Shown here: positions 1 to 64,000 of the stretch, piece after piece
How positions within the stretch are numbered: the stretch's first letter is position 1
Layout: the number at the start of each line of letters is the position of its first letter
Origin: Escherichia coli
GTDB lineage: Bacteria > Pseudomonadota > Gammaproteobacteria > Enterobacterales > Enterobacteriaceae
Strand: one strand, 5' to 3'
NCBI RefSeq assembly: GCF_030384885.1
Contig: NZ_CP128613.1
Length of the DNA: 64,000 bases
Made by a program: the position numbers and the translations under genes
The notes under the pieces: generated by a model
What the model was told of the DNA's origin: nothing
Seen by the model: only the letters and a program-made list of their open reading frames with translations
Databases searched by the model: none

Positions 1-994
1 GCACCGTTCCGGCGATCAGCTGAAAATCACTGCTCACCTGGCGATCGCTACCAAACGGGTAAAAGGTTTTCTCTTCAATGGCTTTTAGCAACATTGCCTG
101 TTCGTCTGCGCCCAGTTCGCCAATCTCATCAAGAAACAACATGCCGCCGTTGGCACTGCGTAATAATCCTTCACGAGATTCCCGCGCCCCGGTAAACGCG
201 CCTTTTACATGACCAAACAGCGTCGACATGGCGGTATCACCGCGCAGGGTGGCGCAGTTCACTTCCACAAACGCGCCGCTAAACTGATGCCGCGCCTGTT
301 TTAACTCGAAGATGCGTCGTGCCAGAAACGACTTTCCCGCACCGGTCGGGCCGTTAAGCAGGATCGGTGCGCGGGATTTGATCGCCACTTTTTCGATCTG
401 CTCAATCATGCGGTTGAAGTGGGCGTTACGCGTGGCAATGCCGGATTTGAGGAAATCGAGGGTTTGCTGGCGTTCTTCGGCAAAGCGGCTGGCGATGGCG
501 TTATAACGGCTTAAATCGAGATCGATAATCGTCACTTCACCTGCGCCGCGCGGTTGTTCTTTTTTGCGCGGTGGTGAAGATTGTATCAACCGGGCGGGCA
601 AGTAACGCGCTTCTGCCAGCAGAAACCAGCAAATCTGCGCGACGTGGGTACCGGTGGTGATGTGAATTAAATAGTCTTCTTTATCAGGTTCGAACGCGTA
701 ACCACGGGCGAAATCATGCAGGCAGGCGTAAACCTCCTCGAAATCCCACGGGTTATGCAGTTCAATCTCAACGCTCACCACTTCTGTTTCTGGCGAAACA
801 TTGGCGATATCGCGTTTAAGCGTTTCAAACAGCGAGCGTGAGCGGGCGTCGTGCAACAATTCCAGTCGATTGATGACTAACGATTCTTGCTGGCATAGAC
901 AGAGTGACGGACGCCATTTCGACCATCGCTGACTGCCGCGCCCGGCATAATCCAGTACGGTGCCGACAAAGCCAAAAGCCACTGTTTTACGCAT
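1..994 (-). CDS. rtcR: Sigma-54-dependent transcriptional activator RtcR, N-terminal part only; the 3' end of the gene lies beyond the window start
   Basis: Reverse-strand translation from ATG (complement of 992-994) reads MRKTVAFGFVGTVLDYAGRGSQRW..., matching remembered RtcR; divergent from rtcBA with a sigma-54 promoter between them. The track ORF 312-506(+) is antisense to it. Confidence 0.85.
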   Translation of the reverse strand, partial: MRKTVAFGFVGTVLDYAGRGSQRWSKWRPSLCLCQQESLVINRLELLHDARSRSLFETLKRDIANVSPETEVVSVEIELHNPWDFEEVYACLHDFARGYAFEPDKEDYLIHITTGTHVAQICWFLLAEARYLPARLIQSSPPRKKEQPRGAGEVTIIDLDLSRYNAIASRFAEERQQTLDFLKSGIATRNAHFNRMIEQIEKVAIKSRAPILLNGPTGAGKSFLARRIFELKQARHQFSGAFVEVNCATLRGDTAMSTLFGHVKGAFTGARESREGLLRSANGGMLFLDEIGELGADEQAMLLKAIEEKTFYPFGSDRQVSSDFQLIAGTV

Positions 995-1127
995 CTTAGA
1001 TATCCTTATAAAAGACGATATTTCATTATCGGCGAATTGGCTTTGCGGGAAATCTCCGCTTACGGACGTAAAGATTTAATCTATTAAAAACAATGAATTA
1101 AAAAATTAAGCTGCTTATTTAATTTTC

Positions 1128-1143
1128 TGGCACGACGGTTGCA
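1128..1143 (+). promoter_or_regulatory. Sigma-54 (-24/-12) promoter for rtcBA
   Basis: TGGCAC-gacgg-TTGCA is a perfect match to the TGGCAC-N5-TTGCW consensus, about 40 bp upstream of the rtcB ATG. Confidence 0.8.
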
Positions 1144-1181
1144 ATTATCAGGACAGCAAACAACGAAAAGAGAAAAACAAA

Positions 1182-2408
1182 ATGAATTACGAATTACTGA
1201 CCACTGAAAATGCCCCGGTAAAAATGTGGACCAAAGGCGTGCCGGTAGAGGCCGATGCGCGTCAGCAACTTATTAATACGGCGAAGATGCCGTTTATTTT
1301 CAAACATATTGCGGTAATGCCGGATGTACACCTGGGTAAAGGTTCCACCATTGGTAGCGTGATCCCAACCAAAGGAGCGATTATTCCGGCGGCGGTGGGG
1401 GTAGATATCGGTTGTGGAATGAACGCACTGCGAACTGCGTTAACGGCGGCTGACCTGCCTGAAAACCTGGCGGAGCTGCGTCAGGCGATTGAAACTGCCG
1501 TGCCGCACGGACGTTCCAATAATCGTAGCCGTCGTGATAAAGGCGCATGGGAGCATCCGCCTGTTAACGTCGATGCTAAATGGGCCGAGCTGGAAGCTGG
1601 TTATCAGTGGTTAACGCAAAAATATCCGCGTTTCCTTAACACTAATAACTATAAACATCTGGGAACGCTGGGAACGGGTAACCACTTTATTGAAATCTGC
1701 CTTGATGAGTCGGACCAGGTGTGGATTATGCTGCACTCCGGTTCACGCGGAATTGGTAATGCCATCGGGACTTACTTTATCGATCTGGCACAAAAAGAGA
1801 TGCAGGAAACGCTTGAAACGTTGCCATCGCGTGACCTGGCGTACTTTATGGAAGGTACGGAATACTTTGATGATTACCTGAAAGCGGTGGCCTGGGCGCA
1901 GCTTTTTGCCAGCCTTAACCGCGATGCGATGATGGAAAATGTGGTAACGGCGTTGCAGAGCGTTACGCAGAAAACGGTAAGACAGCCACAAACGCTGGCG
2001 ATGGAAGAGATCAACTGTCACCACAACTATGTGCAAAAAGAACAGCACTTTGGCGAAGAGATCTATGTGACGCGTAAAGGCGCGGTGTCTGCGCGTGCTG
2101 GTCAATATGGAATTATTCCCGGTTCGATGGGGGCGAAAAGCTTTATTGTCCGTGGGCTGGGAAATGAAGAGTCGTTCTGTTCGTGCAGCCACGGTGCCGG
2201 GCGGGTAATGAGCCGTACTAAAGCGAAAAAACTGTTCAGCGTGGAAGATCAAATTCGTGCCACCGCGCATGTGGAATGCCGTAAAGATGCCGAAGTGATC
2301 GACGAAATCCCGATGGCGTATAAAGATATCGACGCGGTGATGGCGGCACAAAGCGATCTGGTGGAAGTTATCTACACCCTGCGTCAGGTGGTGTGTGTAA
2401 AAGGATAA
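1182..2408 (+). CDS. rtcB: RNA-splicing ligase RtcB
   Basis: 408 aa ORF; MNYELLTTENAPVKMWTKGVPVEADARQQL... matches remembered RtcB. Confidence 0.95.
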   Translation: MNYELLTTENAPVKMWTKGVPVEADARQQLINTAKMPFIFKHIAVMPDVHLGKGSTIGSVIPTKGAIIPAAVGVDIGCGMNALRTALTAADLPENLAELRQAIETAVPHGRSNNRSRRDKGAWEHPPVNVDAKWAELEAGYQWLTQKYPRFLNTNNYKHLGTLGTGNHFIEICLDESDQVWIMLHSGSRGIGNAIGTYFIDLAQKEMQETLETLPSRDLAYFMEGTEYFDDYLKAVAWAQLFASLNRDAMMENVVTALQSVTQKTVRQPQTLAMEEINCHHNYVQKEQHFGEEIYVTRKGAVSARAGQYGIIPGSMGAKSFIVRGLGNEESFCSCSHGAGRVMSRTKAKKLFSVEDQIRATAHVECRKDAEVIDEIPMAYKDIDAVMAAQSDLVEVIYTLRQVVCVKG

Positions 2409-3428
<1,020 letters not shown>

Positions 3429-3470
3429 TATAAAGATGTAAGCCGGAACCGACGTATTATCCGGCTAAAC

Positions 3471-6182
<2,712 letters not shown>

Positions 6183-6698
6183 TCACTTCACTGTGGAAAA
6201 TGAGGAAATATTATTTTTTTTGCGCTTCGTAATTAATGGTTATAAGGTCGGCCAGAAACCCTTCTAATGCAAGCGATGACGTTTTTTTATGTGTCTGAAT
6301 TTGCACTGTGTCACAATTCCAAATGTTTATTAACAACTCACCTAATAACGACGCTGATGCAGCGTGAATACTGGGTTTTACGGTATTTTCCTCATGTTCA
6401 TCAGTTTCATTTAAGCAAGGGAGTCTTCTCAATTCCTGATGAAAGAGCCATCTAAAAAGAGGATCTTAATAAACCTATTAAGAATGAGATGGAACAAACT
6501 GGATGTTTTACTTATGAAACTGTTTCACTCCTTTACTTAATTTATAGAGTTACCTTCCGCCTTTTGAAAATACACAACGGCCATTTTTTGCACCTAGATA
6601 CAGATTTTCTGCGCTGTATGGCATTGATTTGCTGCTAATCCTGTGGATTGCACTAGGTTTAAGTGGTCGAGATCACATTTCCTTGCTCATCCCCGCAA

Positions 6699-6728
6699 CT
6701 CCTCCCTGCCTAATCCCCCGCAGGATGA
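6699..6728 (+). promoter_or_regulatory. Candidate MalT boxes of the malPQ promoter
   Basis: GGATGA at 6723-6728 and the reverse complement of GGAGGA at 6699-6704, matching the GGA(T/G)GA MalT box, 70-100 bp upstream of malP. Confidence 0.5.
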
Positions 6729-6775
6729 GGAAGGTCAACATCGAGCCTGGCAAACTAGCGATAACGTTGTGTTGA

Positions 6776-9193
<2,418 letters not shown>

Positions 9194-9202
9194 GGAAGCT
9201 CG

Positions 9203-11287
9203 ATGGAAAGCAAACGTCTGGATAATGCCGCGCTGGCGGCGGGGATCAGCCCCAATTACATCAATGCCCACGGTAAACCGCAGTCGATTAGCGCCGAAAC
9301 CAAACGGCGTTTGCTTGACGCGATGCATCAACGTACCGCCACGAAAGTGGCGGTAACGCCAGTCCCGAATGTCATGGTCTATACCAGCGGCAAAAAAATG
9401 CCGATGGCGGTGGAGGGCAGCGGCGAATATAGCTGGCTGCTGACCACCGAAGAAGGAACGCAGTACAAAGGCCATGTAACGGGGGGCAAAGCGTTCAATT
9501 TACCGACGAAGTTGCCGGAAGGTTATCACACGTTGACACTCACCCAGGACGACCAGCGCGCGCATTGCCGGGTGATTGTCGCCCCGAAACGCTGTTACGA
9601 ACCGCAGGCGTTGCTGAATAAACAAAAGCTGTGGGGCGCCTGCGTCCAGCTTTATACGCTGCGATCGGAAAAAAACTGGGGTATTGGGGATTTTGGCGAT
9701 CTCAAAGTGATGCTGGTGGATGTGGCAAAACGTGGCGGGGCTTTCATCGGTCTGAACCCGATTCATGCGCTCTATCCGGCAAATCCGGAAAGTGCCAGTC
9801 CGTATAGCCCGTCTTCTCGTCGCTGGCTAAATGTGGTTTATATCGACGTTAACGCCGTCGAAGATTTCCATCTTAGCGAAGAGGCTCAGGCCTGGTGGCA
9901 GTTACCGACCACGCAACAGACGCTGCAACAGGCACGGGATGCCGACTGGGTCGATTACTCCACCGTCACTGCGCTGAAAATGACAGCATTGCGGATGGCG
10001 TGGAAAGGTTTTGCGCAACGTGATGATGAGCAGATGGCCGCGTTTCGCCAGTTTGTTGCAGAGCAGGGCGACAGCCTGTTCTGGCAGGCGGCGTTTGACG
10101 CGTTACATGCCCAGCAAGTGAAAGAAGACGAAATGCGCTGGGGCTGGCCTGCATGGCCAGAGATGTATCAGAACGTGGATTCACCAGAAGTGCGTCAGTT
10201 CTGCGAAGAACATCGTGATGACGTCGATTTTTATCTCTGGTTGCAGTGGCTGGCTTACAGCCAGTTTGCCGCCTGCTGGGAGATAAGCCAGGGCCATGAA
10301 ATGCCGATTGGCTTGTACCGTGATCTGGCGGTTGGCGTAGCAGAGGGTGGAGCAGAAACCTGGTGCGACCGGGAGTTGTATTGCCTGAAAGCGTCGGTGG
10401 GCGCGCCGCCGGATATCCTCGGCCCGTTGGGGCAGAACTGGGGATTGCCGCCGATGGATCCGCATATCATCACCGCGCGTGCCTATGAACCGTTTATCGA
10501 GCTGTTGCGTGCCAATATGCAAAACTGCGGCGCGTTGCGAATTGACCATGTGATGTCGATGCTGCGTTTGTGGTGGATACCGTATGGCGAGACGGCAGAT
10601 CAGGGCGCGTATGTTCACTATCCGGTAGATGATCTGCTCTCGATTCTGGCACTCGAAAGTAAGCGCCATCGCTGCATGGTGATTGGTGAAGACCTCGGCA
10701 CTGTACCGGTAGAGATTGTCGGTAAACTGCGCAGCAGCGGTGTGTACTCCTACAAAGTGCTCTATTTCGAAAGCGACCACGAGAAGACATTCCGCGCGCC
10801 GAAAGCGTATCCGGAGCAGTCGATGGCGGTTGCGGCGACACACGACCTGCCTACACTGCGTGGCTACTGGGAGAGCGGGGATTTAACACTGGGCAAAACG
10901 CTGGGGCTGTACCCGGATGAAGTGGTATTGCGCGGTCTGTATCAGGATCGCGAACTGGCGAAGCAAGGGTTACTGGATGCACTGCATAAACATGGTTGCC
11001 TGCCAAAACGTGCGGGGCATAAGGCATCGTTAATGTCGATGACGCCGATGCTTAATCGTGGTTTGCAACGTTATATCGCTGATAGTAACAGTGCTCTGTT
11101 AGGGCTTCAGCCAGAAGACTGGCTGGATATGGCCGAACCGGTAAATATTCCCGGAACCAGTTACCAGTATAAAAACTGGCGGCGCAAGCTTTCCGCAACG
11201 CTTGAGACGATGTTTGCTGATGATGGCGTGAACAAGTTGCTGAAGGATTTGGACAGACGGCGCAGAGCGGCTGCGAAGAAGCAGTAG
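9203..11287 (+). CDS. malQ: 4-alpha-glucanotransferase (amylomaltase)
   Basis: 694 aa; MESKRLDNAALAAGISPNYINAHGKPQ...; 9 bp downstream of the malP stop. Confidence 0.97.
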   Translation: MESKRLDNAALAAGISPNYINAHGKPQSISAETKRRLLDAMHQRTATKVAVTPVPNVMVYTSGKKMPMAVEGSGEYSWLLTTEEGTQYKGHVTGGKAFNLPTKLPEGYHTLTLTQDDQRAHCRVIVAPKRCYEPQALLNKQKLWGACVQLYTLRSEKNWGIGDFGDLKVMLVDVAKRGGAFIGLNPIHALYPANPESASPYSPSSRRWLNVVYIDVNAVEDFHLSEEAQAWWQLPTTQQTLQQARDADWVDYSTVTALKMTALRMAWKGFAQRDDEQMAAFRQFVAEQGDSLFWQAAFDALHAQQVKEDEMRWGWPAWPEMYQNVDSPEVRQFCEEHRDDVDFYLWLQWLAYSQFAACWEISQGHEMPIGLYRDLAVGVAEGGAETWCDRELYCLKASVGAPPDILGPLGQNWGLPPMDPHIITARAYEPFIELLRANMQNCGALRIDHVMSMLRLWWIPYGETADQGAYVHYPVDDLLSILALESKRHRCMVIGEDLGTVPVEIVGKLRSSGVYSYKVLYFESDHEKTFRAPKAYPEQSMAVAATHDLPTLRGYWESGDLTLGKTLGLYPDEVVLRGLYQDRELAKQGLLDALHKHGCLPKRAGHKASLMSMTPMLNRGLQRYIADSNSALLGLQPEDWLDMAEPVNIPGTSYQYKNWRRKLSATLETMFADDGVNKLLKDLDRRRRAAAKKQ

Positions 11288-11299
11288 AGAGCGGTTGAT

Positions 11300-11320
11300 G
11301 CCGGATGCGATGCATCCGGC
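11300..11320. terminator. Bidirectional hairpin between convergent malQ and gntT
   Basis: GCCGGATGC-gat-GCATCCGGC, a 9 bp stem with 3 nt loop. Confidence 0.6.
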
Positions 11321-11331
11321 AGTCAGTGTTA

Positions 11332-12648
11332 TCAAATCACCATATTCAGCAGCAGACAGCCTACCAGACCGCACACCGAGATAATGGTTTCCAGCATCGA
11401 CCAGGACTTGATGGTCTCGCCGATAGTCAGGTTAAAGTACTCTTTGAATAGCCAGAAGCCCGGATCGTTCACGTGAGAGAAAATCACACTACCGGAACCA
11501 ACCGCAATAACCATCAGTTCCGGGCTAACACCCGTCGTTGCAATTAGTGGTGCCGCGATACCCCCCGCAGTGATTGCCGCAACGGTTGCGGAACCCAGCG
11601 CGATACGCAGTACGGCGGCAATCGACCAGGCCATCAGCAGCGGAGAAATGTTGGTTTCGTGCATCATGGAAGCAATGTATTTGTCCACGCCGCTGTCTAC
11701 CAGCACCTGCTTGAACGCACCGCCACCACCGATGATCAACAGCATCATCGCGATGATTTTGATGGAAGAAACCAGCGTGTCGTTAATCTGATCCATTGAA
11801 CGACCACGGTTCAGACCAAAGGTGAACATCGCAATCAACACGGCAATCAGCGTTGCCATTACCGGGTCACCGAGGAACTCCGCCACTGGCAGGAAAGCGT
11901 GACCTTTCGGCAGGATCATTTCGGCAATTGCACGCATCGCCATCAGCACAACCGGCACCAGAGAAGTCCAGACGCTGACGCCAAAGCTTGGCATCTCTTC
12001 TTCGCTGAAGGTTTTCGCGCTGTACAGACCTTCCGGGATTGGCTTATCGATACCTTTCAGCACGCGAGCGTAAACCGGACCGGCGAGAATAACGGTTGGG
12101 ATTGCCAGAATAGTTCCGTACAGCAGGGTCTTACCCATATCGGCATTGAAAATGGTGGCAATCGCAGTTGGGCCCGGATGTGGCGGCAGGAAGCCGTGGG
12201 TCACAGACAGCGCAGCCGCCATTGGTACACCAACATACAGCAGCGGAATATTCGCGGAAGCCGCGATGGTAAACACCAGCGGCAGCATTAGCACGAAGCC
12301 CACTTCATAGAACAGGGCAAAACCGACAGTAAAACCGGTTAACACTACCGCCCATTGGATGTGTTTTTTACCAAATTTGGCAATCAGCGTGGTGGCGATA
12401 CGCTGTGCACCACCGCAGTCTGCCAGCATTTTGCCCAGCATCGCGCCAAAACCCATGATCAGGGCAAGGCTACCGAGCGTCCCGCCGACACCAGCTTTGA
12501 TGGAGCCAATAACTTTATCCAGCGGCATTCCCTGCATTAATCCAACAGCAAGCGCCACGAGGACGAGAGCGATGAATCCGTTCATTTTGAAGCGGATCAT
12601 CAGGAGCAACAACAAGATTACACCGATAGCAACAATGACTAATGGCAT
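11332..12648 (-). CDS. gntT: High-affinity gluconate:H+ symporter
   Basis: 438 aa polytopic membrane protein; MPLVIVAIGVILLLLLMIRFKMNGF... Confidence 0.95.
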   Translation of the reverse strand: MPLVIVAIGVILLLLLMIRFKMNGFIALVLVALAVGLMQGMPLDKVIGSIKAGVGGTLGSLALIMGFGAMLGKMLADCGGAQRIATTLIAKFGKKHIQWAVVLTGFTVGFALFYEVGFVLMLPLVFTIAASANIPLLYVGVPMAAALSVTHGFLPPHPGPTAIATIFNADMGKTLLYGTILAIPTVILAGPVYARVLKGIDKPIPEGLYSAKTFSEEEMPSFGVSVWTSLVPVVLMAMRAIAEMILPKGHAFLPVAEFLGDPVMATLIAVLIAMFTFGLNRGRSMDQINDTLVSSIKIIAMMLLIIGGGGAFKQVLVDSGVDKYIASMMHETNISPLLMAWSIAAVLRIALGSATVAAITAGGIAAPLIATTGVSPELMVIAVGSGSVIFSHVNDPGFWLFKEYFNLTIGETIKSWSMLETIISVCGLVGCLLLNMVI

Positions 12649-12668
12649 GATTTACCTGGCCTTTCATT

Positions 12669-12682
12669 TGTTATGGGTAACG
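12669..12682 (-). promoter_or_regulatory. Candidate GntR operator (proximal) of gntT
   Basis: TGTTATGGGTAACG, palindromic around GGGTAAC and similar to the distal site, about 20 bp upstream of the gntT ATG. Confidence 0.4.
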
Positions 12683-12797
12683 TCAATTTTCTGACGACAA
12701 ACTCTAATTATCCCAATCGGGAACAGAGATATTGCGGCACCACGACTGATACCCACTAAAACTAATTATTGTAGTCAGATGTCAGGAGTATGTTTGG

Positions 12798-12814
12798 TAC
12801 CCACGTGAATGATA
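12798..12814 (-). promoter_or_regulatory. Candidate GntR operator (distal) of gntT
   Basis: Reverse complement reads ATGTTACCCGTATCATT, matching the remembered GntR operator half-palindrome ATGTTACC...; in the gntT upstream region. Confidence 0.55.
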
Positions 12815-12999
12815 CGGGTAACATCTGGCGTTTGAGAATCACCAGAGCGGGGTAAATTTAAATTATGAGAGGTTGGTCATATTATCGCGGGGAAACGTAG
12901 GGACTGGATTTGCCGAGGCAATGTAGCGCCAACGCCTGGCAGACGGCCCGATAAGACGCTTTAGCGTCGCATCGGGCAATCTATAAAAGAGAGGATAAC

Positions 13000-13575
13000 T
13001 TAGTAGTAAGAGTGTTCGCCGCGCTGGTGTTCGGTGAGATCGCGTACACCTTTCAGCTCCGGGAATTCGTTCAGCAGCTGCTTTTCGATCCCTTCTTTCA
13101 GCGTCACATCGACCATTGAACAACCGTTACAACCGCCGCCAAATTGCAGAATGGCGTAACCGTCTTCGGTGATTTCCATCAGCGAAACGCGACCACCGTG
13201 ACCGGCAAGCTGTGGGTTGATCTGCGACTGCAGCATATACTCCACGCGCTCCATCAGCGGCGCATCGTCAGCTACTTTGCGCATTTTGGCGTTTGGGGCT
13301 TTCAGCGTCAGCTGAGAACCCAACTGGTCGGTAACAAAGTCGATCTCTGCATCTTCCAGGTAAGGCGCGCTTAACTCATCAACATACGCGGTCAGCAGGT
13401 CAAATTTCAGGGCAGTGTCGGTGGCTTCCACAGCGTCCGGCGGACAATAAGAAACGCCACATTCAGCGTTAGGCGTGCCAGGGTTAATCACAAATACGCG
13501 GATTTGTGTCCCTTCTTCCTGATTTGCCAGCAGTTTGGCAAAGTGCGCTTGTGCAGCATCGGAAATACGGATCAT
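13000..13575 (-). CDS. nfuA: Fe/S cluster biogenesis protein NfuA
   Basis: 191 aa; [29 protein letters not shown]... with a C-terminal Nfu domain CNGC motif. Confidence 0.95.
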
Positions 13576-13633
13576 AGTAATGGCCTAATAGTTGACTATT
13601 TTAGTTGGTTATAATACGCCCATCATCGAGGCT

Positions 13634-14335
<702 letters not shown>

Positions 14336-14336
14336 A

Positions 14337-15125
<789 letters not shown>

Positions 15126-15156
15126 ACAGCTGTTGAAATGGCGAGACAGAACTTTA

Positions 15157-16032
15157 CTAGCTCGCCGCAGCCAACTCCTCTTCTGACACCCCGGTAAATC
15201 GCATGATGTCTGCAAGAGGGACTCCGGATTCAAGCATTATTTTTGCTATATGCAAGGCTTTGGATTGTTCCCCCTCTTGCCGCAATCTTTCCGCAATAGT
15301 CATTAAACTCTCCTTGTGTTTCGGTGAACGTTCGGCAACGCCGTCGATAAAATCGTTAAAACGTACCGCATCGCCGGTTTGTAGTATGTAATTAAACAGC
15401 CCTTTGATTTGTCTGTCATTAGCGTATCCACTACTTAATAAGCAGGCCATTTGCTCTACTAGCCCCATCAGGTCGCGTTGACGTATATGTTTTTGAATTA
15501 GCTCCAGCAGCGCCATGCGCCGGTGCTGCATGATTTCATCATCAGGCATGACAGTGACATCAATCAGCGGAAATGCAGAGGCATAAAGCTGCCTTGCCAG
15601 TTTGGGATCGGCGAAACAATCCAGCCAACACAGTGAATAGGGATAGGGGCTTTCAATGCCGTGGTAAAACAACAATGGCACCACCATCGGCAACGTTTTG
15701 TATCCGGCATCCAGGTGATTTTGCATTGCGGCAATGGCGTAACGCATCATGCGAAATGCGATCAGTTTGTTTGAGGTGCTTTGATGTTCAATCAGACAAT
15801 AGATATATCCCGGTCCTTGTTCCGTTTTCACCGACCACAGCACGTCGGAATAGCTTTCACGCAGATCGTCATCAATAAAGCTGCTCGACTCCAGCTTGAG
15901 GGTTTTCATATCACAGAGCGCGTGAATAGGTGCCGGTAAATGGAACGCAAGAAAATCGCGCGCCGTCTCCGGTTGGCGTAAAAAGAGTTTGAACAGCGCA
16001 TCGTGTGGGGTGGAACTCTGCTTTTTGCTCAT
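15157..16032 (-). CDS. rpnA: Recombination-promoting nuclease RpnA (YhgA, transposase_31/PD-(D/E)XK-like)
   Basis: 291 aa; [33 protein letters not shown]..., the characteristic Rpn/YhgA N-terminus. Confidence 0.85.
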
Positions 16033-16176
16033 GGCGTTCCTTCACCTGTTGTTTGAATGCCGCGACTCTACGCGCCACTCCACACCTGTGCATTAGCGAG
16101 TTTTCATCCCTGCGAGACGCTTTCAGAGGAACTTACGTTGTACTGCAAGAGTTGCATTTTTATGGAAAGCCGCACG

Positions 16177-16215
16177 CAAAAAAGCCCGGTTGCAAACGCA
16201 TACCGGGCTTTCAAA
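16177..16215 (-). terminator. Rho-independent terminator downstream of feoC
   Basis: Stem AGCCCGGT/ACCGGGCT (16183-16190 and 16202-16209) followed on the minus strand by a T-run. Confidence 0.6.
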
Positions 16216-16233
16216 ACAGGTAGTAAAACAAGG

Positions 16234-16470
16234 TTAACGTAACGCCCACCACTCACGCAGACAGGCTTTGCCTTCCGGGCAGCTTTTACAACTCCCGGAG
16301 AGGCAGCCGTCAGGTTCTTCCTGAATTCGCACGGCTTTGCCCATACTTTCCAGCTGTTGCAGCATGGCGTTAATCATGGGTTGCGGAGTGTTCAATGTCT
16401 GGCTTATCTGGGCCGCTTCCATACGGCCCCGTAATGCCAGCAAATCACGCACCTGAATGAGCGAAGCCAT
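16234..16470 (-). CDS. feoC: Ferrous iron transport protein FeoC
   Basis: Track ORF is 92 aa; the recognised protein begins [23 protein letters not shown]... (78 aa), start trimmed to 16470. Confidence 0.85.
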
Positions 16471-16480
16471 TGCTGTATCC

Positions 16481-18802
16481 TTAGTGGCAATCGCCAGTGG
16501 TGCTGGCTGCACAGCAACTGCTTACCGATTTGCGTGTTGCCAGCAGTTCGATATCGACCCGGCTACGTGCGCGACGCAGCAAACCGATAACCACGATGTT
16601 AAACAGGATAACCGCCAGAATGCACACCAGGCTGTAAGTTGGGTGCTGGCTGTAGCTGGCGACCTGGTAGAACAATGTTGCCAGTGAGTAAGCAATATTC
16701 AGCCCCCACAGGATGGAGAAGCCCATCCAGCCACGGCTTGATTCACGGGCGATGGCCCCCATCACCGAGATACACGGTACATACAGCAGAACGAAAATCA
16801 GGTAGCTGTAAGCAGCTGCTGCGCTTCCAAATTTCTGATCCATCACGCCCATCGCTCCGGTACCCATTTCACCGTCGCCTTTGCTCGCTTCAATGGGGTT
16901 CATCAGTACGCTAAGACTGAAGGTGTCTTTCAGACTCTGCCAGGTTTCATCTACCGCGCTGAATAGCTCTTCACCGAGGTTAAATTCCGCCGGATTGAAC
17001 TCTTCATCCTGAATATTTTCTGCGGTGTAGAGAGTGTTGAGCGTACCCACTACCACTTCTTTCGCCATTGCGCCCGTGAACAGGCCAACTGTTGCCTGCC
17101 AGTTATCTTCATGTACACCAATCGGCTTGAAGACCGGGGTGATCACCCGACTAACGGAAGCCAATGCGGAGTCGTTGATGTTATCGACGATTTTCCCGCT
17201 CAGAGAGAAGCTGTTGAAAGCGCTCAGGAAAATGCTGACGATGATAATCACTTTACCAGCACGCAGAACGAAACCTTTCAGACGCTGCCAGGTCTGGATA
17301 ATCAGGCTTTTAACGTGTGGTACATGGTAGACCGGTAGCTCCATGACAAACGGCGTCGCTTCACCGCGCATGATGGTGTACTTGAGCATCAGGCCAGTCA
17401 GCACCGCCATCACAATACCGAGCATATACAGCGAGAAGACCGCCAGCGCACCGTTCTGCCCGAAGAAGGCAGCCGCGAATACGGCGAAGATAGCCAGACG
17501 CGCGCCGCAGGACATAAACGGTGCCATCATGATGGTCATCAGACGTTCACGCGGTGCATCAAGCGTACGTGCGCCCATTACCGACGGTACGTTACAACCG
17601 AAACCAACGATCAGCGGTACAAAGGATTTCCCGGGCAAGCCCAGCGCCTGCATCAGACGGTCCATCACAAACGCCGCACGCGCCATATAGCCGGAGTCCT
17701 CGAGGAAGGAGAGGAACAGGTACATCATGCCGATCTGTGGCACCAGTGGCAGAACGGTGTTAATACCGCCCCCCAGGCCCTGGGCGAGGAAGATAGTCAG
17801 CCAGTCCGGGAAGTGGAGCGTGTAGCCAATCCACTGAATACCATGCACAAATAGCGCCACGGAGCCGACGTCAAACAGTGGCTGTAACGCCCCGCCGATG
17901 TTGATAGCCAACAGGAACATCAGGTACATCACAAAGAGGAAAATCGGCAGACCGAGGAAACGGTTGAGCACGATTTTATCTACCGCAGTGGTGAAACGGC
18001 TGGGTTCTGCCGTCAGGGTGTTGCTTACCACATCACAGATGGCAGCAATGCACTGGTAACGCGCATCGGCAATGTGCAGCGCCGGATCGTCCATCTCATT
18101 ACGCAGACGGGCGAGGGCGGCATCAAGATGCTGCGACGCTTCACCGGCGTAGGCGCGGCTGTAGATATCGCCTTCCAGCATTTGCAGGCCCAGCCAGCGA
18201 CGTTGTTTGAGCGGGATGTCGGAAGGCATCACTTTTGCCAGTGAATCTGCTTCGTTGAGCAGCGGCTGTGCGTAATGCACCAGTTCCACATTCTCGTTAG
18301 CTTTATAGCGATCAATCGCCAGCTTGAGCGCTTCAATACCGCGACCACGAGTTGAAACCAGCGGGATCACCGGGCAGCCAAGACGTGCCGACAGAGCATC
18401 AATTTCAATGCGAATATTTTGCTTCTCGGCAATGTCGAGCATGTTCAGCGCCACGATGCAGGGAATGCCGAGTTCCAGCAGTTGTAGCGTCAGGTACAGG
18501 TTACGCTCAAGGTTAGACGCATCCACCACGTTAATCAGCAGGTCAGCGTCGCCACTCAAAATGTAGTGACAGGCGATTTGCTCATCGAGCGAGGTCTGCG
18601 ATGAGATGGTGGTCAGAGAATAGGTGCCGGGGAGGTCCACCAGCGTGACCTGATGATCGGTGGTGGAGAATTGCCCTTCTTTACGTTCGACGGTAACGCC
18701 AGCCCAGTTACCTACACGCTGGCGCGCGCCGGTGAGCTGGTTAAATAAGGTTGTCTTGCCAGAATTTGGATTACCAATTAAGCCAATGGTTAATTTTTTC
18801 AT
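16481..18802 (-). CDS. feoB: Ferrous iron transporter FeoB (G-protein domain plus permease)
   Basis: [25 protein letters not shown]... with a GTP-binding P-loop; the track ORF begins 4 codons upstream. Confidence 0.95.
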
Positions 18803-18818
18803 TGTTGTTATCACCGTA

Positions 18819-19046
18819 TTAACAGGAAACCGCTTCCACTTCTAATAAGGCCAGATCTTTTTTGCGTAATACCAGGCTCACACGACGGGTTTCGATATGA
18901 ATGGGGTCGCCAAGTGGAGCGACGCGCACCACATTAAAAGAGGAGCCAGGTAACATGCCAAGAGAAAGCAGTTTTTGGCGATATGCCGGGCTGATTTCAC
19001 GGGAAAAGCCAGTGATTTTCCACGCAGTATCTGGAGTGTATTGCAT
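18819..19046 (-). CDS. feoA: Ferrous iron transport protein FeoA
   Basis: 75 aa; [35 protein letters not shown]... Confidence 0.93.
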
Positions 19047-19156
19047 AGGTGCCTACTTGTTTCTCATTAACTGGATAACTACCTCATGGGGCGTTTGACA
19101 GCGACATGAGACCAGATGATTTGCCAACAAAGGAGAGATTAAATAATCAACAACAC

Positions 19157-19175
19157 AATGATAATGAGAATGGTT
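19157..19175. promoter_or_regulatory. Candidate Fur box upstream of feoA
   Basis: AATGATAATGAGAATGGTT resembles the GATAATGATAATCATTATC Fur consensus, about 110 bp upstream of the feoA ATG. Confidence 0.4.
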
Positions 19176-19235
19176 TCTATCAGCAATACTTAAAATGTGT
19201 GCGAATGTTGGTTTAGATAATAATCTGCGTGAATG

Positions 19236-19249
19236 TTGATGTGGCTCAA
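19236..19249. promoter_or_regulatory. Candidate FNR site upstream of feoA
   Basis: TTGAT-gtgg-CTCAA matches 9 of 10 positions of TTGAT-N4-ATCAA. Confidence 0.5.
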
Positions 19250-19380
19250 GGTTATATCGCAGCGAAAATATAATTCGAATGGCGAATTATCAGGGCGGGT
19301 TAATGTTTAATTAAGGTTTCATTTGTTAATTAAGTGATAAATATTGACGAAATATAGTGTGAGTTTCGTTGTGGAATAAA

Positions 19381-19410
19381 AATGCCGGAGATATTCTCCG
19401 GCATTTTTAT
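19381..19410. terminator. Bidirectional intrinsic terminator downstream of tex
   Basis: AAAAAT-GCCGGAGA-tattc-TCCGGC-ATTTTT: a hairpin flanked by A-run and T-run. Confidence 0.7.
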
Positions 19411-19429
19411 GTCAGGCATGGCGTTTATT

Positions 19430-19465
19430 GCCAGATGCGGCGTGAACGCCTGATCTGGCCTACGA
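19430..19465. repeat. REP (repetitive extragenic palindrome) element
   Basis: GCCAGATGCGGCGTGAACGCCTGATCTGGCCTAC resembles the REP consensus GCCGGATGCGGCGTGAACGCCTTATCCGGCCTAC. Confidence 0.7.
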
Positions 19466-19502
19466 TCTTGTGCAAATTCGAACCGTAGGCCAATCAGGAG
19501 GT

Positions 19503-21824
19503 TTAACGTTTTTTGCCCATTGCCGCCGCCAGCGCATCCATCATCGCGCTGTTACCGGCAGGCTGCGCTTCACGACCGCGTGGTTTGGCTGCCGGGCGGT
19601 TGTTTTGCGGGCGTTCATTACCGCCCCCGCGACGGGCGTTGGTTTCGCCAGGCTGCTCGTCCAGACGCATAGTCAGGGCGATACGTTTACGCTGAAGATC
19701 CACTTCCAGCACTTTCACCTTCACAATGTCGCCCGCTTTCACCACGGTATGCGGATCTTCCACAAACTTGTTCGACAATGAAGAGATGTGAACCAGGCCG
19801 TCCTGATGTACGCCAATATCGACAAACGCGCCAAAGTTGGTGACGTTGGTCACCGCACCTTCGAGGATCATACCCGGTTGCAGGTCGTTCATTGTCTCGA
19901 CGCCATCGGCAAACTGGGCGGTTTTAAATTCCGGACGCGGATCGCGACCCGGTTTTTCCAGCTCTTTGATGATGTCGGTTACCGTCGGCACACCGAATTT
20001 CTCATCAGTAAAGTCAGACGCTTTCAGGTTACGCAGTTCGCTGCTGTTACCCATCAGATCTTTCAGTGCCTGCTGTGTTGCTGCCAGAATGCGTTCCACC
20101 ACCGGATAGGCTTCCGGGTGAACAGTAGAGGCGTCCAGCGGGTTGTCACCGTGGTTAATGCGCAAGAAGCCTGCGCACTGCTCGAAGGCTTTTGGCCCCA
20201 GGCGGCTGACTTTTAACAGTTGCTGGCGGTTCTGGAACTGGCCGTTCTCATCGCGCCAGGCCACAATGTTTTGCGCCATCATGCGCGTCAGGCCCGCCAC
20301 GCGGGTTAACAGCGGAACGGAAGCGGTGTTGAGATCGACGCCAACGGCGTTTACGCAGTCTTCTACTACTGCATCCAGTTTGCGGGCCAGCTGCGTCTGG
20401 CTGACGTCATGCTGATACTGACCTACGCCGATAGATTTCGGATCGATTTTCACCAGCTCCGCCAGCGGATCCTGCAAACGACGGGCGATAGACACCGCGC
20501 CACGCAGCGAAACATCGAGATCCGGGAACTCCTGCGCTGCCAGCTCGGAAGCCGAGTAAACCGACGCGCCTGCTTCGCTGACGATCACTTTCTGTGCGGT
20601 CACTTTCGGAAACTGCTTCTGAACGTCGAGATAGAAACGCTCAGTTTCGCGGGAAGCCGTACCGTTACCGATTGCCACCAGTTCAACGTTATGTTTTTCA
20701 CACAAGGCAGCAACGGTCATCGCTGCTTTTGCGGCTTGTCCGGTGTGCGGATAAATGGTGTCGGTCGCCACCAGTTTACCCGTCGCATCGACTACCGCCA
20801 CTTTTACCCCGGTACGCAGACCCGGATCGAGGCCCATCGTCGCACGCAGTCCGGCTGGGGCCGCCATCAGCAGATCGTGCAGGTTACGGGCAAAGACGTT
20901 GATTGCTTCATCTTCTGCACGTTCGCGCACTGTACCCATCAGTTCGGTTTCCAGGTGCATCAGCACCTTGATGCGCCAGGTCCAGCTCACCACGCCTTTG
21001 CGCCAGCTATCCGCCGGGGCATTGTTCAGGCGCAGACCGAGGTGATCCATGATGATTTGCTCGCAATAGCTCTCTTTTGGCGGTTCGTCGAACTGCGGAT
21101 CGGCATTTAGCGAAAGCTGGAGTACGCCTTCGTTACGCCCACGGAACATCGCCAGCGCGCGGTGAGAAGGCACCGTTGACAGCGGTTCGTGATGATCGAA
21201 ATAGTCGCGGAATTTCGCCCCTTCCTCTTCTTTACCGTTCACCACCGTAGAAACCAAATGCGCGTTCTTCCACAGATAATCACGCACTTTCGCCAGCAGC
21301 GCGGCATCTTCGGCAAACCGTTCCATCAGGATATAGCGCGCGCCGTCCAGCGCGGCTTTGGTATCTGCTACGCCTTTATCGGCATCAACATATTGTGCAG
21401 CGGCGACTTCTGGCGTGTGCGACGGATCGTTCCACAGTAGGTCGGCCAGTGGCTCAAGTCCTGCTTCAATAGCAATTTGCCCGCGGGTGCGGCGTTTAGG
21501 TTTGTAGGGCAGGTAGAGGTCTTCGAGTTCGGTTTTGCTTAAGGTGGCGTTGATAGCATTCGCCAGCTCGTCGGTCAGTTTGCCTTGCTCGGAAATGGAC
21601 TTGAGGATTGCCTGACGTCTCTCTTCCAGCTCGCGCAAATAGCTCAGACGCGTTTCCAGATTACGCAGTTGCGTGTCATCCAGACCGCCGGTGATTTCCT
21701 TACGATAACGTGCGATAAACGGCACGGTATTCCCTTCGTCAAGCAGGCGAACGGCAGCGTCAACCTGTTCCGGGCGCGCCTGAATTTCACCCGCAATAAT
21801 GCGGCAGAACGAATCATTCATCAT
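19503..21824 (-). CDS. tex: Transcription accessory protein Tex (YhgF), S1 domain
   Basis: 773 aa; [43 protein letters not shown]... Confidence 0.95.
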
Positions 21825-21920
21825 GGTTTGAGTTCATCTTTTCGGATCAAAAATCAGGGGATAGTTATACGGACTGGCTGGCAAAAATGCCAGCCATCGG
21901 CAGGAGGTTAAGACTCTTCC

Positions 21921-22397
21921 TTACGGTTTCACGTACTCGATAGCATTAACATACCAGCTCGCTTCCCCGGCAGGGGTATTGACCACTGCCAGATCGCCCA
22001 CTTCTTTTTTCAGCAATGCGCGGGCCATTGGGGAATCGATAGAGATGTAATCTTTACGGCCAAAAATTTCATCGTAGCCGACAATGCGAAAACGGTGAGT
22101 CACGCCATCGTCGTTTTCAATCTCCACCCATGCGCCAAAAAAGACTTTGCCTTCCTGTTGCGGGGAGTAATCGACGATTTTGAGATTTTCCATGCATTTA
22201 GTGAGATAGCGCACGCGACGGTCGATTTCACGCAGACGCTTTTTATTATACTGATAGTCAGCATTTTCGCTGCGGTCGCCCAGACTTGCAGCCCAGGTCA
22301 CTTTTTTTGTGACCTCCGGGCGCTCTTCACGCCAGAGATAATTTAGCTCTTGTTTGAGTTTTTCATACCCTTCCCGGGTAACCAGGGGCGTTTTCAT
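21921..22397 (-). CDS. greB: Transcription elongation factor GreB
   Basis: Recognised protein begins MKTPLVTREGYEKLKQELNYLW... (158 aa); the track ORF starts 12 codons upstream. Confidence 0.93.
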   Translation of the reverse strand: MKTPLVTREGYEKLKQELNYLWREERPEVTKKVTWAASLGDRSENADYQYNKKRLREIDRRVRYLTKCMENLKIVDYSPQQEGKVFFGAWVEIENDDGVTHRFRIVGYDEIFGRKDYISIDSPMARALLKKEVGDLAVVNTPAGEASWYVNAIEYVKP

Positions 22398-22624
22398 CTC
22401 GTTGATTCCCTTTGTCTGTTTGATAATGCGCACATTGGGTATAACGTGATCATATCAACAGAATCAATAATGTTTCGCCGAATAAATTGTATACTTAAGC
22501 TGCTGTTTAATATGCTTTGTAACAATTTAGGCTGAAATTCATACCAGATTTAGCTGGTGACGAACGTAAGCTTTTTTAAGAATACACGCTTACAAATTGT
22601 TGCGAACCTTTGGGAGTACAAAGA

Positions 22625-24693
<2,069 letters not shown>

Positions 24694-24700
24694 ATAAAAC

Positions 24701-24730
24701 GGGAGGAGAAGGAGCCTCCTGTTTTATTTT
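24701..24730 (+). terminator. Probable intrinsic terminator after envZ
   Basis: AGGAG...CTCCT inverted repeat followed by GTTTTATTTT. Confidence 0.5.
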
Positions 24731-24856
24731 GTGCACTCAGTATCTACTGAATGAATACGGTCTCAGACATCGGCACCATACGAAGTAAAGTGTACTGTAA
24801 GCTGATTGCAGGCTAGCGTATCCTGATTAGTAAAAGCACACTAAAGGAATAGCTTG

Positions 24857-26140
24857 ATGCAACTTACCAACGAAGAACAAGTACAGATTGCTCGTATAAA
24901 AGAAAAAATCCCACGCATTGCCGCACTGGATCCTGAATGTAAGTTATTCGGTTCTGAAGGTTGGAAATATCAATGGCCGAAGCCTGCCAGCGAGGCGGAA
25001 ATAGCTTCCTGGGAGAAAAAACATAGCGTCACTTTGCCACGGGAATATCGAATTTTTCTTCGCTATATCGCTAATGGCGGTCCGGCACATGCCTACGGTC
25101 TTGAATCTTTAGGCGGTACAGATATTTATGGCGATATAACAAAAGAAAGCCCTGTACCGCTTTATATGACGCAGCAGGATGTTGATGTGTTGAATGCTGG
25201 CCGTACAGAAGATGATGAAGAATATAGTTTTTTTGACGGCGCATTGACCATTCTCACCCTGGGATGTACTTATGATATTTGCCTGGTGGTGACGGGGCAG
25301 TATCGCGGAAGGTTAATGCTGACTGATGGTGATGAAGATTATCCGTTTGATTTTATATATGATAAAAATTTCCTCAACTGGTATGAACGCTGGCTGGACG
25401 ATTTTATTGCTGGCATGAGTATGAAGGGTTTCGATAGAAGTTTGCCAGGAACGCAAATTCAACTGCGTGAGTGGTTTTTAACTGAGAAAATCCCGGATTT
25501 ACGTAGATCCATTTTATTCTCGCTATGCCGTTTTCCACAGATAGAACCCGAAACTTTTGCCCTTTGGGAACATGTTTGCCGTACAGAGAATGATAAAGAA
25601 TTGTGTGAAGAGGCATTCATAAGATTACGCCAAAAAAAAGTTTCTTGTGCTGCAGATATTTTTCGACTCTATTTTGCAATGTCAGATGAATTACGTGATA
25701 TTGCTATTAAAGATCTCCGTTTTGCCTGTAGAGATAGTGTGGTGAATATTGAGGATTATATTCATTCACTGTTAATAATAATGCCTGAACTTGACGATGA
25801 CACTCTATCCTCAGCTGTCTTTGCTATACGAGAAACAGAGTATAATAAATATGATACTTTTCTGCCGCTTCTCGAACGTATCACTGATGACCGTCAGCAA
25901 ACATTATTGTGGGCGATGAGTAAGGCGCCTGATTTCAATGAAAGCCGAGGATTCGTTGAGTTGGTATTACCGCTTTTTGCATCATCAAAGATGGAGAATG
26001 TAAGGAAGGCTATTTTGTTGCTCATTGAAGTTAAAGATAATCGTATTCCACCATTGGTTGATGAAGCTGCAACTCGTTTCCCTGAACTGACCATTTTACG
26101 AGAAAACTACTATCTCAGGACGTGGGGACATAAGCCATAA
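24857..26140 (+). CDS. Accessory protein: SMI1/KNR4 (SUKH-1)-like N-terminal domain plus about 230 aa helical C-terminal extension
   Basis: N-terminus carries the SMI1/KNR4 signature (EAEIASWEKKHSVTLPREYRIFLRYIANGG ... DYPFDFIYDKNFLNWYERWLDDF). ATG at 24857 has RBS AAGGA 9 bp upstream; the track used TTG at 24854. AT-richer than flanks by eye; no K-12 counterpart remembered at this locus. Confidence 0.7.
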   Translation: MQLTNEEQVQIARIKEKIPRIAALDPECKLFGSEGWKYQWPKPASEAEIASWEKKHSVTLPREYRIFLRYIANGGPAHAYGLESLGGTDIYGDITKESPVPLYMTQQDVDVLNAGRTEDDEEYSFFDGALTILTLGCTYDICLVVTGQYRGRLMLTDGDEDYPFDFIYDKNFLNWYERWLDDFIAGMSMKGFDRSLPGTQIQLREWFLTEKIPDLRRSILFSLCRFPQIEPETFALWEHVCRTENDKELCEEAFIRLRQKKVSCAADIFRLYFAMSDELRDIAIKDLRFACRDSVVNIEDYIHSLLIIMPELDDDTLSSAVFAIRETEYNKYDTFLPLLERITDDRQQTLLWAMSKAPDFNESRGFVELVLPLFASSKMENVRKAILLLIEVKDNRIPPLVDEAATRFPELTILRENYYLRTWGHKP

Positions 26141-26177
26141 ATTAATGGTTCAGAAATGATCTAACGCGGAGAAAAAT

Positions 26178-26708
26178 ATGATCAGGGAACATATTCAGCA
26201 AGCGATAAATAATAGGTTAGCATTTGATGGCCCATTCAATGTTGTTCCTGAACCTGCAAGCACTGCGTTTGATAGCCGGATCCCGACATTGAAAAACGGT
26301 GTCTGGCAGAAGGCCAGCCCTATGTTGCAGGCGCGTTTTGCACATTGTGGACGTTGGTTAAGCGCTACACATGGAAGCTGGCTAAGTATAAGTGACATGG
26401 AAACGCTTTGGCAGGAACACATAGAAGATACGTTTCTTGATGAAATCAAAATGAATGCTGTAGCTTCAAGTGATAATTGGGATAACCATGCCTTGGGACT
26501 ATTTCGTTCTCATCGCCTGTCACTTTTTGCCGGTAGTGATTACAGTTATGAAATGGTTTTTCTCCTTTGGCTAGATAGTACCGTTGAGCCAGAGGTCTGG
26601 GTTTATGACTGCAATGGGGAATCACGTTATAAAGATCTTAATGATTACCTGAATGCATATATTAATGATGACGTAAGCGCCTGTGAGCGCTCTTGGCGAG
26701 TAGAATGA
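26178..26708 (+). CDS. Accessory small protein (176 aa), uncharacterised, possibly SUKH/immunity-like
   Basis: C-terminal segment EPEVWVYDCNGESRYKDLNDYLNAYIND resembles the C-terminal block of SUKH-type proteins; RBS GGAG 7 bp upstream; same strand as and 37 bp after the preceding ORF. Confidence 0.55.
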   Translation: MIREHIQQAINNRLAFDGPFNVVPEPASTAFDSRIPTLKNGVWQKASPMLQARFAHCGRWLSATHGSWLSISDMETLWQEHIEDTFLDEIKMNAVASSDNWDNHALGLFRSHRLSLFAGSDYSYEMVFLLWLDSTVEPEVWVYDCNGESRYKDLNDYLNAYINDDVSACERSWRVE

Positions 26709-27331
26709 ATAGCCCCCCTTGCCCCTTTGATCCACAAACCGCACATTACCTCGGCACAGTGCAAATCCACTACACCTCAACCACCTTCAACGCTGCCGTT
26801 AAGCATTATACCTATCACATTAAAAAGCGTTTTAAAGGGGTTAAATGGGGAATTGGTACCGCTGGCTTATTGGCTATATTGCCCATGATCCCACAATGGT
26901 TGAAACCTTCTCATGACTTTAAACTCAACGCAATCAGTACGTTAATTCTTCTATTAATGTTGCCACTCCTCTTATCAATGTTCCTGTTAATCAGCAGAAG
27001 AATTAACGATTTTAAGTCAAAAACAAAGCAAGTTACTTTTACGAAACCCGTGCGTTATGCGTTTTATTTCGAGGGGATTGTTTTTTATGAATCTCATCAG
27101 CAGGGCATACTTCGCTGGGAAGATTTTTATGGCATTGAGTATGAAGAAGATTATTTGTGGCTTTTTCTGCATTTACCGAAGAGTTTTCCCAGAGAAGCGA
27201 CGAAAGCGTTTTGCGATATTTTCATTCCCACCAGTGCGATAAAAGCGCAGCCTGAACTGGATACGTTTTTTCGTGAAACACGCCACTCGCTGGATTATCT
27301 GTTTGTCCCGTTTAATTCTGACAGAAAATAA
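26705..27331 (+). CDS. Accessory membrane protein, YcxB-like (two TM helices plus C-terminal bPH-like domain)
   Basis: ATG at 26705 overlaps the upstream TGA stop (ATGA); the track used TTG at 26693. Two hydrophobic helices (WGIGTAGLLAILPMIPQWL; ISTLILLLMLPLLLSMFLLI) then ...ILRWEDFYGIEYEEDYLWLFLHLPKSF..., typical of YcxB-like proteins. Confidence 0.6.
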   Translation: MNSPPCPFDPQTAHYLGTVQIHYTSTTFNAAVKHYTYHIKKRFKGVKWGIGTAGLLAILPMIPQWLKPSHDFKLNAISTLILLLMLPLLLSMFLLISRRINDFKSKTKQVTFTKPVRYAFYFEGIVFYESHQQGILRWEDFYGIEYEEDYLWLFLHLPKSFPREATKAFCDIFIPTSAIKAQPELDTFFRETRHSLDYLFVPFNSDRK

Positions 27332-27334
27332 CAT

Positions 27335-27362
27335 ATCCCCCGTATCTGGTGAAACGGGGGAT
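27335..27362 (-). terminator. Hairpin terminator downstream of pckA, at the island boundary
   Basis: ATCCCCCGT-atctggtgaa-ACGGGGGAT, a 9 bp stem followed on the minus strand by ATGTTATTTTCT. Confidence 0.6.
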
Positions 27363-27383
27363 TTCGTCGCTTAACTTATCGGA

Positions 27384-29006
27384 TTACAGTTTTGGACCAG
27401 CCGCTACCAGCGCGGCACCCGCTGGGGTGTCGGTGTATTTATCGAAGTTGTCGATAAACAGTTTCGCCAGAGTTTCGGCTTTTTCCTGCCACTGTTCAGG
27501 AGAAGCGTAGGTGTTACGCGGATCGAGGATCTTAGTGTCTACGCCCGGCAGTTCAGTCGGGATTGCCAGGTTAAACATCGGCAAAGTGAAGGTTTCTGCG
27601 TTATCCAGCGAACCGTTGAGGATGGCGTCGATAATGGCGCGGGTATCTTTAATGGAGATACGTTTGCCAGTACCGTTCCAGCCAGTGTTAACCAGATATG
27701 CCTGCGCACCCGCCGCTTGCATACGTTTCACCAGCACTTCTGCGTACTGAGTTGGGTGCAGCGACAGGAACGCCGCGCCGAAGCAAGCGGAGAAGGTTGG
27801 CGTCGGTTCGGTGATGCCACGTTCAGTACCGGCCAGTTTGGCGGTGAAGCCAGAGAGGAAGTGGTACTGAGTTTGATCGGCAGTCAGGCGAGAAACCGGC
27901 GGCAGCACACCAAAGGCGTCTGCGGTCAGGAAGATAACTTTAGTTGCGTGGCCCGCTTTGGAAACCGGTTTAACGATGTTATCGATGTGATAGATCGGAT
28001 AAGAAACGCGGGTGTTCTCGGTTTTTGAACCATCGTCAAAATCGATAGTGCCATCTTCACGTACGGTGACGTTTTCCAGCAGCGCATCGCGACGGATAGC
28101 GTTGTAGATTTCAGGTTCCGCTTCTTTCGACAGCTTGATGGTTTTCGCGTAGCAGCCGCCTTCGAAGTTAAACACGCCGTCGTCATCCCAGCCGTGCTCG
28201 TCATCGCCAATCAGGCGACGTTTCGGGTCGGTGGAAAGGGTGGTTTTACCGGTGCCGGAAAGGCCAAAGAACACCGCAACATCGCCTTTCTCGCCAACGT
28301 TGGCGGAGCAGTGCATAGAAGCGATGCCTTTCAGCGGCAGCAGGTAGTTCATCATCGAGAACATCCCTTTCTTCATTTCGCCGCCGTACCAGGTACCGCC
28401 AATCAACTGCATACGCTCGGTCAGGTTAAACGCCACGAAGTTTTCAGAGTTCAGCCCCTGCTCTTTCCACTGGGGGTTAGTGCATTTTGCGCCGTTCATA
28501 ACGATAAAGTCAGGTTTAAAACCAGCCAGCTCTTCATCGCTCGGGCGAATAAACATGTTTTTGACAAAATGCGCCTGCCAGGCCACTTCGGTGATGAAAC
28601 GGACGGAAAGACGCGTGTCTGGGTTCGCACCACAGAAAGCGTCGACAACGAACAGACGTTTGCCAGAAAGCTGTTTGGTCACCAGGCCCTTCAGATGCTG
28701 CCAGGTTTCCGGAGAGAGAGGTTTGTTGTCGTTCTTACCTTTGCCTTTATCAGCCCACCAGAAGGTATCGCGAGTGGTATCGTCACGGACGATATACTTA
28801 TCTTTTGGTGAGCGACCGGTGAATATACCGGTATCGACGGCAACGGCACCCAGATTAGTTAACACCCCGCGCTCATAACCTGTCAGGCTCGGATCGAGCT
28901 CTTCCTGATACAGCAGGTCGTAGCTTGGGTTGTAAACGATATCATGTACGTCACTGATACCATAAGCCTCGAGTTCTTGCGGGGTCAAACCATTGTTAAC
29001 GCGCAT
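27384..29006 (-). CDS. pckA: Phosphoenolpyruvate carboxykinase (ATP)
   Basis: Recognised protein begins [30 protein letters not shown]... (540 aa); the track ORF starts 23 codons upstream. Confidence 0.95.
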
Positions 29007-29124
29007 TTCACTGCTCCTTAGCCAATATGTATTGCCTGAATAGTAAAGTCTTTTTGGGGGTGTTAACCGCGACAAGGCTCATAGATTTACGTATCTGGAG
29101 AAATTCATATTTGACAAAAAACTC

Positions 29125-29140
29125 CGTGATTCCTGTCACG
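29125..29140. promoter_or_regulatory. Candidate CRP site in the pckA upstream region
   Basis: cGTGA-ttcctg-TCACg fits TGTGA-N6-TCACA at 8 of 10 positions. Confidence 0.3.
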
Positions 29141-29384
29141 AAACGGTTGCTATTATCGCAGAAATAGCATTTTAGGTGTGGAAAATGTTCTTAAAAGGTT
29201 AAATCTTGGTTTATATGGCGGGAATATTGTGAGTGGAATCGCATTCCTGAATGAAATTGATGCAAATTCAATCGGTAAAGTATCGATTCACCACGCTAAC
29301 TTTTTTTGATTATTTTCTGAAAAAAGCAAAATACTACGGCCCGGATGCGATAATTAACCCACTTTTTGATTCTGGATAACTAAC

Positions 29385-31109
29385 ATGGATAACGTTGAAC
29401 TTTCACCCGCAACACGCTGGGGGATGATTGTTACCGGATTACTTCAGGGTCTAGTTTGCTACCTACTGATCGCCTGGCTTTCCGGAAAAAATCACAGTTG
29501 GATTGTTTATGGCGTGCCTGCGACCGTCGCGTTTTCATCCGTTTTACTCTTCTCCGTGATCTCCTTTAAACAGAAGCGCCTTTGGGGATGGCTGGCGCTG
29601 GTGTTTATTGCCACGCTGGGAATGAGCGGCTGGCTGAAGTGGCAAACTGATGGCATGAACCCCTGGAGAGCTGAAAAGGCGCTTTGGGATTTTGGTTGCT
29701 ATCTGCTGCTGATGGCAATGTTGTTGCTACCGTGGATACAACAAAGCCTTCGCATCCGCAATGACAGTAGCCGCTATCGCTATTTTTACCAGTCAGTATG
29801 GCATAACGTACTTATATTACTGGTGATTTTTCTCGCCAATGGCCTGACGTGGCTGGTACTTTTACTGTGGGGCGAGTTGTTTAAACTTGTTGGCATCACG
29901 TTTTTCAAAACGCTCTTTTTTGCAACCGACTGGTTTATTTATCTCACGTTAGGTCTGGTTACCGCACTGGCGGTGATCCTCGCGCGTACACAGTCACGTT
30001 TAATCGACTCTATTCAAAAGTTGTTCACGTTAATCGCCACGGGGTTGCTGCCGTTAGTATCATTGCTAACCCTGATGTTTATCATCACCCTGCCGTTTAC
30101 GGGCCTGAGCGCGATTTCTCGCCACATCTCCGCCGCCGGGTTGCTGTTGACGCTGGCCTTTTTGCAATTGATTTTAATGGCTATTGTCCGCAATCCGCAA
30201 AAAGCGTCACTTCCCTGGACGGGGCCGTTGCGTTGCCTGATTAAAACCGCTCTGCTGGCTGCTCCGCTGTATGTGTTCGTCGCCGCCTGGGCGTTATGGC
30301 TGCGGGTCGCTCAGTACGGCTGGACTGTCGACCGCTTGCAGGGCGCGCTGGCGGTGCTGGTGTTACTGATATGGTCGCTGGGGTATTTTGTCAGTATCGT
30401 CTGGCGTAAAGGGCAAAACCCTCTTGTTCTTCAGGGCAAAGTGAACCTTGCGGTTTCGTTATTGGTGTTGGTAATACTGGTGCTTCTTAATTCGCCGGTG
30501 CTGGATAGTATGCGCATTAGTGTGAACAGTCATATGGCACGTTATCAGAGCGGCAAGAACACGCCAGATCAGGTAAGTCTCTACATGCTCGAACAGAACG
30601 GTCGCTATGGACGTGCGGCGCTTGAGTCGCTGAAAAGCGATGCCGAGTATATGAAAGACCCGAAACGCGCACGGGATCTGCTGATGACGTTAGATGGAGA
30701 GCAACATCTTCAGGAACAGGTATCGGAAAAAGTATTAGCCGAAAATGTGTTAATTGCCCCAGGCTCTGGCAAACCGGATACGGCATTCTGGTCGGCCTTA
30801 ATCCAGGATCGCTATAACGTGATGACCTGTATTGAAAAAGACGCCTGCGTACTGGTCGAGCAAGATCTGAATAGTGATGGTCAGGTGGAGCGGATCCTGT
30901 TTGCTTTTAATGATGACAGAGTCATTGTCTATGGCTTTGACCCGGCCAGAAAAGAATGGGACGCGCTTGATATGAGTTTACTTCCGCGCCAAATAACGAA
31001 AGAAAAATTACTCGCTGCTGCGAAGGATGGAAAACTGGGGACGAAGCCTAAAGCATGGTGTGATCTGACGGTAGATGGTGAAACGCTGGAAATAAACCTA
31101 AGTAAGTGA
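29385..31109 (+). CDS. yhgE: Inner membrane protein YhgE
   Basis: 574 aa polytopic ORF; [32 protein letters not shown]... Confidence 0.88.
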
Positions 31110-31177
31110 CAATGCGTATTTGATTTTTTATCGGATACGACGCTTTATCTTACCAACAATAACTTGCGAATTATTGC

Positions 31178-31206
31178 GTAGGCCTGGTAAGCGCAGCGCA
31201 TCAGGC
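31178..31206. repeat. REP element between yhgE and hslO
   Basis: Reverse complement reads GCCTGATGCGCTGCGCTTACCAGGCCTAC, REP-like; a second hairpin TCCGGCAGAG...CTGCCGGA follows at about 31222-31245. Confidence 0.6.
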
Positions 31207-31253
31207 CATTACGTCGTAAAATCCGGCAGAGCACTCTCTGCCGGACATACTCA

Positions 31254-32132
31254 TTAATGAACTTGCGGATCTGCCGGAGACGCGTTGTTGCGGATTTCAG
31301 CAATATCCATCGCATTGAACAGATAGTGGTTACCGCAGTAATCACAATGCATGTCAATTTCGCCTTCTTCCGCCAGAATGCTATCCACTTCTTCATCCGG
31401 CAGTGTTTTTAGCGCGTCGGCGCAACGTTCACGCGAACAGGTGCATTTGAACTCCACATCCTGCGGATCGTAAACCGTCACCTCTTCTTCGTGATACAAA
31501 CGCCACAACACTTCGTTTGCCGGTAAGGTCAGCAGTTCTTCGGTTTTGATGGTTTCGGTTAGCGTTGCCAGGTGGTCAAAGTCGTCCTGCTGGGCATTTT
31601 GCGCAGGCATTACCTGCAACAACATACCGCCTGCAGCCGGTTTGCCGTCTACGTCGCCGGTGCGAATAAACAGGCGCGTCGGCAGCTGTTCAGAACGCAT
31701 AAAGTAATCTTCCAGGCAGGCCGCCAGGGTATCACCTTCCAGACCCACCACGCCCTGATAGCGTTCACCTTCGCTCGGGGTGATGGTGATCACCACGTAA
31801 CCATTGCCCACTAGCGTTTTCAGGTCGGCATTTTCCGGAATTTCGCCCTGTACGCGCGCGACGCCACGCATCTGCTGTTTGTTGTTTCCGTTGATGACCG
31901 CCAGACTCATCGGGCCGTCGCCTTGCAGCTGTACGGTGATATCACCATCAAATTTTAGCGTAGCGGTTAACAGGCTGGTCGCAACCAGCAGTTCTGCCAG
32001 CACGTTTTTAACGGGCTGCGGATAATCGTGATTCTCAAGGATCTGTTGCAGGGTTTCCGAAACGGTTACCAGTTCGCCGCGTACGGCAAAGTTTTCAAAC
32101 AGATAGCGATGTAATTGGTCATGTTGCGGCAT
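31254..32132 (-). CDS. hslO: Redox-regulated chaperone Hsp33
   Basis: Recognised protein begins [24 protein letters not shown]... (292 aa), with C-terminal zinc-centre cysteines CTCSRERC...CDYCG; the track ORF has 2 extra N-terminal codons. Confidence 0.93.
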
Positions 32133-32156
32133 AATCATCTCTCTTGCAGGTGACAG

Positions 32157-32558
32157 TTATTCACTGTCGCCATGTTTAAATCGTAACAGGTCGCGGCGCT
32201 CTTTTTTGTCCGGGCGTCGGTCCGGGTGCGGCATGGTTAAGGCATTAAGTTTACGTGCCAGCGCCATTTTTTCGCGTTTCTCTACACTTTCTGCAGTCTC
32301 TTCATACAGCAAGACTGCCTCGCTGGCGGGGCGACGCTGTTCAGTAATCGCCTTTACAATCACCGTTCGTTCGTCATTTCCCTGGCGCAGAGTGAGCGTG
32401 GCATTCAGCTCGACGATTTTGCTTGGCTTGCTGCGCTGCCCGTTGTAGTGCACCTTACCGCCTTCGATCATTTCGCGGGCCAGCGCGCGGGTTTTATAAA
32501 AACGGGCGGCCCATAGCCATTTATCCAGTCGAACCTCAACAGCAGGTTTTTCTTTCAT
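32157..32558 (-). CDS. hslR: Ribosome-associated heat shock protein Hsp15
   Basis: 133 aa; MKEKPAVEVRLDKWLWAARFYKTRALAREMIEGGKVHYNGQRSKPSK..., S4 domain. Confidence 0.93.
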   Translation of the reverse strand: MKEKPAVEVRLDKWLWAARFYKTRALAREMIEGGKVHYNGQRSKPSKIVELNATLTLRQGNDERTVIVKAITEQRRPASEAVLLYEETAESVEKREKMALARKLNALTMPHPDRRPDKKERRDLLRFKHGDSE

Positions 32559-32568
32559 GGCGTCTCCT

Positions 32569-33237
32569 TCACATTAGCGAGGGGATCAGGCGGCGGTAGT
32601 CATTCAGTGACGGATGGTGCTGATACTGTTTCTCGGCAATCCCGGAGTCAGGATTAGTCACGCCGAGGCAGTAACGAATACCAAATTGTGCGGCAGCATC
32701 GAGAATCGCTTCGCTGTCATCAATAAACAGCGTTCTTTCAGCTTTCAGACCCGTAGCTTCGGCCACCGCATGCCATAACCGCTGATCCTCTTTCGGATAA
32801 CCAAATGTGTGGGTGGAAAGTAATAAATCAAGGTGTGCGTCCAGACCGGTATGCTCAAGTTTTACCGCCAGGTTATGCGGATGAGCATTGGTGAGCAAAA
32901 TTCGCTGCTTACCACTGGCTTTCAGTGCCTCAAGAAACGGAATGGTATCTTCACGCAGTACGGCACGCGGTCCCATCTCGGTGGTCATCGCACAGATATC
33001 CAGACCCAGTTGCTCACTCCAGTAATCAAGACAGTACCAGTTTAGCGTATGCTGCACGTCGTGATATTGCTGGCGCATATAGTCCATCGCTTCCTGTGGT
33101 GTGACCCCGTTTTTCGCCCCCCATGTTTCAGGCACCAGCTTTTGCCAGAAATAGTTATCGAAGGCGAGGTCGAGCAACGTGCCGTCCATATCCAGCAGAA
33201 CGGTATCTACGTCCTGCCAGGCAATGTTGATATGCAT
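32569..33237 (-). CDS. yrfG: HAD-family GMP/IMP nucleotidase YrfG
   Basis: Recognised protein begins MHINIAWQDVDTVLLDMDGTLLD... (222 aa) with the HAD DxDGT motif; the track ORF starts 15 codons upstream. Confidence 0.88.
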   Translation of the reverse strand: MHINIAWQDVDTVLLDMDGTLLDLAFDNYFWQKLVPETWGAKNGVTPQEAMDYMRQQYHDVQHTLNWYCLDYWSEQLGLDICAMTTEMGPRAVLREDTIPFLEALKASGKQRILLTNAHPHNLAVKLEHTGLDAHLDLLLSTHTFGYPKEDQRLWHAVAEATGLKAERTLFIDDSEAILDAAAQFGIRYCLGVTNPDSGIAEKQYQHHPSLNDYRRLIPSLM

Positions 33238-33301
33238 GAGGGAAATCTCCAGAGTGAAGCAATTTGCGCGACAGGGTAGCATAACCTGCCGCGCAAACGT
33301 G

Positions 33302-35437
33302 TTATTCGATAAGGCTTTCTGAAGGGGTGATCAGTTGCGGGTTCAGGCAGCTTTCATAATAGGCCTGAATCTCCATCATGCGAGTGCGATGACGCTGGTA
33401 ACGACGCCAGGCCTGTACGCCATTGTAAATGGCGCTACCCAGCATCGTCAGTAGCAGCAGTGTGGTGCTGAGATAGCGCCACAGACCGGAACGATCCGGG
33501 ATCGGATGAAGGCCAATATGCTGCGTACCATTGGCGTCAGTGAAGATTTTTGTGACGATACCCTCGGCGTTAAACGGCGTATGCATCAGCATTTGTGCCA
33601 GTTTCTGGAAAGCGTTCCACTGTTCTTGCGGCGGGTAGTCGTAAAGTGATGTTGAAGGCCAGGGTTGATCAACAAAATCGCTGCCTTCGTCGCTGACAAT
33701 CAGGAATCCGCCGGGGGCCGGACTGTTAAGTGACTGTGCCGCTCGCGCTGTTTCATGCGTGATGAACGGTGCGGTGGAGGTCGCCACCAGGTTATCCAGC
33801 GATTCCGCACTCACTGGGCGTAATAACACATTCACGCCATCGAGTTTCCCGGCGTTAGCGCGTTTAACCAGCGCGTCCCAGTCTTTACTGTTGCCGAGAT
33901 TGACCAGCGCATTTTTCAGTCGCACACAGTCATCTTTGGCAGAACAAAGATCCGCTGTCTTCAGTACGATATCGCCAAAATCATCAAGCAATACCATGCC
34001 GGATTTTTGAATTGCTGAACGTAATGAGGCGCTGACGCGAGATTCATCTTCCGGTTTAGGGTGCAGCTGGCGATTAACTGCTTCGGTCAATGCCGTCGCT
34101 TTGTTGACCAGTTCAGATTCTGGTAATGGTAATGAACGGGCGTCATTCCAGATGATCTGCGAGCAGTCAAACGGTAAAAAAGGTGAATTGGTTTTCGCGC
34201 TCCAGGTACCGGAAGTGCGAATATTACACATTCCCGTACCGCTAATACGCAATGTATCGCCAACCCGCACGCCAGCGTCAGCCAGTTGTTTCACGCTGGT
34301 GGCTTCAATGGTCTGCGCGCCTTTCATCCACGAGAGGGTGAATTTCAGCGGCATATCCAGCGGGATCCAGAATAACAGCATAAACAGCACCAGTAGCGAG
34401 CCCGCAGCGATAATCGTACTGCGCAGCCAGTGCTGTAACGGAAAGTTTTTTACTTCATCATGCAGCGAAAGATATCGCCCCTGACGCACTACGTGGCGGT
34501 CGAGATAGATATCGATATCGGTTTGTTGGCCGAGATCCTGAGCAATGTAGGGCTGCCAGTGTGCGGGATAGACCAGGTCGATAATACCGAGTGAAATATT
34601 GTTGATCTGTTCCTGATCGTTTTCGCCAAACAATCCCCAACGACGCGGTGTACCGCGCAGACAATGAATTTCCCGCAGGGAGGATTTTGCCGGGGGCGCG
34701 AATAGTCCCCACAGTCCTGCGCCCAGCAGCAGTAACGCGCCGCCTGCCAGCCACGGAACAAATACATCCGGGGTAATCAGGCAGAAAAAGAACATCAGGA
34801 AGGAGGCGACAATCAGCAACGCTTCGCGCAGCCCGCGCGGACGACTTAGCGCATACTCTTCGTGCGTTTCTTTGCGAATATTGAGTAGCTCGATTTGCTC
34901 ACTCTCTTCCCCGCGAATAGACGCCTGTGTTGACGGAACAGGTTGCAAGGCATAGCCGCGAGTTTCCTGCATGTACTCCTGCAGCGTATGACCGTTGAGT
35001 GAAATAACCAGCGGCAGCGAATCGGTATGAATCAGTTCAACGCTATTCTCATCGTTGATGTACTGCTCCCAGAAAGGGGGCAGGTGGACTTCTACCGAAT
35101 CGAGGTAGTAACGCCATTTATTCGGATCGTCGGTAGAGATGCCGTAACGCGTGATAGCGTGTGTCAGCATCATGACGTTGTTGCTTTCGGCATTCAGCGC
35201 CAGAGAGATCGGTGCCGCGCTGGCTCCCGTTGGGCCCGGCGCCTGTAATACCTGCGTCAGGCTCTCAAGATAATTTTCAACGGCGCTACGTTCTTCAGGT
35301 GTGAGTTTACGCGTTTGCGCATCCGCGAAGGCGTTGGTCCAGGGCAGCTGACGCCGTCTGGATCGCACTTTTATCAGCCATCCCGCAAGTAGTGAGCAGG
35401 CCAGCAAAGCAGCTAAAAAAATCACAATGGTGCTCAT
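33302..35437 (-). CDS. igaA: Intracellular growth attenuator IgaA (YrfF), inner membrane Rcs regulator
   Basis: 711 aa; MSTIVIFLAALLACSLLAGWLIKVRSRRRQLPWTNAF... Confidence 0.92.
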   Translation of the reverse strand: MSTIVIFLAALLACSLLAGWLIKVRSRRRQLPWTNAFADAQTRKLTPEERSAVENYLESLTQVLQAPGPTGASAAPISLALNAESNNVMMLTHAITRYGISTDDPNKWRYYLDSVEVHLPPFWEQYINDENSVELIHTDSLPLVISLNGHTLQEYMQETRGYALQPVPSTQASIRGEESEQIELLNIRKETHEEYALSRPRGLREALLIVASFLMFFFCLITPDVFVPWLAGGALLLLGAGLWGLFAPPAKSSLREIHCLRGTPRRWGLFGENDQEQINNISLGIIDLVYPAHWQPYIAQDLGQQTDIDIYLDRHVVRQGRYLSLHDEVKNFPLQHWLRSTIIAAGSLLVLFMLLFWIPLDMPLKFTLSWMKGAQTIEATSVKQLADAGVRVGDTLRISGTGMCNIRTSGTWSAKTNSPFLPFDCSQIIWNDARSLPLPESELVNKATALTEAVNRQLHPKPEDESRVSASLRSAIQKSGMVLLDDFGDIVLKTADLCSAKDDCVRLKNALVNLGNSKDWDALVKRANAGKLDGVNVLLRPVSAESLDNLVATSTAPFITHETARAAQSLNSPAPGGFLIVSDEGSDFVDQPWPSTSLYDYPPQEQWNAFQKLAQMLMHTPFNAEGIVTKIFTDANGTQHIGLHPIPDRSGLWRYLSTTLLLLTMLGSAIYNGVQAWRRYQRHRTRMMEIQAYYESCLNPQLITPSESLIE

Positions 35438-35756
35438 GCTTTCCCCATCTTACTTAGTCTGTCAGGCGTGGTCAGTCGCACCGGACACAATACATGATTC
35501 TGCGGTTGGCTATCGGCAAGCGTGGAGTTTAACTTGAGCATCATTAAGCACATCACAGTAACCGCTGATCATAGCAAACCCTCTGAAGGCGGAATATCAG
35601 CAAATTCCTGGAGTTATTTCAACCTATTGACTTTTAATTTGATTTGAGGATGATTATTTAATAAGTTACATAAATGTAAATAACATGCAATTCACATTGC
35701 CGAAAGCGTGTCCGATATCGCACAATAACCGCTGATTTCACAGCATAGATCCCACG

Positions 35757-36317
35757 ATGAGCAAATCATTACAAAAACCCACCATTCTGAATGTTGAAAC
35801 TGTAGCCCGTTCACGACTGTTTACCGTCGAAAGCGTGGATCTGGAGTTCAGCAATGGCGTGCGGCGTGTTTATGAACGAATGCGTCCAACCAACCGGGAA
35901 GCGGTGATGATTGTGCCGATTGTGGACGATCACCTGATCCTGATCCGCGAATACGCAGTGGGAACGGAATCCTACGAATTAGGTTTTTCGAAAGGATTAA
36001 TTGATCCGGGTGAAAGCGTCTACGAAGCCGCTAACCGCGAGCTAAAAGAAGAAGTGGGATTTGGTGCGAACGATCTGACTTTTTTGAAGAAGCTCAGCAT
36101 GGCACCGTCTTACTTTTCCAGCAAAATGAATATCGTGGTAGCGCAAGATCTCTACCCGGAATCGCTGGAAGGCGATGAGCCAGAGCCGCTACCACAGGTG
36201 CGCTGGCCGCTGGCGCATATGATGGATTTGCTGGAAGATCCTGACTTCAACGAAGCACGTAATGTCAGCGCACTGTTCCTCGTGCGCGAGTGGTTGAAGG
36301 AGCAGGGGCGAGTGTAA
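35757..36317 (+). CDS. nudE: ADP compounds hydrolase NudE (Nudix)
   Basis: 186 aa; MSKSLQKPTILNVETVARSRLF...; Nudix box GLIDPGESVYEAANRELKEEVG. Confidence 0.93.
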   Translation: MSKSLQKPTILNVETVARSRLFTVESVDLEFSNGVRRVYERMRPTNREAVMIVPIVDDHLILIREYAVGTESYELGFSKGLIDPGESVYEAANRELKEEVGFGANDLTFLKKLSMAPSYFSSKMNIVVAQDLYPESLEGDEPEPLPQVRWPLAHMMDLLEDPDFNEARNVSALFLVREWLKEQGRV

Positions 36318-36329
36318 ATGCGTGAAGTT

Positions 36330-36430
36330 TGCCTGATGCACAATGCTTATCAGGCCTGCGCGGCTCCTGCAATATATTGATTTTTCTCGATGTTGCCAGA
36401 CGGATAACGTGTTCACGCCGTATCCGGTAT
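36330..36430. repeat. BIME-like pair of REP elements between nudE and mrcA
   Basis: GCCTGATGCACAATGCTTATCAGGCCTGC and GCCAGACGGATAACGTGTTCACGCCGTATCCGGTAT are REP-like units in opposite orientation. Confidence 0.6.
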
Positions 36431-36459
36431 AAATAAAGTGACACTTTGTCAGCAAACTG

Positions 36460-36484
36460 AAAAAGGCGCCGAAGCGCCTTTTTA
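36460..36484. terminator. Bidirectional intrinsic terminator between nudE and mrcA
   Basis: AAAAA-GGCGC-cgaa-GCGCC-TTTTT. Confidence 0.75.
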
Positions 36485-36485
36485 A

Positions 36486-39038
36486 TCAGAACAATTCCTG
36501 TGCCTCGCCATTATCGATAATGGTCGTTCCCACCTCGTGCACCGCCTGTTGTGTCGGCTGTGTACCTTCGATGAAATACTCTTCGCGGCTGTTGCCACCA
36601 TTAGCTAACTGCCCGGTGCTGCGATCGATATTCACCGTCACAATACCCGGCGGCGGCGTCAGCGGCTGTTCCGGCACGCCTTCAAGAACGGCTTTCATAT
36701 AAGCGTCCCATGCAGGCTGGGCACTCTTGGCACCGCCTTCGTAACCTGAGATCTGATCTTTAATCGCTCCGGAAGCCGTTGTATGACCGAGATTACGGCG
36801 GTGATCATCAAAGCCAATCCAAACCGAGGTCACAACGCCCGGACCGTAACCCGAGAACCACGCATCTTTCGAACTGTTAGTGGTACCCGTTTTTCCGCCG
36901 ATATCATGCCGTTGTAAATCACGACCTGCTCGCCAGCCGGTACCCTGCCAGCCTGGCTCACCAAAAATATTGGTGTTCAGGGCGCTCTTAATCAGGAATG
37001 CCAGCGGAGTGTTGATGACGTGCGGTGCGTACTCCTGCGCGCCAGTCTTCGCGACTAACGCCTGATTCGCCTGCTCCAGCTGCGGCATTGGTACAGAAAC
37101 ATTCTGCTGCTCGCGGGAGATAGCGACATCTTCAACATCGTTATTTTCCAGCACGTTCGATTTCTGCGTATCACCGTAAATCACCGGAATATCGCATTCC
37201 GGGCAGGCTACTTTCGGTTTCGCTTCGAAAATCACGCCGCCCTGATCGTTTTCAATTTTGCTGATAAACCACGGGTCCACCAGGAAGCCGCCGTTCGCCA
37301 TTACCGCGTAGCCGCGCGCCACCTGCATTGGGGTGAAGGACGCTGAACCCAGCGCCAGCGATTCGGTGTGGACAATGTTTTGCGCCGGGAAGCCGAAGCG
37401 TTGCAGATATTCTGCAGCGTAGTCGACGCCCATCGCCCGCATTGCGCGTACCATCACCACGTTTTTCGACTGGCCCAGTCCCTGACGTAAGCGAATTGGA
37501 CCGGCATACTGTGGTGGTGAGTTCTTCGGCTGCCAGTCAGAACCGGCACCTGCATCCCAGCGGGAAATTGGCACATCGTTCAACATACTTGCCAGCGTCA
37601 GACCTTTATCCATCGCCGCGGTGTAGAGGAACGGTTTGATGTTGGAACCTACCTGACGCAGTGCCTGGGTGGCGCGGTTAAACTTGCTCTGATTGAAATC
37701 AAAGCCACCGACCAGCGCCATAACGGCACCGTTTTGCGGATTGATCGACACCAGCGCCGAGTTCACTTCCGGCACTTGTGCAAGCCACCATGCATCGCCA
37801 ACCTGACGAACCCAGATTTGCTGACCCGTTTGCAGAACATCGGTCACTTTACGCGGCGTCGGTCCCTGCTGAGTATCCGAACGGTAAGGACGCGCCCAGC
37901 GAACGCCTTCCATACTCAATGCGACGGTCGACCCGTCCGCCAGCATCGCCGTCGCTTCCTGAGGATTGGCGCTGGTGACTGCGGCAGGCAGCAGCGGACC
38001 ATAGGTCGGCAGCGCCTTCAGCGTATCGGTAATCTTGTTGTTATCCCACGCCGATTCGCCCACTTTCCACAGCACATTTGCCGGGCCGCGATAGCCGTGG
38101 CGCATGTCGTAGTCCAGCACGTTATTACGTACTGCCTGCTGTGCGGCCTGCTGTACTTTGCGGGTGATGGTGGTGTAAATGCGATAACCGTCTTCATAGG
38201 CACTTTCGCCATAACGGTTATACATCTCCTGGCGCACCATTTCGCTCAGGTACGGCGCAGAGAAAGCAATCTCCGGCGCGTGATAGTTAGCGTTAATCGC
38301 CTCAGTGCGTGTCTGATCGAACTGTTGTTGGGTGATATACCCTTCATCCAGCATCCGCGACAGTACGACGTTACGCCGCGCGACGGCACGATCCATTGAG
38401 TAGAGCGGATTAAAGGTGGAAGGCGCTTTCGGCAGCCCGGCTATCACCGCCATTTCGTTCAGCGTCAGTTGGTCGACCGTTTTACCGAAATAGACTTGTG
38501 CCGCAGCACCGACACCATAGGCGCGGTAACCGAGGTAAATCTTGTTCAGATAAAGCTCGAGGATCTCGTCTTTCGTCAGCAACTGTTCAATGCGAATCGC
38601 GAGGAAGACTTCCTTAATCTTACGCATCAGCGTGCGTTCTGGACTGAGGAAGAAGTTTCTCGCCAGCTGCTGGGTAATGGTACTCGCCCCTTGTGACGCG
38701 TGGCCGGAGAACAGCGCCACACTTGCCGCACGGAAGATCCCCACCGGGTCAACGCCGTGATGCTCGTAGAAGCGGCTGTCTTCCGTCGCGATAAAGGCTT
38801 TCACCATCTCCGGCGGGATTTGATCCAACGTAACCGGAATACGACGTTTCTCACCGTATTGAGCAATCAGCTCGCCATCGGCGCTGTAAATCTGCATCGG
38901 AATTTGCAGGCGAACATCTTTTAATGTCGCCACATCCGGCAGTTGTGGCTCGATGTAGCGGTATAGGCCATAAATCGAGCCTGCTCCCAGCAGAATGCAA
39001 CAGACTGCAAGGATCAAAAAATACTTTACGAACTTCAC
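36486..39038 (-). CDS. mrcA: Penicillin-binding protein 1A (bifunctional transglycosylase/transpeptidase)
   Basis: Recognised protein begins MKFVKYFLILAVCCILLGAGSIYG... (850 aa); the track ORF starts 8 codons upstream. Confidence 0.95.
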   Translation of the reverse strand: MKFVKYFLILAVCCILLGAGSIYGLYRYIEPQLPDVATLKDVRLQIPMQIYSADGELIAQYGEKRRIPVTLDQIPPEMVKAFIATEDSRFYEHHGVDPVGIFRAASVALFSGHASQGASTITQQLARNFFLSPERTLMRKIKEVFLAIRIEQLLTKDEILELYLNKIYLGYRAYGVGAAAQVYFGKTVDQLTLNEMAVIAGLPKAPSTFNPLYSMDRAVARRNVVLSRMLDEGYITQQQFDQTRTEAINANYHAPEIAFSAPYLSEMVRQEMYNRYGESAYEDGYRIYTTITRKVQQAAQQAVRNNVLDYDMRHGYRGPANVLWKVGESAWDNNKITDTLKALPTYGPLLPAAVTSANPQEATAMLADGSTVALSMEGVRWARPYRSDTQQGPTPRKVTDVLQTGQQIWVRQVGDAWWLAQVPEVNSALVSINPQNGAVMALVGGFDFNQSKFNRATQALRQVGSNIKPFLYTAAMDKGLTLASMLNDVPISRWDAGAGSDWQPKNSPPQYAGPIRLRQGLGQSKNVVMVRAMRAMGVDYAAEYLQRFGFPAQNIVHTESLALGSASFTPMQVARGYAVMANGGFLVDPWFISKIENDQGGVIFEAKPKVACPECDIPVIYGDTQKSNVLENNDVEDVAISREQQNVSVPMPQLEQANQALVAKTGAQEYAPHVINTPLAFLIKSALNTNIFGEPGWQGTGWRAGRDLQRHDIGGKTGTTNSSKDAWFSGYGPGVVTSVWIGFDDHRRNLGHTTASGAIKDQISGYEGGAKSAQPAWDAYMKAVLEGVPEQPLTPPPGIVTVNIDRSTGQLANGGNSREEYFIEGTQPTQQAVHEVGTTIIDNGEAQELF

Positions 39039-39157
39039 TGGAAATTTCCCATTTAGTTTCATTTGGGCAGTTTATAAACAAACGCGCGGTAGTATAAAGG
39101 CAAGCCAGACGCATTGATATACCCGTCAGAGTGACGGGTGATAAGGAGATCATCACA

Positions 39158-39937
39158 ATGGCATTTAAGATCTGGCAAATTGGTTTGCATTTACAACAGC
39201 AAGAAGCGGTAGCGGTTGCGATCGTGCGGGGCGCAAAAGAATGCTTTTTGCAACGCTGGTGGCGGTTGCCGCTGGAGAACGACATAATCAAAGATGGGCG
39301 GATTGTCGATGCACAGCGGCTGGCTAAAACGTTGTTACCGTGGAGTCGCGAACTGCCGCAGCGTCATCACATTATGTTGGCGTTTCCCGCCAGTCGCACA
39401 TTACAGCGGTCATTTCCGCGCCCGTCGATGTCCCTTGGTGAGCGGGAGCAAACGGCCTGGCTGTCCGGGACGATGGCCCGCGAGCTGGATATGGATCCGG
39501 ACTCCCTGCGCTTCGATTACAGCGAAGACTCACTCAGTCCCGCCTATAACGTGACTGCCGCGCAAAGCAAAGAGCTGGCAACGCTGCTTACTTTGGCAGA
39601 AAGGTTGCGTGTTCATGTTAGTGCGATCACCCCGGATGCCAGTGCATTACAGCGATTCCTGCCTTTTTTACCTTCTCATCAGCAATGTCTGGCCTGGCGT
39701 GATAACGAACAGTGGCTGTGGGCGACGCGCTATAGCTGGGGGCGCAAACTGGCGGTGGGGATGACTAGCGCGAAGGAGCTGGCGGCAGCGTTATCCGTTG
39801 ATCCCGAAAGCGTCGCGCTATGTGGCGAAGGCGGATTTGACCCGTGGGAGGCGGTTTCTGTTCGTCAGCCGCCGCTACCGCCGCCAGGTGGAGACTTTGC
39901 CATCGCGCTGGGGCTGGCGCTAGGGAAGGCGTACTGA
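39158..39937 (+). CDS. hofM: Type IV pilus/DNA-utilisation assembly protein HofM (PilM-like)
   Basis: Recognised protein begins MAFKIWQIGLHLQQQEAVAVAIVRG... (259 aa). Confidence 0.9.
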   Translation: MAFKIWQIGLHLQQQEAVAVAIVRGAKECFLQRWWRLPLENDIIKDGRIVDAQRLAKTLLPWSRELPQRHHIMLAFPASRTLQRSFPRPSMSLGEREQTAWLSGTMARELDMDPDSLRFDYSEDSLSPAYNVTAAQSKELATLLTLAERLRVHVSAITPDASALQRFLPFLPSHQQCLAWRDNEQWLWATRYSWGRKLAVGMTSAKELAAALSVDPESVALCGEGGFDPWEAVSVRQPPLPPPGGDFAIALGLALGKAY

Positions 39938-40476
39938 TGAACCCGCCAATTAATTTTTTGCCCTGGCGACAGCAACGCCGGACCGCTTTTCTTCGTTTCT
40001 GGTTGCTGATGTTCGTTGCGCCTCTGCTGCTGACCGTCGGGATAACGCTAATATTGCGTCTGACAAGCAACGCCGAAGCTCGCGTAGATGCCGTTTTGCT
40101 TCAGGCGGAACAACAACTCGCCCACAGCTTACAAATAACGAAACCACGTTTGCTGGAGCGCCAACAAATTCGTGAGCAGCGTTTGCAAAGGCAGCGCCAG
40201 CGACAATTTACCCGTGACTGGCAATCTGCGCTGGAAGCACTGGCGGCGCTTTTACCCGAGCACGCCTGGCTGACAACGATAAGCTGGCAGCAGGGAACGC
40301 TGGAGATCAAGGGGCTAACAACAAGCATTACCGCGTTAAACGCGCTGGAAACGTCACTCCGCCAGGATGCTTCTTTTCATCTCAATCAGCGGGGGGCCAC
40401 GCAGCAGGATGCGCAGGGACGCTGGCAATTTGAGTATCTGTTAACAAGGAAGGTTAGCGATGGACATGCTCTTTGA
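39937..40476 (+). CDS. hofN: HofN (PilN-like)
   Basis: MNPPINFLPWRQQRRTAFLRFWLLMF... (179 aa); ATGA overlap with the hofM stop. Confidence 0.88.
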   Translation: MNPPINFLPWRQQRRTAFLRFWLLMFVAPLLLTVGITLILRLTSNAEARVDAVLLQAEQQLAHSLQITKPRLLERQQIREQRLQRQRQRQFTRDWQSALEALAALLPEHAWLTTISWQQGTLEIKGLTTSITALNALETSLRQDASFHLNQRGATQQDAQGRWQFEYLLTRKVSDGHAL

Positions 40477-40900
40477 CTGGTGGTTCGCCACATCACCCCG
40501 CCTCCGCCAGCTTTGCTGGGCATTCTGGTTGATGATGTTAGTTACGCTCATTTTTCTGTCATCGACACACCAGGAAGAGAGCGACGCATTAATTCGACTA
40601 CGGGCAAGTCATTACCAGCAGTGGGCCGCACTGTATCGCCTGGTAAACACCACTCCCTTCAGTGAGGAAAAAACGCAGCCCTTTTCGCCACTGGATTTTC
40701 AGTTATCCGGCGCGCAACTGGTTTACTGGCATCCATCCGCGCAGGGAGGTGAGTTGGCGTTGAAAACGCTGTGGGAAGCAGTGCCGTCGGCATTTACACG
40801 GCTGGCAGAGCGCAACGTCAGCGTGAGCCGTTTTTCGTTAAGCGTGGAAGGTGATGACCTTTTGTTCACGCTACAACTGGAGACGCCGCATGAGGGTTAA
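40460..40900 (+). CDS. hofO: HofO (PilO-like)
   Basis: 146 aa; MDMLFDWWFATSPRLRQLCWAFWLMMLV...; overlaps hofN by 17 nt. Confidence 0.85.
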   Translation: MDMLFDWWFATSPRLRQLCWAFWLMMLVTLIFLSSTHQEESDALIRLRASHYQQWAALYRLVNTTPFSEEKTQPFSPLDFQLSGAQLVYWHPSAQGGELALKTLWEAVPSAFTRLAERNVSVSRFSLSVEGDDLLFTLQLETPHEG

Positions 40901-41294
40901 ACGCTGGTTGTTAGCAGGCATTGCATTGTGCCTTTTAACCGGTATGCGTGACCCTTTTAAACCGCCGGAAGATCTATGTCGGATTAGCGAACTTAGCCAG
41001 TGGCGCTATCAGGGGATGGTAGGGCGAGGCGAGCACATCATCGGTGTAATAAAAGATGGGCAAAAAAAATGGCGACGGGTGCAGCAAAACGATGTGTTGG
41101 AAAACGGCTGGACGATCTTACAGCTAACGCCAGACGCACTAACGCTGGGAACCGGGACAAACTGCGAACCGCCACAATGGTTGTGGCAACGGCAAGGAGA
41201 TACAAATGAAGCAATGGATAGCCGCACTACTGTTGATGCTGATACCCAGCGTACAGGCGGCAAAGCCGCAAAAAGTGACGCTGATGGTGGATGA
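40890..41294 (+). CDS. hofP: HofP (PilP-like lipoprotein)
   Basis: MRVKRWLLAGIALCLLTGMRDPFKPP... (134 aa). Confidence 0.85.
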   Translation: MRVKRWLLAGIALCLLTGMRDPFKPPEDLCRISELSQWRYQGMVGRGEHIIGVIKDGQKKWRRVQQNDVLENGWTILQLTPDALTLGTGTNCEPPQWLWQRQGDTNEAMDSRTTVDADTQRTGGKAAKSDADGG

Positions 41295-42444
41295 CGTTCC
41301 GGTAGCTCAGGTGTTGCAGGCGCTGGCTGAACAGGAGAAGTTGAACCTGGTGGTGTCGCCAGACGTCAGCGGTACGGTGTCATTACATCTAACAGATGTT
41401 CCCTGGAAGCAGGCGCTACAAACTGTAGTGAAAAGCGCCGGGCTAATAACGCGTCAGGAGGGCAACATTCTCTCGGTGCATTCCGTTGCCTGGCAGAATG
41501 ACAATATCGCCCGTCAGGAGGCTGAACAGGCGCGGGTGCAGGCAAGTCTGCCGCTGGAAAATCGTAGTATAACCCTGCAATACGCCGACGCGGGAGAACT
41601 GGCGAAAGCAGGGGAGAAACTACTGAGTGCTAAAGGGAGTATGACCGTTGATAAACGTACCAATCGCCTTTTGCTGCGAGATAACAAAGCGGCGTTAAGC
41701 GCGCTTGAACAGTGGGTAGCGCAAATGGATCTGCCGGTCGGGCAGGTTGAGCTGTCGGCGCATATTGTCACCATTAATGAAAAAAGTTTGCGTGAGTTAG
41801 GCGTGAAATGGACGTTGGCTGATGCGCAACAAGCTGGTGGCGTTGGGCAAGTCACCACGCTTGGCAGCGACCTCTCCGTAGCGACGGCGACAACGCATGT
41901 CGGTTTTAACATTGGACGCATCAACGGACGTTTACTGGATCTTGAGCTTTCCGCGCTCGAACAAAAACAGCAGCTGGATATTATCGCCAGTCCGCGTCTG
42001 CTGGCCTCACATCTTCAGCCTGCCAGCATTAAACAGGGGAGCGAAATTCCATATCAGGTTTCCAGCGGGGAAAGTGGCGCGACGTCGGTGGAATTTAAAG
42101 AGGCCGTCCTGGGGATGGAAGTTACGCCCACGGTGTTACAAAAAGGTCGCATCCGGCTGAAATTACACATCAGCCAGAACGTTCCGGGGCAGGTGCTACA
42201 GCAGGCCGATGGCGAAGTGCTGGCGATTGATAAGCAGGAGATCGAAACGCAGGTCGAGGTCAAAAGCGGAGAAACGTTGGCGCTGGGTGGTATTTTTACC
42301 CGTAAAAATAAATCGGGTCAGGATAGCGTACCGTTGCTTGGTGACATTCCCTGGTTCGGGCAATTATTTCGTCATGACGGAAAAGAAGATGAACGACGCG
42401 AGTTAGTGGTGTTTATCACGCCACGACTGGTTTCCAGTGAGTAA
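41206..42444 (+). CDS. hofQ: Secretin HofQ (PilQ/ComE-like outer membrane channel)
   Basis: 412 aa; MKQWIAALLLMLIPSVQAAKPQKVTLMV... with signal peptide and C-terminal secretin region; overlaps hofP. Confidence 0.9.
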   Translation: MKQWIAALLLMLIPSVQAAKPQKVTLMVDDVPVAQVLQALAEQEKLNLVVSPDVSGTVSLHLTDVPWKQALQTVVKSAGLITRQEGNILSVHSVAWQNDNIARQEAEQARVQASLPLENRSITLQYADAGELAKAGEKLLSAKGSMTVDKRTNRLLLRDNKAALSALEQWVAQMDLPVGQVELSAHIVTINEKSLRELGVKWTLADAQQAGGVGQVTTLGSDLSVATATTHVGFNIGRINGRLLDLELSALEQKQQLDIIASPRLLASHLQPASIKQGSEIPYQVSSGESGATSVEFKEAVLGMEVTPTVLQKGRIRLKLHISQNVPGQVLQQADGEVLAIDKQEIETQVEVKSGETLALGGIFTRKNKSGQDSVPLLGDIPWFGQLFRHDGKEDERRELVVFITPRLVSSE

Positions 42445-42844
42445 ACAGCCGTAAAAGCGGTAATGTTTTTACGCTGAACGTGTTTCATCTATTTGACGCG
42501 CGCAGGTATTTAGCATACAAGGAGTACCGATTTGAGAGTTGGTGCTCTTCGCTGCCTGCGTTCCATGATGATGATTTATCATTCAGGCGGCATTTTGCTG
42601 TCTTTTTTACGCTAATCTTACCCGGTGATTTATCGCCAGAGCGGTGGTAGCAAGGCAGCGCGCTTGCAGCGACCAGATATGCAGAGGGATGGGTGATTTA
42701 TTCAGTTGCCAAACCCGCTGGAGTATTGAGATAATTTTCAGTCTGACTCTCGCAATATCTTATGAGGTTTCAGTTCATGTCCTGCGGCGCTCTCTGAGCG
42801 AAGCGGGTTTATCATTAACGAATAGTCTTAGTAGTACCGAAAAA

Positions 42845-43366
42845 ATGGCAGAGAAACGCAATATCTTTCTGGTTGGGCCTATGGGTGCCGGAAAAAGCAC
42901 TATTGGGCGCCAGTTAGCTCAACAACTCAATATGGAATTTTACGATTCCGATCAAGAGATTGAGAAACGAACCGGAGCTGATGTGGGCTGGGTTTTCGAT
43001 TTAGAAGGCGAAGAAGGCTTCCGCGATCGCGAAGAAAAGGTCATCAATGAGTTGACCGAGAAACAGGGTATTGTGCTGGCTACTGGCGGCGGCTCTGTGA
43101 AATCCCGCGAAACGCGTAACCGTCTTTCCGCACGTGGCGTTGTCGTTTATCTTGAAACGACCATCGAAAAGCAACTTGCACGCACGCAGCGTGATAAAAA
43201 ACGCCCGTTGCTGCACGTTGAAACACCGCCGCGTGAAGTTCTGGAAGCGTTGGCCAATGAACGCAATCCGCTGTATGAAGAGATTGCCGACGTGACCATT
43301 CGTACTGATGATCAAAGCGCTAAAGTGGTCGCAAACCAGATTATTCACATGCTGGAAAGCAACTAA
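42845..43366 (+). CDS. aroK: Shikimate kinase 1
   Basis: Recognised protein begins [28 protein letters not shown]... (173 aa); the track ORF starts 67 codons upstream, probably spurious leader. Confidence 0.93.
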
Positions 43367-43422
43367 TTCTGGCTTTATATACACTCGTCTGCGGGTACAG
43401 TAATTAAGGTGGATGTCGCGTT

Positions 43423-44511
43423 ATGGAGAGGATTGTCGTTACTCTCGGGGAACGTAGTTACCCAATTACCATCGCATCTGGTTTGTTTAATGAACCAGCT
43501 TCATTCTTACCGCTGAAATCGGGCGAGCAGGTCATGTTGGTTACCAACGAAACCCTGGCTCCTCTGTATCTCGATAAGGTCCGCGGCGTACTTGAACAGG
43601 CGGGTGTTAACGTCGATAGCGTTATCCTCCCTGACGGCGAGCAGTATAAAAGCCTGGCTGTACTCGATACCGTTTTTACGGCGTTGTTACAAAAGCCGCA
43701 TGGTCGCGATACTACGCTGGTGGCGCTTGGCGGCGGCGTAGTGGGCGATCTGACCGGCTTCGCGGCGGCGAGTTATCAGCGTGGTGTACGTTTCATTCAA
43801 GTCCCGACGACGTTACTGTCGCAGGTCGATTCCTCCGTTGGCGGCAAAACCGCGGTCAACCATCCCCTCGGTAAAAACATGATTGGCGCGTTCTACCAGC
43901 CTGCTTCAGTGGTGGTGGATCTCGACTGTCTGAAAACGCTTCCCCCGCGTGAGTTAGCGTCGGGGCTGGCAGAAGTCATCAAATACGGCATTATTCTTGA
44001 CGGTGCGTTTTTCAACTGGCTGGAAGAGAATCTGGATGCGTTATTGCGTCTGGATGGTCCGGCAATGGCGTACTGTATTCGCCGTTGTTGTGAACTGAAG
44101 GCAGAAGTTGTCGCCGCCGACGAGCGCGAAACCGGGTTACGTGCTTTACTGAATCTGGGACACACCTTTGGTCATGCCATTGAAGCTGAAATGGGGTATG
44201 GCAATTGGTTACACGGTGAAGCGGTTGCTGCGGGTATGGTGATGGCGGCGCGGACGTCGGAACGTCTCGGGCAGTTTAGTTCTGCCGAAACGCAGCGTAT
44301 TATAACCCTGCTCACGCGGGCTGGGTTACCGGTCAATGGGCCGCGCGAAATGTCCGCGCAGGCGTATTTACCGCATATGCTGCGTGACAAGAAAGTCCTT
44401 GCGGGAGAGATGCGCTTAATTCTTCCGTTGGCAATTGGTAAGAGTGAAGTTCGCAGCGGCGTTTCGCACGAGCTTGTTCTTAACGCCATTGCCGATTGTC
44501 AATCAGCGTAA
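43423..44511 (+). CDS. aroB: 3-dehydroquinate synthase
   Basis: 362 aa; [32 protein letters not shown]... Confidence 0.95.
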
Positions 44512-44602
44512 CAACAAGAAAGGTCAGGCCGCTTATCAAGCGGTCTATTAGCTTCAGGTTAATTGCAACGTGGTAAGCATTAACCTTTTAGTGGGGTGTT
44601 AA

Positions 44603-45889
44603 ATGGATGAATTCAAACCAGAAGACGAGCTGAAACCCGATCCCAGCGATCGTCGTACTGGTCGTTCTCGTCAATCTTCTGAACGTTCTGAGCGTACTGA
44701 ACGTGGCGAACCGCAGATCAATTTTGATGATATTGAACTTGATGACACTGACGATCGCCGTCCGACTCGTGCGCAAAAAGAGCGCAATGAGGAACCGGAA
44801 ATCGAAGAAGAAATTGACGAATCCGAAGATGAAACCGTGGATGAAGAGCGCGTAGAGCGTCGTCCGCGTAAGCGCAAAAAAGCAGCCAGTAAACCCGCTT
44901 CTCGTCAGTATATGATGATGGGCGTCGGCATTCTGGTTCTCCTGCTGTTGATCATCGGTATCGGTTCTGCGCTAAAAGCCCCCTCGACCTCTTCCAGCGA
45001 TCAAACCGCGTCTGGCGAGAAGAGTATTGATCTTGCTGGCAATGCGACCGATCAGGCGAATGGCGTGCAGCCAGCGCCGGGAACCACGTCTGCGGAAAAT
45101 ACTCAGCAGGATGTTTCTCTGCCGCCGATCTCTTCTACGCCGACTCAAGGGCAAACCCCGGCGGCAACGGATGGTCAACAACGTGTTGAAGTGCAGGGTG
45201 ACCTGAACAATGCGCTGACCCAGCCACAAAATCAGCAACAGTTGAATAATGTGGCGGTCAATTCCACGTTGCCGACTGAACCCGCGACGGTCGCGCCTGT
45301 TCGCAATGGCAATGCATCGCGTGACACGGCGAAAACGCAAACCGCTGAACGTCCGGCCACTACGCGTCCAGCTCGCCAGCAGGCGGTGATTGAACCGAAA
45401 AAACCGCAAGCAACCGTGAAAACGGAACCGAAGCCGGTAGCACAGACGCCGAAGCGTACTGAACCAGCTGCTCCTGTGGCGAGCACGAAGGCACCGGCTG
45501 CGACCTCTACGCCAGCACCAAAAGAGACCGCAACTACGGCTCCAGTACAGACGGCATCCCCGGCGCAAACCACGGCAACACCAGCCGCTGGAGGGAAGAC
45601 CGCAGGTAATGTTGGTTCGTTGAAATCGGCACCGTCCAGCCATTACACTCTGCAGCTGAGCAGTTCCTCTAACTACGACAACCTGAACGGTTGGGCGAAG
45701 AAAGAGAATCTGAAAAACTACGTTGTCTATGAAACGACGCGTAATGGTCAGCCGTGGTATGTCCTGGTTTCTGGCGTGTACGCTTCGAAAGAAGAGGCGA
45801 AAAAAGCGGTATCTACATTGCCAGCAGATGTCCAGGCCAAAAACCCGTGGGCGAAACCGCTGCGTCAGGTACAGGCCGATCTGAAGTAA
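44603..45889 (+). CDS. damX: Cell division protein DamX (SPOR domain)
   Basis: 428 aa; [26 protein letters not shown]..., a low-complexity Pro/Thr/Ala/Gln-rich linker, and a C-terminal SPOR domain. Confidence 0.93.
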
Positions 45890-45995
45890 TCAAGGTTATC
45901 TCCCGCAATGGTTTATCATCGCGGGAGTTGCCTGAAGCGCTGGATGCTGTCGGAGCTTTCTCCACAGCCGGAGAAGGTGTAATTAGTTAGTCAGC

Positions 45996-46832
45996 ATGAA
46001 GAAAAATCGCGCTTTTTTGAAGTGGGCAGGGGGCAAGTATCCCCTGCTTGATGATATTAAACGGCATTTGCCCAAGGGCGAATGTCTGGTTGAGCCTTTT
46101 GTAGGTGCCGGGTCGGTGTTTCTCAACACCGACTTTTCTCGTTATATCCTTGCCGATATCAATAGCGACCTGATCAGTCTCTATAACATTGTGAAGATGC
46201 GTACTGATGAGTACGTACAGGCCGCACGCGAGCTGTTTGTTCCCGAAACAAATTGCGCCGAGGTTTACTATCAGTTCCGCGAAGAGTTCAACAAAAGCCA
46301 GGATCCGTTCCGTCGGGCGGTACTGTTTTTATATTTGAACCGCTACGGTTACAACGGCCTGTGTCGTTACAATCTGCGCGGTGAGTTTAACGTGCCGTTT
46401 GGCCGCTACAAAAAACCCTATTTCCCGGAAGCAGAGTTGTATCACTTCGCTGAAAAAGCGCAGAATGCCTTTTTCTATTGTGAGTCTTACGCCGATAGCA
46501 TGGCGCGCGCAGATGAGGCATCCGTCGTCTATTGCGATCCGCCTTATGCGCCGCTGTCTGCGACCGCCAACTTTACGGCGTATCACACAAACAGTTTTAC
46601 GCTTGAACAACAAGCGCATCTGGCGGAGATCGCCGAAGGTCTGGTTGAGCGCCATATTCCAGTGCTGATCTCCAATCACGATACGATGTTAACGCGTGAG
46701 TGGTATCAGCGCGCAAAATTGCATGTCGTCAAAGTTCGACGCAGTATAAGCAGCAACGGCGGCACACGTAAAAAGGTGGACGAACTGCTGGCTTTGTACA
46801 AACCAGGAGTCGTTTCACCCGCGAAAAAATAA
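45996..46832 (+). CDS. dam: DNA adenine methyltransferase (GATC)
   Basis: 278 aa; [42 protein letters not shown]...; DPPY catalytic motif present. Confidence 0.96.
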
Positions 46833-46849
46833 TTCTCAAGGAGAAGCGG

Positions 46850-47527
46850 ATGAAACAGTATTTGATTGCCCCCTCAATTCTGTCGGCTGATTTTGCCCGC
46901 CTGGGTGAAGATACCGCAAAAGCCCTGGCAGCTGGCGCTGATGTCGTGCATTTTGACGTCATGGATAACCACTATGTTCCCAATCTGACGATTGGGCCGA
47001 TGGTGCTGAAATCTCTGCGTAATTATGGCATTACTGCCCCTATTGATGTGCATCTGATGGTGAAACCGGTCGATCGCATTGTGCCAGATTTCGCTGCCGC
47101 TGGTGCCAGCATCATAACCTTTCATCCAGAAGCCTCCGAGCATGTTGACCGCACGCTGCAACTGATTAAAGAAAATGGCTGTAAAGCGGGGCTGGTATTT
47201 AACCCGGCGACACCGCTGAGCTATCTGGATTACGTGATGGATAAGCTGGATGTGATCCTGCTGATGTCCGTCAACCCTGGTTTCGGCGGTCAGTCTTTCA
47301 TTCCTCAAACACTGGATAAACTGCGCGAAGTACGTCGTCGTATCGACGAGTCTGGCTTCGACATTCGACTGGAAGTGGACGGCGGCGTGAAGGTGAACAA
47401 CATTGGCGAAATCGCTGCGGCAGGTGCCGATATGTTCGTCGCTGGTTCGGCCATTTTCGATCAGCCAGACTACAAAAAGGTCATTGATGAAATGCGCAGT
47501 GAACTGGCAAAGGTAAGTCATGAATAA
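46850..47527 (+). CDS. rpe: Ribulose-phosphate 3-epimerase
   Basis: 225 aa; [47 protein letters not shown]... Confidence 0.96.
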
Positions 47528-48278
47528 GTTTGAAGATATTCGCGGCGTCGCTTTTGATCTCGATGGTACGCTGGTGGACAGTGCTCCTGGTCTGGCTGCT
47601 GCGGTAGATATGGCGCTGTATGCGCTGGAGTTGCCCGTCGCAGGTGAAGAGCGTGTTATTACCTGGATTGGTAATGGCGCAGATGTTCTGATGGAGCGTG
47701 CATTGACTTGGGCGCGTCAGGAACGTGCGACTCTGCGTAAAACAATGGGTAAACCGCCCGTTGATGACGACATTCCGGCAGAAGAACAGGTACGTATTCT
47801 GCGTAAACTGTTCGATCGCTACTATGGCGAGGTTGCCGAAGAGGGGACGTTTTTGTTCCCGCACGTTGCCGATACGCTGGGCGCATTGCAGGCAAAAGGC
47901 CTGCCGCTAGGTCTGGTCACCAACAAACCGACGCCGTTCGTCGCGCCACTGCTCGAAGCCTTAGATATCGCCAAATATTTCAGCGTGGTGATCGGTGGCG
48001 ATGATGTGAAAAACAAAAAGCCGCACCCGGACCCACTGTTACTGGTGGCTGAGCGGATGGGCATTGCCCCACAACAGATGCTGTTTGTTGGCGACTCCCG
48101 CAATGATATTCAGGCAGCAAAAGCAGCCGGTTGCCCTTCAGTTGGCTTAACCTACGGATATAACTACGGCGAGGCTATCGATCTTAGCCAGCCTGATGTA
48201 ATTTATCAGTCTATCAATGACCTTCTGCCCGCATTAGGGCTTCCGCATAGCGAAAATCAGGAATCGAAAAATGACTAA
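47520..48278 (+). CDS. gph: Phosphoglycolate phosphatase
   Basis: 252 aa HAD family; [30 protein letters not shown]...; overlaps the rpe stop. Confidence 0.95.
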
Positions 48279-49275
48279 GCCCATCGTTTTTAGTGGCGCA
48301 CAGCCCTCAGGTGAATTGACCATTGGTAACTACATGGGTGCGCTGCGTCAGTGGGTAAACATGCAGGATGACTACCATTGCATTTACTGTATCGTTGACC
48401 AACACGCGATCACCGTGCGCCAGGATGCACAGAAGCTGCGTAAAGCGACGCTGGATACGCTGGCCTTGTATCTGGCTTGTGGTATCGATCCTGAGAAAAG
48501 CACCATTTTTGTTCAGTCCCACGTGCCGGAACATGCGCAGTTAGGCTGGGCACTGAACTGCTATACCTACTTCGGCGAACTGAGCCGCATGACGCAGTTT
48601 AAAGATAAATCTGCGCGTTATGCCGAGAACATCAACGCGGGTCTGTTTGATTATCCGGTGCTGATGGCGGCGGATATCCTACTGTATCAAACCAATCTGG
48701 TGCCGGTGGGTGAAGACCAGAAACAGCACCTGGAACTGAGCCGCGATATCGCTCAGCGTTTTAATGCGCTGTACGGCGACATTTTTAAAGTGCCGGAACC
48801 GTTTATTCCAAAATCTGGCGCGCGCGTAATGTCGCTGCTGGAGCCGACCAAGAAGATGTCCAAGTCTGACGATAACCGCAATAACGTTATCGGCCTGCTG
48901 GAAGATCCGAAATCGGTAGTGAAGAAAATCAAACGCGCGGTCACTGACTCCGACGAGCCGCCGGTAGTTCGCTACGATGTGCAGAATAAAGCGGGCGTTT
49001 CCAACCTGCTGGATATTCTTTCTGCGGTAACTGGCCAGAGTATCCCGGAACTGGAAAAACAGTTCGAAGGCAAGATGTATGGTCATCTGAAAGGCGAAGT
49101 GGCTGATGCCGTTTCCGGTATGCTGACTGAATTGCAGGAACGCTATCACCGTTTCCGCAATGACGAAGCCTTCCTGCAACAGGTGATGAAAGATGGCGCA
49201 GAAAAAGCCAGCGCACACGCTTCCCGTACGCTAAAAGCGGTGTACGAAGCGATTGGATTTGTGGCGAAGCCGTAA
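48271..49275 (+). CDS. trpS: Tryptophan--tRNA ligase
   Basis: 334 aa; [25 protein letters not shown]... with class I KMSKS motif. Confidence 0.96.
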
Positions 49276-49280
49276 TATCA

Positions 49281-49345
49281 AAACGCTCGGACAGTCCCCT
49301 CGCCCCTTTGGGGAGAGGGTTAGGGTGAGGGGAGCAGGCAAGCGC
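49281..49345. repeat. GC-rich palindromic repeat / probable terminator after trpS
   Basis: TCCCCTCGCCCCTTTGGGGAGAGGGTTAGGGTGAGGGGAG contains nested inverted repeats (CCCCTC...GAGGGG); repeat family not assigned. Confidence 0.45.
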
Positions 49346-49544
49346 CAGTGCGAATTACCCTCTGCTCGCATTGTCGAATAAATCAATTCGTCATCACTCT
49401 GAAACCGGGGAAACCCGGTTTTTTATCCTCCTATTTGCAATAATCCGAAAAAATGTGAAGCGCCTCGCCGTTTCCACATCTCGCTGTTGCGCCTTATCTT
49501 CGAATTCCTGAATATATAAATATTCAATTTAATGAAAATTTACT

Positions 49545-50450
49545 ATGCGTCGAACGTTTATCAAAAAAGAAGGCGTCGTCATCACGACACTGGCCCGTTA
49601 TTTGTTGGGTGAAAAATGCGGTAATCGACTGAAAACCATAGATGAACTGGCAACTGAATGCCATTCATCCGTTGGCCTGACGCAGGCCGCGTTGAAAACG
49701 CTGGAATCAAGCGGTGCGATACGAATTAAACGCCGCGGGCGCAATGGCAGTTATCTGGTGGAAATGGATAACAAAGCACTGCTGAGTCATGTGGATATCA
49801 ACAACGTTGTGTGTGCCATGCCCTTGCCCTATACCCGCTTGTACGAAGGTTTAGCGAGTGGACTGAAAGCTCAGTTTGATGGCACTCCTTTTTATTATGC
49901 GCATATGCGCGGCGCGGATATTCGTGTGGAGTGTTTACTTAACGGCGTGTATGACATGGCGGTGGTTTCCCGACTGGCGGCAGAAAGTTATCTCACGCAA
50001 AAAGGCTTATGCCTCGCGCTGGAGTTGGGGCCGCATACCTACGTTGGTGAGCATCAGTTGATTTGCCGTAAAGGAGAGGCTGCAAAGGTGAAACGCGTGG
50101 GGTTGGATAACCGTTCGGCGGATCAGAAAATCATGACCGATGTCTTTTTTGGCGATAGTGATGTGGAACGAGCCGATCTCTCTTATCACGAGAGTTTACA
50201 ACGCATTGTTAAAGGCGATGTCGATGCGGTGATCTGGAATGTGGTAGCGGAGAGCGAACTGGCCATGCTGGGATTAGAAGCGATGCCACTGACGAACGAT
50301 CCGCGATTTTTACAGGCTACTGAAGCCGTGATACTAACGCGTGCCGATGATTACCCAATGCAACAACTACTACGTACGGTTGTAGATAAACATGCCCTGC
50401 TTGCTCATCAACAGCGAGTAGTCAGTGGGGAACAGGAACCCAGTTATTAA
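49545..50450 (+). CDS. yhfZ: Putative transcriptional regulator YhfZ
   Basis: 301 aa; MRRTFIKKEGVVITTLARYLLGEKCGNRLKTIDELATECHSSVGLTQAALKTLE... with N-terminal HTH-like segment; first gene of the yhfZ-yhfS cluster. Confidence 0.8.
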   Translation: MRRTFIKKEGVVITTLARYLLGEKCGNRLKTIDELATECHSSVGLTQAALKTLESSGAIRIKRRGRNGSYLVEMDNKALLSHVDINNVVCAMPLPYTRLYEGLASGLKAQFDGTPFYYAHMRGADIRVECLLNGVYDMAVVSRLAAESYLTQKGLCLALELGPHTYVGEHQLICRKGEAAKVKRVGLDNRSADQKIMTDVFFGDSDVERADLSYHESLQRIVKGDVDAVIWNVVAESELAMLGLEAMPLTNDPRFLQATEAVILTRADDYPMQQLLRTVVDKHALLAHQQRVVSGEQEPSY

Positions 50451-50466
50451 ACGAAAGGCATCTGAA

Positions 50467-50829
50467 ATGGAAACCAGACTCAACCTGCTTTGTGAGGCAG
50501 GCGTTATTGATAAGGACATCTGCAAAGGCATGATGCAGGTCGTCAACGTACTGGAAACAGAGTGTCATCTACCGGTACGCAGCGAGCAAGGAATGATGGC
50601 GATGACACATATGGCGAGCGCACTGATGCGCAGTCGCCGTGGTGAAGAAATAGAGCCGTTGGATGACGAATTGCTGGCAGAGCTGGCGCAATCCAGCCAC
50701 TGGCCAGCCATTTTACAATTGCATCAGGTGTTGTTGAAGGAATTCGCACTGGAAGTTAACCCGTGTGAAGAAGGCTATTTGCTGGCCAATCTTTATGGAT
50801 TATGGATGGCCGCTAACGAAGAGGTCTGA
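50467..50829 (+). CDS. yhfY: Uncharacterised protein YhfY
   Basis: METRLNLLCEAGVIDKDICKGMMQVVNV... (120 aa); the track ORF starts 14 codons upstream. Confidence 0.75.
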   Translation: METRLNLLCEAGVIDKDICKGMMQVVNVLETECHLPVRSEQGMMAMTHMASALMRSRRGEEIEPLDDELLAELAQSSHWPAILQLHQVLLKEFALEVNPCEEGYLLANLYGLWMAANEEV

Positions 50830-50912
50830 ATCTCCCGGCAAATCCACGTCGCGCATCTTAAATATTCAAAAAAATGAATATTTAATTCAAGGAACAGAAA
50901 CGAGGCAACAAG

Positions 50913-52076
50913 ATGTTTGTAGAAGCATTGAAACGCCAGAACCCGGCACTGATTTCCGTCGCACTCAGTTTGTGGCAACAGGGCAAAATCGCCCCGGACA
51001 GTTGGGTAATCGACGTCGATCAGGTACTGGAAAACGGTAAGCGGCTGATTGAGACGGCACGGCTTTACGGTATTGAACTGTATCTGATGACCAAACAGTT
51101 CGGTCGTAATCCGTGGCTGGCAGAAAAACTGCTGGCGCTGGGTTACAGCGGCATTGTGGCGGTGGATTACAAAGAGGCACGAATCATGCGCCGCGCAGGT
51201 TTATCGGTGGCGCATCAGGGGCATCTGGTACAAATCCCTTGTCATCAGGTTGCTGACGCCGTTGAACAGGGCACCGACGTCATCACCGTGTTTACCCTCG
51301 ATAAAGCGCGGGAAGTTTCTGCCGCAGCGGTGACGGCCGGGCGGGTCCAGCCTGTGCTGCTCAAAGTTTATAGCGACGATGATTTTCTTTATCCGGGGCA
51401 GGAGAGCGGTTTTGCACAGCATTCGCTGCATGAGGTGGTTGCTGAAATCCAGAAACTACCGGGGTTACATTTAGCCGGATTAACCCATTTCCCTTGCCTG
51501 CTATGGGATGAGGCTGCCGGGAAAGTTTTGCCAACACCGAACCTCCAGACGCTGGTCAATGCTCGTAACCAACTTCTGAAGTCTGGAGTTGTACTTGAGC
51601 AATTAAACGCGCCTTCAGCGACCAGCTGCACTTCGCTGCCATTACTGGCGGAATACGGTGTGACTCATGCCGAACCCGGCCATGCACTGACGGGGACGAT
51701 TCCGGCAAACCAGCAGGGCGACCAACCTGAACGTATCGCCATGCTTTGGTTAAGTGAAATTTCCCATCACTTCCGTGGCGACAGTTATTGCTATGGCGGT
51801 GGCTATTACCGTCGTGGGCATGCGCATAACGCACTGGTATTTACGCCAGAAAATCAAAGCATTACTGAAACATATCTCAAAGCCGTAGATGACAGCAGTA
51901 TCGACTACACCCTGCCGCTGGCAGGCGAGCATTCGGTAAGCAGTGCTGTGGTGCTCTGCTTTCGCACGCAGATTTTTGTCAGCCGTAGCGATGTGGTGCT
52001 GGTATCGGGTATTCAGCGCGGCGCGGCAGAAATTGTGGGGCGTTATGACAGCCTCGGTAACCCTCTGGAGGCGTAA
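50913..52076 (+). CDS. yhfX: Putative PLP-dependent enzyme YhfX (alanine-racemase-fold-like)
   Basis: 387 aa; [36 protein letters not shown]... Confidence 0.8.
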
Positions 52077-53302
52077 TGGCGCGATTTGTGGTGTTAGTGA
52101 TTGATAGCTTTGGCGTAGGCGCAATGAAAGATGTCATGTTGGTGCGCCCACAGGATGCCGGGGCGAATACCTGTGGTCACATCCTGAGCCAGTTGCCGCA
52201 TTTGCAGCTACCAACGCTGGAGAAAATGGGGCTAATCAACGCATTAGGTTATGCGCCAGGCGATATGCAGCCGTCAGACTCCGCAACCTGGGGCGTGGCA
52301 GAGTTGCAACATGAAGGTGGCGACACCTTTATGGGGCATCAGGAAATTTTAGGCACGCGCCCGTTACCGCCGCTGCGGATGCCCTTTCGCGATGCGATTG
52401 ACCGTGTTGAACAGGCATTAGTCACCGCTGGCTGGTGGGTTGAGCGCCGTGGCGATGATCTGCAATTTCTGTGGGTCAATCAGGCGGTTGCGATTGGCGA
52501 TAATCTCGAGGCGGATTTAGGCCAAGTCTATAACATTACCGCCAATCTCTCTGTGATCTCTTTTGACGACGCAATCAAAATTGGTCGTATCGTGCGTGAC
52601 CAGGTACAGGTCGGTCGGGTCATTACATTTGGCGGCCTGTTAACCGACAGTCAGCGTATTCTCGATGCCGCAGAAAGCAAAGAAGGGCGCTTTATTGGCA
52701 TCAACGCGCCGCGTTCTGGCGCTTATGACAACGGTTTCCAGGTCGTGCATATGGGCTATGGCGTCGATGAAAAAGTGCAGGTGCCACAAAAACTGTATGA
52801 AGCAGGCGTGCCAACCGTGCTGGTGGGTAAGGTGGCAGATATCGTCAGCAATCCTTATGGCGTGAGCTGGCAAAACCTGGTGGATAGCCAGCGGATTATG
52901 GATATCACCCTCGACGAATTTAACACGCATCCGACGGCGTTTATTTGCACCAACATTCAGGAAACTGACCTCGCTGGTTACGCAGAAGACGTCGCACGCT
53001 ATGCCGAACGTTTGCAGGTGGTTGACCGTAACCTTGCCCGGCTTGTTGAGGCGATGCAGCCAGATGATTGCCTGGTCGTGATGGCGGATCACGGTAACGA
53101 TCCGACCATTGGTCACAGCCACCATACCCGTGAAGTAGTGCCAGTGCTGGTTTATCAGCAAGGGCTGGTCCACACGCAACTCGGTGTGCGCACCACGCTT
53201 TCTGATGTGGGGGCTACCGTGTGTGAATTTTTCCGTGCGCCACCGCCACAAAATGGTCGCTCTTTTCTTTCCTCCCTCCGGTTTGCAGGAGACACCCTAT
53301 GA
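52076..53302 (+). CDS. yhfW: Putative phosphopentomutase-like metalloenzyme YhfW
   Basis: 408 aa; [35 protein letters not shown]..., resembling phosphopentomutase/alkaline-phosphatase superfamily N-termini. Confidence 0.8.
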
Positions 53303-54177
53303 GTTTTGATCCGACGGGCTTCACCCTCGCCCATGAGCATCTGCATATTGATCTCTCCGGCTTTAAAAACAACGTGGACTGCCGCCTTGATCAGTATGCG
53401 TTCATTTGCCAGGAGATGAACGACCTGATGGCACTGGGTGTGCGTAATGTGATTGAGATGACCAACCGTTACATGGGGCGCAATGCACAATTTATGCTCG
53501 ATGTAATGCACGAGACGGGGATCAACGTGGTGGCCTGCACCGGTTATTACCAGGACGCGTTTTTCCCGCAACATGTGGCGACCCGCAGCGTGCAGGAACT
53601 GGCGCAGGAGATGGTCGATGAAATTGAACAGGGTATCGATGGCACGGAGCTGAAAGCCGGGATCATCGCGGAGATCGGCTCCAGCGAAGGAAAGATTACG
53701 CCGCTGGAAGAGAAGGTGTTTATTGCCGCCGCGTTGGCGCATAACCAGACCGGATGCCCCATCTCCACGCATACGTCGTTCAGCACTATGGGGCTGGAGC
53801 AATTGGCTCTGTTGCAAGCCCACGGAGTTGATCTTTCGCGCGTCACCGTCGGGCACTGCGATCTGAAAGACAACCTCGACAACATTTTGAAGATGATCGA
53901 TCTCGGCGCGTATGTGCAGTTCGACACCATCGGCAAGAACAGTTACTACCCGGACGAAAAGCGCATTGCGATGCTCCACGCGCTACGTGACCGTGGTTTG
54001 CTGAACCGCGTCATGCTGTCGATGGATATTACGCGCCGCTCCCATTTAAAAGCCAACGGTGGTTATGGCTATGACTATTTATTGACCACCTTTATTCCGC
54101 AATTGCGCCAGTCAGGATTCAGTCAGGCCGATGTGGATGTGATGTTACGTGAAAATCCCTCTCAATTTTTCCAATAA
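53299..54177 (+). CDS. php: Phosphotriesterase homology protein (amidohydrolase superfamily)
   Basis: 292 aa; [32 protein letters not shown]...; HxH metal-binding motif. Confidence 0.88.
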
Positions 54178-54187
54178 GGACAGACTC

Positions 54188-54541
54188 ATGAAAAAGATTG
54201 GTGTTGCAGGCTTACAGCGTGAGCAGATTAAAAAAACCATTGAAGCGACGGCTCCTGGCTGTTTTGAAGTTTTCATTCACAACGACATGGAAGCGGCGAT
54301 GAAGGTGAAATCCGGGCAACTGGATTACTACATCGGCGCGTGTAATACCGGTGCGGGCGCGGCATTGTCGATTGCCATCGCGGTGATTGGCTATAACAAA
54401 AGTTGCACCATTGCCAAGCCGGGCATTAAAGCGAAAGACGAGCATATCGCCAAAATGATCGCCGAAGGGAAAGTGGCGTTTGGGCTTTCCGTTGAGCATG
54501 TCGAACACGCGATTCCGATGCTGATTAACCATCTGAAATAA
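54188..54541 (+). CDS. yhfU: Uncharacterised protein YhfU
   Basis: MKKIGVAGLQREQIKKTIEATAPG... (117 aa); the track ORF starts 13 codons upstream. Confidence 0.75.
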   Translation: MKKIGVAGLQREQIKKTIEATAPGCFEVFIHNDMEAAMKVKSGQLDYYIGACNTGAGAALSIAIAVIGYNKSCTIAKPGIKAKDEHIAKMIAEGKVAFGLSVEHVEHAIPMLINHLK

Positions 54542-54552
54542 AAGGCACGACT

Positions 54553-55857
54553 ATGGATCTGTATATTCAGATTATCGTGGTGGCGTGCCTGACGGGTATG
54601 ACATCGCTTCTGGCGCATCGCTCGGCAGCCGTTTTTCATGACGGTATCCGCCCGATCCTGCCGCAACTGATTGAAGGCTATATGAACCGTCGTGAGGCGG
54701 GGAGTATCGCTTTTGGTCTGAGCATTGGTTTTGTGGCCTCGGTGGGGATCTCTTTTACCCTGAAAACCGGGTTGCTCAACGCATGGTTACTCTTTCTTCC
54801 TACCGATATCCTCGGTGTCCTGGCGATAAACAGCCTGATGGCGTTTGGCCTTGGTGCACTCTGGGGCGTACTGATCCTCACCTGTCTGCTGCCGGTAAAC
54901 CAGCTGCTGACCGCGCTACCGGTGGATGTATTAGGTAGTCTGGGGGAATTAAGCTCGCCAGTGGTTTCAGCTTTTGCACTGTTCCCGTTGGTGGCGATTT
55001 TCTACCAGTTTGGCTGGAAGCAAAGTCTGATCGCCGCCGTGGTAGTGTTGATGACCCGTGTGGTGGTAGTGCGCTATTTCCCGCATCTCAATCCGGAATC
55101 CATCGAAATCTTTATTGGCATGGTGATGCTGCTGGGGATCGCGATAACTCACGACCTGCGTCATCGTGATGAAAATGACATCGATGCCAGCGGTATGTCG
55201 GTGTTTGAAGAACGTACGTCGAGGATTATCAAAAATTTACCCTATATCGCCATCGTAGGGGCGCTGATTGCCGCCGTTGCCAGCATGAAGATTTTTGCTG
55301 GTAGTGAAGTGTCGATCTTCACCCTGGAGAAAGCATATTCCGCAGGTGTAACGCCGGAACAATCACAAACGCTGATCAACCAGGCGGCGCTGGCGGAATT
55401 TATGCGCGGGCTGGGTTTTGTGCCGTTGATTGCCACCACCGCGTTAGCAACAGGTGTGTATGCAGTTGCGGGCTTTACCTTTGTTTATGCGGTGGGCTAT
55501 CTCTCGCCGAATCCGATGGTTGCGGCGGTATTAGGCGCAGTGGTTATTTCGGCAGAAGTCCTGTTACTTCGTTCGATCGGCAAATGGCTGGGACGCTACC
55601 CATCGGTACGTAATGCGTCGGATAACATCCGTAACGCCATGAATATGCTGATGGAAGTGGCTCTGCTGGTCGGTTCGATTTTCGCAGCAATTAAGATGGC
55701 GGGCTATACCGGATTCTCTATCGCGGTTGCCATTTACTTCCTCAACGAATCTCTGGGCCGTCCGGTACAGAAAATGGCGGCACCGGTCGTGGCAGTAATG
55801 ATCACTGGCATCCTGCTGAATGTTCTTTACTGGCTTGGTCTGTTCGTTCCGGCTTAA
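54553..55857 (+). CDS. yhfT: Inner membrane protein YhfT (putative transporter)
   Basis: 434 aa polytopic membrane protein; MDLYIQIIVVACLTGMTSLLAHRSAAVFHDG... Confidence 0.82.
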   Translation: MDLYIQIIVVACLTGMTSLLAHRSAAVFHDGIRPILPQLIEGYMNRREAGSIAFGLSIGFVASVGISFTLKTGLLNAWLLFLPTDILGVLAINSLMAFGLGALWGVLILTCLLPVNQLLTALPVDVLGSLGELSSPVVSAFALFPLVAIFYQFGWKQSLIAAVVVLMTRVVVVRYFPHLNPESIEIFIGMVMLLGIAITHDLRHRDENDIDASGMSVFEERTSRIIKNLPYIAIVGALIAAVASMKIFAGSEVSIFTLEKAYSAGVTPEQSQTLINQAALAEFMRGLGFVPLIATTALATGVYAVAGFTFVYAVGYLSPNPMVAAVLGAVVISAEVLLLRSIGKWLGRYPSVRNASDNIRNAMNMLMEVALLVGSIFAAIKMAGYTGFSIAVAIYFLNESLGRPVQKMAAPVVAVMITGILLNVLYWLGLFVPA

Positions 55858-55868
55858 AGAAGGCACCT

Positions 55869-56954
55869 ATGAAGACGTTTCCTTTGCAAAGCCTGACGCT
55901 TATTGAAGCGCAGCAAAAGCAGTTTGCGTTGGTGGATACGATTTGCCGCCATTTTCCCGGCGCGGAGTTTCTTACCCGCGGGGATTTAGGCTTAACGCCG
56001 GGGCTGAATCAACCGCGCATTACTCAGCGTGTGGAGCAGGTGCTGGCTGATGCGTTTCATGCGCCAGCGGCGGCGCTGGTGCAGGGCGCGGGTACTGGAG
56101 CAATTCGCGTCGGGCTGGCAGCTTTGCTCAAATCGGGGCAGCGTCTTCTGGTGCATGACGCGCCTGTTTACCCGACGACTCAGGTCATTATTGAGCAGAT
56201 GGGGCTGACGCTTATTACAGCTGATTTCAACGACCTGTCGGCGCTTAAAGAGGCCATTGAAGAGCAACAACCTGATGCCGCGCTGGTGCAGCATACGCGC
56301 CAGCAGCCGCAGGACAGCTATGTACTGGCAGATGTGCTGGCAACGCTGCGCGCAGCAGGTGTTCCAGCCTTAACCGATGACAACTATGCGGTGATGAAGG
56401 TGGCGCGCATTGGCTGTGAATGCGGCGCGAATGTTTCGACATTCTCCTGTTTCAAGCTGTTTGGACCAGAGGGTGTTGGCGCGGTGGTAGGCGATGCCGA
56501 TGTTATCAACCGTATTCGCGCTACGCTTTACTCTGGCGGCAGCCAGATTCAGGGCTCACAGGCGCTGGAAGTCTTGCGTGGTTTGGTGTTTGCGCCAGTG
56601 ATGCACGCGGTGCAGGCGGGGGTATCTGAACGGTTGCTGGCTTTACTTAACGGTGGCGCAGTGGCGGAAGTGAAAAGCGCGGTGATTGCCAATGCGCAGT
56701 CGAAGGTGTTGATTGTGGAGTTTCATCAACCGATTGCCGCCAGAGTGCTTAAAGAGGCGCAAAAGCGCGGCGCGTTGCCTTACCCGGTTGGTGCAGAGTC
56801 GAAATATGAGATCCCGCCGCTTTTTTATCGCCTTTCCGGAACGTTTCGCCAGGCGAATCCGCAATTAGAACATTGTGCGATTCGTATTAACCCGAATCGC
56901 AGCGGTGATGAGACGGTATTGCGGATTTTGCGCGAGAGTATTGCCAGCGTTTAA
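55869..56954 (+). CDS. yhfS: Putative PLP-dependent enzyme YhfS
   Basis: 361 aa; MKTFPLQSLTLIEAQQKQFALVDTICRHFPGAEFLTRGDLGLTPG... Confidence 0.8.
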   Translation: MKTFPLQSLTLIEAQQKQFALVDTICRHFPGAEFLTRGDLGLTPGLNQPRITQRVEQVLADAFHAPAAALVQGAGTGAIRVGLAALLKSGQRLLVHDAPVYPTTQVIIEQMGLTLITADFNDLSALKEAIEEQQPDAALVQHTRQQPQDSYVLADVLATLRAAGVPALTDDNYAVMKVARIGCECGANVSTFSCFKLFGPEGVGAVVGDADVINRIRATLYSGGSQIQGSQALEVLRGLVFAPVMHAVQAGVSERLLALLNGGAVAEVKSAVIANAQSKVLIVEFHQPIAARVLKEAQKRGALPYPVGAESKYEIPPLFYRLSGTFRQANPQLEHCAIRINPNRSGDETVLRILRESIASV

Positions 56955-56992
56955 TTCTGGGAACGATGTTTTCGCAGAGTATGGAGAAAAAT

Positions 56993-57018
56993 ACGCCCTC
57001 GGAAAATTCAGAGGGCGT
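56993..57018 (-). terminator. Hairpin terminator between convergent yhfS and yhfL
   Basis: ACGCCCTC-ggaaaattca-GAGGGCGT, an 8 bp stem; T-run on the minus strand downstream of the yhfL stop. Confidence 0.55.
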
Positions 57019-57058
57019 TAGCTCATTAAATCGGTGTTAGCCGATTTCTGTCAGAGAC

Positions 57059-57226
57059 TTACTGTGCAGTAGGACCGCAACCGCCAATGATTTTAGAAAT
57101 AGAAATTGCTGGGTGCAGCAGGTAGTCGTAAGAGCAGTTCTTATCACGGTTTTCAATATGACCAGTACATGCAGTTAACGTAGCCAGTACCGCACCAACC
57201 AGTGCAACTTTAATAAATTTGTTCAT
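57059..57226 (-). CDS. yhfL: Small lipoprotein YhfL (55 aa)
   Basis: Translated by hand from the reverse strand: MNKFIKVALVGAVLATLTACTGHIENRDKNCSYDYLLHPAISISKIIGGCGPTAQ, with lipobox LTAC. Absent from the ORF track because it is under 60 aa. Confidence 0.85.
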   Translation of the reverse strand: MNKFIKVALVGAVLATLTACTGHIENRDKNCSYDYLLHPAISISKIIGGCGPTAQ

Positions 57227-57472
57227 TTACATTCCCTATGTATTATATATTAATTAATATTCATTTATTATATGAATATAAGCAGACTGCTCATTAAGAA
57301 CGATACAGGAATATTTAATTGGCGTCAGTGAGTGAATGACTTAATTTTGTAAGTCGCTGTAACGGTGAAAATAACCCATTAGCAAATGATATTTACTAAG
57401 AGGTTATGATTTATTTACTGAATATATAAAAAGAGTGATAAAGAGGGCCAGAATTATCTGGCCCGGGTAAAA

Positions 57473-58846
57473 TTAATGGTTAGAGAACCAGTTCAATTTA
57501 TCGCGCAGGCTAACGACCCGACCAATAATAATTAATGAGGGGCTGTTCATTTGCTGCGCCAGCTCGCCCAGTTGCGAGAGCGTACCGTCAATCACGCGTT
57601 GCGTTACCGCCGTACCGTTTTCGACAATCGCCACCGGCATTTCGCCAGGCATTCCGTGTTCAATCAGTTTTTGCTGAATGGTCGCGGCCTGATTCAGCCC
57701 CATATAGAACACTAGCGTCTGTTTTTCGGCTGCCAGGTTTTCCCAGTCCAGCTCGCCACCGGTTTTTAAGTGTCCGGTGATTAAGCGCACGCTCTGAGCA
57801 TAATCGCGATGCGTGAGGGGAATGCCCGAATAGGCAGAGCAACCAGACGCTGCGGTAATACCCGGAACTACTGAGAACGGAATACCCGCATTGCACAGTG
57901 TTTCAAGCTCTTCGCCACCACGGCCAAAAATAAACGGATCGCCGCCTTTCAGCCGCACCACGCGTTTACCTTTTTGCGCTTCCCGCAGCAGGATCTGGTT
58001 AATCTCTTCCTGCGGTACGCAGTGATACCCCGCGCGTTTACCGACGAAGACACGATCCGCATCGCGCCGTACCAGATTCATAATATCGTCTGAAACCAGA
58101 CGGTCGTAGACCACCACATCTGCCTGCTGAATTTGTTGCAGACCTTTTAGTGTCAGCAGACCGGCATCGCCCGGACCTGCGCCAACCAGCACCACTTCAC
58201 CGCGATGATCGAGCGGTTCATTGATTAACTGTTCGGTCGTTTCGGTAATGGCTTTCTGATCGTTGTTCGCCAGCGACTGCGCCAGGCGATCATTAACGAA
58301 CAGTTTTTCCCAGAAACGGCGACGTTCACCCATCGTGGCGAACTGTCGTTTGACCCGACCGCGTAACTGCCCCGCATATTTTGCTACCTGGCCGAGATGC
58401 AGCGGCAGCAGTGATTCAAGTTTTTCGCGCAACAGTCGCGCCAGAACCGGAGAGGTGCCGCCAGAGGAGACCGCTACCATGAGAGGGGAGCGGTCAATAA
58501 TCGACGGCATAATAAAGCTGGCGGCTTTCGGCGCATCGACCACGTTACAGAAGATACGACGAGATTCGGCGGCTTCGCTGACACGCTGGTTAAGCGCGTC
58601 ATCATCCGTCGCCGCAATTGCCAGCCAGCAGGTGTCGAGAAGGCTTTCATCAAATGGCCCTTCGACGAGGGTTAACATGCCTGCATCTGCCCATGCGGTG
58701 AACTGTGGAATAAACGCTAATGCATTCACCGTTAAGCGAGCACCTGCGTCTAACAGCAACCTTGCTTTGCGTTCCGCGACATCACCACCGCCGACAATCA
58801 AACAGTCGCGGTCGCGTAATTGGCAAAATATAGGCAAATGATCCAC
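57473..58846 (-). CDS. cysG: Siroheme synthase (multifunctional)
   Basis: 457 aa; [43 protein letters not shown]... Confidence 0.96.
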
Positions 58847-58864
58847 GTAAAAACCCCTTAATAA

Positions 58865-59671
58865 TTAACCGGCAGCCGTTTCAGTTTGATTAAATTTGTC
58901 CGCAACCGGACGATTAGCTTTCGGCGTAGCATACCAATAACCCAATCCCATGAATACGGCACCCGATAAAGTATTACCCAGCGTCACCCACAGCAGGTTA
59001 TGACCAATACCCGCCAGCGTGTAGGCTTCGCTGTGGTTGCCGAACCATGAGAGCGCGAACAGCGTCATGTTAGCGATGGAGTGCTCGTAACCGGACGCAA
59101 TAAACGCCAGCAGACACCACCAGATTGCGATAAATTTCGCCGCGCCTTCAGTACGCAGTGCCATCCAGATTGCCAGACAAACCAGCCAGTTACACAATGC
59201 GCCTTTGAAGAACAGTACCATTGCCGGTGCGGTGGTTTTAGCCAGCGCGACGGAGTGAACAATACTGGTATCTACTGGCAAAAGGCTACCACCGCCCCAG
59301 CTATAAAGCATGGCAACAAAGACGGAACCGACCAGGTTACCCAGCCAGGTTTGCGGCAGGATTGCCCACATTTGCCCGTGGCTAATGGTGCCCGCTTTCA
59401 CCCCAAAGGTGAGGAACATGGTGTGTCCGGTGAACAGTTCAGAACCGGCGATAATGACCAGCGTTAAGGCGATACCGAAGGTCGCGCCCATCACCAGAGG
59501 ACGTACGGACGGATCGAGCAAATTACCGAGCGTGAAAATCAGGATGATCCCCAGCCCCACATACGCGCCCGCCATCGCGGAGCTTACCCAGAAGCCGAGC
59601 GGGTTATTTGCCGACAGGCGTGCAATGCGCGCAGCGTTAGCCGCACACTTATTAATAGTGTCTGTAAACAT
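58865..59671 (-). CDS. nirC: Nitrite transporter NirC (FNT family)
   Basis: 268 aa membrane protein; MFTDTINKCAANAARIARLSANNPLGFWVSSAMAGAYVGLGI... Confidence 0.95.
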   Translation of the reverse strand: MFTDTINKCAANAARIARLSANNPLGFWVSSAMAGAYVGLGIILIFTLGNLLDPSVRPLVMGATFGIALTLVIIAGSELFTGHTMFLTFGVKAGTISHGQMWAILPQTWLGNLVGSVFVAMLYSWGGGSLLPVDTSIVHSVALAKTTAPAMVLFFKGALCNWLVCLAIWMALRTEGAAKFIAIWWCLLAFIASGYEHSIANMTLFALSWFGNHSEAYTLAGIGHNLLWVTLGNTLSGAVFMGLGYWYATPKANRPVADKFNQTETAAG

Positions 59672-59797
59672 TTGATTATCCTTTAAAAAATAAAAACAAA
59701 AAATAAAACAAAAAGTTTAAAAAATGTCCTGCAATATACTTAAGGTCATTACAGGACAATGCAAAAAGGGGAGGCATTGCGCCTCCCGTTAAAACAA

Positions 59798-60124
59798 TTA
59801 ACCGCGTAGCTGTACCACGCCGTCTTTCACTCGTGCCTCGTAATGCTTGACGGAAAACTGTTCATCTTCCATGCATAAACCGTCGCTTAAGCGAAAACGC
59901 TGTTTTTTCAGCGGACTGGCGACCCACAGCTCGCCCTGGTGTTCCGCAATCAGCCCGCGTGACAGCACGCTGGATTCGAAGAACGGATCGATGTTGCTGA
60001 TCGCAAACACCTGGTCGCTGTGATACGGGCGGAAAATCGCTACCTGCTCGTCACCTAACAGCGCGCAGACGCCGGTTTCAGGCAGGATGTCATCAATTTT
60101 GCAGATGTCTTTCCACTGGCTCAT
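59798..60124 (-). CDS. nirD: Nitrite reductase (NADH) small subunit
   Basis: 108 aa; MSQWKDICKIDDILPETGVCALLGDEQVAIFRPY..., Rieske-like. Confidence 0.95.
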   Translation of the reverse strand: MSQWKDICKIDDILPETGVCALLGDEQVAIFRPYHSDQVFAISNIDPFFESSVLSRGLIAEHQGELWVASPLKKQRFRLSDGLCMEDEQFSVKHYEARVKDGVVQLRG

Positions 60125-62664
60125 GCGTTGTCCTCCACCAGAGTTACCGGGATACGTTCATACGGCGTTGCCGGACGGTGCTGTTCGCGCTCTGGCACCA
60201 TCTGCACGTTCGGGTCACGCTTATCGCTGTTGATGAAGTGTTTGAAGCGAGTCTGCGCAGACGGCGTATTGACCGTTTCAGTCCACTCACACACTACCGC
60301 TTCACGCAGGCGCGCCATCTCTTCTTCCAGATGTGCGTTCAGCCCCAGCTTGTCGTCAATGATCACCGCTTTCAGGTAATCGATGCCGCCTTCGAGGTTT
60401 TCTAACCACGGTGCGGTACGCGTCAGTTTGTCGGCAGTACGGATGTAGAACATCATGAAGCGGTCAAGATATTTGATCAGCGTTTCGCGATCGATATCCG
60501 CTGCCAGCAGATCCGCATGACGCGGTTTCATGCCGCCGTTACCGCACACATACAGGTTCCAGCCTTTTTCAGTGGCGATAATACCCACATCTTTACCCTG
60601 AGCTTCTGAACATTCACGGGTACAGCCGGAGACACCGAACTTCATTTTGTGCGGCGTACGGATGCCTTTGTAGCGGTTTTCCAGTTCCACGCCGAGGCCG
60701 ACGCTGTCGCCAACGCCGTAGCGGCACCAGGTGCTACCCACGCAGGTTTTCGCCATACGCAGTGCTTTCGCATACGCATGACCGGTTTCGAAACCTGCTT
60801 CAATCAGCTGACGCCAGATCTCCGGCAGATCGTCTTTCTGTGCGCCAAACATCGCCAGACGCTGGGAGCCGGTGATTTTGGTGTAGAGATTAAATTCACG
60901 CGCGATACGACCCACTGCCATCAGCCCTTCTGGGGTGATTTCACCACCCGGAGAACGCGGGATCACCGAGTAGGTACCGTCTTTCTGGATGTTAGCGAGG
61001 AAGTTGTCGTTAGAATCCTGCAGCGGAGTATGTTCCGGCTTCAGAATGTATTCGTTCCAGCAGGAGGCCAGCAGCGAACCGACGGTCGGTTTACAAACCT
61101 CACAACCGTAGCCTTTACCGTGTTTCGCCAGCAGTTCTTCGAAGGTTTTAATGCCTTCAACGCGGATCAAATGGAACAGTTCCTGACGCGAATAAGCAAA
61201 GTGTTCGCACAGGTTATTGTTAACTTCGATACCCTGTTTTGCCAGTTCCGCGTTCAGTACCTGAGTGACCAGCGGGATACAGCCACCGCAGCCAGTACCC
61301 GCTTTGGTTTCGGCTTTCAGCGCCGCAACGGTGTGGCAGCCTTTGTTGATGGCAGCAATCAGATCGCCTTTGGTGACGTCGAAGCAGGAGCAGATTTGCG
61401 CGCTGTCCGGCAGTTTATCAACACCGATAGACGGCTTGCCGCTACCTGAGTGCGCCGGCAGGATCAGGGAATCCGGGTTTTCCGGCAGTTCGATTGCGTT
61501 CAGCACCAGTTGCAGCAGGTTACCGTAGTCGCTGGTATCACCCACCAGTACTGCACCGAGCAGGGTTTTGTTGTCTTCGCTGACAATCAGGCGTTTGTAG
61601 ATCTCTTTACTTTCGTCGAGGTAAACGTAGCTACGTGCGCCAGGCGTGCGACCGTGAGCATCGCCAATACCGCCTACGTCTACGCCCAGCAATTTCAGCT
61701 TGGCGCTAAGGTCAGCACCTTCAAAGGCGTTTTCGCTACCGAGAATATGGTCAACGGCGACCTGCGCCATTTTGTAGCCAGGTGCTACCAGACCAAATAC
61801 ACGGTTGTTCCAGCTTGCGCATTCGCCGATGGCGTAGATATCTGGATCGGAAGTCTGGCAGGAATCATTAATGACGATACCCCCACGCGGAGCAACGTCC
61901 AGACCACACTGAGTTGCCAGCTTATCGCGCGGACGGATACCGGTAGAGAAGACGATAAAGTCGACTTCCAGTTCGCTGCCGTCGGCAAAACGCATGGTTT
62001 TACGCGCTTCAACACCTTCCTGCACAATCTCAAGGGTGTTTTTGCTGGTGTGAACGCGCACGCCCATACTTTCGATTTTGCGACGCAGCTGCTCGCCACC
62101 CATCTGATCAAGCTGTTCCGCCATCAGCATAGGGGCAAATTCGATAACGTGGGTTTCAATGCCTAAGTTTTTCAGCGCGCCAGCGGCTTCCAGACCTAAC
62201 AGGCCGCCGCCAACAACGGCACCGCGCTTACTGCGACGGGCGCAGGATTCAATGGCGTTGAGGTCTTCAATGGTGCGATAGACAAAGCAGTCCTGAGTAT
62301 CAGAACCTTTGATTGGCGGGATCCACGGATAGGAACCGGTCGCCATGATCAGCTTGTCATAAAAAACGGTACGTCCGGCGCTGGAGTGAATCACCTTCTC
62401 CTGACGGTTGATGGTGATAGCGCGTTCGCCGACCAGAACTTTAATACCGTGTTTCTCGTAGAAGCCTTCGCGCACCAGCGACAGCTCTTCGGCGGTGTGG
62501 TGAGAGAAGTAAGACGAGAGGTGTACGCGGTCATAAGCGATGCGCGGTTCTTCACAGAAAACGGTAATATCAAAGTTGGCCGCATCAGATTTATCAAGAA
62601 GATCTTCGATAAAGCGATGGCCGACCATACCGTTACCGATAATTGCGAGTCTGACTTTGCTCAT
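60121..62664 (-). CDS. nirB: Nitrite reductase (NADH) large subunit
   Basis: 847 aa; MSKVRLAIIGNGMVGHRFIEDLLDKSD...; stop overlaps the nirD start. Confidence 0.97.
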   Translation of the reverse strand: MSKVRLAIIGNGMVGHRFIEDLLDKSDAANFDITVFCEEPRIAYDRVHLSSYFSHHTAEELSLVREGFYEKHGIKVLVGERAITINRQEKVIHSSAGRTVFYDKLIMATGSYPWIPPIKGSDTQDCFVYRTIEDLNAIESCARRSKRGAVVGGGLLGLEAAGALKNLGIETHVIEFAPMLMAEQLDQMGGEQLRRKIESMGVRVHTSKNTLEIVQEGVEARKTMRFADGSELEVDFIVFSTGIRPRDKLATQCGLDVAPRGGIVINDSCQTSDPDIYAIGECASWNNRVFGLVAPGYKMAQVAVDHILGSENAFEGADLSAKLKLLGVDVGGIGDAHGRTPGARSYVYLDESKEIYKRLIVSEDNKTLLGAVLVGDTSDYGNLLQLVLNAIELPENPDSLILPAHSGSGKPSIGVDKLPDSAQICSCFDVTKGDLIAAINKGCHTVAALKAETKAGTGCGGCIPLVTQVLNAELAKQGIEVNNNLCEHFAYSRQELFHLIRVEGIKTFEELLAKHGKGYGCEVCKPTVGSLLASCWNEYILKPEHTPLQDSNDNFLANIQKDGTYSVIPRSPGGEITPEGLMAVGRIAREFNLYTKITGSQRLAMFGAQKDDLPEIWRQLIEAGFETGHAYAKALRMAKTCVGSTWCRYGVGDSVGLGVELENRYKGIRTPHKMKFGVSGCTRECSEAQGKDVGIIATEKGWNLYVCGNGGMKPRHADLLAADIDRETLIKYLDRFMMFYIRTADKLTRTAPWLENLEGGIDYLKAVIIDDKLGLNAHLEEEMARLREAVVCEWTETVNTPSAQTRFKHFINSDKRDPNVQMVPEREQHRPATPYERIPVTLVEDNA

Positions 62665-62722
62665 TTTTGCCTCGATTTCTTTTCTATTACCGCTTACCTT
62701 AACGATTCAGCAACCCCGCTTA

Positions 62723-62736
62723 TTGATGTAAATCAA
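62723..62736 (-). promoter_or_regulatory. FNR binding site of the nirB promoter
   Basis: TTGAT-gtaa-ATCAA is a perfect match to the FNR consensus, about 65 bp upstream of the nirB ATG. Confidence 0.85.
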
Positions 62737-62749
62737 ATTCACCTTTATA

Positions 62750-62765
62750 TACTCCTTAAGGGGTA
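62750..62765 (-). promoter_or_regulatory. NarL/NarP 7-2-7 heptamer pair of the nirB promoter
   Basis: Minus strand reads TACCCCT-TA-AGGAGTA, two inverted TACYYMT heptamers with 2 bp spacing, immediately upstream of the FNR site. Confidence 0.7.
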
Positions 62766-62925
62766 TATTGCTGATTTGTATAAATTTTCTTAAGTCACGG
62801 AATTGTCTGACATTTCATTCGTGTGCAAAAAATAGACAAAATGAAAGGGTTTATAGAAATAGACGTACGTAGCGGGGTAAGTGAGGAAAAGGCCGGACGA
62901 CGATAGCGCCGCCCGGCATGAGCAA

Positions 62926-64000
62926 TTAATGAGAGGTCAGGGTGTTATGCTGACGGTGACGGCTGACGAAACCTAACAGGAAGCACATCACAAAGACGAC
63001 AGCGTACAGACCGTTTGCCGTCAGCAGCGCCGCCTTTGGACCGCTATGTTCAACAATCGGGCCGGTAACGACAAAGGTCAGCATGGTACCGATGGTCCCG
63101 CAGGTCAGGACAAAGTTAACCAGTTTTGGTGACGGTACTTTGGTTTGCTGTGAACCCAGGGTGATGATGGTGGTATAGATCGCGCTGGAGAAGAAGCCCA
63201 GGGCGAGAATTGACCACGCCATATGTGCCGGTGTTCCGGTGTTAAAGACGTACATCAGAATCGCAGCCAGACCGGCCAGTACGGTCAGAATACGTTGCAA
63301 ATCAAAGAAGCGAAGAATAAAGCTGAACGCCCACATGCCGACCATATATGACATCCAGAAGTTACTCACCAGCGTACCTGCGTCGTTCAGGCTCATGCCC
63401 AGGCCTTTGGCATACTCTGGTACCCAGGAGATAAAACCTAACTGACCGAGGATGTAGCACAGCGCTGCAATTGAGAGAAACAGTACGCCGATGCCCCATT
63501 TTTCTTTCGCTACTGGAGCATCCGTTTTTGGCGCATGTTTGCCCAGTGCCGGAAACTCACAGCCGAAGGTCAGAATAAAAATAGCGACGTAAACCAGCCC
63601 GATGCAGGCATAAACCCAGTACCACTCAATGCTGCGCGCCAGCAGAAACGCGGCGATCATTGGGAAAATCATCCCTGCCATACTGAAGAAGGAGTCGGTA
63701 AATAACAGGCGAGAACCGCGCTGACGCCCTTCATACATTTGTGTTATCAGGAATGTACCAATCGACATGGTGATGCCGCTGACCACCCCGAGAATGAACA
63801 TCGCTGCCGAGAAAAGCGCCAGGCTATGGCTGAACATCAAACCGGCAACCGCCAGCACCATCAGGAGAAAGCCAAAACGTAACTGCGTTTTCAACGGGAC
63901 GATTTCCATCAGCCAGGCATTGAGGAAGATAGAGATTAAAATGCCAGCATTGAGGAAGGTGAAGGTGTTACTCATACTGGAAACAGGCAGATTGAAATAA
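62926..64000 (-). CDS. tsgA: Putative MFS transporter TsgA, C-terminal part; the 5' end extends beyond the window end
   Basis: Reading frame is open to the window edge; in-window translation ...[36 protein letters not shown]... matches an internal region of remembered TsgA, so the ATG at 63975 is internal. Confidence 0.85.

Follow-up and report, generated by a model that had tools for sequence, protein, structure and literature searches.

The rtcR-rtcBA locus and its divergent control region

Positions 1-3428 of the 64-kb stretch of E. coli DNA analysed here (the window) almost certainly carry the rtcR/rtcBA RNA-repair module, with its divergent control region at 995-1181; apart from the caveats noted below, no observation speaks against this reading. 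RtcB and RtcA mend broken tRNA and rRNA and affect tolerance to ribosome-targeting antibiotics. The RefSeq annotation of the identical genome region lists rtcR, rtcB, rtcA and malT. The intergenic region measures 187 bp and is bounded by the rtcR and rtcB start codons; indeed, the span 994-1182 singled out by the first-pass annotation runs between two divergent ATGs, that of rtcR at complement(992-994) and that of rtcB at 1182-1184. The features to which we refer below are the following.

1..994, minus strand: rtcR, first 331 of 532 codons, with the remainder beyond the window edge
1000-1031, no strand assigned: candidate RtcR enhancer (UAS), a cluster of GATA/TATC half-sites, proposed from comparative evidence
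1088-1108, plus strand: candidate IHF-type bending site, from a consensus scan and conserved spacing
1127-1143, plus strand: sigma-54 promoter CTGGCACGACGGTTGCA, with GG 1129-1130 at -25/-24 and GC 1141-1142 at -13/-12
1154-1181, plus strand: predicted start C1154 and 28-nt A-rich rtcB 5' UTR, placed by the motif centre + 19 and by ApC plus ATP priming
1182-2408, plus strand: rtcB, RNA 3'-phosphate/2',3'-cyclic-phosphate ligase, 408 aa, intact (PF01139)
2409-3428, plus strand: rtcA, RNA 3'-terminal phosphate cyclase (PF01137, RTC, and PF05189, RTC_insert)

The divergent sigma-54 activator had been named as RtcR, and the minus-strand fragment at 2-994 bears this out with Pfam matches to RtcR/CARF (PF06956, residues 2-185, E 2.4e-85) and to Sigma54_activat (PF00158, residues 187-330, profile positions 2-141 of 168, E 1.3e-40). 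It was likewise rightly stated that only the N-terminal sensor and AAA+ parts lie in the window, rtcR being cut after codon 331; since the Sigma54_activat match stops at profile position 141 of 168, the AAA+ domain is itself truncated here, and in the full RtcR of the matching genome PF00158 spans residues 187-354. The fragment nevertheless includes both the Walker A motif GPTGAGKS (aa 215-222) and, at aa 265-270, the GAFTGA loop; its sequence agrees fully with the N-terminal part of the NZ_CP027579.1 RtcR and to 97% with K-12. The NZ_CP027579.1 protein is full length (532 aa) and 97% identical to K-12 RtcR, and in its C-terminus (residues 443-532) no Pfam HTH model matched at E <= 0.01. According to published accounts, RtcR is kept inactive through its N-terminal CARF domain, whose ligands include tRNA fragments with a 2',3'-cyclic phosphate end, and activation of the E. 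coli protein also involves RtcA and RtcB.

Integrity of rtcB and rtcA

Downstream of the control region, RtcB covers its whole Pfam profile (positions 1-426 of 426, E 8.5e-134), is 98% identical to K-12 and retains the metal-binding residues and the nucleophilic His337 (D75, C78, H168, H185, H281 and H337). Immediately after its stop codon, rtcA begins, with 339 aa when read from the ATG at 2409; RefSeq and K-12 use the next ATG, at 2412, which gives 338 aa. RtcA matches PF01137 (E 6.7e-79) and PF05189 (E 1.6e-13), is 97% identical to K-12 and keeps the adenylylated histidine (H308 in K-12 numbering) of AHPSCH. A pattern search of 3380-3520 found no intrinsic terminator after rtcA.

One could conceivably argue that this strain is losing the module, with rtcB a pseudogene and the promoter a relic, given that NZ_CP027579.1 annotates rtcB as frameshifted and that the intergenic region is missing altogether from 571 of 5426 E. 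coli genomes. We regard this as very unlikely. The annotated frameshift comes down to 1397-1401, where the window reads GGGGG and the RefSeq record GGGG, and it is the GGGGG reading that yields the full 408-aa open reading frame. A one-base homopolymer difference of this kind is a typical assembly error. Moreover, the rtcB of the window has the complete profile match and catalytic residues described above, and the rest of the module (rtcR, rtcA, promoter and UTR) is intact as well.

A sigma-54 promoter directs rtcBA

The element claimed by the first-pass annotation, a perfect TGGCAC-N5-TTGCA, can be read directly on the plus strand as TGGCAC (1128-1133), GACGG (1134-1138) and TTGCA (1139-1143), and its end lies 38 nt from the ATG at 1182, in keeping with the stated distance of about 40 bp upstream of rtcB. 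The wider element CTGGCACGACGGTTGCA (1127-1143) fits the extended consensus YTGGCACG-N4-TTGCW, holds GG and GC one helical turn apart and points to rtcB. An exact TGGCAC-N5-TTGCA occurs once in the 64 kb, both strands considered, and dinucleotide shuffles return the exact pattern 0.09 times on average, with at least one match in 8 of 100. Because the exact motif is thus by itself only mildly improbable, the weight of the argument rests on its position and orientation before rtcB.

The same arrangement recurs far beyond E. coli. Among 80 RtcR loci compared from other bacteria, 79 had enough upstream sequence, and 75 of these, from Enterobacteria to Myxococcota, Acidobacteriota and Verrucomicrobiota, keep the divergent rtcR/sigma-54 promoter layout, in which an equivalent -24/-12 element is separated from the rtcR start by 78-202 nt, in most cases by about 120-185 nt; motif counts given below are over 75 loci. 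In the window, 1087-1215, comprising the promoter and the 5' UTR, equals K-12 MG1655 base for base. In K-12, rtcBA induction is reported to be abolished by deletion of rpoN or by point mutations in GG/GC. A K-12 sigma-54 ChIP-seq peak, OS35 (FAT 17), holds exactly CTGGCACGACGGTTGCA and is assigned to rtcB, and EcoCyc lists it as an experimentally confirmed promoter (PMC4591121).

Could the match nonetheless be fortuitous or non-productive, with rtcBA transcribed from an intergenic sigma-70 promoter? With one mismatch allowed, the -24/-12 pattern occurs in the window at chance frequency (2 matches versus 1.99 expected), many E. coli sigma-54 sites are intragenic and non-productive (PMC4591121), and the native rtcBA promoter, although it conforms to the consensus, is reported to be “very weak in vitro” (PMC9650030). 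However, a consensus scan of 900-1300 on both strands found no sigma-70-like promoter for either rtcR or rtcB, the exact and correctly oriented element before rtcB has its equivalents in the comparison loci, sigma-54 occupies the identical K-12 site in vivo (PMC4591121), and reporter activity depends on RtcR (PMC5175333). We consider such a sigma-70 origin to be exceedingly improbable, and the sigma-54 interpretation of the first-pass annotation is supported.

The transcription start is predicted at C1154, that is, at the motif centre + 19, a rule that in the ChIP-seq paper (PMC4591121) likewise delivers a predicted rather than a mapped start. In vitro, the native rtcBA promoter is primed at -1/+1 by the dinucleotide ApC, followed by ATP (PMC9650030), which fits A1153-C1154-A1155 and places GC at -13/-12 and GG at -25/-24. 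The predicted C1154 thus agrees with the ApC priming, and nothing in this start-site evidence is at odds with the element.

The resulting leader contains a purine-rich ribosome-binding stretch, AAAGAGA, at about 1167-1173, and an ACA at 1177-1179 that is a reported MazF cleavage site (PMC5416887). A leader RNA or riboswitch between promoter and rtcB was considered and rejected, the leader being 28 nt long and folding no better than shuffles (z = 0.48); an Rfam search of 900-1400 gave no match at E <= 1. A direct repeat, AAAAACAATGAATTA at 1086-1100 and AAACAAAATGAATTA at 1175-1189, was regarded as coincidental, a two-copy match within A-rich DNA.

A candidate RtcR enhancer and IHF-type site

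Counted from the start site, the interval 1000-1031 upstream of the promoter covers -154 to -123, and it is separated from the rtcR start codon by only 6-37 nt. It comprises a TATC at 1001-1004, the sequence TTATAAAAGACGATAT at 1006-1021, which has two mismatches to TTATC-N6-GATAA, and CGATATTTCATTATCG at 1016-1031, a perfect palindrome CGATA-N6-TATCG that is unique in the window (0.06 expected). A two-mismatch TTATC-N6-GATAA is by itself at chance level, there being 45 such matches in the window. Across the comparison loci, however, TTATC-N6-GATAA is exact in 30 of 75 and present with at most one mismatch in 56 of 75 (0.15 and 0.75, respectively, in shuffles), at the same relative position beside the rtcR start codon. 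The two palindromes overlap in enterics and are 4-5 nt apart elsewhere, and conservation among Escherichia, K. oxytoca and Superficieibacter extends over the block 1003-1031 but not over 1032-1085. The 175-nt region upstream of rtcB (window 1007-1181), which gives RtcR-dependent reporter activity (PMC5175333), takes in nearly all of 1000-1031.

Judging from this comparison, we are inclined, though not strongly, to the view that the RtcR site would consist of TTATC-N6-GATAA followed by CGATa-N6-tATCG, conserved across several phyla, preceding the -24 element by about 120-150 nt and mostly located within 15 nt of the rtcR start, and that 1000-1031 may be its compacted, overlapping version. According to PMC9650030, rtc has both a UAS and an IHF site, the latter being named there “the rtc IHF binding site”; the literature on rtc regulation that we searched for an RtcR motif gives no sequence for it, and a 2016 review (PMC4987338) lists the RtcR enhancer as “NK”, for which reason the candidate represents a small increment.

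A different assignment would place the enhancer at the GC-rich inverted repeat GCGGGAAATCTCCGC (1045-1059, -109 to -95), leaving the GATA/TATC cluster to serve rtcR as a sigma-70 promoter, an operator or a translation start. The repeat does sit at a typical enhancer distance; the cluster overlaps the rtcR ribosome-binding region and might, though this is only a guess, provide a -10-like GATAAT on the rtcR strand (complement(1025-1030)); and in most loci the palindrome keeps a fixed 2-14 nt to the rtcR start. Yet 1045-1059 is disfavoured because it lacks conservation outside Escherichia, K-12 itself already breaking the repeat at 1059, whereas TTATC-N6-GATAA is conserved across phyla. In addition, in four loci with longer spacers (L015, L017, L018 and L050) the distance of the palindrome to the rtcR start grows to 53-79 nt, yet its distance to TGGCAC remains 102-146 nt. 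We thus hold this assignment to be unlikely and retain the GATA/TATC cluster as the candidate enhancer.

Between the candidate enhancer and the promoter, an AT-rich tract of 58 bp (1070-1127) contains a putative IHF-type site. It is formed by AAACAATGAATTA (1088-1100) and AATTAAAAAATTA (1096-1108), which overlap and each deviate from WATCAANNNNTTR at one position; the site has its centre at roughly -55 to -60 and precedes the -24 element by about 28 nt. The IHF consensus is exact in 23 and within one mismatch in 59 of the 75 loci (0.2 and 5.7 in shuffles) and ends 28-29 nt before TGGCAC in 40 of them. From the sequence, its exact placement would be at about 1088-1108.

Proposed mechanism

We propose that sigma-54 RNA polymerase waits as a closed complex on CTGGCACGACGGTTGCA, the opening of DNA requiring contact by the enhancer-binding ATPase RtcR. 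Upon RNA damage, ligands relieve the CARF-mediated repression of RtcR, and active RtcR oligomers would most likely bind the GATA/TATC half-sites at 1000-1031, to be looped onto the polymerase by the IHF-bent AT-rich tract (about 1088-1108). ATP hydrolysis would then produce the open complex and a start at C1154, yielding an rtcB-rtcA mRNA with the 28-nt leader.

Comparison with known systems

The original primer extension on the E. coli K-12 rtcR/rtcBA operon was reportedly performed by Genschik, Drabikowski and Filipowicz in 1998 (J Biol Chem). The K-12 rtc operon (Engl 2016, PMC5175333; Kotta-Loizou 2022, PMC9650030) has the same genes, arranged and oriented alike between glpR and malT. The intergenic region measures 187 bp in the window versus 188 bp in K-12, and its seven differences (1033, 1034, 1059, 1076 and 1081-1086) all fall outside the proposed functional elements, the promoter, the IHF region, 1000-1031 and the 5' UTR being identical. 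The proteins are 97-98% identical, with a variable loop in RtcB at aa 112-117. The host belongs to a deep-branching E. coli lineage, one of 5426 genomes being at least 99% identical. Local recombination was rejected as the source of this divergence: a region 30 kb away likewise has only one genome at least 99% identical, and the divergence is therefore genome-wide.

With the rtcR/rsr-yrlBA-rtcBA locus of Salmonella Typhimurium (PMC7790460, PMC9879122), the window shares the divergent rtcR, the sigma-54 promoter, CARF control and the distal rtcB-rtcA. In Salmonella, as in many other bacteria, the promoter is separated from rtcB by rsr (Ro60) and Y RNAs. Among related RtcR loci, we also observed YrlA copies in those of Superficieibacter, and many loci of beta- and gamma-proteobacteria carry tRNA-like elements. 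The window has none of these: rtcB comes directly after the promoter, and the Rfam search of 900-1400 returned no match.

The classical NifA-nifH, NtrC-glnHp2 and PspF-pspA systems have the three-part layout proposed here, in which an IHF bend lies between a -24/-12 core and activator sites located over 100 bp upstream, and rtcR-rtcBA resembles pspF-pspA in that activator and target are neighbouring, divergently transcribed genes. RtcR differs in its sensor, a CARF domain reading an RNA-damage signal where classical activators have a receiver, GAF or PAS domain, and, unlike in the classical enhancer promoters, the proposed rtc enhancer is found less than 40 nt away from the start codon of the activator gene itself.

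Taken together, the rtcR-rtcBA finding is correct but ordinary, because the locus is a well-studied E. coli RNA-repair operon with a textbook sigma-54 promoter; the presence of the module in E. coli, its promoter and its regulator have been known since 1998, and the window contributes a strain variant only. If the candidate enhancer is real, its location in the rtcR leader suggests that RtcR bound there would also cover its own leader and could autoregulate. The enhancer and IHF sequences proposed from the 75 loci are testable, may guide the design of reporter or titration constructs and may help to define the RtcR regulons of other bacteria.

Gene content and strain variation

Gene assignments over the opening 6.2 kb of the window, checked by Pfam, are as follows.

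994 down to the window edge, minus strand: rtcR, a 331-aa fragment called from its ORF and Pfam
995-1181: rtcR-rtcB intergenic region, 187 bp
1182-2408, plus strand: rtcB, Pfam-supported
2409-3428, plus strand: rtcA, Pfam-supported
3471-6176, minus strand: malT

Positions 994 and 1182 are the start codons of the divergent rtcR and rtcB. In the rtcR fragment, Pfam places the RtcR/CARF domain at residues 2-185 (E 2e-85) and the Sigma-54 interaction domain at residues 187-330, covering profile positions 2-141 of 168; of RtcR, the window thus holds the sensor and a portion of the AAA+ domain and no more, as the first-pass annotation said. The full-length RtcR of the matching genome (L001, 1899-3494, minus strand) matches the CARF, sigma-54 interaction and AAA lid domains, and no HTH model is found at E <= 0.01 in its C-terminal 90 residues (443-532, a part outside the window); the DNA-binding domain appears to be of a divergent type.

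RtcB (whole-profile match, E 8.5e-134) is 98% identical to its K-12 counterpart and keeps D75, C78, H168, H185, H281 and H337; RtcA, with cyclase and insert domains, is 97% identical and keeps the catalytic His; and full RtcR, taken from the matching genome NZ_CP027579.1, has 532 aa and 97% identity. The rtcA and malT stop codons converge on a 42-bp gap (3429-3470) that has ~81% identity to K-12 and holds an AGCCGGA...TCCGGCT inverted repeat; an intrinsic-terminator pattern was not found in this gap.

In a megablast search of 5,426 complete E. coli genomes, the rtc region turns up almost everywhere in the same gene context. Strain 2013C-4282 (NZ_CP027579.1; annotated order glpG / glpR / rtcR / rtcB / rtcA / malT) is one base apart from the window over the region, the difference lying in the G run at 1397-1401, which reads GGGGG in the window, where the rtcB ORF is intact (408 aa), and GGGG in RefSeq, where rtcB is for that reason labelled a frameshifted pseudogene. 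One of the two records probably carries a homopolymer assembly error here. Only one of the 5,426 genomes is >=99% identical at 1-3600 and at 30000-33000, and the rtc region has only ~94-95% identity to K-12; within the genome collection, sequence matching sets the source strain apart as a single deep lineage. The rtcR-rtcB junction (940-1240) is without a match in 571 of the 5,426 genomes, so that the rtc module is not universal in E. coli, and NZ_CM142823.1 matches it solely from 1130 onward, which puts a breakpoint within the -24 element.

The sigma-54 promoter and predicted transcription start

The exact TGGCAC-N5-TTGCA element proposed about 40 bp before rtcB was borne out: TGGCAC-GACGG-TTGCA lies at 1128-1143 on the plus strand, with the ATG 38 nt downstream, and also satisfies the longer consensus YTGGCACG-N4-TTGCW. 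It is the single exact match in 64 kb, against a mean of 0.09 in shuffled sequence (8 of 100 shuffles held at least one). With one mismatch allowed, the window holds 2 matches and 1.99 are expected, so the motif by itself is weak evidence, and it is placement and orientation that decide. The other one-mismatch match, TGGCGCTGCCTTTGCA at 40184-40199 (minus strand), is of chance-level frequency.

Alignment of the intergenic region with K-12 MG1655 shows differences at seven positions only (1033, 1034, 1059, 1076, 1081-1086), and 1087-1215, with promoter and leader, is identical. The K-12 sigma-54 ChIP-seq peak OS35 carries CTGGCACGACGGTTGCA without a change; PMC4591121 attributes the peak to rtcB and gives its EcoCyc status as experimentally confirmed, which supports the reading as a divergent rtcR and sigma-54-dependent rtcBA module. 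The locus is the textbook module in a strain variant, and to that extent the finding is already known.

PMC4591121 predicts the start site as motif centre + 19, here C1154, 28 nt upstream of the ATG. As an independent check, PMC9650030 describes the native rtcBA promoter as primed at -1/+1 with ApC and then extended with ATP, and A1153-C1154-A1155 is the sole ACA downstream of the GC element that fits; the GC pair is then at -13/-12 and the GG pair at -25/-24, and the predicted start is in no conflict with the -24/-12 element. The 28-nt leader is A-rich and unstructured on folding analysis, without an Rfam match (900-1400 searched), and its ACA at 1177-1179 is a reported MazF cleavage site that would yield leaderless rtcB mRNA (PMC5416887).

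Published work has the CARF domain holding RtcR off, RtcR without it being constitutive, and tRNA fragments with 2',3'-cyclic phosphate ends binding this domain in Salmonella and E. coli; in E. coli, activation requires RtcA and RtcB. Once active, RtcR spends ATP on opening the closed sigma-54 complex at 1127-1143, and rtcB-rtcA is transcribed from the predicted start at 1154.

Candidate sites for the RtcR enhancer and IHF

PMC9650030 and PMC5175333 state that RtcR has an upstream activating sequence to which it binds and that an rtc IHF site exists; a 2016 review (PMC4987338) enters the enhancer as not known, and neither sequence is given in the accessible literature. CARF-domain homologues were collected, 15 were aligned, and with that alignment 80 RtcR loci were retrieved from species-representative genomes. 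The divergent strand carries rtcB within 3 kb in 64 of the 80. Of the 79 loci whose upstream sequence was long enough, 75 have, in window orientation, a good -24/-12 element 78-202 nt (mostly ~120-185 nt) from the rtcR start codon; these loci range over Enterobacteria, Pseudomonas, Burkholderia, Rhodocyclales, Myxococcota, Acidobacteriota, Planctomycetota and Verrucomicrobiota.

Among these 75 loci the palindrome TTATC-N6-GATAA occurs exactly in 30 (0.15 in shuffles) and with at most one mismatch in 56 (0.75 in shuffles), usually at a distance of 2-14 nt to the rtcR start and 134-147 nt to TGGCAC, and is followed by a weaker palindrome, cGATa-N6-tATCg. On the strand of the promoter, the IHF consensus WATCAANNNNTTR is exact in 23 (0.2 in shuffles) and within one mismatch in 59 (5.7 in shuffles), ending 28-29 nt upstream of TGGCAC in 40 loci.

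In the window, TTATAAAAGACGATAT (1006-1021) has two mismatches to TTATC-N6-GATAA, which alone is at chance level (45 such matches), and is overlapped by the perfect palindrome CGATATTTCATTATCG (1016-1031), unique in the window with 0.06 expected; an additional TATC half-site stands at 1001-1004. Two overlapping one-mismatch IHF matches (1088-1100 and 1096-1108) lie within a 58-bp AT-rich tract. When the control regions of Escherichia coli, E. albertii, Klebsiella oxytoca and Superficieibacter are aligned, conservation covers 1003-1031, the -24/-12 element and a stretch of the leader; 1032-1085 is not conserved. The latter holds, between proposed enhancer and AT-rich tract, a GC-rich inverted repeat, GCGGGAAATCTCCGC (1045-1059), restricted to Escherichia and, with G at 1059, imperfect in K-12. 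Engl et al. (PMC5175333) used a functional RtcR-dependent reporter that starts 175 nt ahead of the rtcB ATG (window 1007) and so includes nearly the whole proposed enhancer. The first-pass annotation had named 1000-1120 as the interval in which to look for activator sites, and on this comparison of loci we lean, by a modest margin, towards 1000-1031 as the RtcR enhancer; 1088-1108 is a probable IHF site on the same grounds.

With the proposed enhancer 6-37 nt away from the rtcR start codon, bound RtcR could affect its own expression, and we infer that autoregulation through an enhancer in its own leader could occur. A sigma-70 consensus scan of both strands over 900-1300 did not locate the rtcR promoter.

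Downstream of the promoter the window differs from other loci. It lacks the three YrlA (Y RNA-like) copies found between promoter and rtcB in Superficieibacter, the tRNA-like element that many beta- and gamma-proteobacterial loci carry ~150-250 nt past the promoter (with "anticodons" varying among Met, Arg, Cys, Ala and Val), and the sequence conserved directly after the start in other bacteria, ..cgccgacttgcggcaaggccgacggg...

Loci with non-coding RNAs after the promoter
L004 (Superficieibacter): 843-1216
L018: 2575-2648
L031: 2563-2708
L026: 2590-2663
Further loci listed: L023, L015, L012, L014, L025, L008

K. oxytoca (L005) and Superficieibacter share, just past the promoter, a conserved leader, AACGGAA..GGAAA.CA, followed by an ORF that starts ATGGC(T/G)AATC and is not rtcB. 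In K. oxytoca the distance between the rtcR start and rtcB exceeds that of E. coli by only ~134 nt, too short an addition for an rsr gene, and the ORF could be either a remnant or simply a small ORF.

Taken as a whole, what is new at this locus is a small element, a candidate RtcR enhancer with an IHF site, defined from the comparison of 75 loci.

Follow-up and report, generated by a model that had tools for sequence, protein, structure and literature searches.

The nfuA-gntT intergenic region of Escherichia coli: a probable pair of GntR operators at the promoter and in the leader of gntT

Locus and elements of the control region

The DNA analysed here, a stretch of 64,000 nucleotides referred to as the window, is part of an Escherichia coli chromosome, and its positions 12649-12999 are exactly the 351-bp intergenic region between nfuA and gntT. 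A 1-kb query around the sites described below found a 100 %-identical counterpart in strain 2013C-4282 and had matches in 5424 of the 5426 complete E. coli genomes. According to the RefSeq annotation of the 100 %-identical record, the gene order is malQ, gntT, nfuA, gntX, bioH and rpnA, and the GntT protein displays 100 % amino acid identity to MG1655 b3415 across the aligned residues 17-438. The genes gntR-gntK-gntU are annotated at a distance of 35 kb from gntT, outside the 64-kb window, in the 100 %-identical genome NZ_CP027579.1, which hence contains the gene of the cognate repressor; despite its name, E. coli GntR is a protein of the LacI/GalR family (PMC3877293). The coordinates of all features are compiled in Table 1.

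Table 1 Features of the gntT control region and its flanking genes (positions in the window)
Feature	Position	Strand	Basis
gntT CDS, high-affinity gluconate transporter, 438 aa	11332-12648	minus	ORF list; RefSeq annotation of the 100 %-identical record
Translation-initiation region AAAGGCCAGGTAAATC before ATG, including Shine-Dalgarno (SD) sequence	12649-12664	minus	conservation; SD inferred from sequence
gntT 5' untranslated leader, ~154 nt	12649-12802	minus	5' end inferred
GntR operator 2, 16-mer ACGTTACCCATAACAA	12668-12683	minus	3 mismatches to consensus ATGTTACCCGTAACAT
Small leader hairpin TTCCCGATTGGGA	12711-12723	minus	predicted (single-sequence fold and alifold)
-10 hexamer TATCAT, inside operator 1	12809-12814	minus	promoter scan
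GntR operator 1, 16-mer ATGTTACCCGTATCAT holding the -10 hexamer	12809-12824	minus	exact single match
-35 hexamer TTCTCA, 18-bp spacer to -10	12833-12838	minus	promoter scan
Candidate CRP-like 22-mer TAATATGACCAACCTCTCATAA	12863-12884	minus	position, partial conservation, literature
REP element 3' of the nfuA stop codon	12946-12977	minus	20-nt inverted repeat; REP-type pattern match
nfuA CDS, upstream neighbour of gntT	13000-13575	minus (as gntT)	ORF list; RefSeq annotation

Alignment with MG1655 revealed a single base difference from ~225 bp upstream of the gntT ATG to the ATG, namely G for A at 12804, 5 nt past the -10 hexamer, and SNPs together with a 10-bp indel in the nfuA-proximal part of the intergenic region. 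None of the differences in the control region touches a regulatory site, and this near-identity means that experiments on gntT of K-12 apply directly. The region shares with that of K-12 the gene, its neighbours, the 16-bp operator 1 and the number of sites (two for GntR and a candidate one for CRP), and differs from it in the G at 12804, the 10-bp indel and a rare upstream spacer/REP allele. The SNP at 12804 gives the sequence CACGTG; a 46-mer around it is present in the version of the window in 382 genomes and differs by 1-2 nt in ~4000.

The promoter was found by a consensus scan of the region, which returned only one promoter on the minus strand. The sequence GTGATTCTC at its -35 hexamer is conserved across genera. 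Set 7 nt after the -10 hexamer, the transcriptional start would lie at about 12802; relative to this inferred start, operator 1 is centred at -14.5 and operator 2 at +127.5, and the ATG begins at +155. Class I CRP promoters are characterized by a 22-bp site of the type TGTGA-N6-TCACA centred near -61.5, -71.5 or -82.5. The CRP-like site upstream of gntT is centred at -71.5, given the start at 12802, has two mismatches to TGTGA-N6-TCACA in its core (TATGA-N6-TCTCA) and is semi-conserved across genera. Since a CRP consensus scan at this stringency was not above chance (20 sites found versus 25.8 expected), so that the sequence match alone is at chance level, the site was assigned on the basis of its position, its partial conservation and the literature: CRP regulation of gntT is named in the title of Peekhaus & Conway 1998, and one CRP site is attributed to gntTp in a preprint (bioRxiv 2024.12.09.627516). 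A sigma-70-like sequence on the plus strand (TTTAAA-17-TATTAT, 12857-12885) overlaps the CRP-like site and faces nfuA in antisense orientation; it was dismissed as probably due to chance in AT-rich DNA.

Upstream of these elements, the REP element represents an imperfect GC-rich palindrome of the GATGCG..CTTATC type in the intergenic region 3' of nfuA, with a sub-threshold match to the REP-derived Rfam entry naRNA4 (33 bits versus a gathering score of 59.5). It is located outside the gntT switch. An indel of 10-12 bp relative to MG1655 and EcN adjoins the REP element, and the 46-mer 12890-12935 of the spacer 12885-12945 occurs in just 18 of 5426 complete E. coli genomes, which indicates that this hypervariable part of the intergenic region is present in the window as a rare allele.

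Within the leader, the translation-initiation block is near-invariant in eight enterobacterial sequences. Most pairs of the predicted hairpin TTCCCGATTGGGA persist in the other genera, apart from a few one- or two-sided changes (alifold). In the 5'-terminal part of the leader (12734-12802), the terminal GCACC can pair with a GGTGC ~60 nt downstream, and this pairing exhibits a few compensatory changes across genera. Both the GCACC/GGTGC pairing and the hairpin may act as a stabilizer of the mRNA 5' end.

Two probable GntR operators upstream of gntT

Two GntR operator-like palindromes had been proposed upstream of gntT in the first-pass annotation, and both were located there. The 17-nt form of the first, ATGTTACCCGTATCATT, has one occurrence in the 64-kb window, at 12808-12824 on the minus strand. 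It had been placed at 12798-12814, where the minus strand reads ATCATTCACGTGGGTAC; the sequence of the palindrome is hence real, and its earlier position was 10 bp off. Operator 1 differs by one mismatch from the consensus ATGTTACCCGTAACAT, which is credited to Porco et al. 1997 in a quotation in PMC10450161, and is identical in MG1655, where operators 1 and 2 correspond to positions 3546383-3546398 and 3546524-3546539, respectively. Operator 1 equals the 16-bp E. coli GntR operator, with TATCAT as -10 hexamer, credited to Peekhaus & Conway 1998 in bioRxiv 2023.01.10.523462. The second palindrome was correctly positioned from the outset, its core CGTTACCCATAACA being found at 12669-12682. It is a weak palindrome with symmetry confined to the GTTA/TAAC arms, and is one mismatch away from the 14-mer GntR motif TGTTACCCATAACA derived from RegulonDB/PRODORIC (PMC2811016). 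Operator 2 is situated in the 5' UTR, 20-35 nt before the gntT ATG, is separated by 3 nt from the conserved block AAAGGCCAGGTAAATC-ATG downstream of it and is spaced 141 bp from operator 1 (centre to centre). The earlier designation of the whole region as a leader applies to operator 2, which is part of the transcribed leader, and not to operator 1, which overlaps the -10 hexamer of the promoter.

Scanning the whole 64 kb with the consensus ATGTTACCCGTAACAT, allowing up to three mismatches and using shuffled sequences as controls (n = 100), returned operators 1 and 2 as the sole sites (shuffle mean, 0.23). Three strand-matches were observed, a number reached in 0 of 100 shuffles. The same two sites only were obtained in the 64 kb with the tighter core TGTTACCCNTAWCA at up to one mismatch (0.03 expected). 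Both sites fit the ~16-bp palindrome ATGTTACCCGTAACAT with its core TGTTACC-N-GTAACA and are located within the 351 bp upstream of gntT, that is, in the control region of a gene of the GntR regulon. The lone SNP relative to K-12 in this stretch is outside both of them.

The expectation of two GntR operators at gntT agrees with the literature, in which two GntR sites besides the CRP site are reported for gntTp; this preprint gives no coordinates for them (bioRxiv 2024.12.09.627516). GntR represses PgntT reporters more than 5-fold (PMC13386637), and in the presence of gluconate it no longer binds to the gntT promoter (PMC2230225). A literature search for operator sequences retrieved two and no others, the 16-mer that forms operator 1 and the motif derived from RegulonDB. 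From its sequence and placement, we infer that 12668-12683 corresponds to the published second GntR site of gntT. In the 1998 study by Peekhaus and Conway, one operator was reportedly assigned to the -10 hexamer, another to a position far downstream and CRP to a site at about -71, a layout that agrees with the geometry found in the window.

Conservation of the sites and paired operators in the GntR regulon

Species-representative genomes were searched with the operator-1 pattern ATGTTACCNGTANCAT only, operator 2 having no part in the retrieval. Following tblastn with GntT of the window, ~20 informative loci were recognized among the matches listed, the rest being mostly chance matches in unrelated phyla; this sample is small and conditional on the retention of operator 1, lineages without it being invisible. 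Among the matches listed, gntT orthologues beside an operator-1 match are those of E. albertii, two Citrobacter species, Enterobacter cloacae and Enterobacter sp. Bisph1, joined by Superficieibacter, a soil MAG, Pseudescherichia vulneris, two Yersinia species and Acerihabitans.

Operator 2 is present in all listed orthologue loci of the Enterobacteriaceae, at -35 to -20 from the ATG (-34 to -19 in Superficieibacter), and seven enterobacterial lineages among the matches listed have it at -35 to -20. Its 14-nt core GTTACCCATAACAA is invariant in Escherichia, Citrobacter, Enterobacter, Superficieibacter and the soil MAG, within a leader of just 47-68 % identity. The longest invariant runs of the alignment are the 16 nt of operator 1, the 14-nt core of operator 2, the SD/start region and 11 nt within the gntT CDS; the invariance of operator 1 is partly imposed by the retrieval pattern, whereas that of operator 2 is not. 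The interval between the operators (125 bp in the window) displays 47-79 % identity to the window across the aligned lineages; despite this divergence, its length is 124-127 bp in seven lineages. Such a conserved length suggests a constraint on distance, as judged from the alignment.

Other arrangements were observed as well. Pseudescherichia vulneris has kept both operators at a spacing of 65 bp, its leader being ~76 bp shorter, and gntT of Yersinia and Acerihabitans is preceded by two operators offset by 14 bp, with none near the ribosome-binding site (RBS). The spacing in the former and the adjacent operators in the latter indicate that the distal geometry is not obligatory. The CRP-like site and the -35 hexamer of P. 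vulneris are intact, and the paired operators of Yersinia and Acerihabitans form a 30-bp super-palindrome, ATGTTACCGGTATCATGATACCGGTAACA. A third, weaker GntR-like sequence, CTGTTACCCGTATCTT, was noted in the soil MAG at -296 to -281 from the ATG (3 mismatches), as was one in E. albertii at -292 to -277 (4 mismatches). Each precedes operator 1 by ~120 bp; the window has no such sequence, the corresponding position being filled by the REP element and the spacer.

Within E. coli, the B2-type leader allele of EcN contains many SNPs, which extend up to the edges of both operators, with none inside either operator and none inside the CRP-like site or the -35 hexamer. In 4487 of 5426 E. coli genomes, a 46-mer around operator 2 is unchanged, as against 18 genomes that have the 46-mer of the spacer between the CRP-like site and the REP element. 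Across genera and diverged E. coli alleles alike, the two sites are constrained relative to their flanks, and the EcN SNP pattern together with the conserved 46-mer is a clear phylogenetic footprint of two predicted protein-binding sites. At least two deeply diverged alleles of the gntT leader exist in E. coli, a K-12-like and an EcN/B2-like one, the latter resembling the leader of E. albertii; they may reflect an old allele or recombination.

Paired sites were also detected at other promoters of the regulon. Two overlapping GntR sites offset by 13 bp precede gntK of MG1655 (positions 3124-3152 of locus L123), a tandem arrangement described as functional and as shared by over half of the GntR-regulated operons of gamma-proteobacteria (Ravcheev et al. 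2014, PMC4052901). The gntKU promoter has the repressor, the motif and the number of two sites per promoter in common with gntT (Tsunedomi et al. 2003a; PMC4052901). It differs in that the gntK sites overlap at the 13-bp offset, whereas at gntT 141 bp separate the two, the second being located in the 5' UTR. At edd of MG1655, GntR-like sites are located in the promoter region (4578-4593 of locus L124) and, 222 bp away, at 4800-4815, where the consensus-like sequence TTGTTACGCGTAACAA occupies nucleotides 13-28 of the edd CDS. The gene edd is hence similar to gntT in combining a promoter-region site with a predicted start-proximal one, and dissimilar in the 222-bp spacing and in the location of the second putative site inside the CDS rather than before the RBS. 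Tandem GntR sites with an offset of 13-14 bp were found at GntP-family paralogues of Vibrio, Endozoicomonas and Pectobacterium, and a pair of GntR sites 144 bp apart at a GntP-family paralogue of Haemophilus. Paired sites are usual in the regulon, in tandem at gntK and as a promoter site plus a start-proximal site at edd.

Mechanism of the switch and alternative explanations

The region most probably (probability about 0.9) is the standard gntT control region of E. coli, with the palindromes as its two GntR operators and GntR and CRP as its regulators. A GntR dimer bound to operator 1 would cover the -10 hexamer and deny RNA polymerase access to the promoter. Operator 2, which directly precedes the ribosome-binding site, would serve as an auxiliary operator that strengthens repression, most likely by cooperating with operator 1 via a DNA loop, and may also block the elongating polymerase. 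Gluconate would free GntR from the DNA, upon which cAMP-CRP at the -71.5 site would activate the promoter thus released. Occlusion by operator 1, release by gluconate and activation by CRP are the best-supported part of this mechanism; the role of operator 2 as an auxiliary operator, by loop or as an independent roadblock, is a prediction from its sequence and location. Comparable architectures are known from lac (O1/O2) and gal (OE/OI), which are controlled by repressors of the same family as GntR and combine a promoter-proximal operator with a downstream one in the transcribed region. LacI tetramerizes via a C-terminal helix, and GalR forms loops with the help of HU. The likeness of gntT to these two systems is one of architecture only.

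It is extremely improbable that operator 1 alone is functional and that 12668-12683 is a decayed or chance look-alike devoid of a regulatory role. The three mismatches to the consensus and the weak internal symmetry of operator 2 would fit such a view, as would its lack at the corresponding position of gntT in Yersinia and Acerihabitans. Its core, however, is invariant across genera and E. coli alleles amid a highly variable leader and one mismatch away from the RegulonDB-derived motif; moreover, ~0.2 sites per 64 kb are expected, and fewer still within 141 bp of operator 1, and two GntR sites at gntTp are on record in the above-mentioned preprint. Conservation of operator 2 for a function of the leader at the RNA level, i.e. 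translation control, sRNA pairing or mRNA stability instead of binding of GntR to DNA, would account for its location in transcribed sequence, 8-9 nt ahead of the conserved SD block, and for the invariance of the adjacent block AAAGGCCAGGTAAATC. The leader fold is, however, no more stable than that of shuffled sequences (z = -1.36), a scan of the leader with Rfam covariance models matched no family, and the consensus structure is weak (alifold covariation term, -1.03 kcal/mol), with operator 2 forming only an invariant 4-bp self-hairpin free of covariation. The leader hence exhibits neither an Rfam match nor a stable fold with covariation. As operator 2 also fits the DNA motif of GntR, and as GntR sites typically come in pairs in this regulon, an RNA element was rejected as the main explanation and is considered very improbable.

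Tentatively, and with less than even odds, operator 2 may act independently, either as a roadblock to transcription or as an occupancy sink, with no loop to operator 1. At 10.5 bp per turn, the spacing of 141 bp amounts to 13.4 turns, which does not obviously place the two operators in phase for a loop; the spacing differs between lineages (141, 65 and 222 bp), and the LacI/GalR family, of which GntR is a member, is mostly dimeric (PMC3877293), no sign of GntR tetramerization having been seen. This is countered by the above-mentioned constancy of the interval in seven diverged lineages, which points to a distance constraint, and by the distances of 65, 141, 143, 144 and 222 bp, all of which deviate by no more than 0.2 turn from an integer at 11.0 bp per turn, though not at 10.5, a phase match that comprises only a handful of cases, too few to count as a test. 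Cooperative or loop repression is also said to have been proposed by the original authors. A more far-reaching interpretation, in which the distal placement of operator 2 is under a constraint of length or phase, implying a GntR repression loop that replaced ancestral overlapping tandem sites at enterobacterial gntT, is unlikely. If a loop does form, repression would perhaps be linked by it to the region of ribosome binding; should such a loop have been put forward as early as 1998, the novelty would be confined to the comparative and evolutionary aspects. The sites could, in addition, be targets of the GntR paralogue IdnR/GntH and integrate GntII/idonate signals as well as those of GntR, a notion drawn from the title and summary of a study by Tsunedomi et al.; it is somewhat doubtful and would add to the GntR/CRP model rather than replace it.

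The gntT promoter/operator region is already known and contains nothing surprising to specialists. Its rediscovery serves as a positive control in that the operators were recognizable from raw sequence, with a slip of 10 bp. Modest additions to analyses of the RegPrecise type are the invariance of operator 2, the leader that is variable in sequence and conserved in length, and the distribution of tandem versus distal layouts by lineage. For E. coli, the region represents a classic repressor/activator switch, by which the uptake of gluconate is restricted to conditions that offer gluconate and lack better sugars.

Follow-up and report, generated by a model that had tools for sequence, protein, structure and literature searches.

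The closest described counterpart of the region studied here is the feoABC promoter region of Escherichia coli K-12, reportedly treated by Kammler and colleagues in 1993. For activators of the CRP/FNR family that act from upstream of the −35 element, the class I positions of CRP are −61.5, −72.5, −82.5 and −92.5. At ansB, FNR at −41.5 acts together with an upstream activator at −91.5. FNR itself was found at −41.5 ± 4 in 19 of 23 FNR-activated promoters, the class II arrangement, and sites at −61.5 or beyond are rare (Myers et al., 2013). Published occupancy and genetics show that feoABC is anaerobically induced in an FNR-dependent manner and that FNR and ArcA bind upstream of it, while a feoA-lacZ fusion revealed Fur repression under anaerobic conditions only, an effect that its authors credited to activation by FNR/ArcA.

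Here we describe the corresponding region in a divergent E. coli genome. "The window" refers throughout to the whole stretch of DNA that was analysed, 64 kb in length.

Materials and methods

Published coordinates were converted to positions of the window with an offset of 1978 to NC_000913.3, which was fixed on the FNR 14-mer and verified on the ArcA 21-mer, two independent anchors. We built our own position weight matrices. The FNR matrix was derived from 62 ChIP-bound sites with feoA excluded (training range 11.7–21.2 bits, median 15.3), and the ArcA matrix from 114 published boxes (training range 9.7–21.6 bits). The Fur matrix was obtained from 22 sites of 18 K-12 Fur promoters by consensus-seeded refinement on whole intergenic regions, among which yncE (35 bp) supplied a sequence that is not a site; intergenic regions were used instead of peak coordinates because some ChIP-exo peaks (ryhB, fec) lie 100–300 bp off known promoters. 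For the comparison between species we used FeoA-anchored loci of 80 Enterobacteriaceae species (L003–L082), 81 sequences with the window included among them.

Results

Locus and kinship to K-12

Positions 19047–19502 of the window make up the entire tex (yhgF)–feoA intergenic region, 456 bp with minus-strand transcription. Read in that direction, the tex stop codon is followed by a REP element, a terminator, upstream activator sites, the promoter, a leader and feoA (Table 1), after which come feoB and feoC. It is the feoABC control region, which is already known and for which control by Fur, FNR, ArcA and OmpR is established. The first-pass annotation, made from the letters alone, had recognized it as such with exact coordinates, and the four elements that it named, an FNR-like site, a Fur-like site, a terminator and a REP element, are all real and in place; it had passed over the core promoter, the ArcA/OmpR box (19303–19343) and the distal geometry of the FNR site, which stands about 90 bp from the start site and not at the usual −41.5. 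Its gene assignments (tex/yhgF, feoA, feoB and feoC) agree with K-12, which has the same gene arrangement and the same spacer length, and with the RefSeq annotation of E. coli 2013C-4282 (greB, yhgF of the Tex family, feoA, feoB, feoC), a genome in which the 456 bp are 100% identical. The tex/yhgF ORF, also of the Tex family, occupies 21824–19503 on the minus strand, stop codon included, and encodes 773 aa.

Table 1. Features of the feoABC control region, with their positions in the window and the evidence used to place them.
Feature	Position	Strand	Basis
feoA coding sequence, first gene of feoABC	18819–19046	−	ORF list and RefSeq annotation
feoA 5′ leader, about 106 nt	19047–19151	−	Identical to K-12
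Fur operator, hexamer array ATTCTC-ATTATC-ATTGTG	19151–19184		ChIP-exo peak and own matrix
Transcription start site of the literature, ±2 nt	19152	−	Back-calculated from the ArcA position of Park et al. (2013)
Putative −10 hexamer TATCAT	19158–19163	−	Invariant block CATTCTCATTATCAT across Enterobacteriaceae
Putative −35 hexamer TTGCTG	19181–19186	−	17-bp spacing to TATCAT, conservation
Degraded upstream Fur-like box, called the second "Fur box" in papers on K-12	19216–19237		Matrix comparison
FNR site, centre 19242.5, about −90.5 from the start site	19236–19249		Published site, ChIP-seq, own matrix
ArcA box array, direct repeats antisense to feoA	19303–19343	+	Own matrix, published box and ChIP peak
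OmpR/RstA-type motif TTATCA-N5-TTAACA, within the ArcA box array	19324–19340	+	Motif of Gerken et al. (2020)
Intrinsic terminator, bidirectional, with a GC-rich hairpin between A5 and T5	19375–19410		Fold energy against shuffles
REP, one copy, in the 3′ untranslated part of tex/yhgF	19430–19463		REP consensus, 3 mismatches
Second inverted repeat beside REP, core GGCCTACG ... CGTAGGCC	19452–19497		Fold

The spacers of the window and K-12 align without gaps. They are 100% identical across 19047–19215 (feoA ATG to −169) and again at the FNR site, and the divergence, which amounts to about 6.5% over the whole region, falls mainly in the distal 287 bp; over the distal 300 bp, identity is about 90%. 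The greB–yhgF–feoABC stretch (15600–22200) is about 96% identical to K-12, with the alignment failing after feoC. Against this locus-wide value, the 270 bp from −169 to +100 around the feoA ATG are 100% identical, a contrast that we count as a probable sign of selective constraint. Because 19047–19215 is identical, the Fur binding data from K-12 transfer directly to the window. By our judgement, about 96% is a high divergence from K-12 for E. coli, and the strain seems to come from a divergent lineage. The region itself is present in 5424 of 5426 complete E. coli genomes, in single copy in nearly all, and only three of the 5426 carry the spacer allele of the window at an identity of at least 99%.

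Probable insulation from tex

The clean terminator hairpin that had been noted between tex and the feo region was borne out. Its stem, GCCGGAGA/TCTCCGGC, lies between A5 and T5, and the 8 GC-rich pairs, lengthened by A/U pairs, are accompanied by U5 on both strands, as in an intrinsic terminator. The fold energy is −22.9 kcal/mol (z = −7.3) for the minus strand, compared with −24.6 kcal/mol (z = −6.7) for the plus strand, and none of 200 shuffles folded as well. Given the A5 run on one side and the T5 run on the other, the hairpin could work in both directions. A simple consensus scanner made no call for the terminator, since pairing between the A and T tracts shifts the tail.

Between the tex stop codon and this hairpin, the REP element that was said to separate the region from tex is likewise present: GCCAGATGCGGCGTGAACGCCTGATCTGGCCTAC agrees with the REP consensus at 31 of 34 positions, where 0 matches were expected by chance. 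The REP-derived Rfam family naRNA4 matched over half its length (34.9 bits, E = 6.7e-5), below its gathering score of 59.5. The second inverted repeat beside REP forms a stem of about 16 pairs in both orientations, and the entire 91-nt REP region folds with z of about −3. The Rfam families HrrF, STnc390, MicC, sroD, isrF and AaHKsRNA41 were rejected as RNA genes, with scores well under their gathering scores and alignments that rest on the generic terminator hairpin; of all Rfam matches, we regard only the one to naRNA4 as meaningful, in the sense of a REP.

Likely core promoter

Park et al. (2013) list the ArcA box of feoA, at 3537888–3537908, as "−191 to −171", and this distance would put the start site at 3538079, position 19152 of the window. 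The assignment rests on that table because the TSS supplements of Kim 2012 and Ettwiller 2016 gave nothing for feoA. The hexamer TATCAT lies 6–7 nt upstream of the start site so implied, and together with TTGCTG it forms a pair, TTGCTG-17-TATCAT, that matches the consensus at 3/6 and 5/6 positions, fits the literature start site and is conserved, the TTG of the −35 being kept in all genera as TTGCTG, TTGATG or TTGAAG. This pair is likely the core promoter, with its −10 and spacer overlapped by the Fur operator. The consensus promoter scan returned no sigma-70 promoter in the region at its threshold, for which these hexamers are too weak.

A different pair was given for the yhgF>feoA spacer by genomic SELEX (Shimada et al., 2014), about 20 bp downstream: TTATCA (19164–19159)-15-TTTAAT (19143–19138). 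If this were the core promoter, transcription would start near 19131, Fur would overlap the −35 and FNR would stand at about −111. We consider such a placement improbable. Its 15-bp spacer is poor, and the SELEX hexamers are unconserved outside the Escherichia–Salmonella–Citrobacter–Enterobacter group; TTTAAT is not kept in Klebsiella, Kluyvera and Raoultella, whereas TTGnTG-17-TATCAT is kept everywhere. Moreover, the start site of Park et al. (2013) is at 19152 and the ChIP-exo peak of Fur ends at 19151, both of which speak against the SELEX pair.

Fur operator

A Fur ChIP-exo peak at 3538047–3538080, seen under iron-replete conditions only (Seo 2014/Gao 2023), converts to 19184–19151, where the window has the peak sequence, GCTGATAGAAACCATTCTCATTATCATTGTGTTG, unchanged. 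The operator covers the putative −35/−10 spacer, the putative −10 and the literature start site. Our matrix gave its best match in the region at 19160–19178 (GATAATGAGAATGGTTTCT, 12.5 bits, third best in the window), which agrees with the Fur consensus GATAATGATAATCATTATC at 13 of 19 positions and is flanked at ±6 bp by weaker matches of about 5 bits, the pattern that a hexamer array would give. Chen et al. (2007), with an information-theory Fur model, assigned to feo sites of 10.9 and 13.4 bits, plus one of 10.5 bits at 3538006, which convert to 19172, 19166 and 19225, respectively; the same authors state that the feo Fur regions had not been footprinted.

The AT-rich Fur-like 19-mer of the first-pass annotation (AATGATAATGAGAATGGTT, 19157–19175), which had been offered as tentative, lies inside the ChIP-exo peak, and its centre (19166) coincides with the 13.4-bit site of Chen et al. 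(2007), but the classical register is 3 bp away, at 19160–19178. In the matrix scan that had been proposed as a check, 12.5 bits ranks third in the window, and of 2000 mononucleotide shuffles 59 scored as high, as did 128 of as many first-order Markov resamples (p about 0.03–0.06). A Fur matrix score of such modest significance is, taken alone, weak evidence in AT-rich DNA, and it is the published occupancy and the conservation that carry the case.

A second, degraded Fur-like box lies farther upstream. In K-12 it scores 6.95 bits with our matrix and corresponds to the 10.5-bit site of Chen et al. (2007). Five substitutions clustered at 19216–19230 (TTGAGTCAGATTATTATTC to TTCACGCAGATTATTATCT), by which the window departs from K-12 and other Escherichia, lower the score to less than 3 bits. 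The same substitutions remove a second TTGAG half-site just downstream of the FNR site.

FNR site

The plus-strand letters TTGATGTGGCTCAA (TTGAT-gtgg-CTCAA) read TTGAGCCACATCAA on the minus strand, which Myers et al. (2013) give as the predicted FNR site of feoA (U00096.2 3537982, PatSer 14.6) beneath an FNR ChIP-seq peak whose deconvolved summit is at 3537996. The window 14-mer is the same letter for letter, and after conversion the published site falls at 19249–19236 and the summit at 19235. The position that had been proposed for an FNR site is therefore exact, with a published site and a ChIP-seq peak on identical sequence. A scan with our matrix gave the same answer: the site scored 15.7 bits, near the training median, ranked 26th of 62 against the bound sites, agreed with the consensus at 9/10 positions and was the second-best match in the window, behind nirB. 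Shuffles of the intergenic region yielded an equally good match in 9 of 2000 cases. The top match, TTGATTTACATCAA at 62723–62736 (20.6 bits, perfect), served as a positive control and is the 14-mer of Myers et al. (2013) for nirB. In the literature examined, we found no footprint or site-directed test of the feoA site.

Across the Enterobacteriaceae, the Fur core ATT(C/A)TCATTA was present in every locus compared, and the block TTGnTGATAnAAACCATTCTCATTATCAT was nearly invariant. In 78 of the 81 sequences, 70 or 71 bp separated the Fur core from the FNR centre upstream of it. The distance was 61 bp, one helical turn less, in Enterobacter sp. kpr-6 (L061), and two Cedecea loci (L070, L080) had no FNR site at that place and a consensus FNR site about 235–245 bp upstream of the Fur box. 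Conserved half-sites enclosed a drifting spacer in the 79 sites, with TTG (positions 1–3) and TCAA (positions 11–14) invariant and positions 6, 7 and 9 taking all four bases. The segment from the ArcA box to the FNR site held many indels, and the Fur core stood 52 to 254 bp from the ATG, leaving leaders of about 35 to 235 nt. The fixed FNR-to-Fur spacing, combined with a leader of variable length, argues for selection on the geometry between FNR and the putative promoter.

With its centre about 90.5 bp from the start site of Park et al. (2013), the FNR site is outside the class II range of −41.5 ± 4. Given that the spacing is conserved, we infer a class-I-like contact of FNR from an upstream, helically phased position, so that FNR would act at feoA from about −90. 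A class II arrangement would instead require a separate anaerobic promoter starting near 19201, with the Fur operator as a roadblock at about +30. Three points speak for such a promoter: FNR activation uses the class II geometry far more often than any other, start sites are usually mapped aerobically, and K-12 carries a weak Fur-like box, its second, shortly downstream of the FNR site. Even so, we hold it to be quite unlikely. Between the FNR site and the Fur box, no −10 was found at the required distance in any genus compared: 23–28 bp past the site there is no −10-like hexamer, with AACCAA in the window and nothing conserved in other genera, and the nearest −10-like hexamer, TATTAT at 19222–19217, would put FNR at about −33. 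Furthermore, the conserved spacing runs to the Fur/−10 block and to nothing between.

The FNR palindrome could also, or instead, drive transcription in the other direction. On the plus strand a perfect TATAAT (19269–19274) stands 19 bp past the FNR site, a distance that would correspond to FNR at about −38.5, within ±4 of the class II position, and the hairpin terminates equally well on that strand, so that a divergent RNA of about 130 nt might run from this promoter to the terminator; K-12 keeps both TATAAT and terminator. The FNR site would then be bifunctional, activating feoA distally and, as a class II site at about −38.5, a divergent RNA at 19281–19412 (plus strand) in part of Escherichia only. 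We judge this very unlikely. E. whittamii and another E. coli lineage have ATAAAA in place of the hexamer, which is missing from the other genera, the body of the RNA folds no better than shuffles (z = −1.7), its plus-strand Rfam matches are sub-threshold and driven by the terminator, and no such RNA is named in the literature found. Separately, we observed the plus-strand TATAAT in E. albertii as well.

That the FNR-like and Fur-like words are functionless chance matches in AT-rich DNA has next to no probability, even with Fur-matrix scores this strong in 3–6% of shuffled regions, and is already refuted by published ChIP-seq and ChIP-exo occupancy exactly at these positions and by half-sites that are invariant while spacers vary across 79 species, the FNR match being second in 64 kb after nirB. 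Distal activation of feoA from the FNR site, with Fur on the core promoter, remains our reading of these two elements.

ArcA/OmpR box

The feoA ArcA box of Park et al. (2013), TTGTTAATGAAATGATAA, which is accompanied by a ChIP peak, converts to 19343–19323, where the window has the allele TTGTTAATTAAGTGATAA. The two substitutions relative to K-12 are both in the spacer, and the box is conserved across genera. With our ArcA matrix, 19323–19340 scored 16.6 bits, the second-best match in the window (K-12 allele, 17.2), and a neighbouring box at 19303–19320 scored 11.2 bits. The array contains at least two direct repeats of TGTTA at 11-bp spacing, and its 16.6 bits, a value within the training range, was equalled in 14 of 1500 resamples. 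Within the same array, the TTATCA-N5-TTAACA motif corresponds to that of the electrophoretic mobility shift assays of Gerken et al. (2020), in which OmpR shifted only the fragment that contained it. The best ArcA-matrix match in the window was AAGTTACATAAATGTAAA at 35663–35680 on the plus strand (18.9 bits).

The 5′ leader

In Escherichia and Citrobacter, the leader contains a segment of about 70 nt with a central GC hairpin, CUCAUG/CAUGAG. The hairpin sequence differs by genus (GCGCCG...CGGCGC in Klebsiella, GCGCC...GGCGC in Kosakonia), and the leaders of Enterobacter, Lelliottia and Leclercia are without the segment and about 35 nt long. The central hairpin had a median z of −1.2, with 14 of 61 below −2. 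The whole leader folded like its shuffles (z = −0.01), and for a conserved structure RNAalifold predicted no pairs. A 7-codon ORF at 19107–19084, with no obvious ribosome-binding site, overlaps the leader stem.

Other observations in the window

A low-GC (38–44%) insert of 2.6 kb was found at 24854–27331 (plus strand), between envZ, which ends at 24693, and pck (27384–29075, minus strand); K-12 is not known to have genes between envZ and pck. The insert has three ORFs of 428, 176 and 212 aa. The first carries a SUKH-1/SMI1-KNR4 domain (Pfam, E = 1.2e-6), typical of polymorphic-toxin immunity proteins, and the other two had no Pfam or PADLOC match. Four matches of 11–14 bits to the Fur matrix were found in this insert and most likely stem from base composition. 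In addition, a published Fur ChIP-exo peak labelled ompR (U00096.2 3534739–3534772), recorded under both iron-replete and iron-starved conditions, converts to about 22459–22492, in the greB–ompR intergenic region.

Discussion

A model of five parts, namely insulation, core promoter, Fur, FNR and ArcA/OmpR, very probably gives the best explanation of the tex–feoA spacer. Transcription of tex (yhgF) would pass the REP element and end at the bidirectional terminator (19375–19410), leaving feoA insulated. Transcription of feoA would begin near 19152 from a weak sigma-70 promoter, with the putative −35 TTGCTG at 19186–19181 and −10 TATCAT at 19163–19158. When iron is sufficient, Fe2+-Fur would repress from its overlapping hexamers, at about −32 to +2 (19184–19151); the binding itself is published (ChIP-exo), and its position over the putative −10 and start site suggests that Fur occludes RNA polymerase. 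When oxygen is absent, an FNR dimer on the near-consensus palindrome at 19236–19249, about 90 bp upstream, would activate, and ArcA-P, as well as OmpR or RstA under other signals, would bind the direct repeats at 19303–19343, about −150 to −190. The net logic would be that the transporter is expressed when Fe2+ is likely available (anoxia) and needed (low iron).

The value of the window for understanding feoABC is modest, the allele being identical to K-12 in every core element. The distal, phase-conserved position of the FNR site is the sole mildly unusual feature of the region: FNR action from about −90 is a rarely documented geometry that has not been dissected in the literature examined. 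In addition, a lineage without the weak upstream Fur-like box of K-12 provides a natural test of whether that box matters.

Compared with the feoABC promoter of K-12, the window has the same locus, length (456 bp) and order of elements, with FNR 14-mer, Fur operator and leader identical, and differs in a weaker ArcA/OmpR box (16.6 vs. 17.2 bits) and in the loss of the weak upstream Fur-like box. Like the sites of class I activation in the CRP/FNR family, the feoA FNR site is upstream of the −35 and on a fixed helical face, with a variant one turn off. Unlike them, it belongs to a class of FNR sites beyond −61.5 that is rare, and no partner site is evident here at −41.5; a contact with the RNA polymerase alpha subunit at feoA would be conjectural. 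Finally, the feoA operator resembles those of the Fur-repressed promoters fhuA, fepA-fes, cirA and ryhB in its GATAAT-like hexamers, here over the putative −10/−35, and in its iron-dependent occupancy. It differs from these classical promoters in being weaker (12.5 bits vs. a training median of 16.3) and in a repression that is seen anaerobically only.

Follow-up and report, generated by a model that had tools for sequence, protein, structure and literature searches.

The SUKH superfamily includes immunity proteins of polymorphic toxins, YobK of B. subtilis being one example, and the concept of SUKH (SMI1/KNR4) as an immunity-protein superfamily reportedly originates with Zhang, Iyer and Aravind in 2011. 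SUKH domains also occur in proteins outside immunity, a caution that attaches to any immunity reading. A separate body of knowledge concerns movement: homologous recombination in conserved flanks swaps variable segments, as at O-antigen clusters. Here we describe a small islet between envZ and pckA of an Escherichia coli chromosome that can be compared with SUKH immunity proteins, with rAID-type orphan immunity arrays and with flank-mediated allelic replacement; the literature that we searched contained no mention of an envZ/pckA hotspot. Taken as a whole, the spacer is probably best explained as an islet of orphan immunity genes that has long been fixed in the chromosome, and not as a fresh insertion.

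The stretch of DNA that we analysed (hereafter the window; 64,000 nucleotides of contig NZ_CP128613.1, assembly GCF_030384885.1) contains the entire envZ–pckA spacer at positions 24694-27383, bounded by the stop codon of envZ (24691-24693) and that of pckA (27384-27386, minus strand). Three plus-strand ORFs are its only coding content, and the features of the locus are as follows.

23341-24693, plus strand: envZ, a 450-aa ORF annotated EnvZ; left core flank and putative left homology arm
24696-24725, no strand assigned: left hairpin, a bidirectional terminator; last K-12-homologous sequence on the left
24726-24856, plus strand: leader 5' of ORF1, peculiar to the clade I / E. albertii allele
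24857-26140, plus strand: ORF1, 427 aa; N-terminal SUKH-1 (SMI1/KNR4) domain and helical C-terminal part
26178-26708, plus strand: ORF2, 176 aa; predicted SUKH-fold protein of a family without a Pfam model, found in the immunity position behind Rhs toxins
26705-27331, plus strand: ORF3, 208 aa; two transmembrane helices and a PH-like C-terminal domain; the conserved pckA-side anchor gene
27335-27362, no strand assigned: right hairpin, the putative pckA terminator in cassette-bearing lineages; belongs to the ORF3 module
27363-27383, no strand assigned: 21-bp tail from the hairpin to the pckA stop, conserved with the ORF3 module (8-lineage alignment) and unlike the K-12 tail
27384-29006, minus strand: pckA, encoding the 540-aa PckA; right core flank and putative right homology arm

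The start of ORF3 overlaps the stop of ORF2 (ATGA). GC content is 0.36-0.46 within the spacer and 0.51-0.61 in the flanks, where the annotated neighbours out to ~6 kb on both sides are core genes. A plus-strand scan of the leader yielded no promoter for the cassette (no promoter-like or consensus site), and no Rfam family was recognized in the spacer, sub-threshold noise aside.

The window is cryptic clade I E. coli, being 100% identical to strain 2013C-4282, which is named as clade I in PMC10100065; this clade includes Shiga-toxin-producing human isolates (PMC10100065). Across 12 kb to either side its flanks lie ~4% from K-12, without any local tract, a divergence that agrees with the published clade I–E. 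coli ANI of >95.9%, and its envZ (~96% identical to K-12) sits at the usual clade I distance. A recombination tract beside the cassette was sought by comparison with the K-12-like JME67 and ST648 and rejected, divergence holding at ~4% throughout. Across 5426 complete E. coli genomes, every one of the 18 clade I genomes has the cassette and all 5408 others lack it, and the same 18 are the top matches at two further loci, which lie 10 and 23 kb off. The eight clade I copies examined are all 2690 bp in length with intact ORFs (pN/pS 0.35-0.47); diversity of the cassette within the clade is ~1%, close to that of the flanks, with the first 163 bp (8 variable sites) among its most variable parts.

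A prior reading of the sequence alone (hereafter the sequence-only reading) had pictured an insertion set precisely between two intact terminator hairpins. The left hairpin (stem 24700-24706/24715-24721 plus an A-run and a T-run, fold −19.6 kcal/mol) was flagged on both strands, qualifies on each as an intrinsic (rho-independent) terminator, and is common to the empty, TA, IS200, F346 and clade I alleles; homology to K-12 stops immediately after it, following GTTTT at 24725. The right hairpin (stem 27335-27343/27354-27362, −18.6 kcal/mol on the plus strand and −22.6 kcal/mol on the minus strand, that of pckA) is kept together with ORF3 in every cassette-bearing lineage and is absent from the K-12 empty spacer. 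It has a strong stem, conserved in eight lineages with pairing in 95.7% of cells and one compensatory GC-to-AU change (in Salmonella), a signal that is weak as covariation given that 66 of 500 shuffles reached the observed score; a simple terminator scan did not call this hairpin, which is followed on the pckA strand by TTTTTTATTTT in most lineages and by ATATGTTATTTT in the window strain. Both hairpins are real, but because the pckA-side one is cassette-borne, they cannot be read as a pre-existing pair of terminators between which a cassette landed.

The K-12-type empty spacer is 75 bp long and consists solely of the envZ-side hairpin and a 44-bp tail. Local alignment against 2000 shuffles and short-word BLAST of all related loci revealed no significant similarity of this tail to either cassette end or to any related allele. 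A likeness by eye between the tail and the cassette start (TACTGGATAGATA versus TACTGAATGAATA) was discarded, with p ~0.6-0.9 in every end comparison, as were the BLAST hits, which were chance matches only. When gap extension was free, global alignment spread the tail over the cassette and was uninformative. The leader, whose start is common to clade I and E. albertii, is unrelated both to the K-12 tail and to the F346 leader. The cassette neither splits nor duplicates the K-12 tail, which is simply absent; with no counterpart of it in this spacer, one sequence has taken the place of another, and K-12 does not differ by a clean insertion. Alignment to the K-12 empty site, proposed in the sequence-only reading as a means of finding breakpoints and target duplications, thus places the left breakpoint at 24725, but it uncovers no duplication, the 44-bp tail having been replaced.

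The same reading had reported no integrase, transposase, tRNA site or boundary repeats, and here our searches agree with it, returning none of the features of a site-specific genomic island (integrase gene, tRNA/att target, flanking direct repeats). Pfam, NCBIfam and PADLOC identified no integrase or transposase among the three ORFs (NCBIfam and PADLOC giving nothing significant for any of them), and no remnant of either was found in any frame. The 15-37 kb portion of the window holds no tRNA, a search for direct or inverted repeats pairing the two boundaries gave nothing above chance-level matches, and there are no terminal repeats or target duplication at 24725/27384. One inverted pair (24794-24806 / 27378-27390, 85% complementary) was considered as a boundary repeat and dismissed as chance, since 2.9 kb contain 74 pairs of this kind. 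Plasmid and phage collections contained no close relatives of any cassette part, only distant plasmid matches (SUKH/HEAT proteins of <60% aa identity to ORF1, and a single Sphingomonas match to ORF2).

By its profile match, ORF1 is a SUKH-1 protein: residues 43-152 match PF09346 at 29.6 bits (cut-off 25.4), accompanied by an extra helical domain of ~250 aa that is HEAT-like in relatives. Only 24 clusters of homologues were found, some with PF13646 HEAT_2; relatives of ORF1 reside at unrelated loci in Klebsiella, Superficieibacter and E. coli, and no toxin-linked homologue was seen among the genomic contexts examined. The gene is intact in 8/8 clade I genomes examined (pN/pS 0.47) and broken in E. 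albertii. Structure prediction suggests that ORF2 is a second, sequence-divergent protein with a SUKH fold. It has no Pfam match, including none to a Pfam SUKH model; the predicted model superposes on Knr4, YobK and other SUKH structures, and its fold matches include the non-immunity proteins Knr4, FBXO3 and Syd. A sequence search of the PDB gave nothing for either ORF1 or ORF2, and ORF2 is unrelated to the 170-aa neighbor of the Superficieibacter ORF1 homologue. Homologues of ORF2 lie directly behind Rhs toxins in two genera (Pectobacterium, L027; E. coli 2016C-3878, L037), these toxins having one C-terminal domain in common, which follows a DPFGL motif in L027 and a DPLGL motif in L037 (5586-6665), and in a third genome another homologue adjoins Imm11 and SUKH_6 genes. 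The PF09346 match of ORF1, together with the predicted fold and Rhs-linked homologues of ORF2, supports the suggestion that the cargo is of immunity type. For ORF3, no distant relative has a Pfam family, and the best PADLOC match (PycTM, E 0.02, 13 bits) falls below significance.

The spacer had also been proposed to be an intergenic hotspot, and it does exist in several states: in addition to the clade I cassette, it may be empty or hold a RelE/ParE+NadS pair (1331 of 5426 E. coli genomes), IS200 or a single 346-aa gene. IS200/IS605 occupies the spacer of ETEC1738, and that of E. whittamii carries a MITE-like insert with a TA duplication. Related cassettes reside at the same locus in E. albertii, E. 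whittamii, Escherichia sp. E4742, MOD1-EC7003, E. coli A30 and, rarely, Salmonella (E4742 and MOD1-EC7003 are unclassified Escherichia; A30 is one E. coli sensu stricto strain). The three-gene arrangement is found in clade I and E. albertii, and a fused HEAT::ORF3 form, the 346-aa gene, in E. whittamii, E4742 and A30, a distribution that misfits a simple species tree and so needs either an old polymorphism or several independent deletions. Further islet forms comprise a HEAT gene with ORF2 and ORF3, a broken HEAT gene with ORF1 and ORF3 (metagenome contig L018), and a HEAT gene with DUF6392/CdiI_5 modules and ORF3. The HEAT module, to which the ORF1 C-terminus shows no BLASTP similarity (comparison with that of the 346-aa gene), and ORF3 are either fused, in either order (346-aa gene; P0066), or split by cargo. 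In Salmonella the slot holds PF19929 (CdiI_5 in one Pfam copy, DUF6392 in another) alongside toxin-fragment-like pieces, this cargo being inserted within the 346-aa gene at CACATTA|…|CCTCGG with junction microhomology of 2 nt only.

Synonymous divergence was compared between the islet and its flanks. For 10 pairs from five Escherichia lineages, ORF3 dS is 0.21-0.46 versus 0.18-0.52 for the flanks (ORF3/flank ratio 0.83-1.14), and A30 differs from E4742 by ~6.5%, uniformly through gene and flanks. Given that ORF3 dS tracks that of envZ and pckA across Escherichia, the islet is taken to be ancestral and the K-12 state derived; fixation in clade I and the want of a local tract, combined with this co-divergence, lead to the same polarity, and the idea of an insertion into an empty site is accordingly reversed. 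This comparison of divergences puts an ORF3-containing islet at envZ–pckA no later than the ancestor that E. albertii and E. coli share. The ORF1–ORF2 module may be younger than ORF3, as suggested by clade I–E. albertii dS at the bottom of the flank range (0.27 for ORF1 and 0.20 for ORF2; flanks 0.28-0.43) and by a diversity of both genes within clade I that is below that of ORF3. Most E. coli sensu stricto would then have had the islet deleted, or replaced by the 44-bp tail or the RelE/ParE–NadS pair.

Evidence on the means of movement is provided by Salmonella (L025), in which identity to E. coli climbs from 81-85% to 93-97% at ~4270 and returns to 77-83% at ~7790, inside pckA. The resulting Escherichia-like tract of ~3.5 kb spans the last bases of envZ, the cassette and ~1.1 kb of pckA, as inferred by identity to E. 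coli in a comparison set without cassette-free Salmonella; ORF3 dS for this copy is 0.19-0.38, versus 0.8-1.0 for envZ and ompR. The position of the cassette within such a tract indicates that, in this one case, it was imported via flanking homology. The sequence-only reading had invoked acquisition by recombination of flanking core DNA, and the locus does move in this manner in Salmonella; what does not hold is a recent arrival in a K-12-like site. More generally, whole alleles would pass between lineages by homologous recombination, with envZ and its terminator as one arm, ORF3/pckA as the other, and no recombinase encoded by the element.

It is unlikely that a foreign cassette recently entered a K-12-like empty spacer in the window lineage by homologous recombination of co-transferred flanks. 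Such an arrival would fit a cassette GC below that of the flanks, the missing cassette in 5408 of 5426 genomes, the lack of mobility genes or repeats and the import by homologous recombination seen at the locus in Salmonella; against this, every clade I genome in the collection has the cassette, no unusually diverged tract lies beside it, its ~1% diversity is close to that of the flanks, ORF3 dS matches flank dS in comparison with four other Escherichia lineages, and the K-12 tail is absent instead of being split. A decayed element, site-specific or transposable, that has lost its recombinase and end repeats is a considerably more improbable origin. Although IS200/IS605 (ETEC1738) and a MITE-like insert (E. 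whittamii) do enter the spacer, and the Salmonella cargo sits at a defined point inside the 346-aa gene, there is no integrase or transposase remnant in any frame, no terminal or direct repeat, no tRNA and no close plasmid or phage relative, and the Salmonella cargo junctions show merely the 2 nt of microhomology.

As to function, the window annotation has no toxin gene adjoining ORF1-ORF3, making ORF1 and ORF2 orphans, and a cluster of orphan immunity genes is the likeliest identity of the islet. The place of an immunity gene directly 3' of a toxin C-terminal domain is not that of any gene in the window, but is that of the ORF2 homologues (L027, L037). SUKH proteins would bind and neutralise toxin domains injected by competitors, the likely target of ORF2 being the family of C-terminal toxins borne by PAAR-Rhs proteins that the T6SS delivers; no cognate toxin gene lies beside the immunity genes of the carrier. 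It is doubtful that these genes instead encode accessory proteins outside immunity (for example with envelope or stress roles tied to EnvZ/OmpR), with SUKH and HEAT acting as generic protein-binding modules: Knr4, FBXO3 and Syd among the fold matches, the long-constant position behind envZ, the missing adjoining toxin gene and the unassigned function of the membrane protein ORF3 would suit such roles, but members of the ORF2 family accompany a single family of Rhs toxin domains in two genera and adjoin Imm11 and SUKH_6 in a third genome, the Salmonella slot holds CdiI_5/DUF6392 modules, relatives of ORF1 occupy unrelated loci (Klebsiella, Superficieibacter, E. coli), and cargo differs by lineage within a constant frame, as immunity repertoires would. 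We give very little credence to the three genes being an unrecognised anti-phage defense system, for which one could cite the small size and low GC of the cassette, its variable intergenic location, where a toxin–antitoxin pair is also found, and the weak ORF3–PycTM PADLOC match (E 0.02); no gene has a significant PADLOC match or a nuclease, NTPase or other effector domain, and the positive evidence favors toxin immunity. Within the orphan-immunity reading, a speculative and rather improbable extension is that the HEAT-like module, together with the PH-like membrane protein ORF3, would act as a docking slot dedicated to capturing and swapping immunity genes without a recombinase, or as a membrane-anchored partner that SUKH proteins need, kept at envZ–pckA throughout the history of the genus.

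An old islet corrects the polarity implied by the phrase "insertion relative to K-12", in that the reference strain would be the derived, deleted form and the "island" ancestral. The Salmonella copy illustrates how, in nature, a small cassette can pass from one genus to another (Escherichia to Salmonella) by flanking homology alone, with crossovers that can be mapped. The ORF2 family, which has no Pfam model, becomes a predicted SUKH-fold partner of a specific family of Rhs C-terminal toxins, a pairing that is directly testable. Cryptic clade I gains a fixed candidate defense against interbacterial toxins, and the cassette is possibly a lineage marker that only E. albertii has as well.

Set against SUKH immunity proteins, the islet agrees in having ORF1 above the SMI1_KNR4 threshold, the predicted fold of ORF2 and ORF2 homologues behind Rhs toxins; it departs from them in that no toxin gene adjoins it, ORF2 lies outside the Pfam SUKH models, ORF1 bears its extra ~250-aa helical domain, and neutralisation is putative. 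With rAID-type orphan immunity arrays it has in common two SUKH-type genes without a cognate toxin, and cargo that differs by lineage. Unlike those arrays, it has neither a recombinase (among the ORFs or in the annotation ~6 kb to each side) nor a mobile-element context, lies between core genes and not beside a T6SS, rhs or cdi locus, would have been in place before the E. albertii / E. coli split, and is framed by the conserved HEAT module and ORF3.

The type II toxin–antitoxin pair RelE/ParE–NadS uses the same boundaries as the cassette and brings a pckA-side hairpin of its own, whereas its genes are unrelated, its orientation is opposite and no sequence past the left hairpin is common to the two. 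In comparison with O-antigen-type loci, the envZ–pckA segment is tiny (0.08-2.7 kb), and as little as the final bases of envZ and the hairpin can serve as one arm; in keeping with flank-mediated allelic replacement, the locus presents several unrelated alleles that have the same limits, namely the terminator of envZ and the stop codon of pckA, and one recombinant with crossovers in the flanks.

The spacer between the stop codons of envZ and pckA corresponds exactly to window positions 24694–27383; the feature proposed by the sequence-only reading is real and was correctly placed. It holds three open reading frames, referred to hereafter as the cassette or islet:

24691–24693, plus strand: envZ stop codon, left edge of the spacer
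24857–26140, plus strand: ORF1, 427 aa
26178–26708, plus strand: ORF2, 176 aa
26705–27331, plus strand: ORF3, 208 aa, its ATG overlapping the ORF2 TGA (ATGA)
27384–27386, minus strand: pckA stop codon, right edge of the spacer (pckA convergent with envZ)

GC content is 0.36–0.46 within the spacer versus 0.51–0.61 in the flanks. The reported lack of integrase, transposase, tRNA site and boundary repeats was borne out by ORF, profile, tRNA and repeat scans: no reading frame of the spacer encodes an integrase or transposase, no tRNA was found nearby, and no direct or inverted repeats link the two boundaries above chance. The spacer contains no Rfam family, its neighbours to ~6 kb on either side are core genes only, and plasmid and phage collections yielded no close relative of any cassette part. 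Elsewhere in the window, the yhgE–hslO spacer (31116–31195) is ~80 bp longer than that of K-12 and contains, besides a REP-like sequence (GCCTGGTAAGCGCAGCGCATCAGGC), a hairpin distinct from it.

Comparison with the K-12-type spacer (strain JME67, 75 bp) informs on the nature of the difference. This spacer has a single strong hairpin, the envZ-proximal bidirectional terminator, and a 44-bp tail from there to the pckA stop; homology with the window stops past the T-run of this left hairpin (24725) and restarts at the pckA stop (27384). Neither cassette end aligns with the 44-bp tail significantly better than shuffled sequences do (p ~0.6–0.9), and none of the related alleles shows significant similarity to it. 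The right hairpin (27335–27362) is absent from the K-12 spacer and is kept, together with a 21-bp tail, in every ORF3-bearing lineage (with one compensatory GC-to-AU change), and therefore belongs to the cassette. An insertion between two terminators had been envisaged; both hairpins are indeed real, but K-12 possesses the left one alone, and the pckA-side boundary was misread. The homology limits, the unmatched K-12 tail and the cassette-borne right hairpin together mean that the window and K-12 differ by replacement, for which no target duplication is definable.

The window sequence is identical to that of E. coli 2013C-4282. PMC10100065 assigns this strain and EC42405 to cryptic clade I, which forms a monophyletic sister group to E. 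coli sensu stricto at an ANI above 95.9%. The cassette occurs in 18/5426 complete genomes, at envZ–pckA each time and with 98.8–100% identity. For mrcA (10 kb away) and for yhfX–Z (23 kb away) the 18 top-scoring genomes are again these ones, with a gap at yhfX–Z that sets them apart from all others; every clade I genome of the collection (18 of 18) thus carries the cassette, and the remaining 5408 genomes lack it. The eight copies examined are each exactly 2690 bp, with three intact ORFs and pN/pS of 0.35–0.47. The 12 kb on each side lie ~4% from both K-12 and ST648 (the usual clade I distance), with no locally elevated divergence tract in either comparison, and nothing in these comparisons suggests a recent arrival of the cassette.

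Two further observations concern diversity within the window. Among the eight genomes, pS (window 24857–27331) is several-fold higher in ORF3 (0.0325) than in ORF1 (0.0056) or ORF2 (0.0087), and the ORF1–ORF2 module may have swept or spread after ORF3. The yhfZ–yhfS cluster (window 49400–59000) is unusually diverged, by ~7% from ST648 and by 3–8% even between clade I genomes, versus 1–2% in the rest of the window.

Related cassettes between envZ and pckA, gathered by homologue searches and genomic context look-ups, display variations on one arrangement. E. albertii carries a broken ORF1, ORF2 (84% amino-acid identity) and ORF3. E. whittamii, Escherichia sp. E4742 and E. coli A30 have one 346-aa gene that joins a HEAT-like module, at its N-terminus, to the ORF3 body, and Escherichia sp. 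MOD1-EC7003 has a separate HEAT module plus ORF2 and ORF3. In a rare Salmonella enterica genome the HEAT module is followed by DUF6392/CdiI_5 cargo with small fragment ORFs and then ORF3, the cargo splitting the 346-aa gene at CACATTA/…/CCTCGG with microhomology of only 2 nt. A metagenome contig (L018), which ends before the flanks, holds ORF1 and ORF3 but no ORF2, alongside a broken HEAT module. The general plan reads envZ, terminator, [HEAT module], variable immunity-type cargo, ORF3, hairpin, pckA.

Several details accompany these loci. In two E. albertii genomes ORF1 is disrupted at differing points (295+153 aa and 211+179 aa; L021 4681–5963 and L031 3099–4385) with ORF2 and ORF3 intact, which suggests that ORF1 is decaying there. 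The Salmonella cargo (L025 4807–6033) resembles two tandem units, one with a truncated copy of a 91-aa gene and a full DUF6392/CdiI_5 gene, the other with the full 91-aa gene and a truncated CdiI_5 gene fused to ORF3, a layout like that of orphan toxin-fragment/immunity arrays. One ORF3-related protein (P0066, 365 aa) has the ORF3 body first and the HEAT-like module second, the opposite order to the 346-aa gene; fusion in both orders hints that the modules cooperate.

Synonymous divergence (Nei–Gojobori, every genome pair) was used to compare ORF3 with its flanking genes. Across clade I, E. albertii, E. whittamii, E4742 and A30, ORF3 dS (0.21–0.46) tracks that of envZ/pckA (0.18–0.52), at 0.83–1.14 of the mean flank value, and A30 and E4742 show an even ~6.5% divergence across gene and flanks. 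ORF3 and its flanks have therefore diverged together from the time of the E. albertii/E. coli split or earlier. A30 belongs to sensu stricto, with EnvZ and PckA proteins identical to those of the K-12-like JME67, and retains the 346-aa gene; combined with the co-divergence, this makes the "empty" K-12 spacer the derived state. The insertion history of the sequence-only reading is thereby reversed, given also the presence of the cassette throughout clade I. The RelE/ParE–NadS allele found in 1331/5426 complete E. coli genomes, ST648 among them, is likewise derived.

Other occupants of the spacer were also seen. The pair of RelE/ParE toxin and NadS antitoxin (L003 920–1715; L009 10110–10890) lies in opposite orientation with its own pckA-side hairpin. 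In E. coli ETEC1738 (L004 ~900–1610) a tnpA-bearing IS200/IS605 element separates the envZ stop from the shared terminator hairpin, in an otherwise intact K-12-type spacer. The leader of the 346-aa gene in E. whittamii (L030 4281–4549) is interrupted by an insert of ~270 bp that has terminal inverted repeats, shows a TA duplication (AATTAATA/TACTCG…AGAGTA/TAAGAATGG) and looks like a MITE.

Two loci are exceptions to this co-divergence: in MOD1-EC7003 ORF3 is much older than its flanks (dS 0.7–1.1), and in Salmonella it is much younger (0.19–0.38 versus 0.8–1.0). The Salmonella locus (L025) is 81–85% identical to E. coli across envZ, switches to 93–97% in the final envZ bases and hairpin (~4270), stays high over the cassette and the 3′ 1.1 kb of pckA, and falls sharply to 77–83% at ~7790. 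Escherichia pairs show no comparable step, the pckA 5′ end being their most conserved part. This profile is direct evidence of import: ~3.5 kb of Escherichia-like sequence came in through crossovers in flanking homology. Acquisition by recombination of flanking core DNA, as first suggested, is thus demonstrated in this recombinant, but not in clade I, to which the window belongs.

As for the genes themselves, ORF1 scores above the Pfam threshold for a SUKH-1 (SMI1/KNR4) domain; its family is very small (24 clusters, HEAT_2 in some members), and other members are lone genes at different core intergenic sites in Klebsiella, Superficieibacter and E. coli. An ORF2 homologue lies 20 bp behind a PAAR-Rhs toxin in a Pectobacterium Hcp-VgrG-DcrB-Rhs cluster; another is part of a T6SS-linked rhs array in E. 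coli 2016C-3878 and overlaps the end of an orphan Rhs-CT (same paralog found in 30 further genomes by DNA similarity). These two toxins have a post-DPxGL C-terminal domain in common, and a Corticimicrobacter homologue sits amid Imm11 and SUKH_6 genes. Such contexts put the ORF2 family in the position of a predicted cognate immunity partner to one Rhs toxin family; the ORF2 of the window is an orphan. The 2016C-3878 array (L037 181–9518) comprises, in order, a DUF2169 gene, a 1472-aa PAAR-like protein, small ORFs, the orphan Rhs-CT and ORF2-family gene, an Rhs core-CT and Imm11 gene, then ISAs1-family elements.

The sequence-only guesses of immunity-type content and of exchange by flanking recombination were good ones. 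The spacer content is best explained as an ancestral, lineage-fixed orphan islet of putative immunity function, which would be exchanged as a whole allele through flanking homologous recombination and which most E. coli would have lost or seen replaced. Its novelty is modest, comprising an ORF2 family that is paired with an Rhs toxin domain, a variable slot enclosed by the conserved HEAT/ORF3 frame, and a clean recombinant between genera (an Escherichia-like tract in Salmonella). The islet otherwise belongs among a known kind, the orphan/poly-immunity loci with SUKH proteins.

Follow-up and report, generated by a model that had tools for sequence, protein, structure and literature searches.

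The window, a 64,000-nt stretch of Escherichia coli DNA (contig NZ_CP128613.1), carries a three-gene islet at the envZ/pckA junction. The surroundings are conserved, with feoAB - yhgF(tex) - greB - ompR - envZ on one side and pckA - yhgE - hslO on the other. Homology to K-12 ends at position 24725 and resumes at position 27383, as determined by BLAST. The GC content of the islet is 0.417, compared with 0.54 and 0.50 in the flanks. Inspection of the islet and its borders revealed no flanking direct repeats, tRNA-like anchor or integrase. The locus is accessory and foreign, and its features are as follows.

24692..24729, plus strand: intrinsic terminator hairpin of envZ, an inverted repeat with a terminator-like site at 24704-24720; the left edge of the islet follows.

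24726..27382, no strand assigned: low-GC accessory islet of 2657 bp with three co-directional genes, replacing 43 bp of K-12; the borders are set by BLAST against K-12.

24857..26140, plus strand: coding sequence of the SUKH-1 + HEAT-repeat protein (SUKH-HEAT), 427 aa, RefSeq WP_001177605.1, ‘SMI1/KNR4 family protein’.

24869..24928, plus strand: family-specific N-terminal helix, aa 5-24, from AlphaFold2 secondary structure and alignment; R13, I14 and K17 are nearly invariant.

24929..25426, plus strand: SUKH-1 (SMI1/KNR4) α+β domain, aa ~25-190, ending in an invariant F-L-x-W-Y-E-R-W-L-D helix, its connection to the repeat domain.

25454..26125, plus strand: HEAT/ARM-like solenoid of 14 helices, aa 200-423, from the AlphaFold2 model.

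26178..26708, plus strand: ORF2, 176 aa, orphan member of an Rhs-linked immunity-protein family, from the contexts of its homologues.

26693..27331, plus strand: ORF3, 212 aa (TTG start), membrane protein; the RefSeq start is at 26759 (190 aa).

27335..27362, plus strand: GC-rich hairpin, an inverted repeat that closes the islet just before the stop of the convergent pckA.

The SUKH-HEAT gene is the first of the three. A previous sequence-only reading of this DNA had proposed an open reading frame at 24857..26140, and both the ORF listing and the RefSeq annotation bear it out. The listing has it from a TTG start at 24854 (24854..26140), and RefSeq starts at the ATG at 24857; the sequence AAGGA lies 9 nt 5’ of this ATG. 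That reading had also noted that no toxin gene stands in front of the frame. Indeed, the frame is preceded by envZ and the envZ terminator. No transmembrane or signal segment was called in the protein.

The N-terminal part of SUKH-HEAT is a SUKH-1 domain, as had been proposed. Pfam matches SMI1_KNR4 at aa 43-152 (i-E 2.7e-6) and SUKH_6 at aa 46-169 (E 3.4e-5), the RefSeq family name agrees, and both SUKH-1 motifs that had been quoted, WEKKHSVTLPREYRIFLRYIANGG and DYPFDFIYDKNFLNWYERWL, are found in the translation. The AlphaFold2 model from 24 homologues has a mean pLDDT of 89.8 and a pTM of 0.82. In the model, a long N-terminal helix is followed by an α+β domain to ~aa 190 and by 14 helices at aa 200-423. 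Specifically, the N-terminal part contains the N-terminal helices, β-sheet and C-terminal helix of the SUKH fold. The C-terminal half is rich in Leu, Glu and Arg (L 13.2%, E 9.6%, R 8.8%), as the sequence-only reading had stated, and is predicted to form tandem helical hairpins that resemble known HEAT/ARM solenoids in structural comparison. Pfam, whose use on the two halves had been suggested, matched the SUKH half and returned nothing for the C-terminal half even at E≤10. The proposed helical HEAT/ARM-like extension is instead substantiated by the predicted helices, the structural matches and the HEAT_2 matches of homologues described below.

A word-indexed search identified 24 close relatives in Enterobacteria, Saccharibacillus, Capnocytophaga and Flavobacterium, some with precomputed HEAT_2 matches; full-length homologues are 39-80% identical to SUKH-HEAT. 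A profile search of 1.84 billion representatives (clusters at 50% identity) gave 7045 proteins at E≤0.001 and 518 clusters at E≤1e-30. Of the best 150 among the 518, the majority are 420-480 aa long and cover almost all of the 431 profile positions. Full-length structural matches in AFDB50, with TM of 0.65-0.83, come from Paenibacillus, Aneurinibacillus, Providencia, Proteus, Actinomadura, Kitasatospora, Vibrio, Clostridium, Chitinophaga, Myroides, Snodgrassella, Deinococcus, Gimesia and Sorangium; the SUKH+HEAT family spans many phyla. The pTM of the model, together with full-length TM of 0.7-0.83 to relatives that are only 20-25% identical, indicates that the two-domain arrangement is fixed and conserved.

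Pfam analysis of 133 family members detected SMI1_KNR4 in 126 (E≤0.001), HEAT_2 in 46 at E≤0.001 and in 74 at E≤0.1, and HEAT_PBS in 6. Only SUKH and HEAT-type domains were detected; an enzymatic or effector domain was present in none of the 133. The extra length of the longer members comes from additional repeats, or from a transmembrane tail in a single member. Alignment shows that the invariant or near-invariant residues are G147, G151-R152 and F172-L173-x-W175-Y176-E177-x-W179-L180-D181, along with R13, I14 and K17. The helix formed by F172 to D181 closes the SUKH domain, while R13, I14 and K17 are located on the N-terminal helix. The repeat domain is poorly conserved. Because the two-domain family is widespread and conserved, the fusion is old and fixed and not a local oddity. 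The description of the fusion as unusual therefore does not hold, and the gene was already annotated as SMI1/KNR4 in RefSeq.

No description of the SUKH+HEAT architecture was found in the literature searched, and HEAT goes unmentioned in the 2011 SUKH paper. The family-level annotation was already known, as was the listing of both SUKH and HEAT as immunity modules. What is added here is modest, namely the recognition of SUKH+HEAT as a large, fixed two-domain family, for which no characterisation was found in the literature searched, and the three-gene islet of orphan immunity type at the envZ/pckA junction of a divergent Escherichia lineage.

The assignment of the strain to such a lineage follows from the divergence of the window from K-12 (~91-99.7% identity, mostly 94-98%). 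Of 5426 complete E. coli genomes, 18 have the complete islet, which is also found in E. albertii. Because the host lineage itself is divergent, the rarity of the islet may partly mirror the rarity of the lineage. In other strains, the same junction holds alternative cassettes. One of them, in strain A30, encodes a 346-aa protein in which a HEAT-like module of 145 aa is fused to an ORF3-like protein; another contains a HEAT_2-like ORF of 142 aa, an ORF2 with 66% identity and a relative of ORF3. The 142-aa ORF was considered as a fragment of SUKH-HEAT and rejected, as the two have no sequence similarity. Over the stretch tested, the window matches the chromosome of E. coli 2013C-4282 (NZ_CP027579.1) at 100% identity.

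In Enterobacteria, the SUKH-HEAT gene is a solitary insertion between housekeeping genes, and the site of insertion varies. An E. coli paralogue (P0015), 39% identical, lies between yoaA and yoaB in 2 of the 5426 genomes, both of which also have the envZ islet. The Klebsiella aerogenes copy follows an aldo-keto reductase gene, and the Superficieibacter copy occupies the same place with extra genes; a 170-aa gene after the Superficieibacter homologue was compared with ORF2 and rejected as its relative.

The sequence-only reading had suggested looking in other genomes for the same protein downstream of a toxin. In ~100 homologue contexts, no recognisable toxin is located at position -1 of a family member, and in the contexts sampled only the ORF2 family is found beside a toxin. 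No conserved neighbours were found across 80 genome loci, and no toxin family is among the Pfam families listed for 104 same-strand neighbours at -1/+1. Giant ORFs upstream of Paenibacillus and Chitinophaga homologues were considered as polymorphic toxins and rejected, being pilin-like with a class B sortase, T9SS-sorted or NACHT-like. Other large -1 neighbours were likewise rejected (DhaK, ribosomal protein S1, beta-lactamase-like and RING-domain proteins). Most neighbours are housekeeping or unrelated genes. The 150 neighbours at ±2/±3 include 4 SMI1_KNR4, 2-4 SUKH_6, 2 SUFU and 3 Ank_2 matches (Pfam), a modest sign of immunity-type company, which may be enriched over the genomic background.

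Two relatives lie in arrays with immunity-type genes. The Capnocytophaga homologue lies in a co-directional array of 17-20 small unannotated genes, beside a gene with a weak Imm-NTF2 match. The Serratia marcescens plasmid pAM01 encodes a relative of 208 aa that shares 54% identity over aa 1-185 and ends just past WYERWLDD, with the HEAT part lost. The CDI orphan array around it contains DUF637 CdiA fragments, DUF596 genes, a deaminase and a gene for polymorphic toxin type 17 accompanied by two Imm31 genes. Between this relative and the toxin genes lie an IS21 IstB fragment and a group II intron.

ORF2 has no NCBIfam, PADLOC or meaningful Pfam match, and the Pfam matches of ORF2 and ORF3 are only sub-threshold ones to DUF3884, MASE8 and YcxB. 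The contexts of ORF2 homologues are more informative. In Pectobacterium parmentieri, a homologue (56% identical) lies 20 bp downstream of a gene for a 1423-aa PAAR-Rhs protein within an hcp-vgrG-DcrB-PAAR/Rhs cluster. The Rhs core stops ~126 aa short of the C-terminus of that protein, and the ORF2 homologue stands where a cognate Rhs immunity gene classically lies. A second homologue (57% identical) is part of a metagenomic array that is headed by a tyrosine recombinase and contains ~17 co-directional small genes, including DUF4284, DUF4304, Imm19, SMI1_KNR4, Imm21, Imm32 and DUF4948. The layout of this array matches that of rAID systems (PMC12247911). On a Sphingomonas plasmid, a third homologue follows an RHS-core fragment at a distance of ~900 bp. 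These three settings (after PAAR-Rhs, in an Imm array and near an RHS fragment) identify ORF2 as an orphan member of an immunity family. ORF3 has one strong hydrophobic segment (aa ~75-104) and only weak Pfam, PADLOC and NCBIfam matches; its homologues are confined to Enterobacteriaceae (E. coli, E. albertii, Salmonella and relatives).

The islet is probably an orphan immunity cluster, with SUKH-HEAT as a cytoplasmic toxin binder, and we favour this reading by a modest preponderance of the evidence. A cognate immunity gene lies directly downstream of, and co-directional with, a toxin gene; here envZ is upstream. The islet instead has the attributes of an orphan locus, namely immunity-family company, no toxin and an acquired accessory segment. 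The sequence-only reading had left two options, an orphan immunity gene or a sensor fused to an effector. The former is better supported, by the ORF2 family being found after PAAR-Rhs and in an Imm array and by the pAM01 relative being found in a CDI array. The latter is not supported, as the C-terminal half is a repeat scaffold only and none of the 133 relatives contains an enzymatic domain. The argument for immunity is one of association, or guilt by neighbourhood. The domains listed for immunity proteins of polymorphic toxin systems include SUKH as well as HEAT repeats (PMC3113570, PMC3482391), and orphan SUKH proteins neutralise a T6SS effector via a high-affinity interaction (PMC12247911).

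A possible mechanism can be outlined. A SUKH-1 domain joined through the invariant FLxWYERWLD helix to a seven-hairpin HEAT/ARM solenoid would make a non-enzymatic protein-binding protein. The islet may have been acquired horizontally as a small set of orphan interbacterial immunity genes. When a competitor injects a polymorphic toxin (Rhs/T6SS, CDI or similar), SUKH-HEAT would, in the manner of characterised SUKH immunity proteins, bind and block the toxic C-terminal domain. The HEAT arm would add a second binding surface, so that the two domains could act as one clamp.

Three other explanations were weighed. That the gene is degenerating or without function, or that the ORF was mis-called, is very improbable. 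SUKH-HEAT of the E. albertii type strain does have a premature stop at codon 212, and the copy on the Serratia plasmid stops after the SUKH domain, but the 427-codon frame is intact with 98.8-100% DNA identity across the 18 E. coli genomes, full-length homologues exist at 39-80% identity, most of the best 150 of the 518 clusters match over almost their whole length, and the AlphaFold2 model is very confident. The main rival, possible though unlikely, is that SUKH-HEAT serves a conserved endogenous partner as an adaptor or regulator, for example as an inhibitor or chaperone of the host’s own nuclease or of another enzyme, encoded by a mobile solitary accessory gene. This explanation would account for the absence of a cognate toxin from the contexts above, and it draws on a clade of 442-aa proteins from Paenibacillus, Brevibacillus and Cohnella that are 70-87% identical across genera. 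For nine genes of this clade, the gene 20 bp upstream is endonuclease V-like and encodes 169 aa; it is 76-89% identical among the nine genomes and keeps the D-E-D-K catalytic motifs. The identity within the clade and the unusually invariant motif, with FLxWYERWLD and the N-terminal helix residues retained across phyla, are no less compatible with a single conserved partner than with an arms race. However, no EndoV-like gene adjoins the copies in E. coli, Klebsiella and Bacteroidota. Within-species patchiness is extreme for both E. coli paralogues (18 and 2 genomes), the composition is foreign, the E. albertii allele is a nonsense allele, and immunity-family genes are close by, all of which argue against an endogenous partner.

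A role of SUKH-HEAT as sensor or decoy in defence against phages or mobile elements, with the envZ/pckA junction as a defence hotspot, is improbable. In its favour, a RelE/ParE-NadS toxin-antitoxin pair occupies the junction in other strains, one homologue adjoins McrBC, IS66 and an SdpI/SdpR-like pair, and other plasmid copies of the gene are solitary and near integrases, restriction(-modification) fragments or a gene for a PIN-domain protein. However, PADLOC-DB 2.0 has no match for SUKH-HEAT or ORF2 and only PycTM at E 0.021 for ORF3, and no PHROG match is significant; NCBIfam likewise yielded nothing informative for any of the three islet proteins. The family has no relatives in 2.9 million viral contigs, and the phage collection has only four Listeria records, which match the SUKH part. 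Moreover, SUKH-HEAT and the 133 relatives lack an effector domain, and no conserved partner gene was found.

A broader proposal, which we hold tentatively and regard as unlikely, is that the SUKH-1 + HEAT family is a free-standing, mobile ‘universal orphan’ that is the cognate partner of no toxin. In one form, the protein would be a broad-spectrum cytoplasmic clamp on a conserved feature common to many injected toxins. In the other, hinted at by the Paenibacillus pairing of EndoV-like and SUKH-HEAT genes, it would be a dedicated regulator of an endogenous nuclease. Either form would explain why hundreds of clusters are nearly always alone and yet strongly conserved.

If the preferred reading, orphan immunity, is true, E. 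albertii and the divergent Escherichia lineage have, at a junction of core genes that is prone to recombination, stand-alone protection against the Rhs-type toxins of competitors. SUKH-HEAT would then be a tractable E. coli representative of a large family, for which the target toxin could be looked for. In practice the gain is modest: interbacterial-competition assays would have a clear candidate, and the labels ‘SMI1/KNR4 family protein’ and ‘hypothetical protein’ could give way to a better name. The islet opens no new category of system.

SUKH-HEAT can be compared with several known systems. Like SUKH-1 immunity proteins (PF09346; Bacillus subtilis YobK, PDB 2prv; the Bacteroidales I2 orphans), it is cytoplasmic, lacks an enzyme domain and is an orphan beside other immunity-family genes. 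Unlike them, it is ~3 times longer, has its own N-terminal helix and a 225-aa HEAT solenoid, and belongs to a family for which no member examined has an adjacent toxin. The Bacteroidales I2 proteins have two SUKH domains, in contrast to the SUKH plus HEAT arrangement here (PMC12247911).

Like rAID-type orphan immunity arrays, the islet consists of co-directional small immunity-family genes of foreign composition without a toxin, and the ORF2 family itself occurs inside a recombinase-led array. Unlike them, the islet contains only three ORFs, with no repeats and no recombinases, so that the tyrosine recombinase at the head of an array is absent, and it is located at an Escherichia chromosomal intergenic junction instead of on a Bacteroidales mobile element.

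Further points of comparison are the Imm-HEAT proteins and E. coli YibA, whose gene lies downstream of rhsA in K-12. Relative to these proteins (YibA, PDB 1oyz), the HEAT part here is fused to SUKH and has no sequence-level HEAT match. In the polymorphic-toxin survey of Zhang et al. 2012, HEAT repeats (Imm-HEAT) are an immunity-protein type linked to Ntox34 and Tox-REase-7. The eukaryotic proteins Knr4/Smi1 and FBXO3 have other partner domains (disordered tails in Knr4, F-box and Ig-like domains in FBXO3) and, unlike SUKH-HEAT, act as a hub or an E3 substrate adaptor; their identity to SUKH-HEAT is ~10-12%.

The junction between envZ and pckA (window 24726-27382; loci L002, L003, L095 and L096 in other genomes) is a cassette hotspot. 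K-12 contains 43 bp at this site, and the window carries the three-gene envZ islet. In other E. coli or Shigella strains, the junction is occupied by a RelE/ParE-NadS pair, by a gene for a 346-aa protein in which a 145-aa HEAT-like module is fused to an ORF3-like membrane protein, or by a 142-aa HEAT_2-like ORF together with divergent alleles of ORF2 and ORF3, the ORF2 allele being 66% identical to that of the window.

Within window 26693-26760, the RefSeq start of ORF3, the membrane protein gene of the islet, is GTG at 26759. An upstream TTG at 26693 overlaps the stop codon of ORF2 and may be the true start, because the in-frame peptide FDPQTAHYLGT, encoded upstream of the RefSeq start, is conserved in strain A30 and ORF3 homologues are 205-227 aa long.

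Aligned with K-12 in 1-kb steps, window 1-49900 is about 91-99.7% identical (mostly 94-98%), and this divergence indicates that the host strain belongs to a divergent Escherichia lineage. The frequency of the islet (18 of 5426 complete E. coli genomes) may reflect rarity of the lineage rather than recent transfer. Two short segments, 11001-11311 and 31001-31194, do not align to K-12 and are small indels or replacements relative to it.

The orthologue of the SUKH-HEAT gene in E. albertii NBRC 107761 (L013, 10001-11290) shows 93% nucleotide identity and is in frame except for one premature stop at codon 212, which falls exactly on the SUKH/HEAT boundary. A 211-aa protein of E. albertii TW07627 in AFDB (91% identical) fits this truncated product. 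A second family member in E. coli, only 39% identical, is a single-gene insertion flanked by yoaA and yoaB (L007-L009, 8001-9275). Two of the 5426 complete genomes have it (R32_14_1F and 2020CK-00188; matches H50 and H51), and the envZ islet is present in both as well.

Nine Paenibacillus or Cohnella genomes have a gene for a 169-aa endonuclease V-like protein 20 bp ahead of the SUKH-HEAT gene:

about 9460-9970, endonuclease V-like gene (L031, L046, L058, L061, L066, L067, L071, L075, L076)

The encoded protein has intact D-E-D-K motifs and a match to Pfam Endonuclease_5 (best E 6.9e-10). Its nine copies share 76-89% identity, and the outer flanks of the gene pair vary between the genomes. The two genes could constitute a nuclease-inhibitor pair, or their adjacency could be mere local synteny.

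A DUF7638/DUF7639 protein gene recurs near the SUKH-HEAT gene in two phyla, as the first gene upstream in Saccharibacillus and the second in Capnocytophaga:

7026-7961 (L010), DUF7638/DUF7639 neighbour
6492-7511 (L011), DUF7638/DUF7639 neighbour

On Serratia marcescens plasmid pAM01 (L103, 4875-8342), a CDI orphan toxin/immunity array includes a truncated SUKH-HEAT relative. On either side of this relative are a group II intron reverse transcriptase and an IS21 IstB-like fragment, and mobile elements appear to have rearranged the array heavily.

Follow-up and report, generated by a model that had tools for sequence, protein, structure and literature searches.

A three-gene insertion between envZ and pckA

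The window, i.e. the whole 64-kb stretch of Escherichia coli DNA that was analysed, has the gene order tex, greB, ompR, envZ, three extra genes, pckA, yhgE and hslO. The extra genes, here called ORF1, ORF2 and ORF3, make up an insertion of 2.7 kb between the convergent genes envZ and pckA, which lie 2690 bp apart in the window (24694-27383) as compared to 75 bp in K-12. The features of this island are, in order of position:

24692-24729, no strand: hairpin, the envZ terminator, at the left insertion edge (inverted repeat I2; arms of 15 nt with 93% complementarity, flanked by T-runs on either side)
24857-26140, plus strand: ORF1, 427/428 aa, with an N-terminal SUKH-1 domain and C-terminal HEAT-like repeats (Pfam, PGAP); first gene of the island
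26168-26171, plus strand: ribosome-binding site of ORF2, GGAG, 6 nt before the ATG (read from the sequence)
26178-26708, plus strand: ORF2, predicted SUKH-fold protein, probable orphan copy, ATG start, 176 aa
26705-27331, plus strand: ORF3, 208 aa (190 aa according to PGAP, from GTG 26759), overlapping the ORF2 stop as ATGA
27335-27362, no strand: GC-rich hairpin at the right insertion edge (inverted repeat I5; arms of 12 nt with 92% complementarity and a loop of 4 nt)

The reading frame of ORF2 is as it had been described originally: it ends in ...EPEVWVYDCNGESRYKDLNDYLNAYINDDVSACERSWRVE and is tightly packed between its neighbours, with a gap of 37 nt to the ORF1 stop at 26140 and a stop codon that overlaps an in-frame ATG of ORF3 (26705-26708). 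The candidate starts of ORF3 are this ATG at 26705, a TTG at 26693 and the GTG at 26759 that is preferred by PGAP. In RefSeq, ORF2 is annotated as hypothetical protein WP_000617565.1, whereas the identical sequence is named 'SMI1/KNR4 family protein' in UniRef.

The insertion was acquired horizontally; its GC content is 41.6%, as compared to 51.9% for the whole window. On the left, the hairpin sits right after the envZ stop codon (24693) and is also present in K-12, the K-12 and window sequences parting immediately after it. On the right, the second hairpin lies between the stop codons of ORF3 (27331) and pckA (27384) and is likely a bidirectional terminator. A search for repeats flanking the island found none and no integrase was seen at the site; the stretch between envZ and pckA holds the three genes only, and no tyrosine recombinase.

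The island region (24690-27390, a query of 2.7 kb) is 100% identical to that of E. coli strain 2013C-4282, and this version of the island is present in 18 of 5426 complete E. coli genomes. Other Escherichia genomes have different cassettes at the same position, and a comparison of the window with L002, L010, L012, L013 and L038 shows that what is inserted between envZ and pckA varies. In strain A30 it is occupied by a single 346-aa gene, in which an ORF3-like C-terminus is fused to a HEAT-like N-terminus (weak HEAT_2 similarity) and ORF2 is lacking, and in a Shigella/E. coli variant by a 142-aa HEAT-like gene together with homologs of ORF2 (67% aa identity) and ORF3 (~60%). The mosaic of cassettes that makes up the island is consistent with an immunity island, without being proof of one.

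Sequence and predicted fold of the ORF2 family

The original prediction placed ORF2 in the SUKH superfamily because its tail was thought to be similar to the C-terminal block of the ORF1 protein. Neither alignment nor profile comparison puts that similarity above chance. BLASTP of ORF2 against ORF1 returns an E-value of 6.4 for a region other than the claimed block, and the Smith-Waterman score of the ORF2 block against the ORF1 SUKH domain is 31, a value that is reached by 19% of shuffles (mean 27.0, sd 4.8). The profile-profile comparison (hhalign) gives a probability of 0.1% for the ORF2 family versus the SUKH domain of the ORF1 family, and of 0.3% versus ORF1 alone. The accompanying statement that ORF2 is devoid of the LP..Y..FL..NGG motif was correct; ORF1 has this motif in the form LPREYRIFLRYIANGG.

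The searches of curated collections were likewise negative. ORF2 has no match at E <=10 to the SUKH models of Pfam, i.e. SMI1_KNR4 (PF09346, SUKH-1), SUKH_5, SUKH_6 and others, and 0 of 100 relatives reach an E-value of 1e-3, the best match being SUKH_5 at 0.053. NCBIfam, PADLOC and PHROGs yielded no match to ORF2, and sequence and profile searches of the PDB returned chance matches only (E >=0.1). Because no sequence profile links ORF2 to the curated SUKH or Imm families, its SUKH membership is derived from predicted structure only.

The ORF2 family itself is well conserved and comprises 34 clusters at 90% identity, which are all named hypothetical, none of them having a Pfam domain. When 1.84 billion representatives were searched with its profile, the family grew to 233 members at E <=1e-3. 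Its members measure ~170-180 aa and share the invariant signature EPE.W.YD.NGESRY..YL.A (hallmark EPE-W-YD-NGESRY--YL-AY) as well as a conserved N-terminal motif, IPTL..G....SPML..RF...G.W.A..G.WLS.

The AF2 model that was made from the family alignment has a pLDDT of 90.9 and a pTM of 0.89. According to DSSP, the order of its elements is a helix (48-56), a β-hairpin (60-68, strands 60-63 and 66-68), two helices (71-76 and 85-98), a four-strand meander (114-151, strands 114-119, 126-130, 139-144 and 147-151) and a final helix (154-162). This order matches the core of the SUKH fold as described by Zhang, Iyer & Aravind (2011; PMC3113570), in which four helices are combined with a hairpin and a meander of four strands. 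Among the matches of a Foldseek search of AFDB50 with the ORF2 model are dozens of SMI1/KNR4-labelled proteins, which still have a probability of 1.0 at identities as low as 10-25%, and the model is structurally similar to solved SUKH members (2PRV, 2ICG, 3FFV, 3D5P and Knr4). The predicted structure thus supports the view that ORF2 is a single-domain protein of the SUKH superfamily, with the same predicted fold as the SUKH-1 immunity proteins (Smi1/Knr4-like, e.g. B. subtilis YobK; PMC3113570). It differs from known SUKH proteins in that no Pfam SUKH model is significant for ORF2 or the 100 relatives, in that the LPxxYxxFLxxxNGG-type motif is missing and in that an extra N-terminal helix (aa 2-15) is predicted. 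At the level of the fold, therefore, the SUKH-like character that was originally proposed holds, on the basis of the AF2 model, the SMI1/KNR4 matches of Foldseek and the UniRef name.

Nine ORF2 homologs are linked to a single Rhs C-terminal domain

A scan of 100,044 species genomes for ORF2 homologs yielded 20 loci. With E. coli records added to these, there are nine loci, from six genera, in which the homolog lies at most 20 nt downstream of an Rhs gene or Rhs C-terminal fragment, or overlaps its end. These are found in Pectobacterium (L003, L018), Serratia rubidaea (L014), Lonsdalea (L015), Azovibrio (L027), Burkholderia turbans (L028), Aggregatibacter (L029), E. coli 05-3629 (L032) and E. 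coli 2016C-3878 (L033). All nine linked Rhs proteins (9/9) end in one common domain of ~124 aa, which follows the DPxGL core boundary and is 50-94% identical between them. In Pectobacterium parmentieri (L003), for instance, the homolog has 56% identity and begins 20 nt behind a PAAR-Rhs gene of 1423 aa, with VgrG and a DcrB-type chaperone encoded upstream, and the order in E. coli 05-3629 is VgrG, DcrB-related protein, Rhs and a 176-aa protein. The Pectobacterium locus L018 and the Azovibrio locus, the genes of which are unannotated, look like these two by ORF pattern alone.

The pairing is one-to-one across Gamma- and Betaproteobacteria, the signature of a cognate effector-immunity pair. SUKH immunity proteins are typically paired with nuclease toxins, and like the ORF2 family they are small single-domain cytoplasmic proteins, are encoded directly downstream of polymorphic toxins with nuclease C-termini of the HNH/His-Me type and may adjoin unrelated SUKH genes, as is the case at ORF2 (PMC3113570). 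Linkage to a nuclease-type polymorphic toxin is seen in the nine homolog loci and not at the window copy. The ancestral task of the family would then have been cognate immunity to the small C-terminal toxin of T6SS-delivered PAAR/Rhs effectors. The toxin-immunity module is present in 70 of 5426 E. coli genomes, and the toxin domain also occurs in Salmonella, Serratia and Pectobacterium.

In two of the loci (Serratia rubidaea, L014:7319-7987; E. coli 2016C-3878, L033:5586-6668) the toxin domain resides on a short Rhs C-terminal fragment, i.e. an orphan toxin module, and the next gene is still a member of the ORF2 family. The module that follows in the latter strain consists of another Rhs C-terminal domain and an Imm11 gene.

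The partner domain as a predicted His-Me-finger nuclease

The toxin domain is characterized by the motif WN..GG.MTRQ…GHxPDvGWGG…VNsYxGGATQA. In the alignment W33, N34, G41, G42, T45, R46, R54, H80, D83, W86, G87 and G88 are invariant and N102 is nearly so. Its AF2 model reaches a pLDDT of 91.4 with an alignment of only 19 sequences, and places G79-H80 on the first strand of a β-β-α unit, the following helix of which is opened by N102. [quoted passage not shown] The best structural match of the domain is NucB, and we predict on the basis of the model that it is a NucB-like His-Me-finger (ββα-metal) nuclease.

Both NucB of B. licheniformis and other His-Me nucleases (PMC5758888) would share with the domain the ββα core and a metal-ligand Asn that opens the helix. 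The residues at the position of the general base differ, the toxin having the classical Gly-His of Serratia nuclease where NucB has Asp-Glu, and so does the route of export, NucB being secreted through Sec and the toxin domain being delivered as the C-terminus of an Rhs protein. At the sequence level, the domain has no match in Pfam (including the NucB family PF14040 and the HNH families) or PADLOC.

A profile match in the PDB to an engineered homing endonuclease (best E-value 0.008) was judged to be due to chance. An Ntox15 identity, suggested by the HxxD-like 'HTPD', was dropped in favour of the NucB/His-Me match, as there was no match to Ntox15. The pair thereby differs from the Tde/Tdi pairs of T6SS DNases and their immunity proteins (Bacteroides Tde1-Tdi1, 8g0k; A. 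tumefaciens Atu4351) on both sides, since the toxin is not Ntox15 and ORF2, unlike their immunity protein, is not DUF1851.

ORF2 homologs in loci without the toxin

Many members of the family have no toxin beside them. On contigs of the Bacteroides, Parabacteroides and Phocaeicola type, ORF2 homologs are part of arrays made up of short genes in the same orientation, with a GC content of 32-39%, among neighbours that encode Imm19, Imm21, Imm32, Imm17, SMI1_KNR4, DUF4304 and DUF4284 proteins. In three of these arrays (L006, L023 and L025) a tyrosine recombinase heads the array with the ORF2 homolog just downstream, which is the rAID architecture. For Bacteroidales, orphan SUKH immunity proteins with 35-62% identity to their cognates have been found experimentally to be protective (PMC12247911). 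A toxin-less homolog adjoins a SUKH_6 gene in Corticimicrobacter, and lone homologs are found in one Caulobacter and in Brenneria. In a second Caulobacter, sp. UNC279MFTsu5.1 (L022:2467-8444), an Rhs gene of 1430 aa is followed by small genes, the third of which belongs to the family. The C-terminal domain of this Rhs is unrelated to the NucB-like toxin; the arrangement resembles a poly-immunity string behind a different effector.

The E. coli island shares with the rAID/AID arrays (PMC12247911) that immunity genes without effector are clustered in a low-GC, co-oriented group. It does not have the recombinase and long array that, along with conserved intergenic motifs, enter the definition of rAIDs, but consists of three genes between convergent core genes. 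Furthermore, the I2 proteins of the rAIDs are dual-SUKH proteins directed against a WHH nuclease, whereas ORF2 is predicted to have a single domain and to have a NucB-like domain as its partner.

The window copy as a probable orphan immunity gene

Within the 64-kb window there is no toxin C-terminal domain, no Rhs and no VgrG. A cognate immunity gene directly follows its effector gene in the same genome, whereas the neighbours of ORF2 are ORF1 and ORF3; within the window it is thus a homolog of cognate immunity genes at a locus without effector, which is what defines an orphan. Consistent with this, none of the 18 island carriers is among the 60 genomes listed of the 70 toxin-carrying E. coli genomes. 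The protein is 54% identical to the cognate immunity protein of E. coli 05-3629 and 44-56% identical to the nine toxin-linked members, which are 42-82% identical among themselves, and its identity to the cognates thereby falls within the range of 35-62% at which the rAID orphans protect.

We consider ORF2 to be an orphan immunity gene, of a SUKH-fold family, against an Rhs C-terminal nuclease, and assign to this reading a probability of roughly 0.78. Most likely, it still recognises the NucB-like Rhs toxin family. By analogy with other SUKH immunity proteins (PMC12247911), ORF2 would form a tight complex with the toxin domain in the cytoplasm, by which the nuclease is blocked, and would in this way shield the carrier from kin or neighbours that fire the Rhs toxin. 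The original prediction of an orphan SUKH-fold immunity protein is hence supported in its conclusion, the sequence cue from which it was drawn being statistically unsound; the immunity-type role that it proposed is supported by the context of the homologs, namely nine that follow Rhs toxins and those in the Bacteroidales immunity arrays, and its alternative of an 'unrelated adaptor' has found no support.

The main alternative is that ORF2 is a relic that remained after loss of the toxin, unexpressed or unable to bind the circulating toxin, and is now decaying. The lack of a toxin nearby and the rarity of the island (18 of 5426 genomes) would agree with such a course. No clear promoter was found, which also speaks for it: a sigma-70-like promoter on the plus strand is not found upstream of ORF1 and the island, envZ is followed by a terminator, and the total count of promoter-like sites is no different from that in shuffles. 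Decay of the island may also be seen in E. albertii (L012:6677-7963), where the ORF1 ortholog can be aligned from end to end with 91% identity but is called as two pieces of 211 and 179 aa, and may be a pseudogene. The adjoining ORF2 ortholog is intact, however, and ORF2 is under purifying selection, with a dN/dS of 0.37 relative to this E. albertii ortholog (relative to distant family members, synonymous sites are saturated; pN 0.20-0.31). All 18 E. coli carriers have the gene at full length and with an identity of 99% or more, the exact protein occurs on ~800 contigs, its cluster includes E. fergusonii, and divergent island variants in which ORF2 has 66-67% aa identity still keep the reading frame. 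Of the 50 columns that are invariant in the nine toxin-linked members, 48 are retained in ORF2; the two residues that have changed, R44Q and N153D, could matter for binding. Taken together, a decaying relic appears improbable.

ORF1, ORF3 and the nature of the island

The ORF1 protein, named 'SMI1/KNR4 family protein' by PGAP, matches the Pfam models SMI1_KNR4 (2.7e-6, aa 44-153) and SUKH_6 (3.4e-5), with HEAT_2 in some homologs. Two of its relatives were examined, one in Klebsiella aerogenes and one at a second E. coli site, and neither has a toxin partner nearby: the relatives are lone insertions among housekeeping genes, the one in E. coli adjoining a DinG/YoaA-like helicase gene (L034-L037). 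Because the two relatives sit alone in this way, an immunity role of ORF1 is only suggested by its domain. ORF3 has two predicted TM helices (~aa 47-66 and 73-97, recognised by visual inspection of its sequence), followed by a soluble C-terminal domain, and all its database matches are weak (YcxB 0.65, MASE8 0.033, PycTM 0.02). The proposal that the genes form an immunity array or orphan island is therefore borne out in part, in that ORF1 combines a SUKH domain with HEAT repeats, and in part is not, given the two relatives without toxin partner and an ORF3 that is an unclassified two-TM protein.

This gene content could also be read as a single unit with a role outside the T6SS, such as stress response or anti-phage defence, in which ORF1 and ORF2 would be sensors or adaptors and ORF3 the membrane effector. 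The three genes are indeed co-oriented and closely packed (the 37-nt gap and the ATGA overlap), ORF2 and ORF3 are also found as a pair in those Escherichia envZ-pckA islands where another gene takes the place of ORF1 (L010, L012, L013), and the PycTM effector model is matched weakly by ORF3 (E 0.02). Nevertheless, that match is not significant and PADLOC has no match for ORF1 or ORF2. Homologs of ORF3 are present among the fetched loci only in L002 and L010-L013, and ORF3 is found together with ORF2 in Escherichia envZ-pckA islands only; of the ORF2-family loci fetched from outside Escherichia, none has ORF1 or ORF3, and the members are placed either behind Rhs toxins or within immunity arrays. 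In addition, the ORF1 relatives are solitary and strain A30 has the ORF3-like sequence without ORF2. As the ORF2 family does not depend on ORF1 and ORF3 outside Escherichia, we regard a single functional unit as highly improbable.

That ORF2 is a SUKH-fold housekeeping or regulatory protein, comparable to Syd with SecY or to Smi1/Knr4 in cell-wall regulation, has hardly any probability for a gene that varies between strains, has a low GC content and was inserted horizontally, and whose family (42-82% identity) is tied in nine loci to one and the same toxin domain.

With ORF2 read as an orphan immunity gene, a more far-reaching view can be put forward tentatively, as we rate its chances at somewhat less than even: the insertion between envZ and pckA would mark a hot spot at which orphan immunity cassettes are swapped without a recombinase, the enterobacterial counterpart of the acquired interbacterial defence islands of the Bacteroidales, with an ORF2 that is actively protective. 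The cassettes would be ORF1 (SUKH plus HEAT), ORF2 and perhaps ORF3, and the toxin would be an as yet unannotated NucB-like Rhs nuclease, which ~1% of E. coli strains fire, as do Salmonella, Serratia and Pectobacterium.

Implications

No new principle is involved, as there is ample precedent for SUKH immunity proteins, for orphan immunity genes and for Rhs nuclease toxins. What is gained is that a gene that is hypothetical in RefSeq acquires a specific and testable function, namely immunity to a family of predicted Rhs C-terminal nucleases outside Pfam, with the Rhs C-terminal domains of E. coli 05-3629 (L032:6984-7358) and Pectobacterium parmentieri (L003:5607-5981) as named partners for such a test. 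As a by-product, a cognate toxin family, not covered by Pfam, has been assigned to the ORF2 family. ORF2 would provide an example in E. coli of an orphan T6SS immunity gene that resides outside any T6SS or rhs locus, and as such bears on the way in which gut Enterobacteriaceae may resist each other's contact-dependent weapons.
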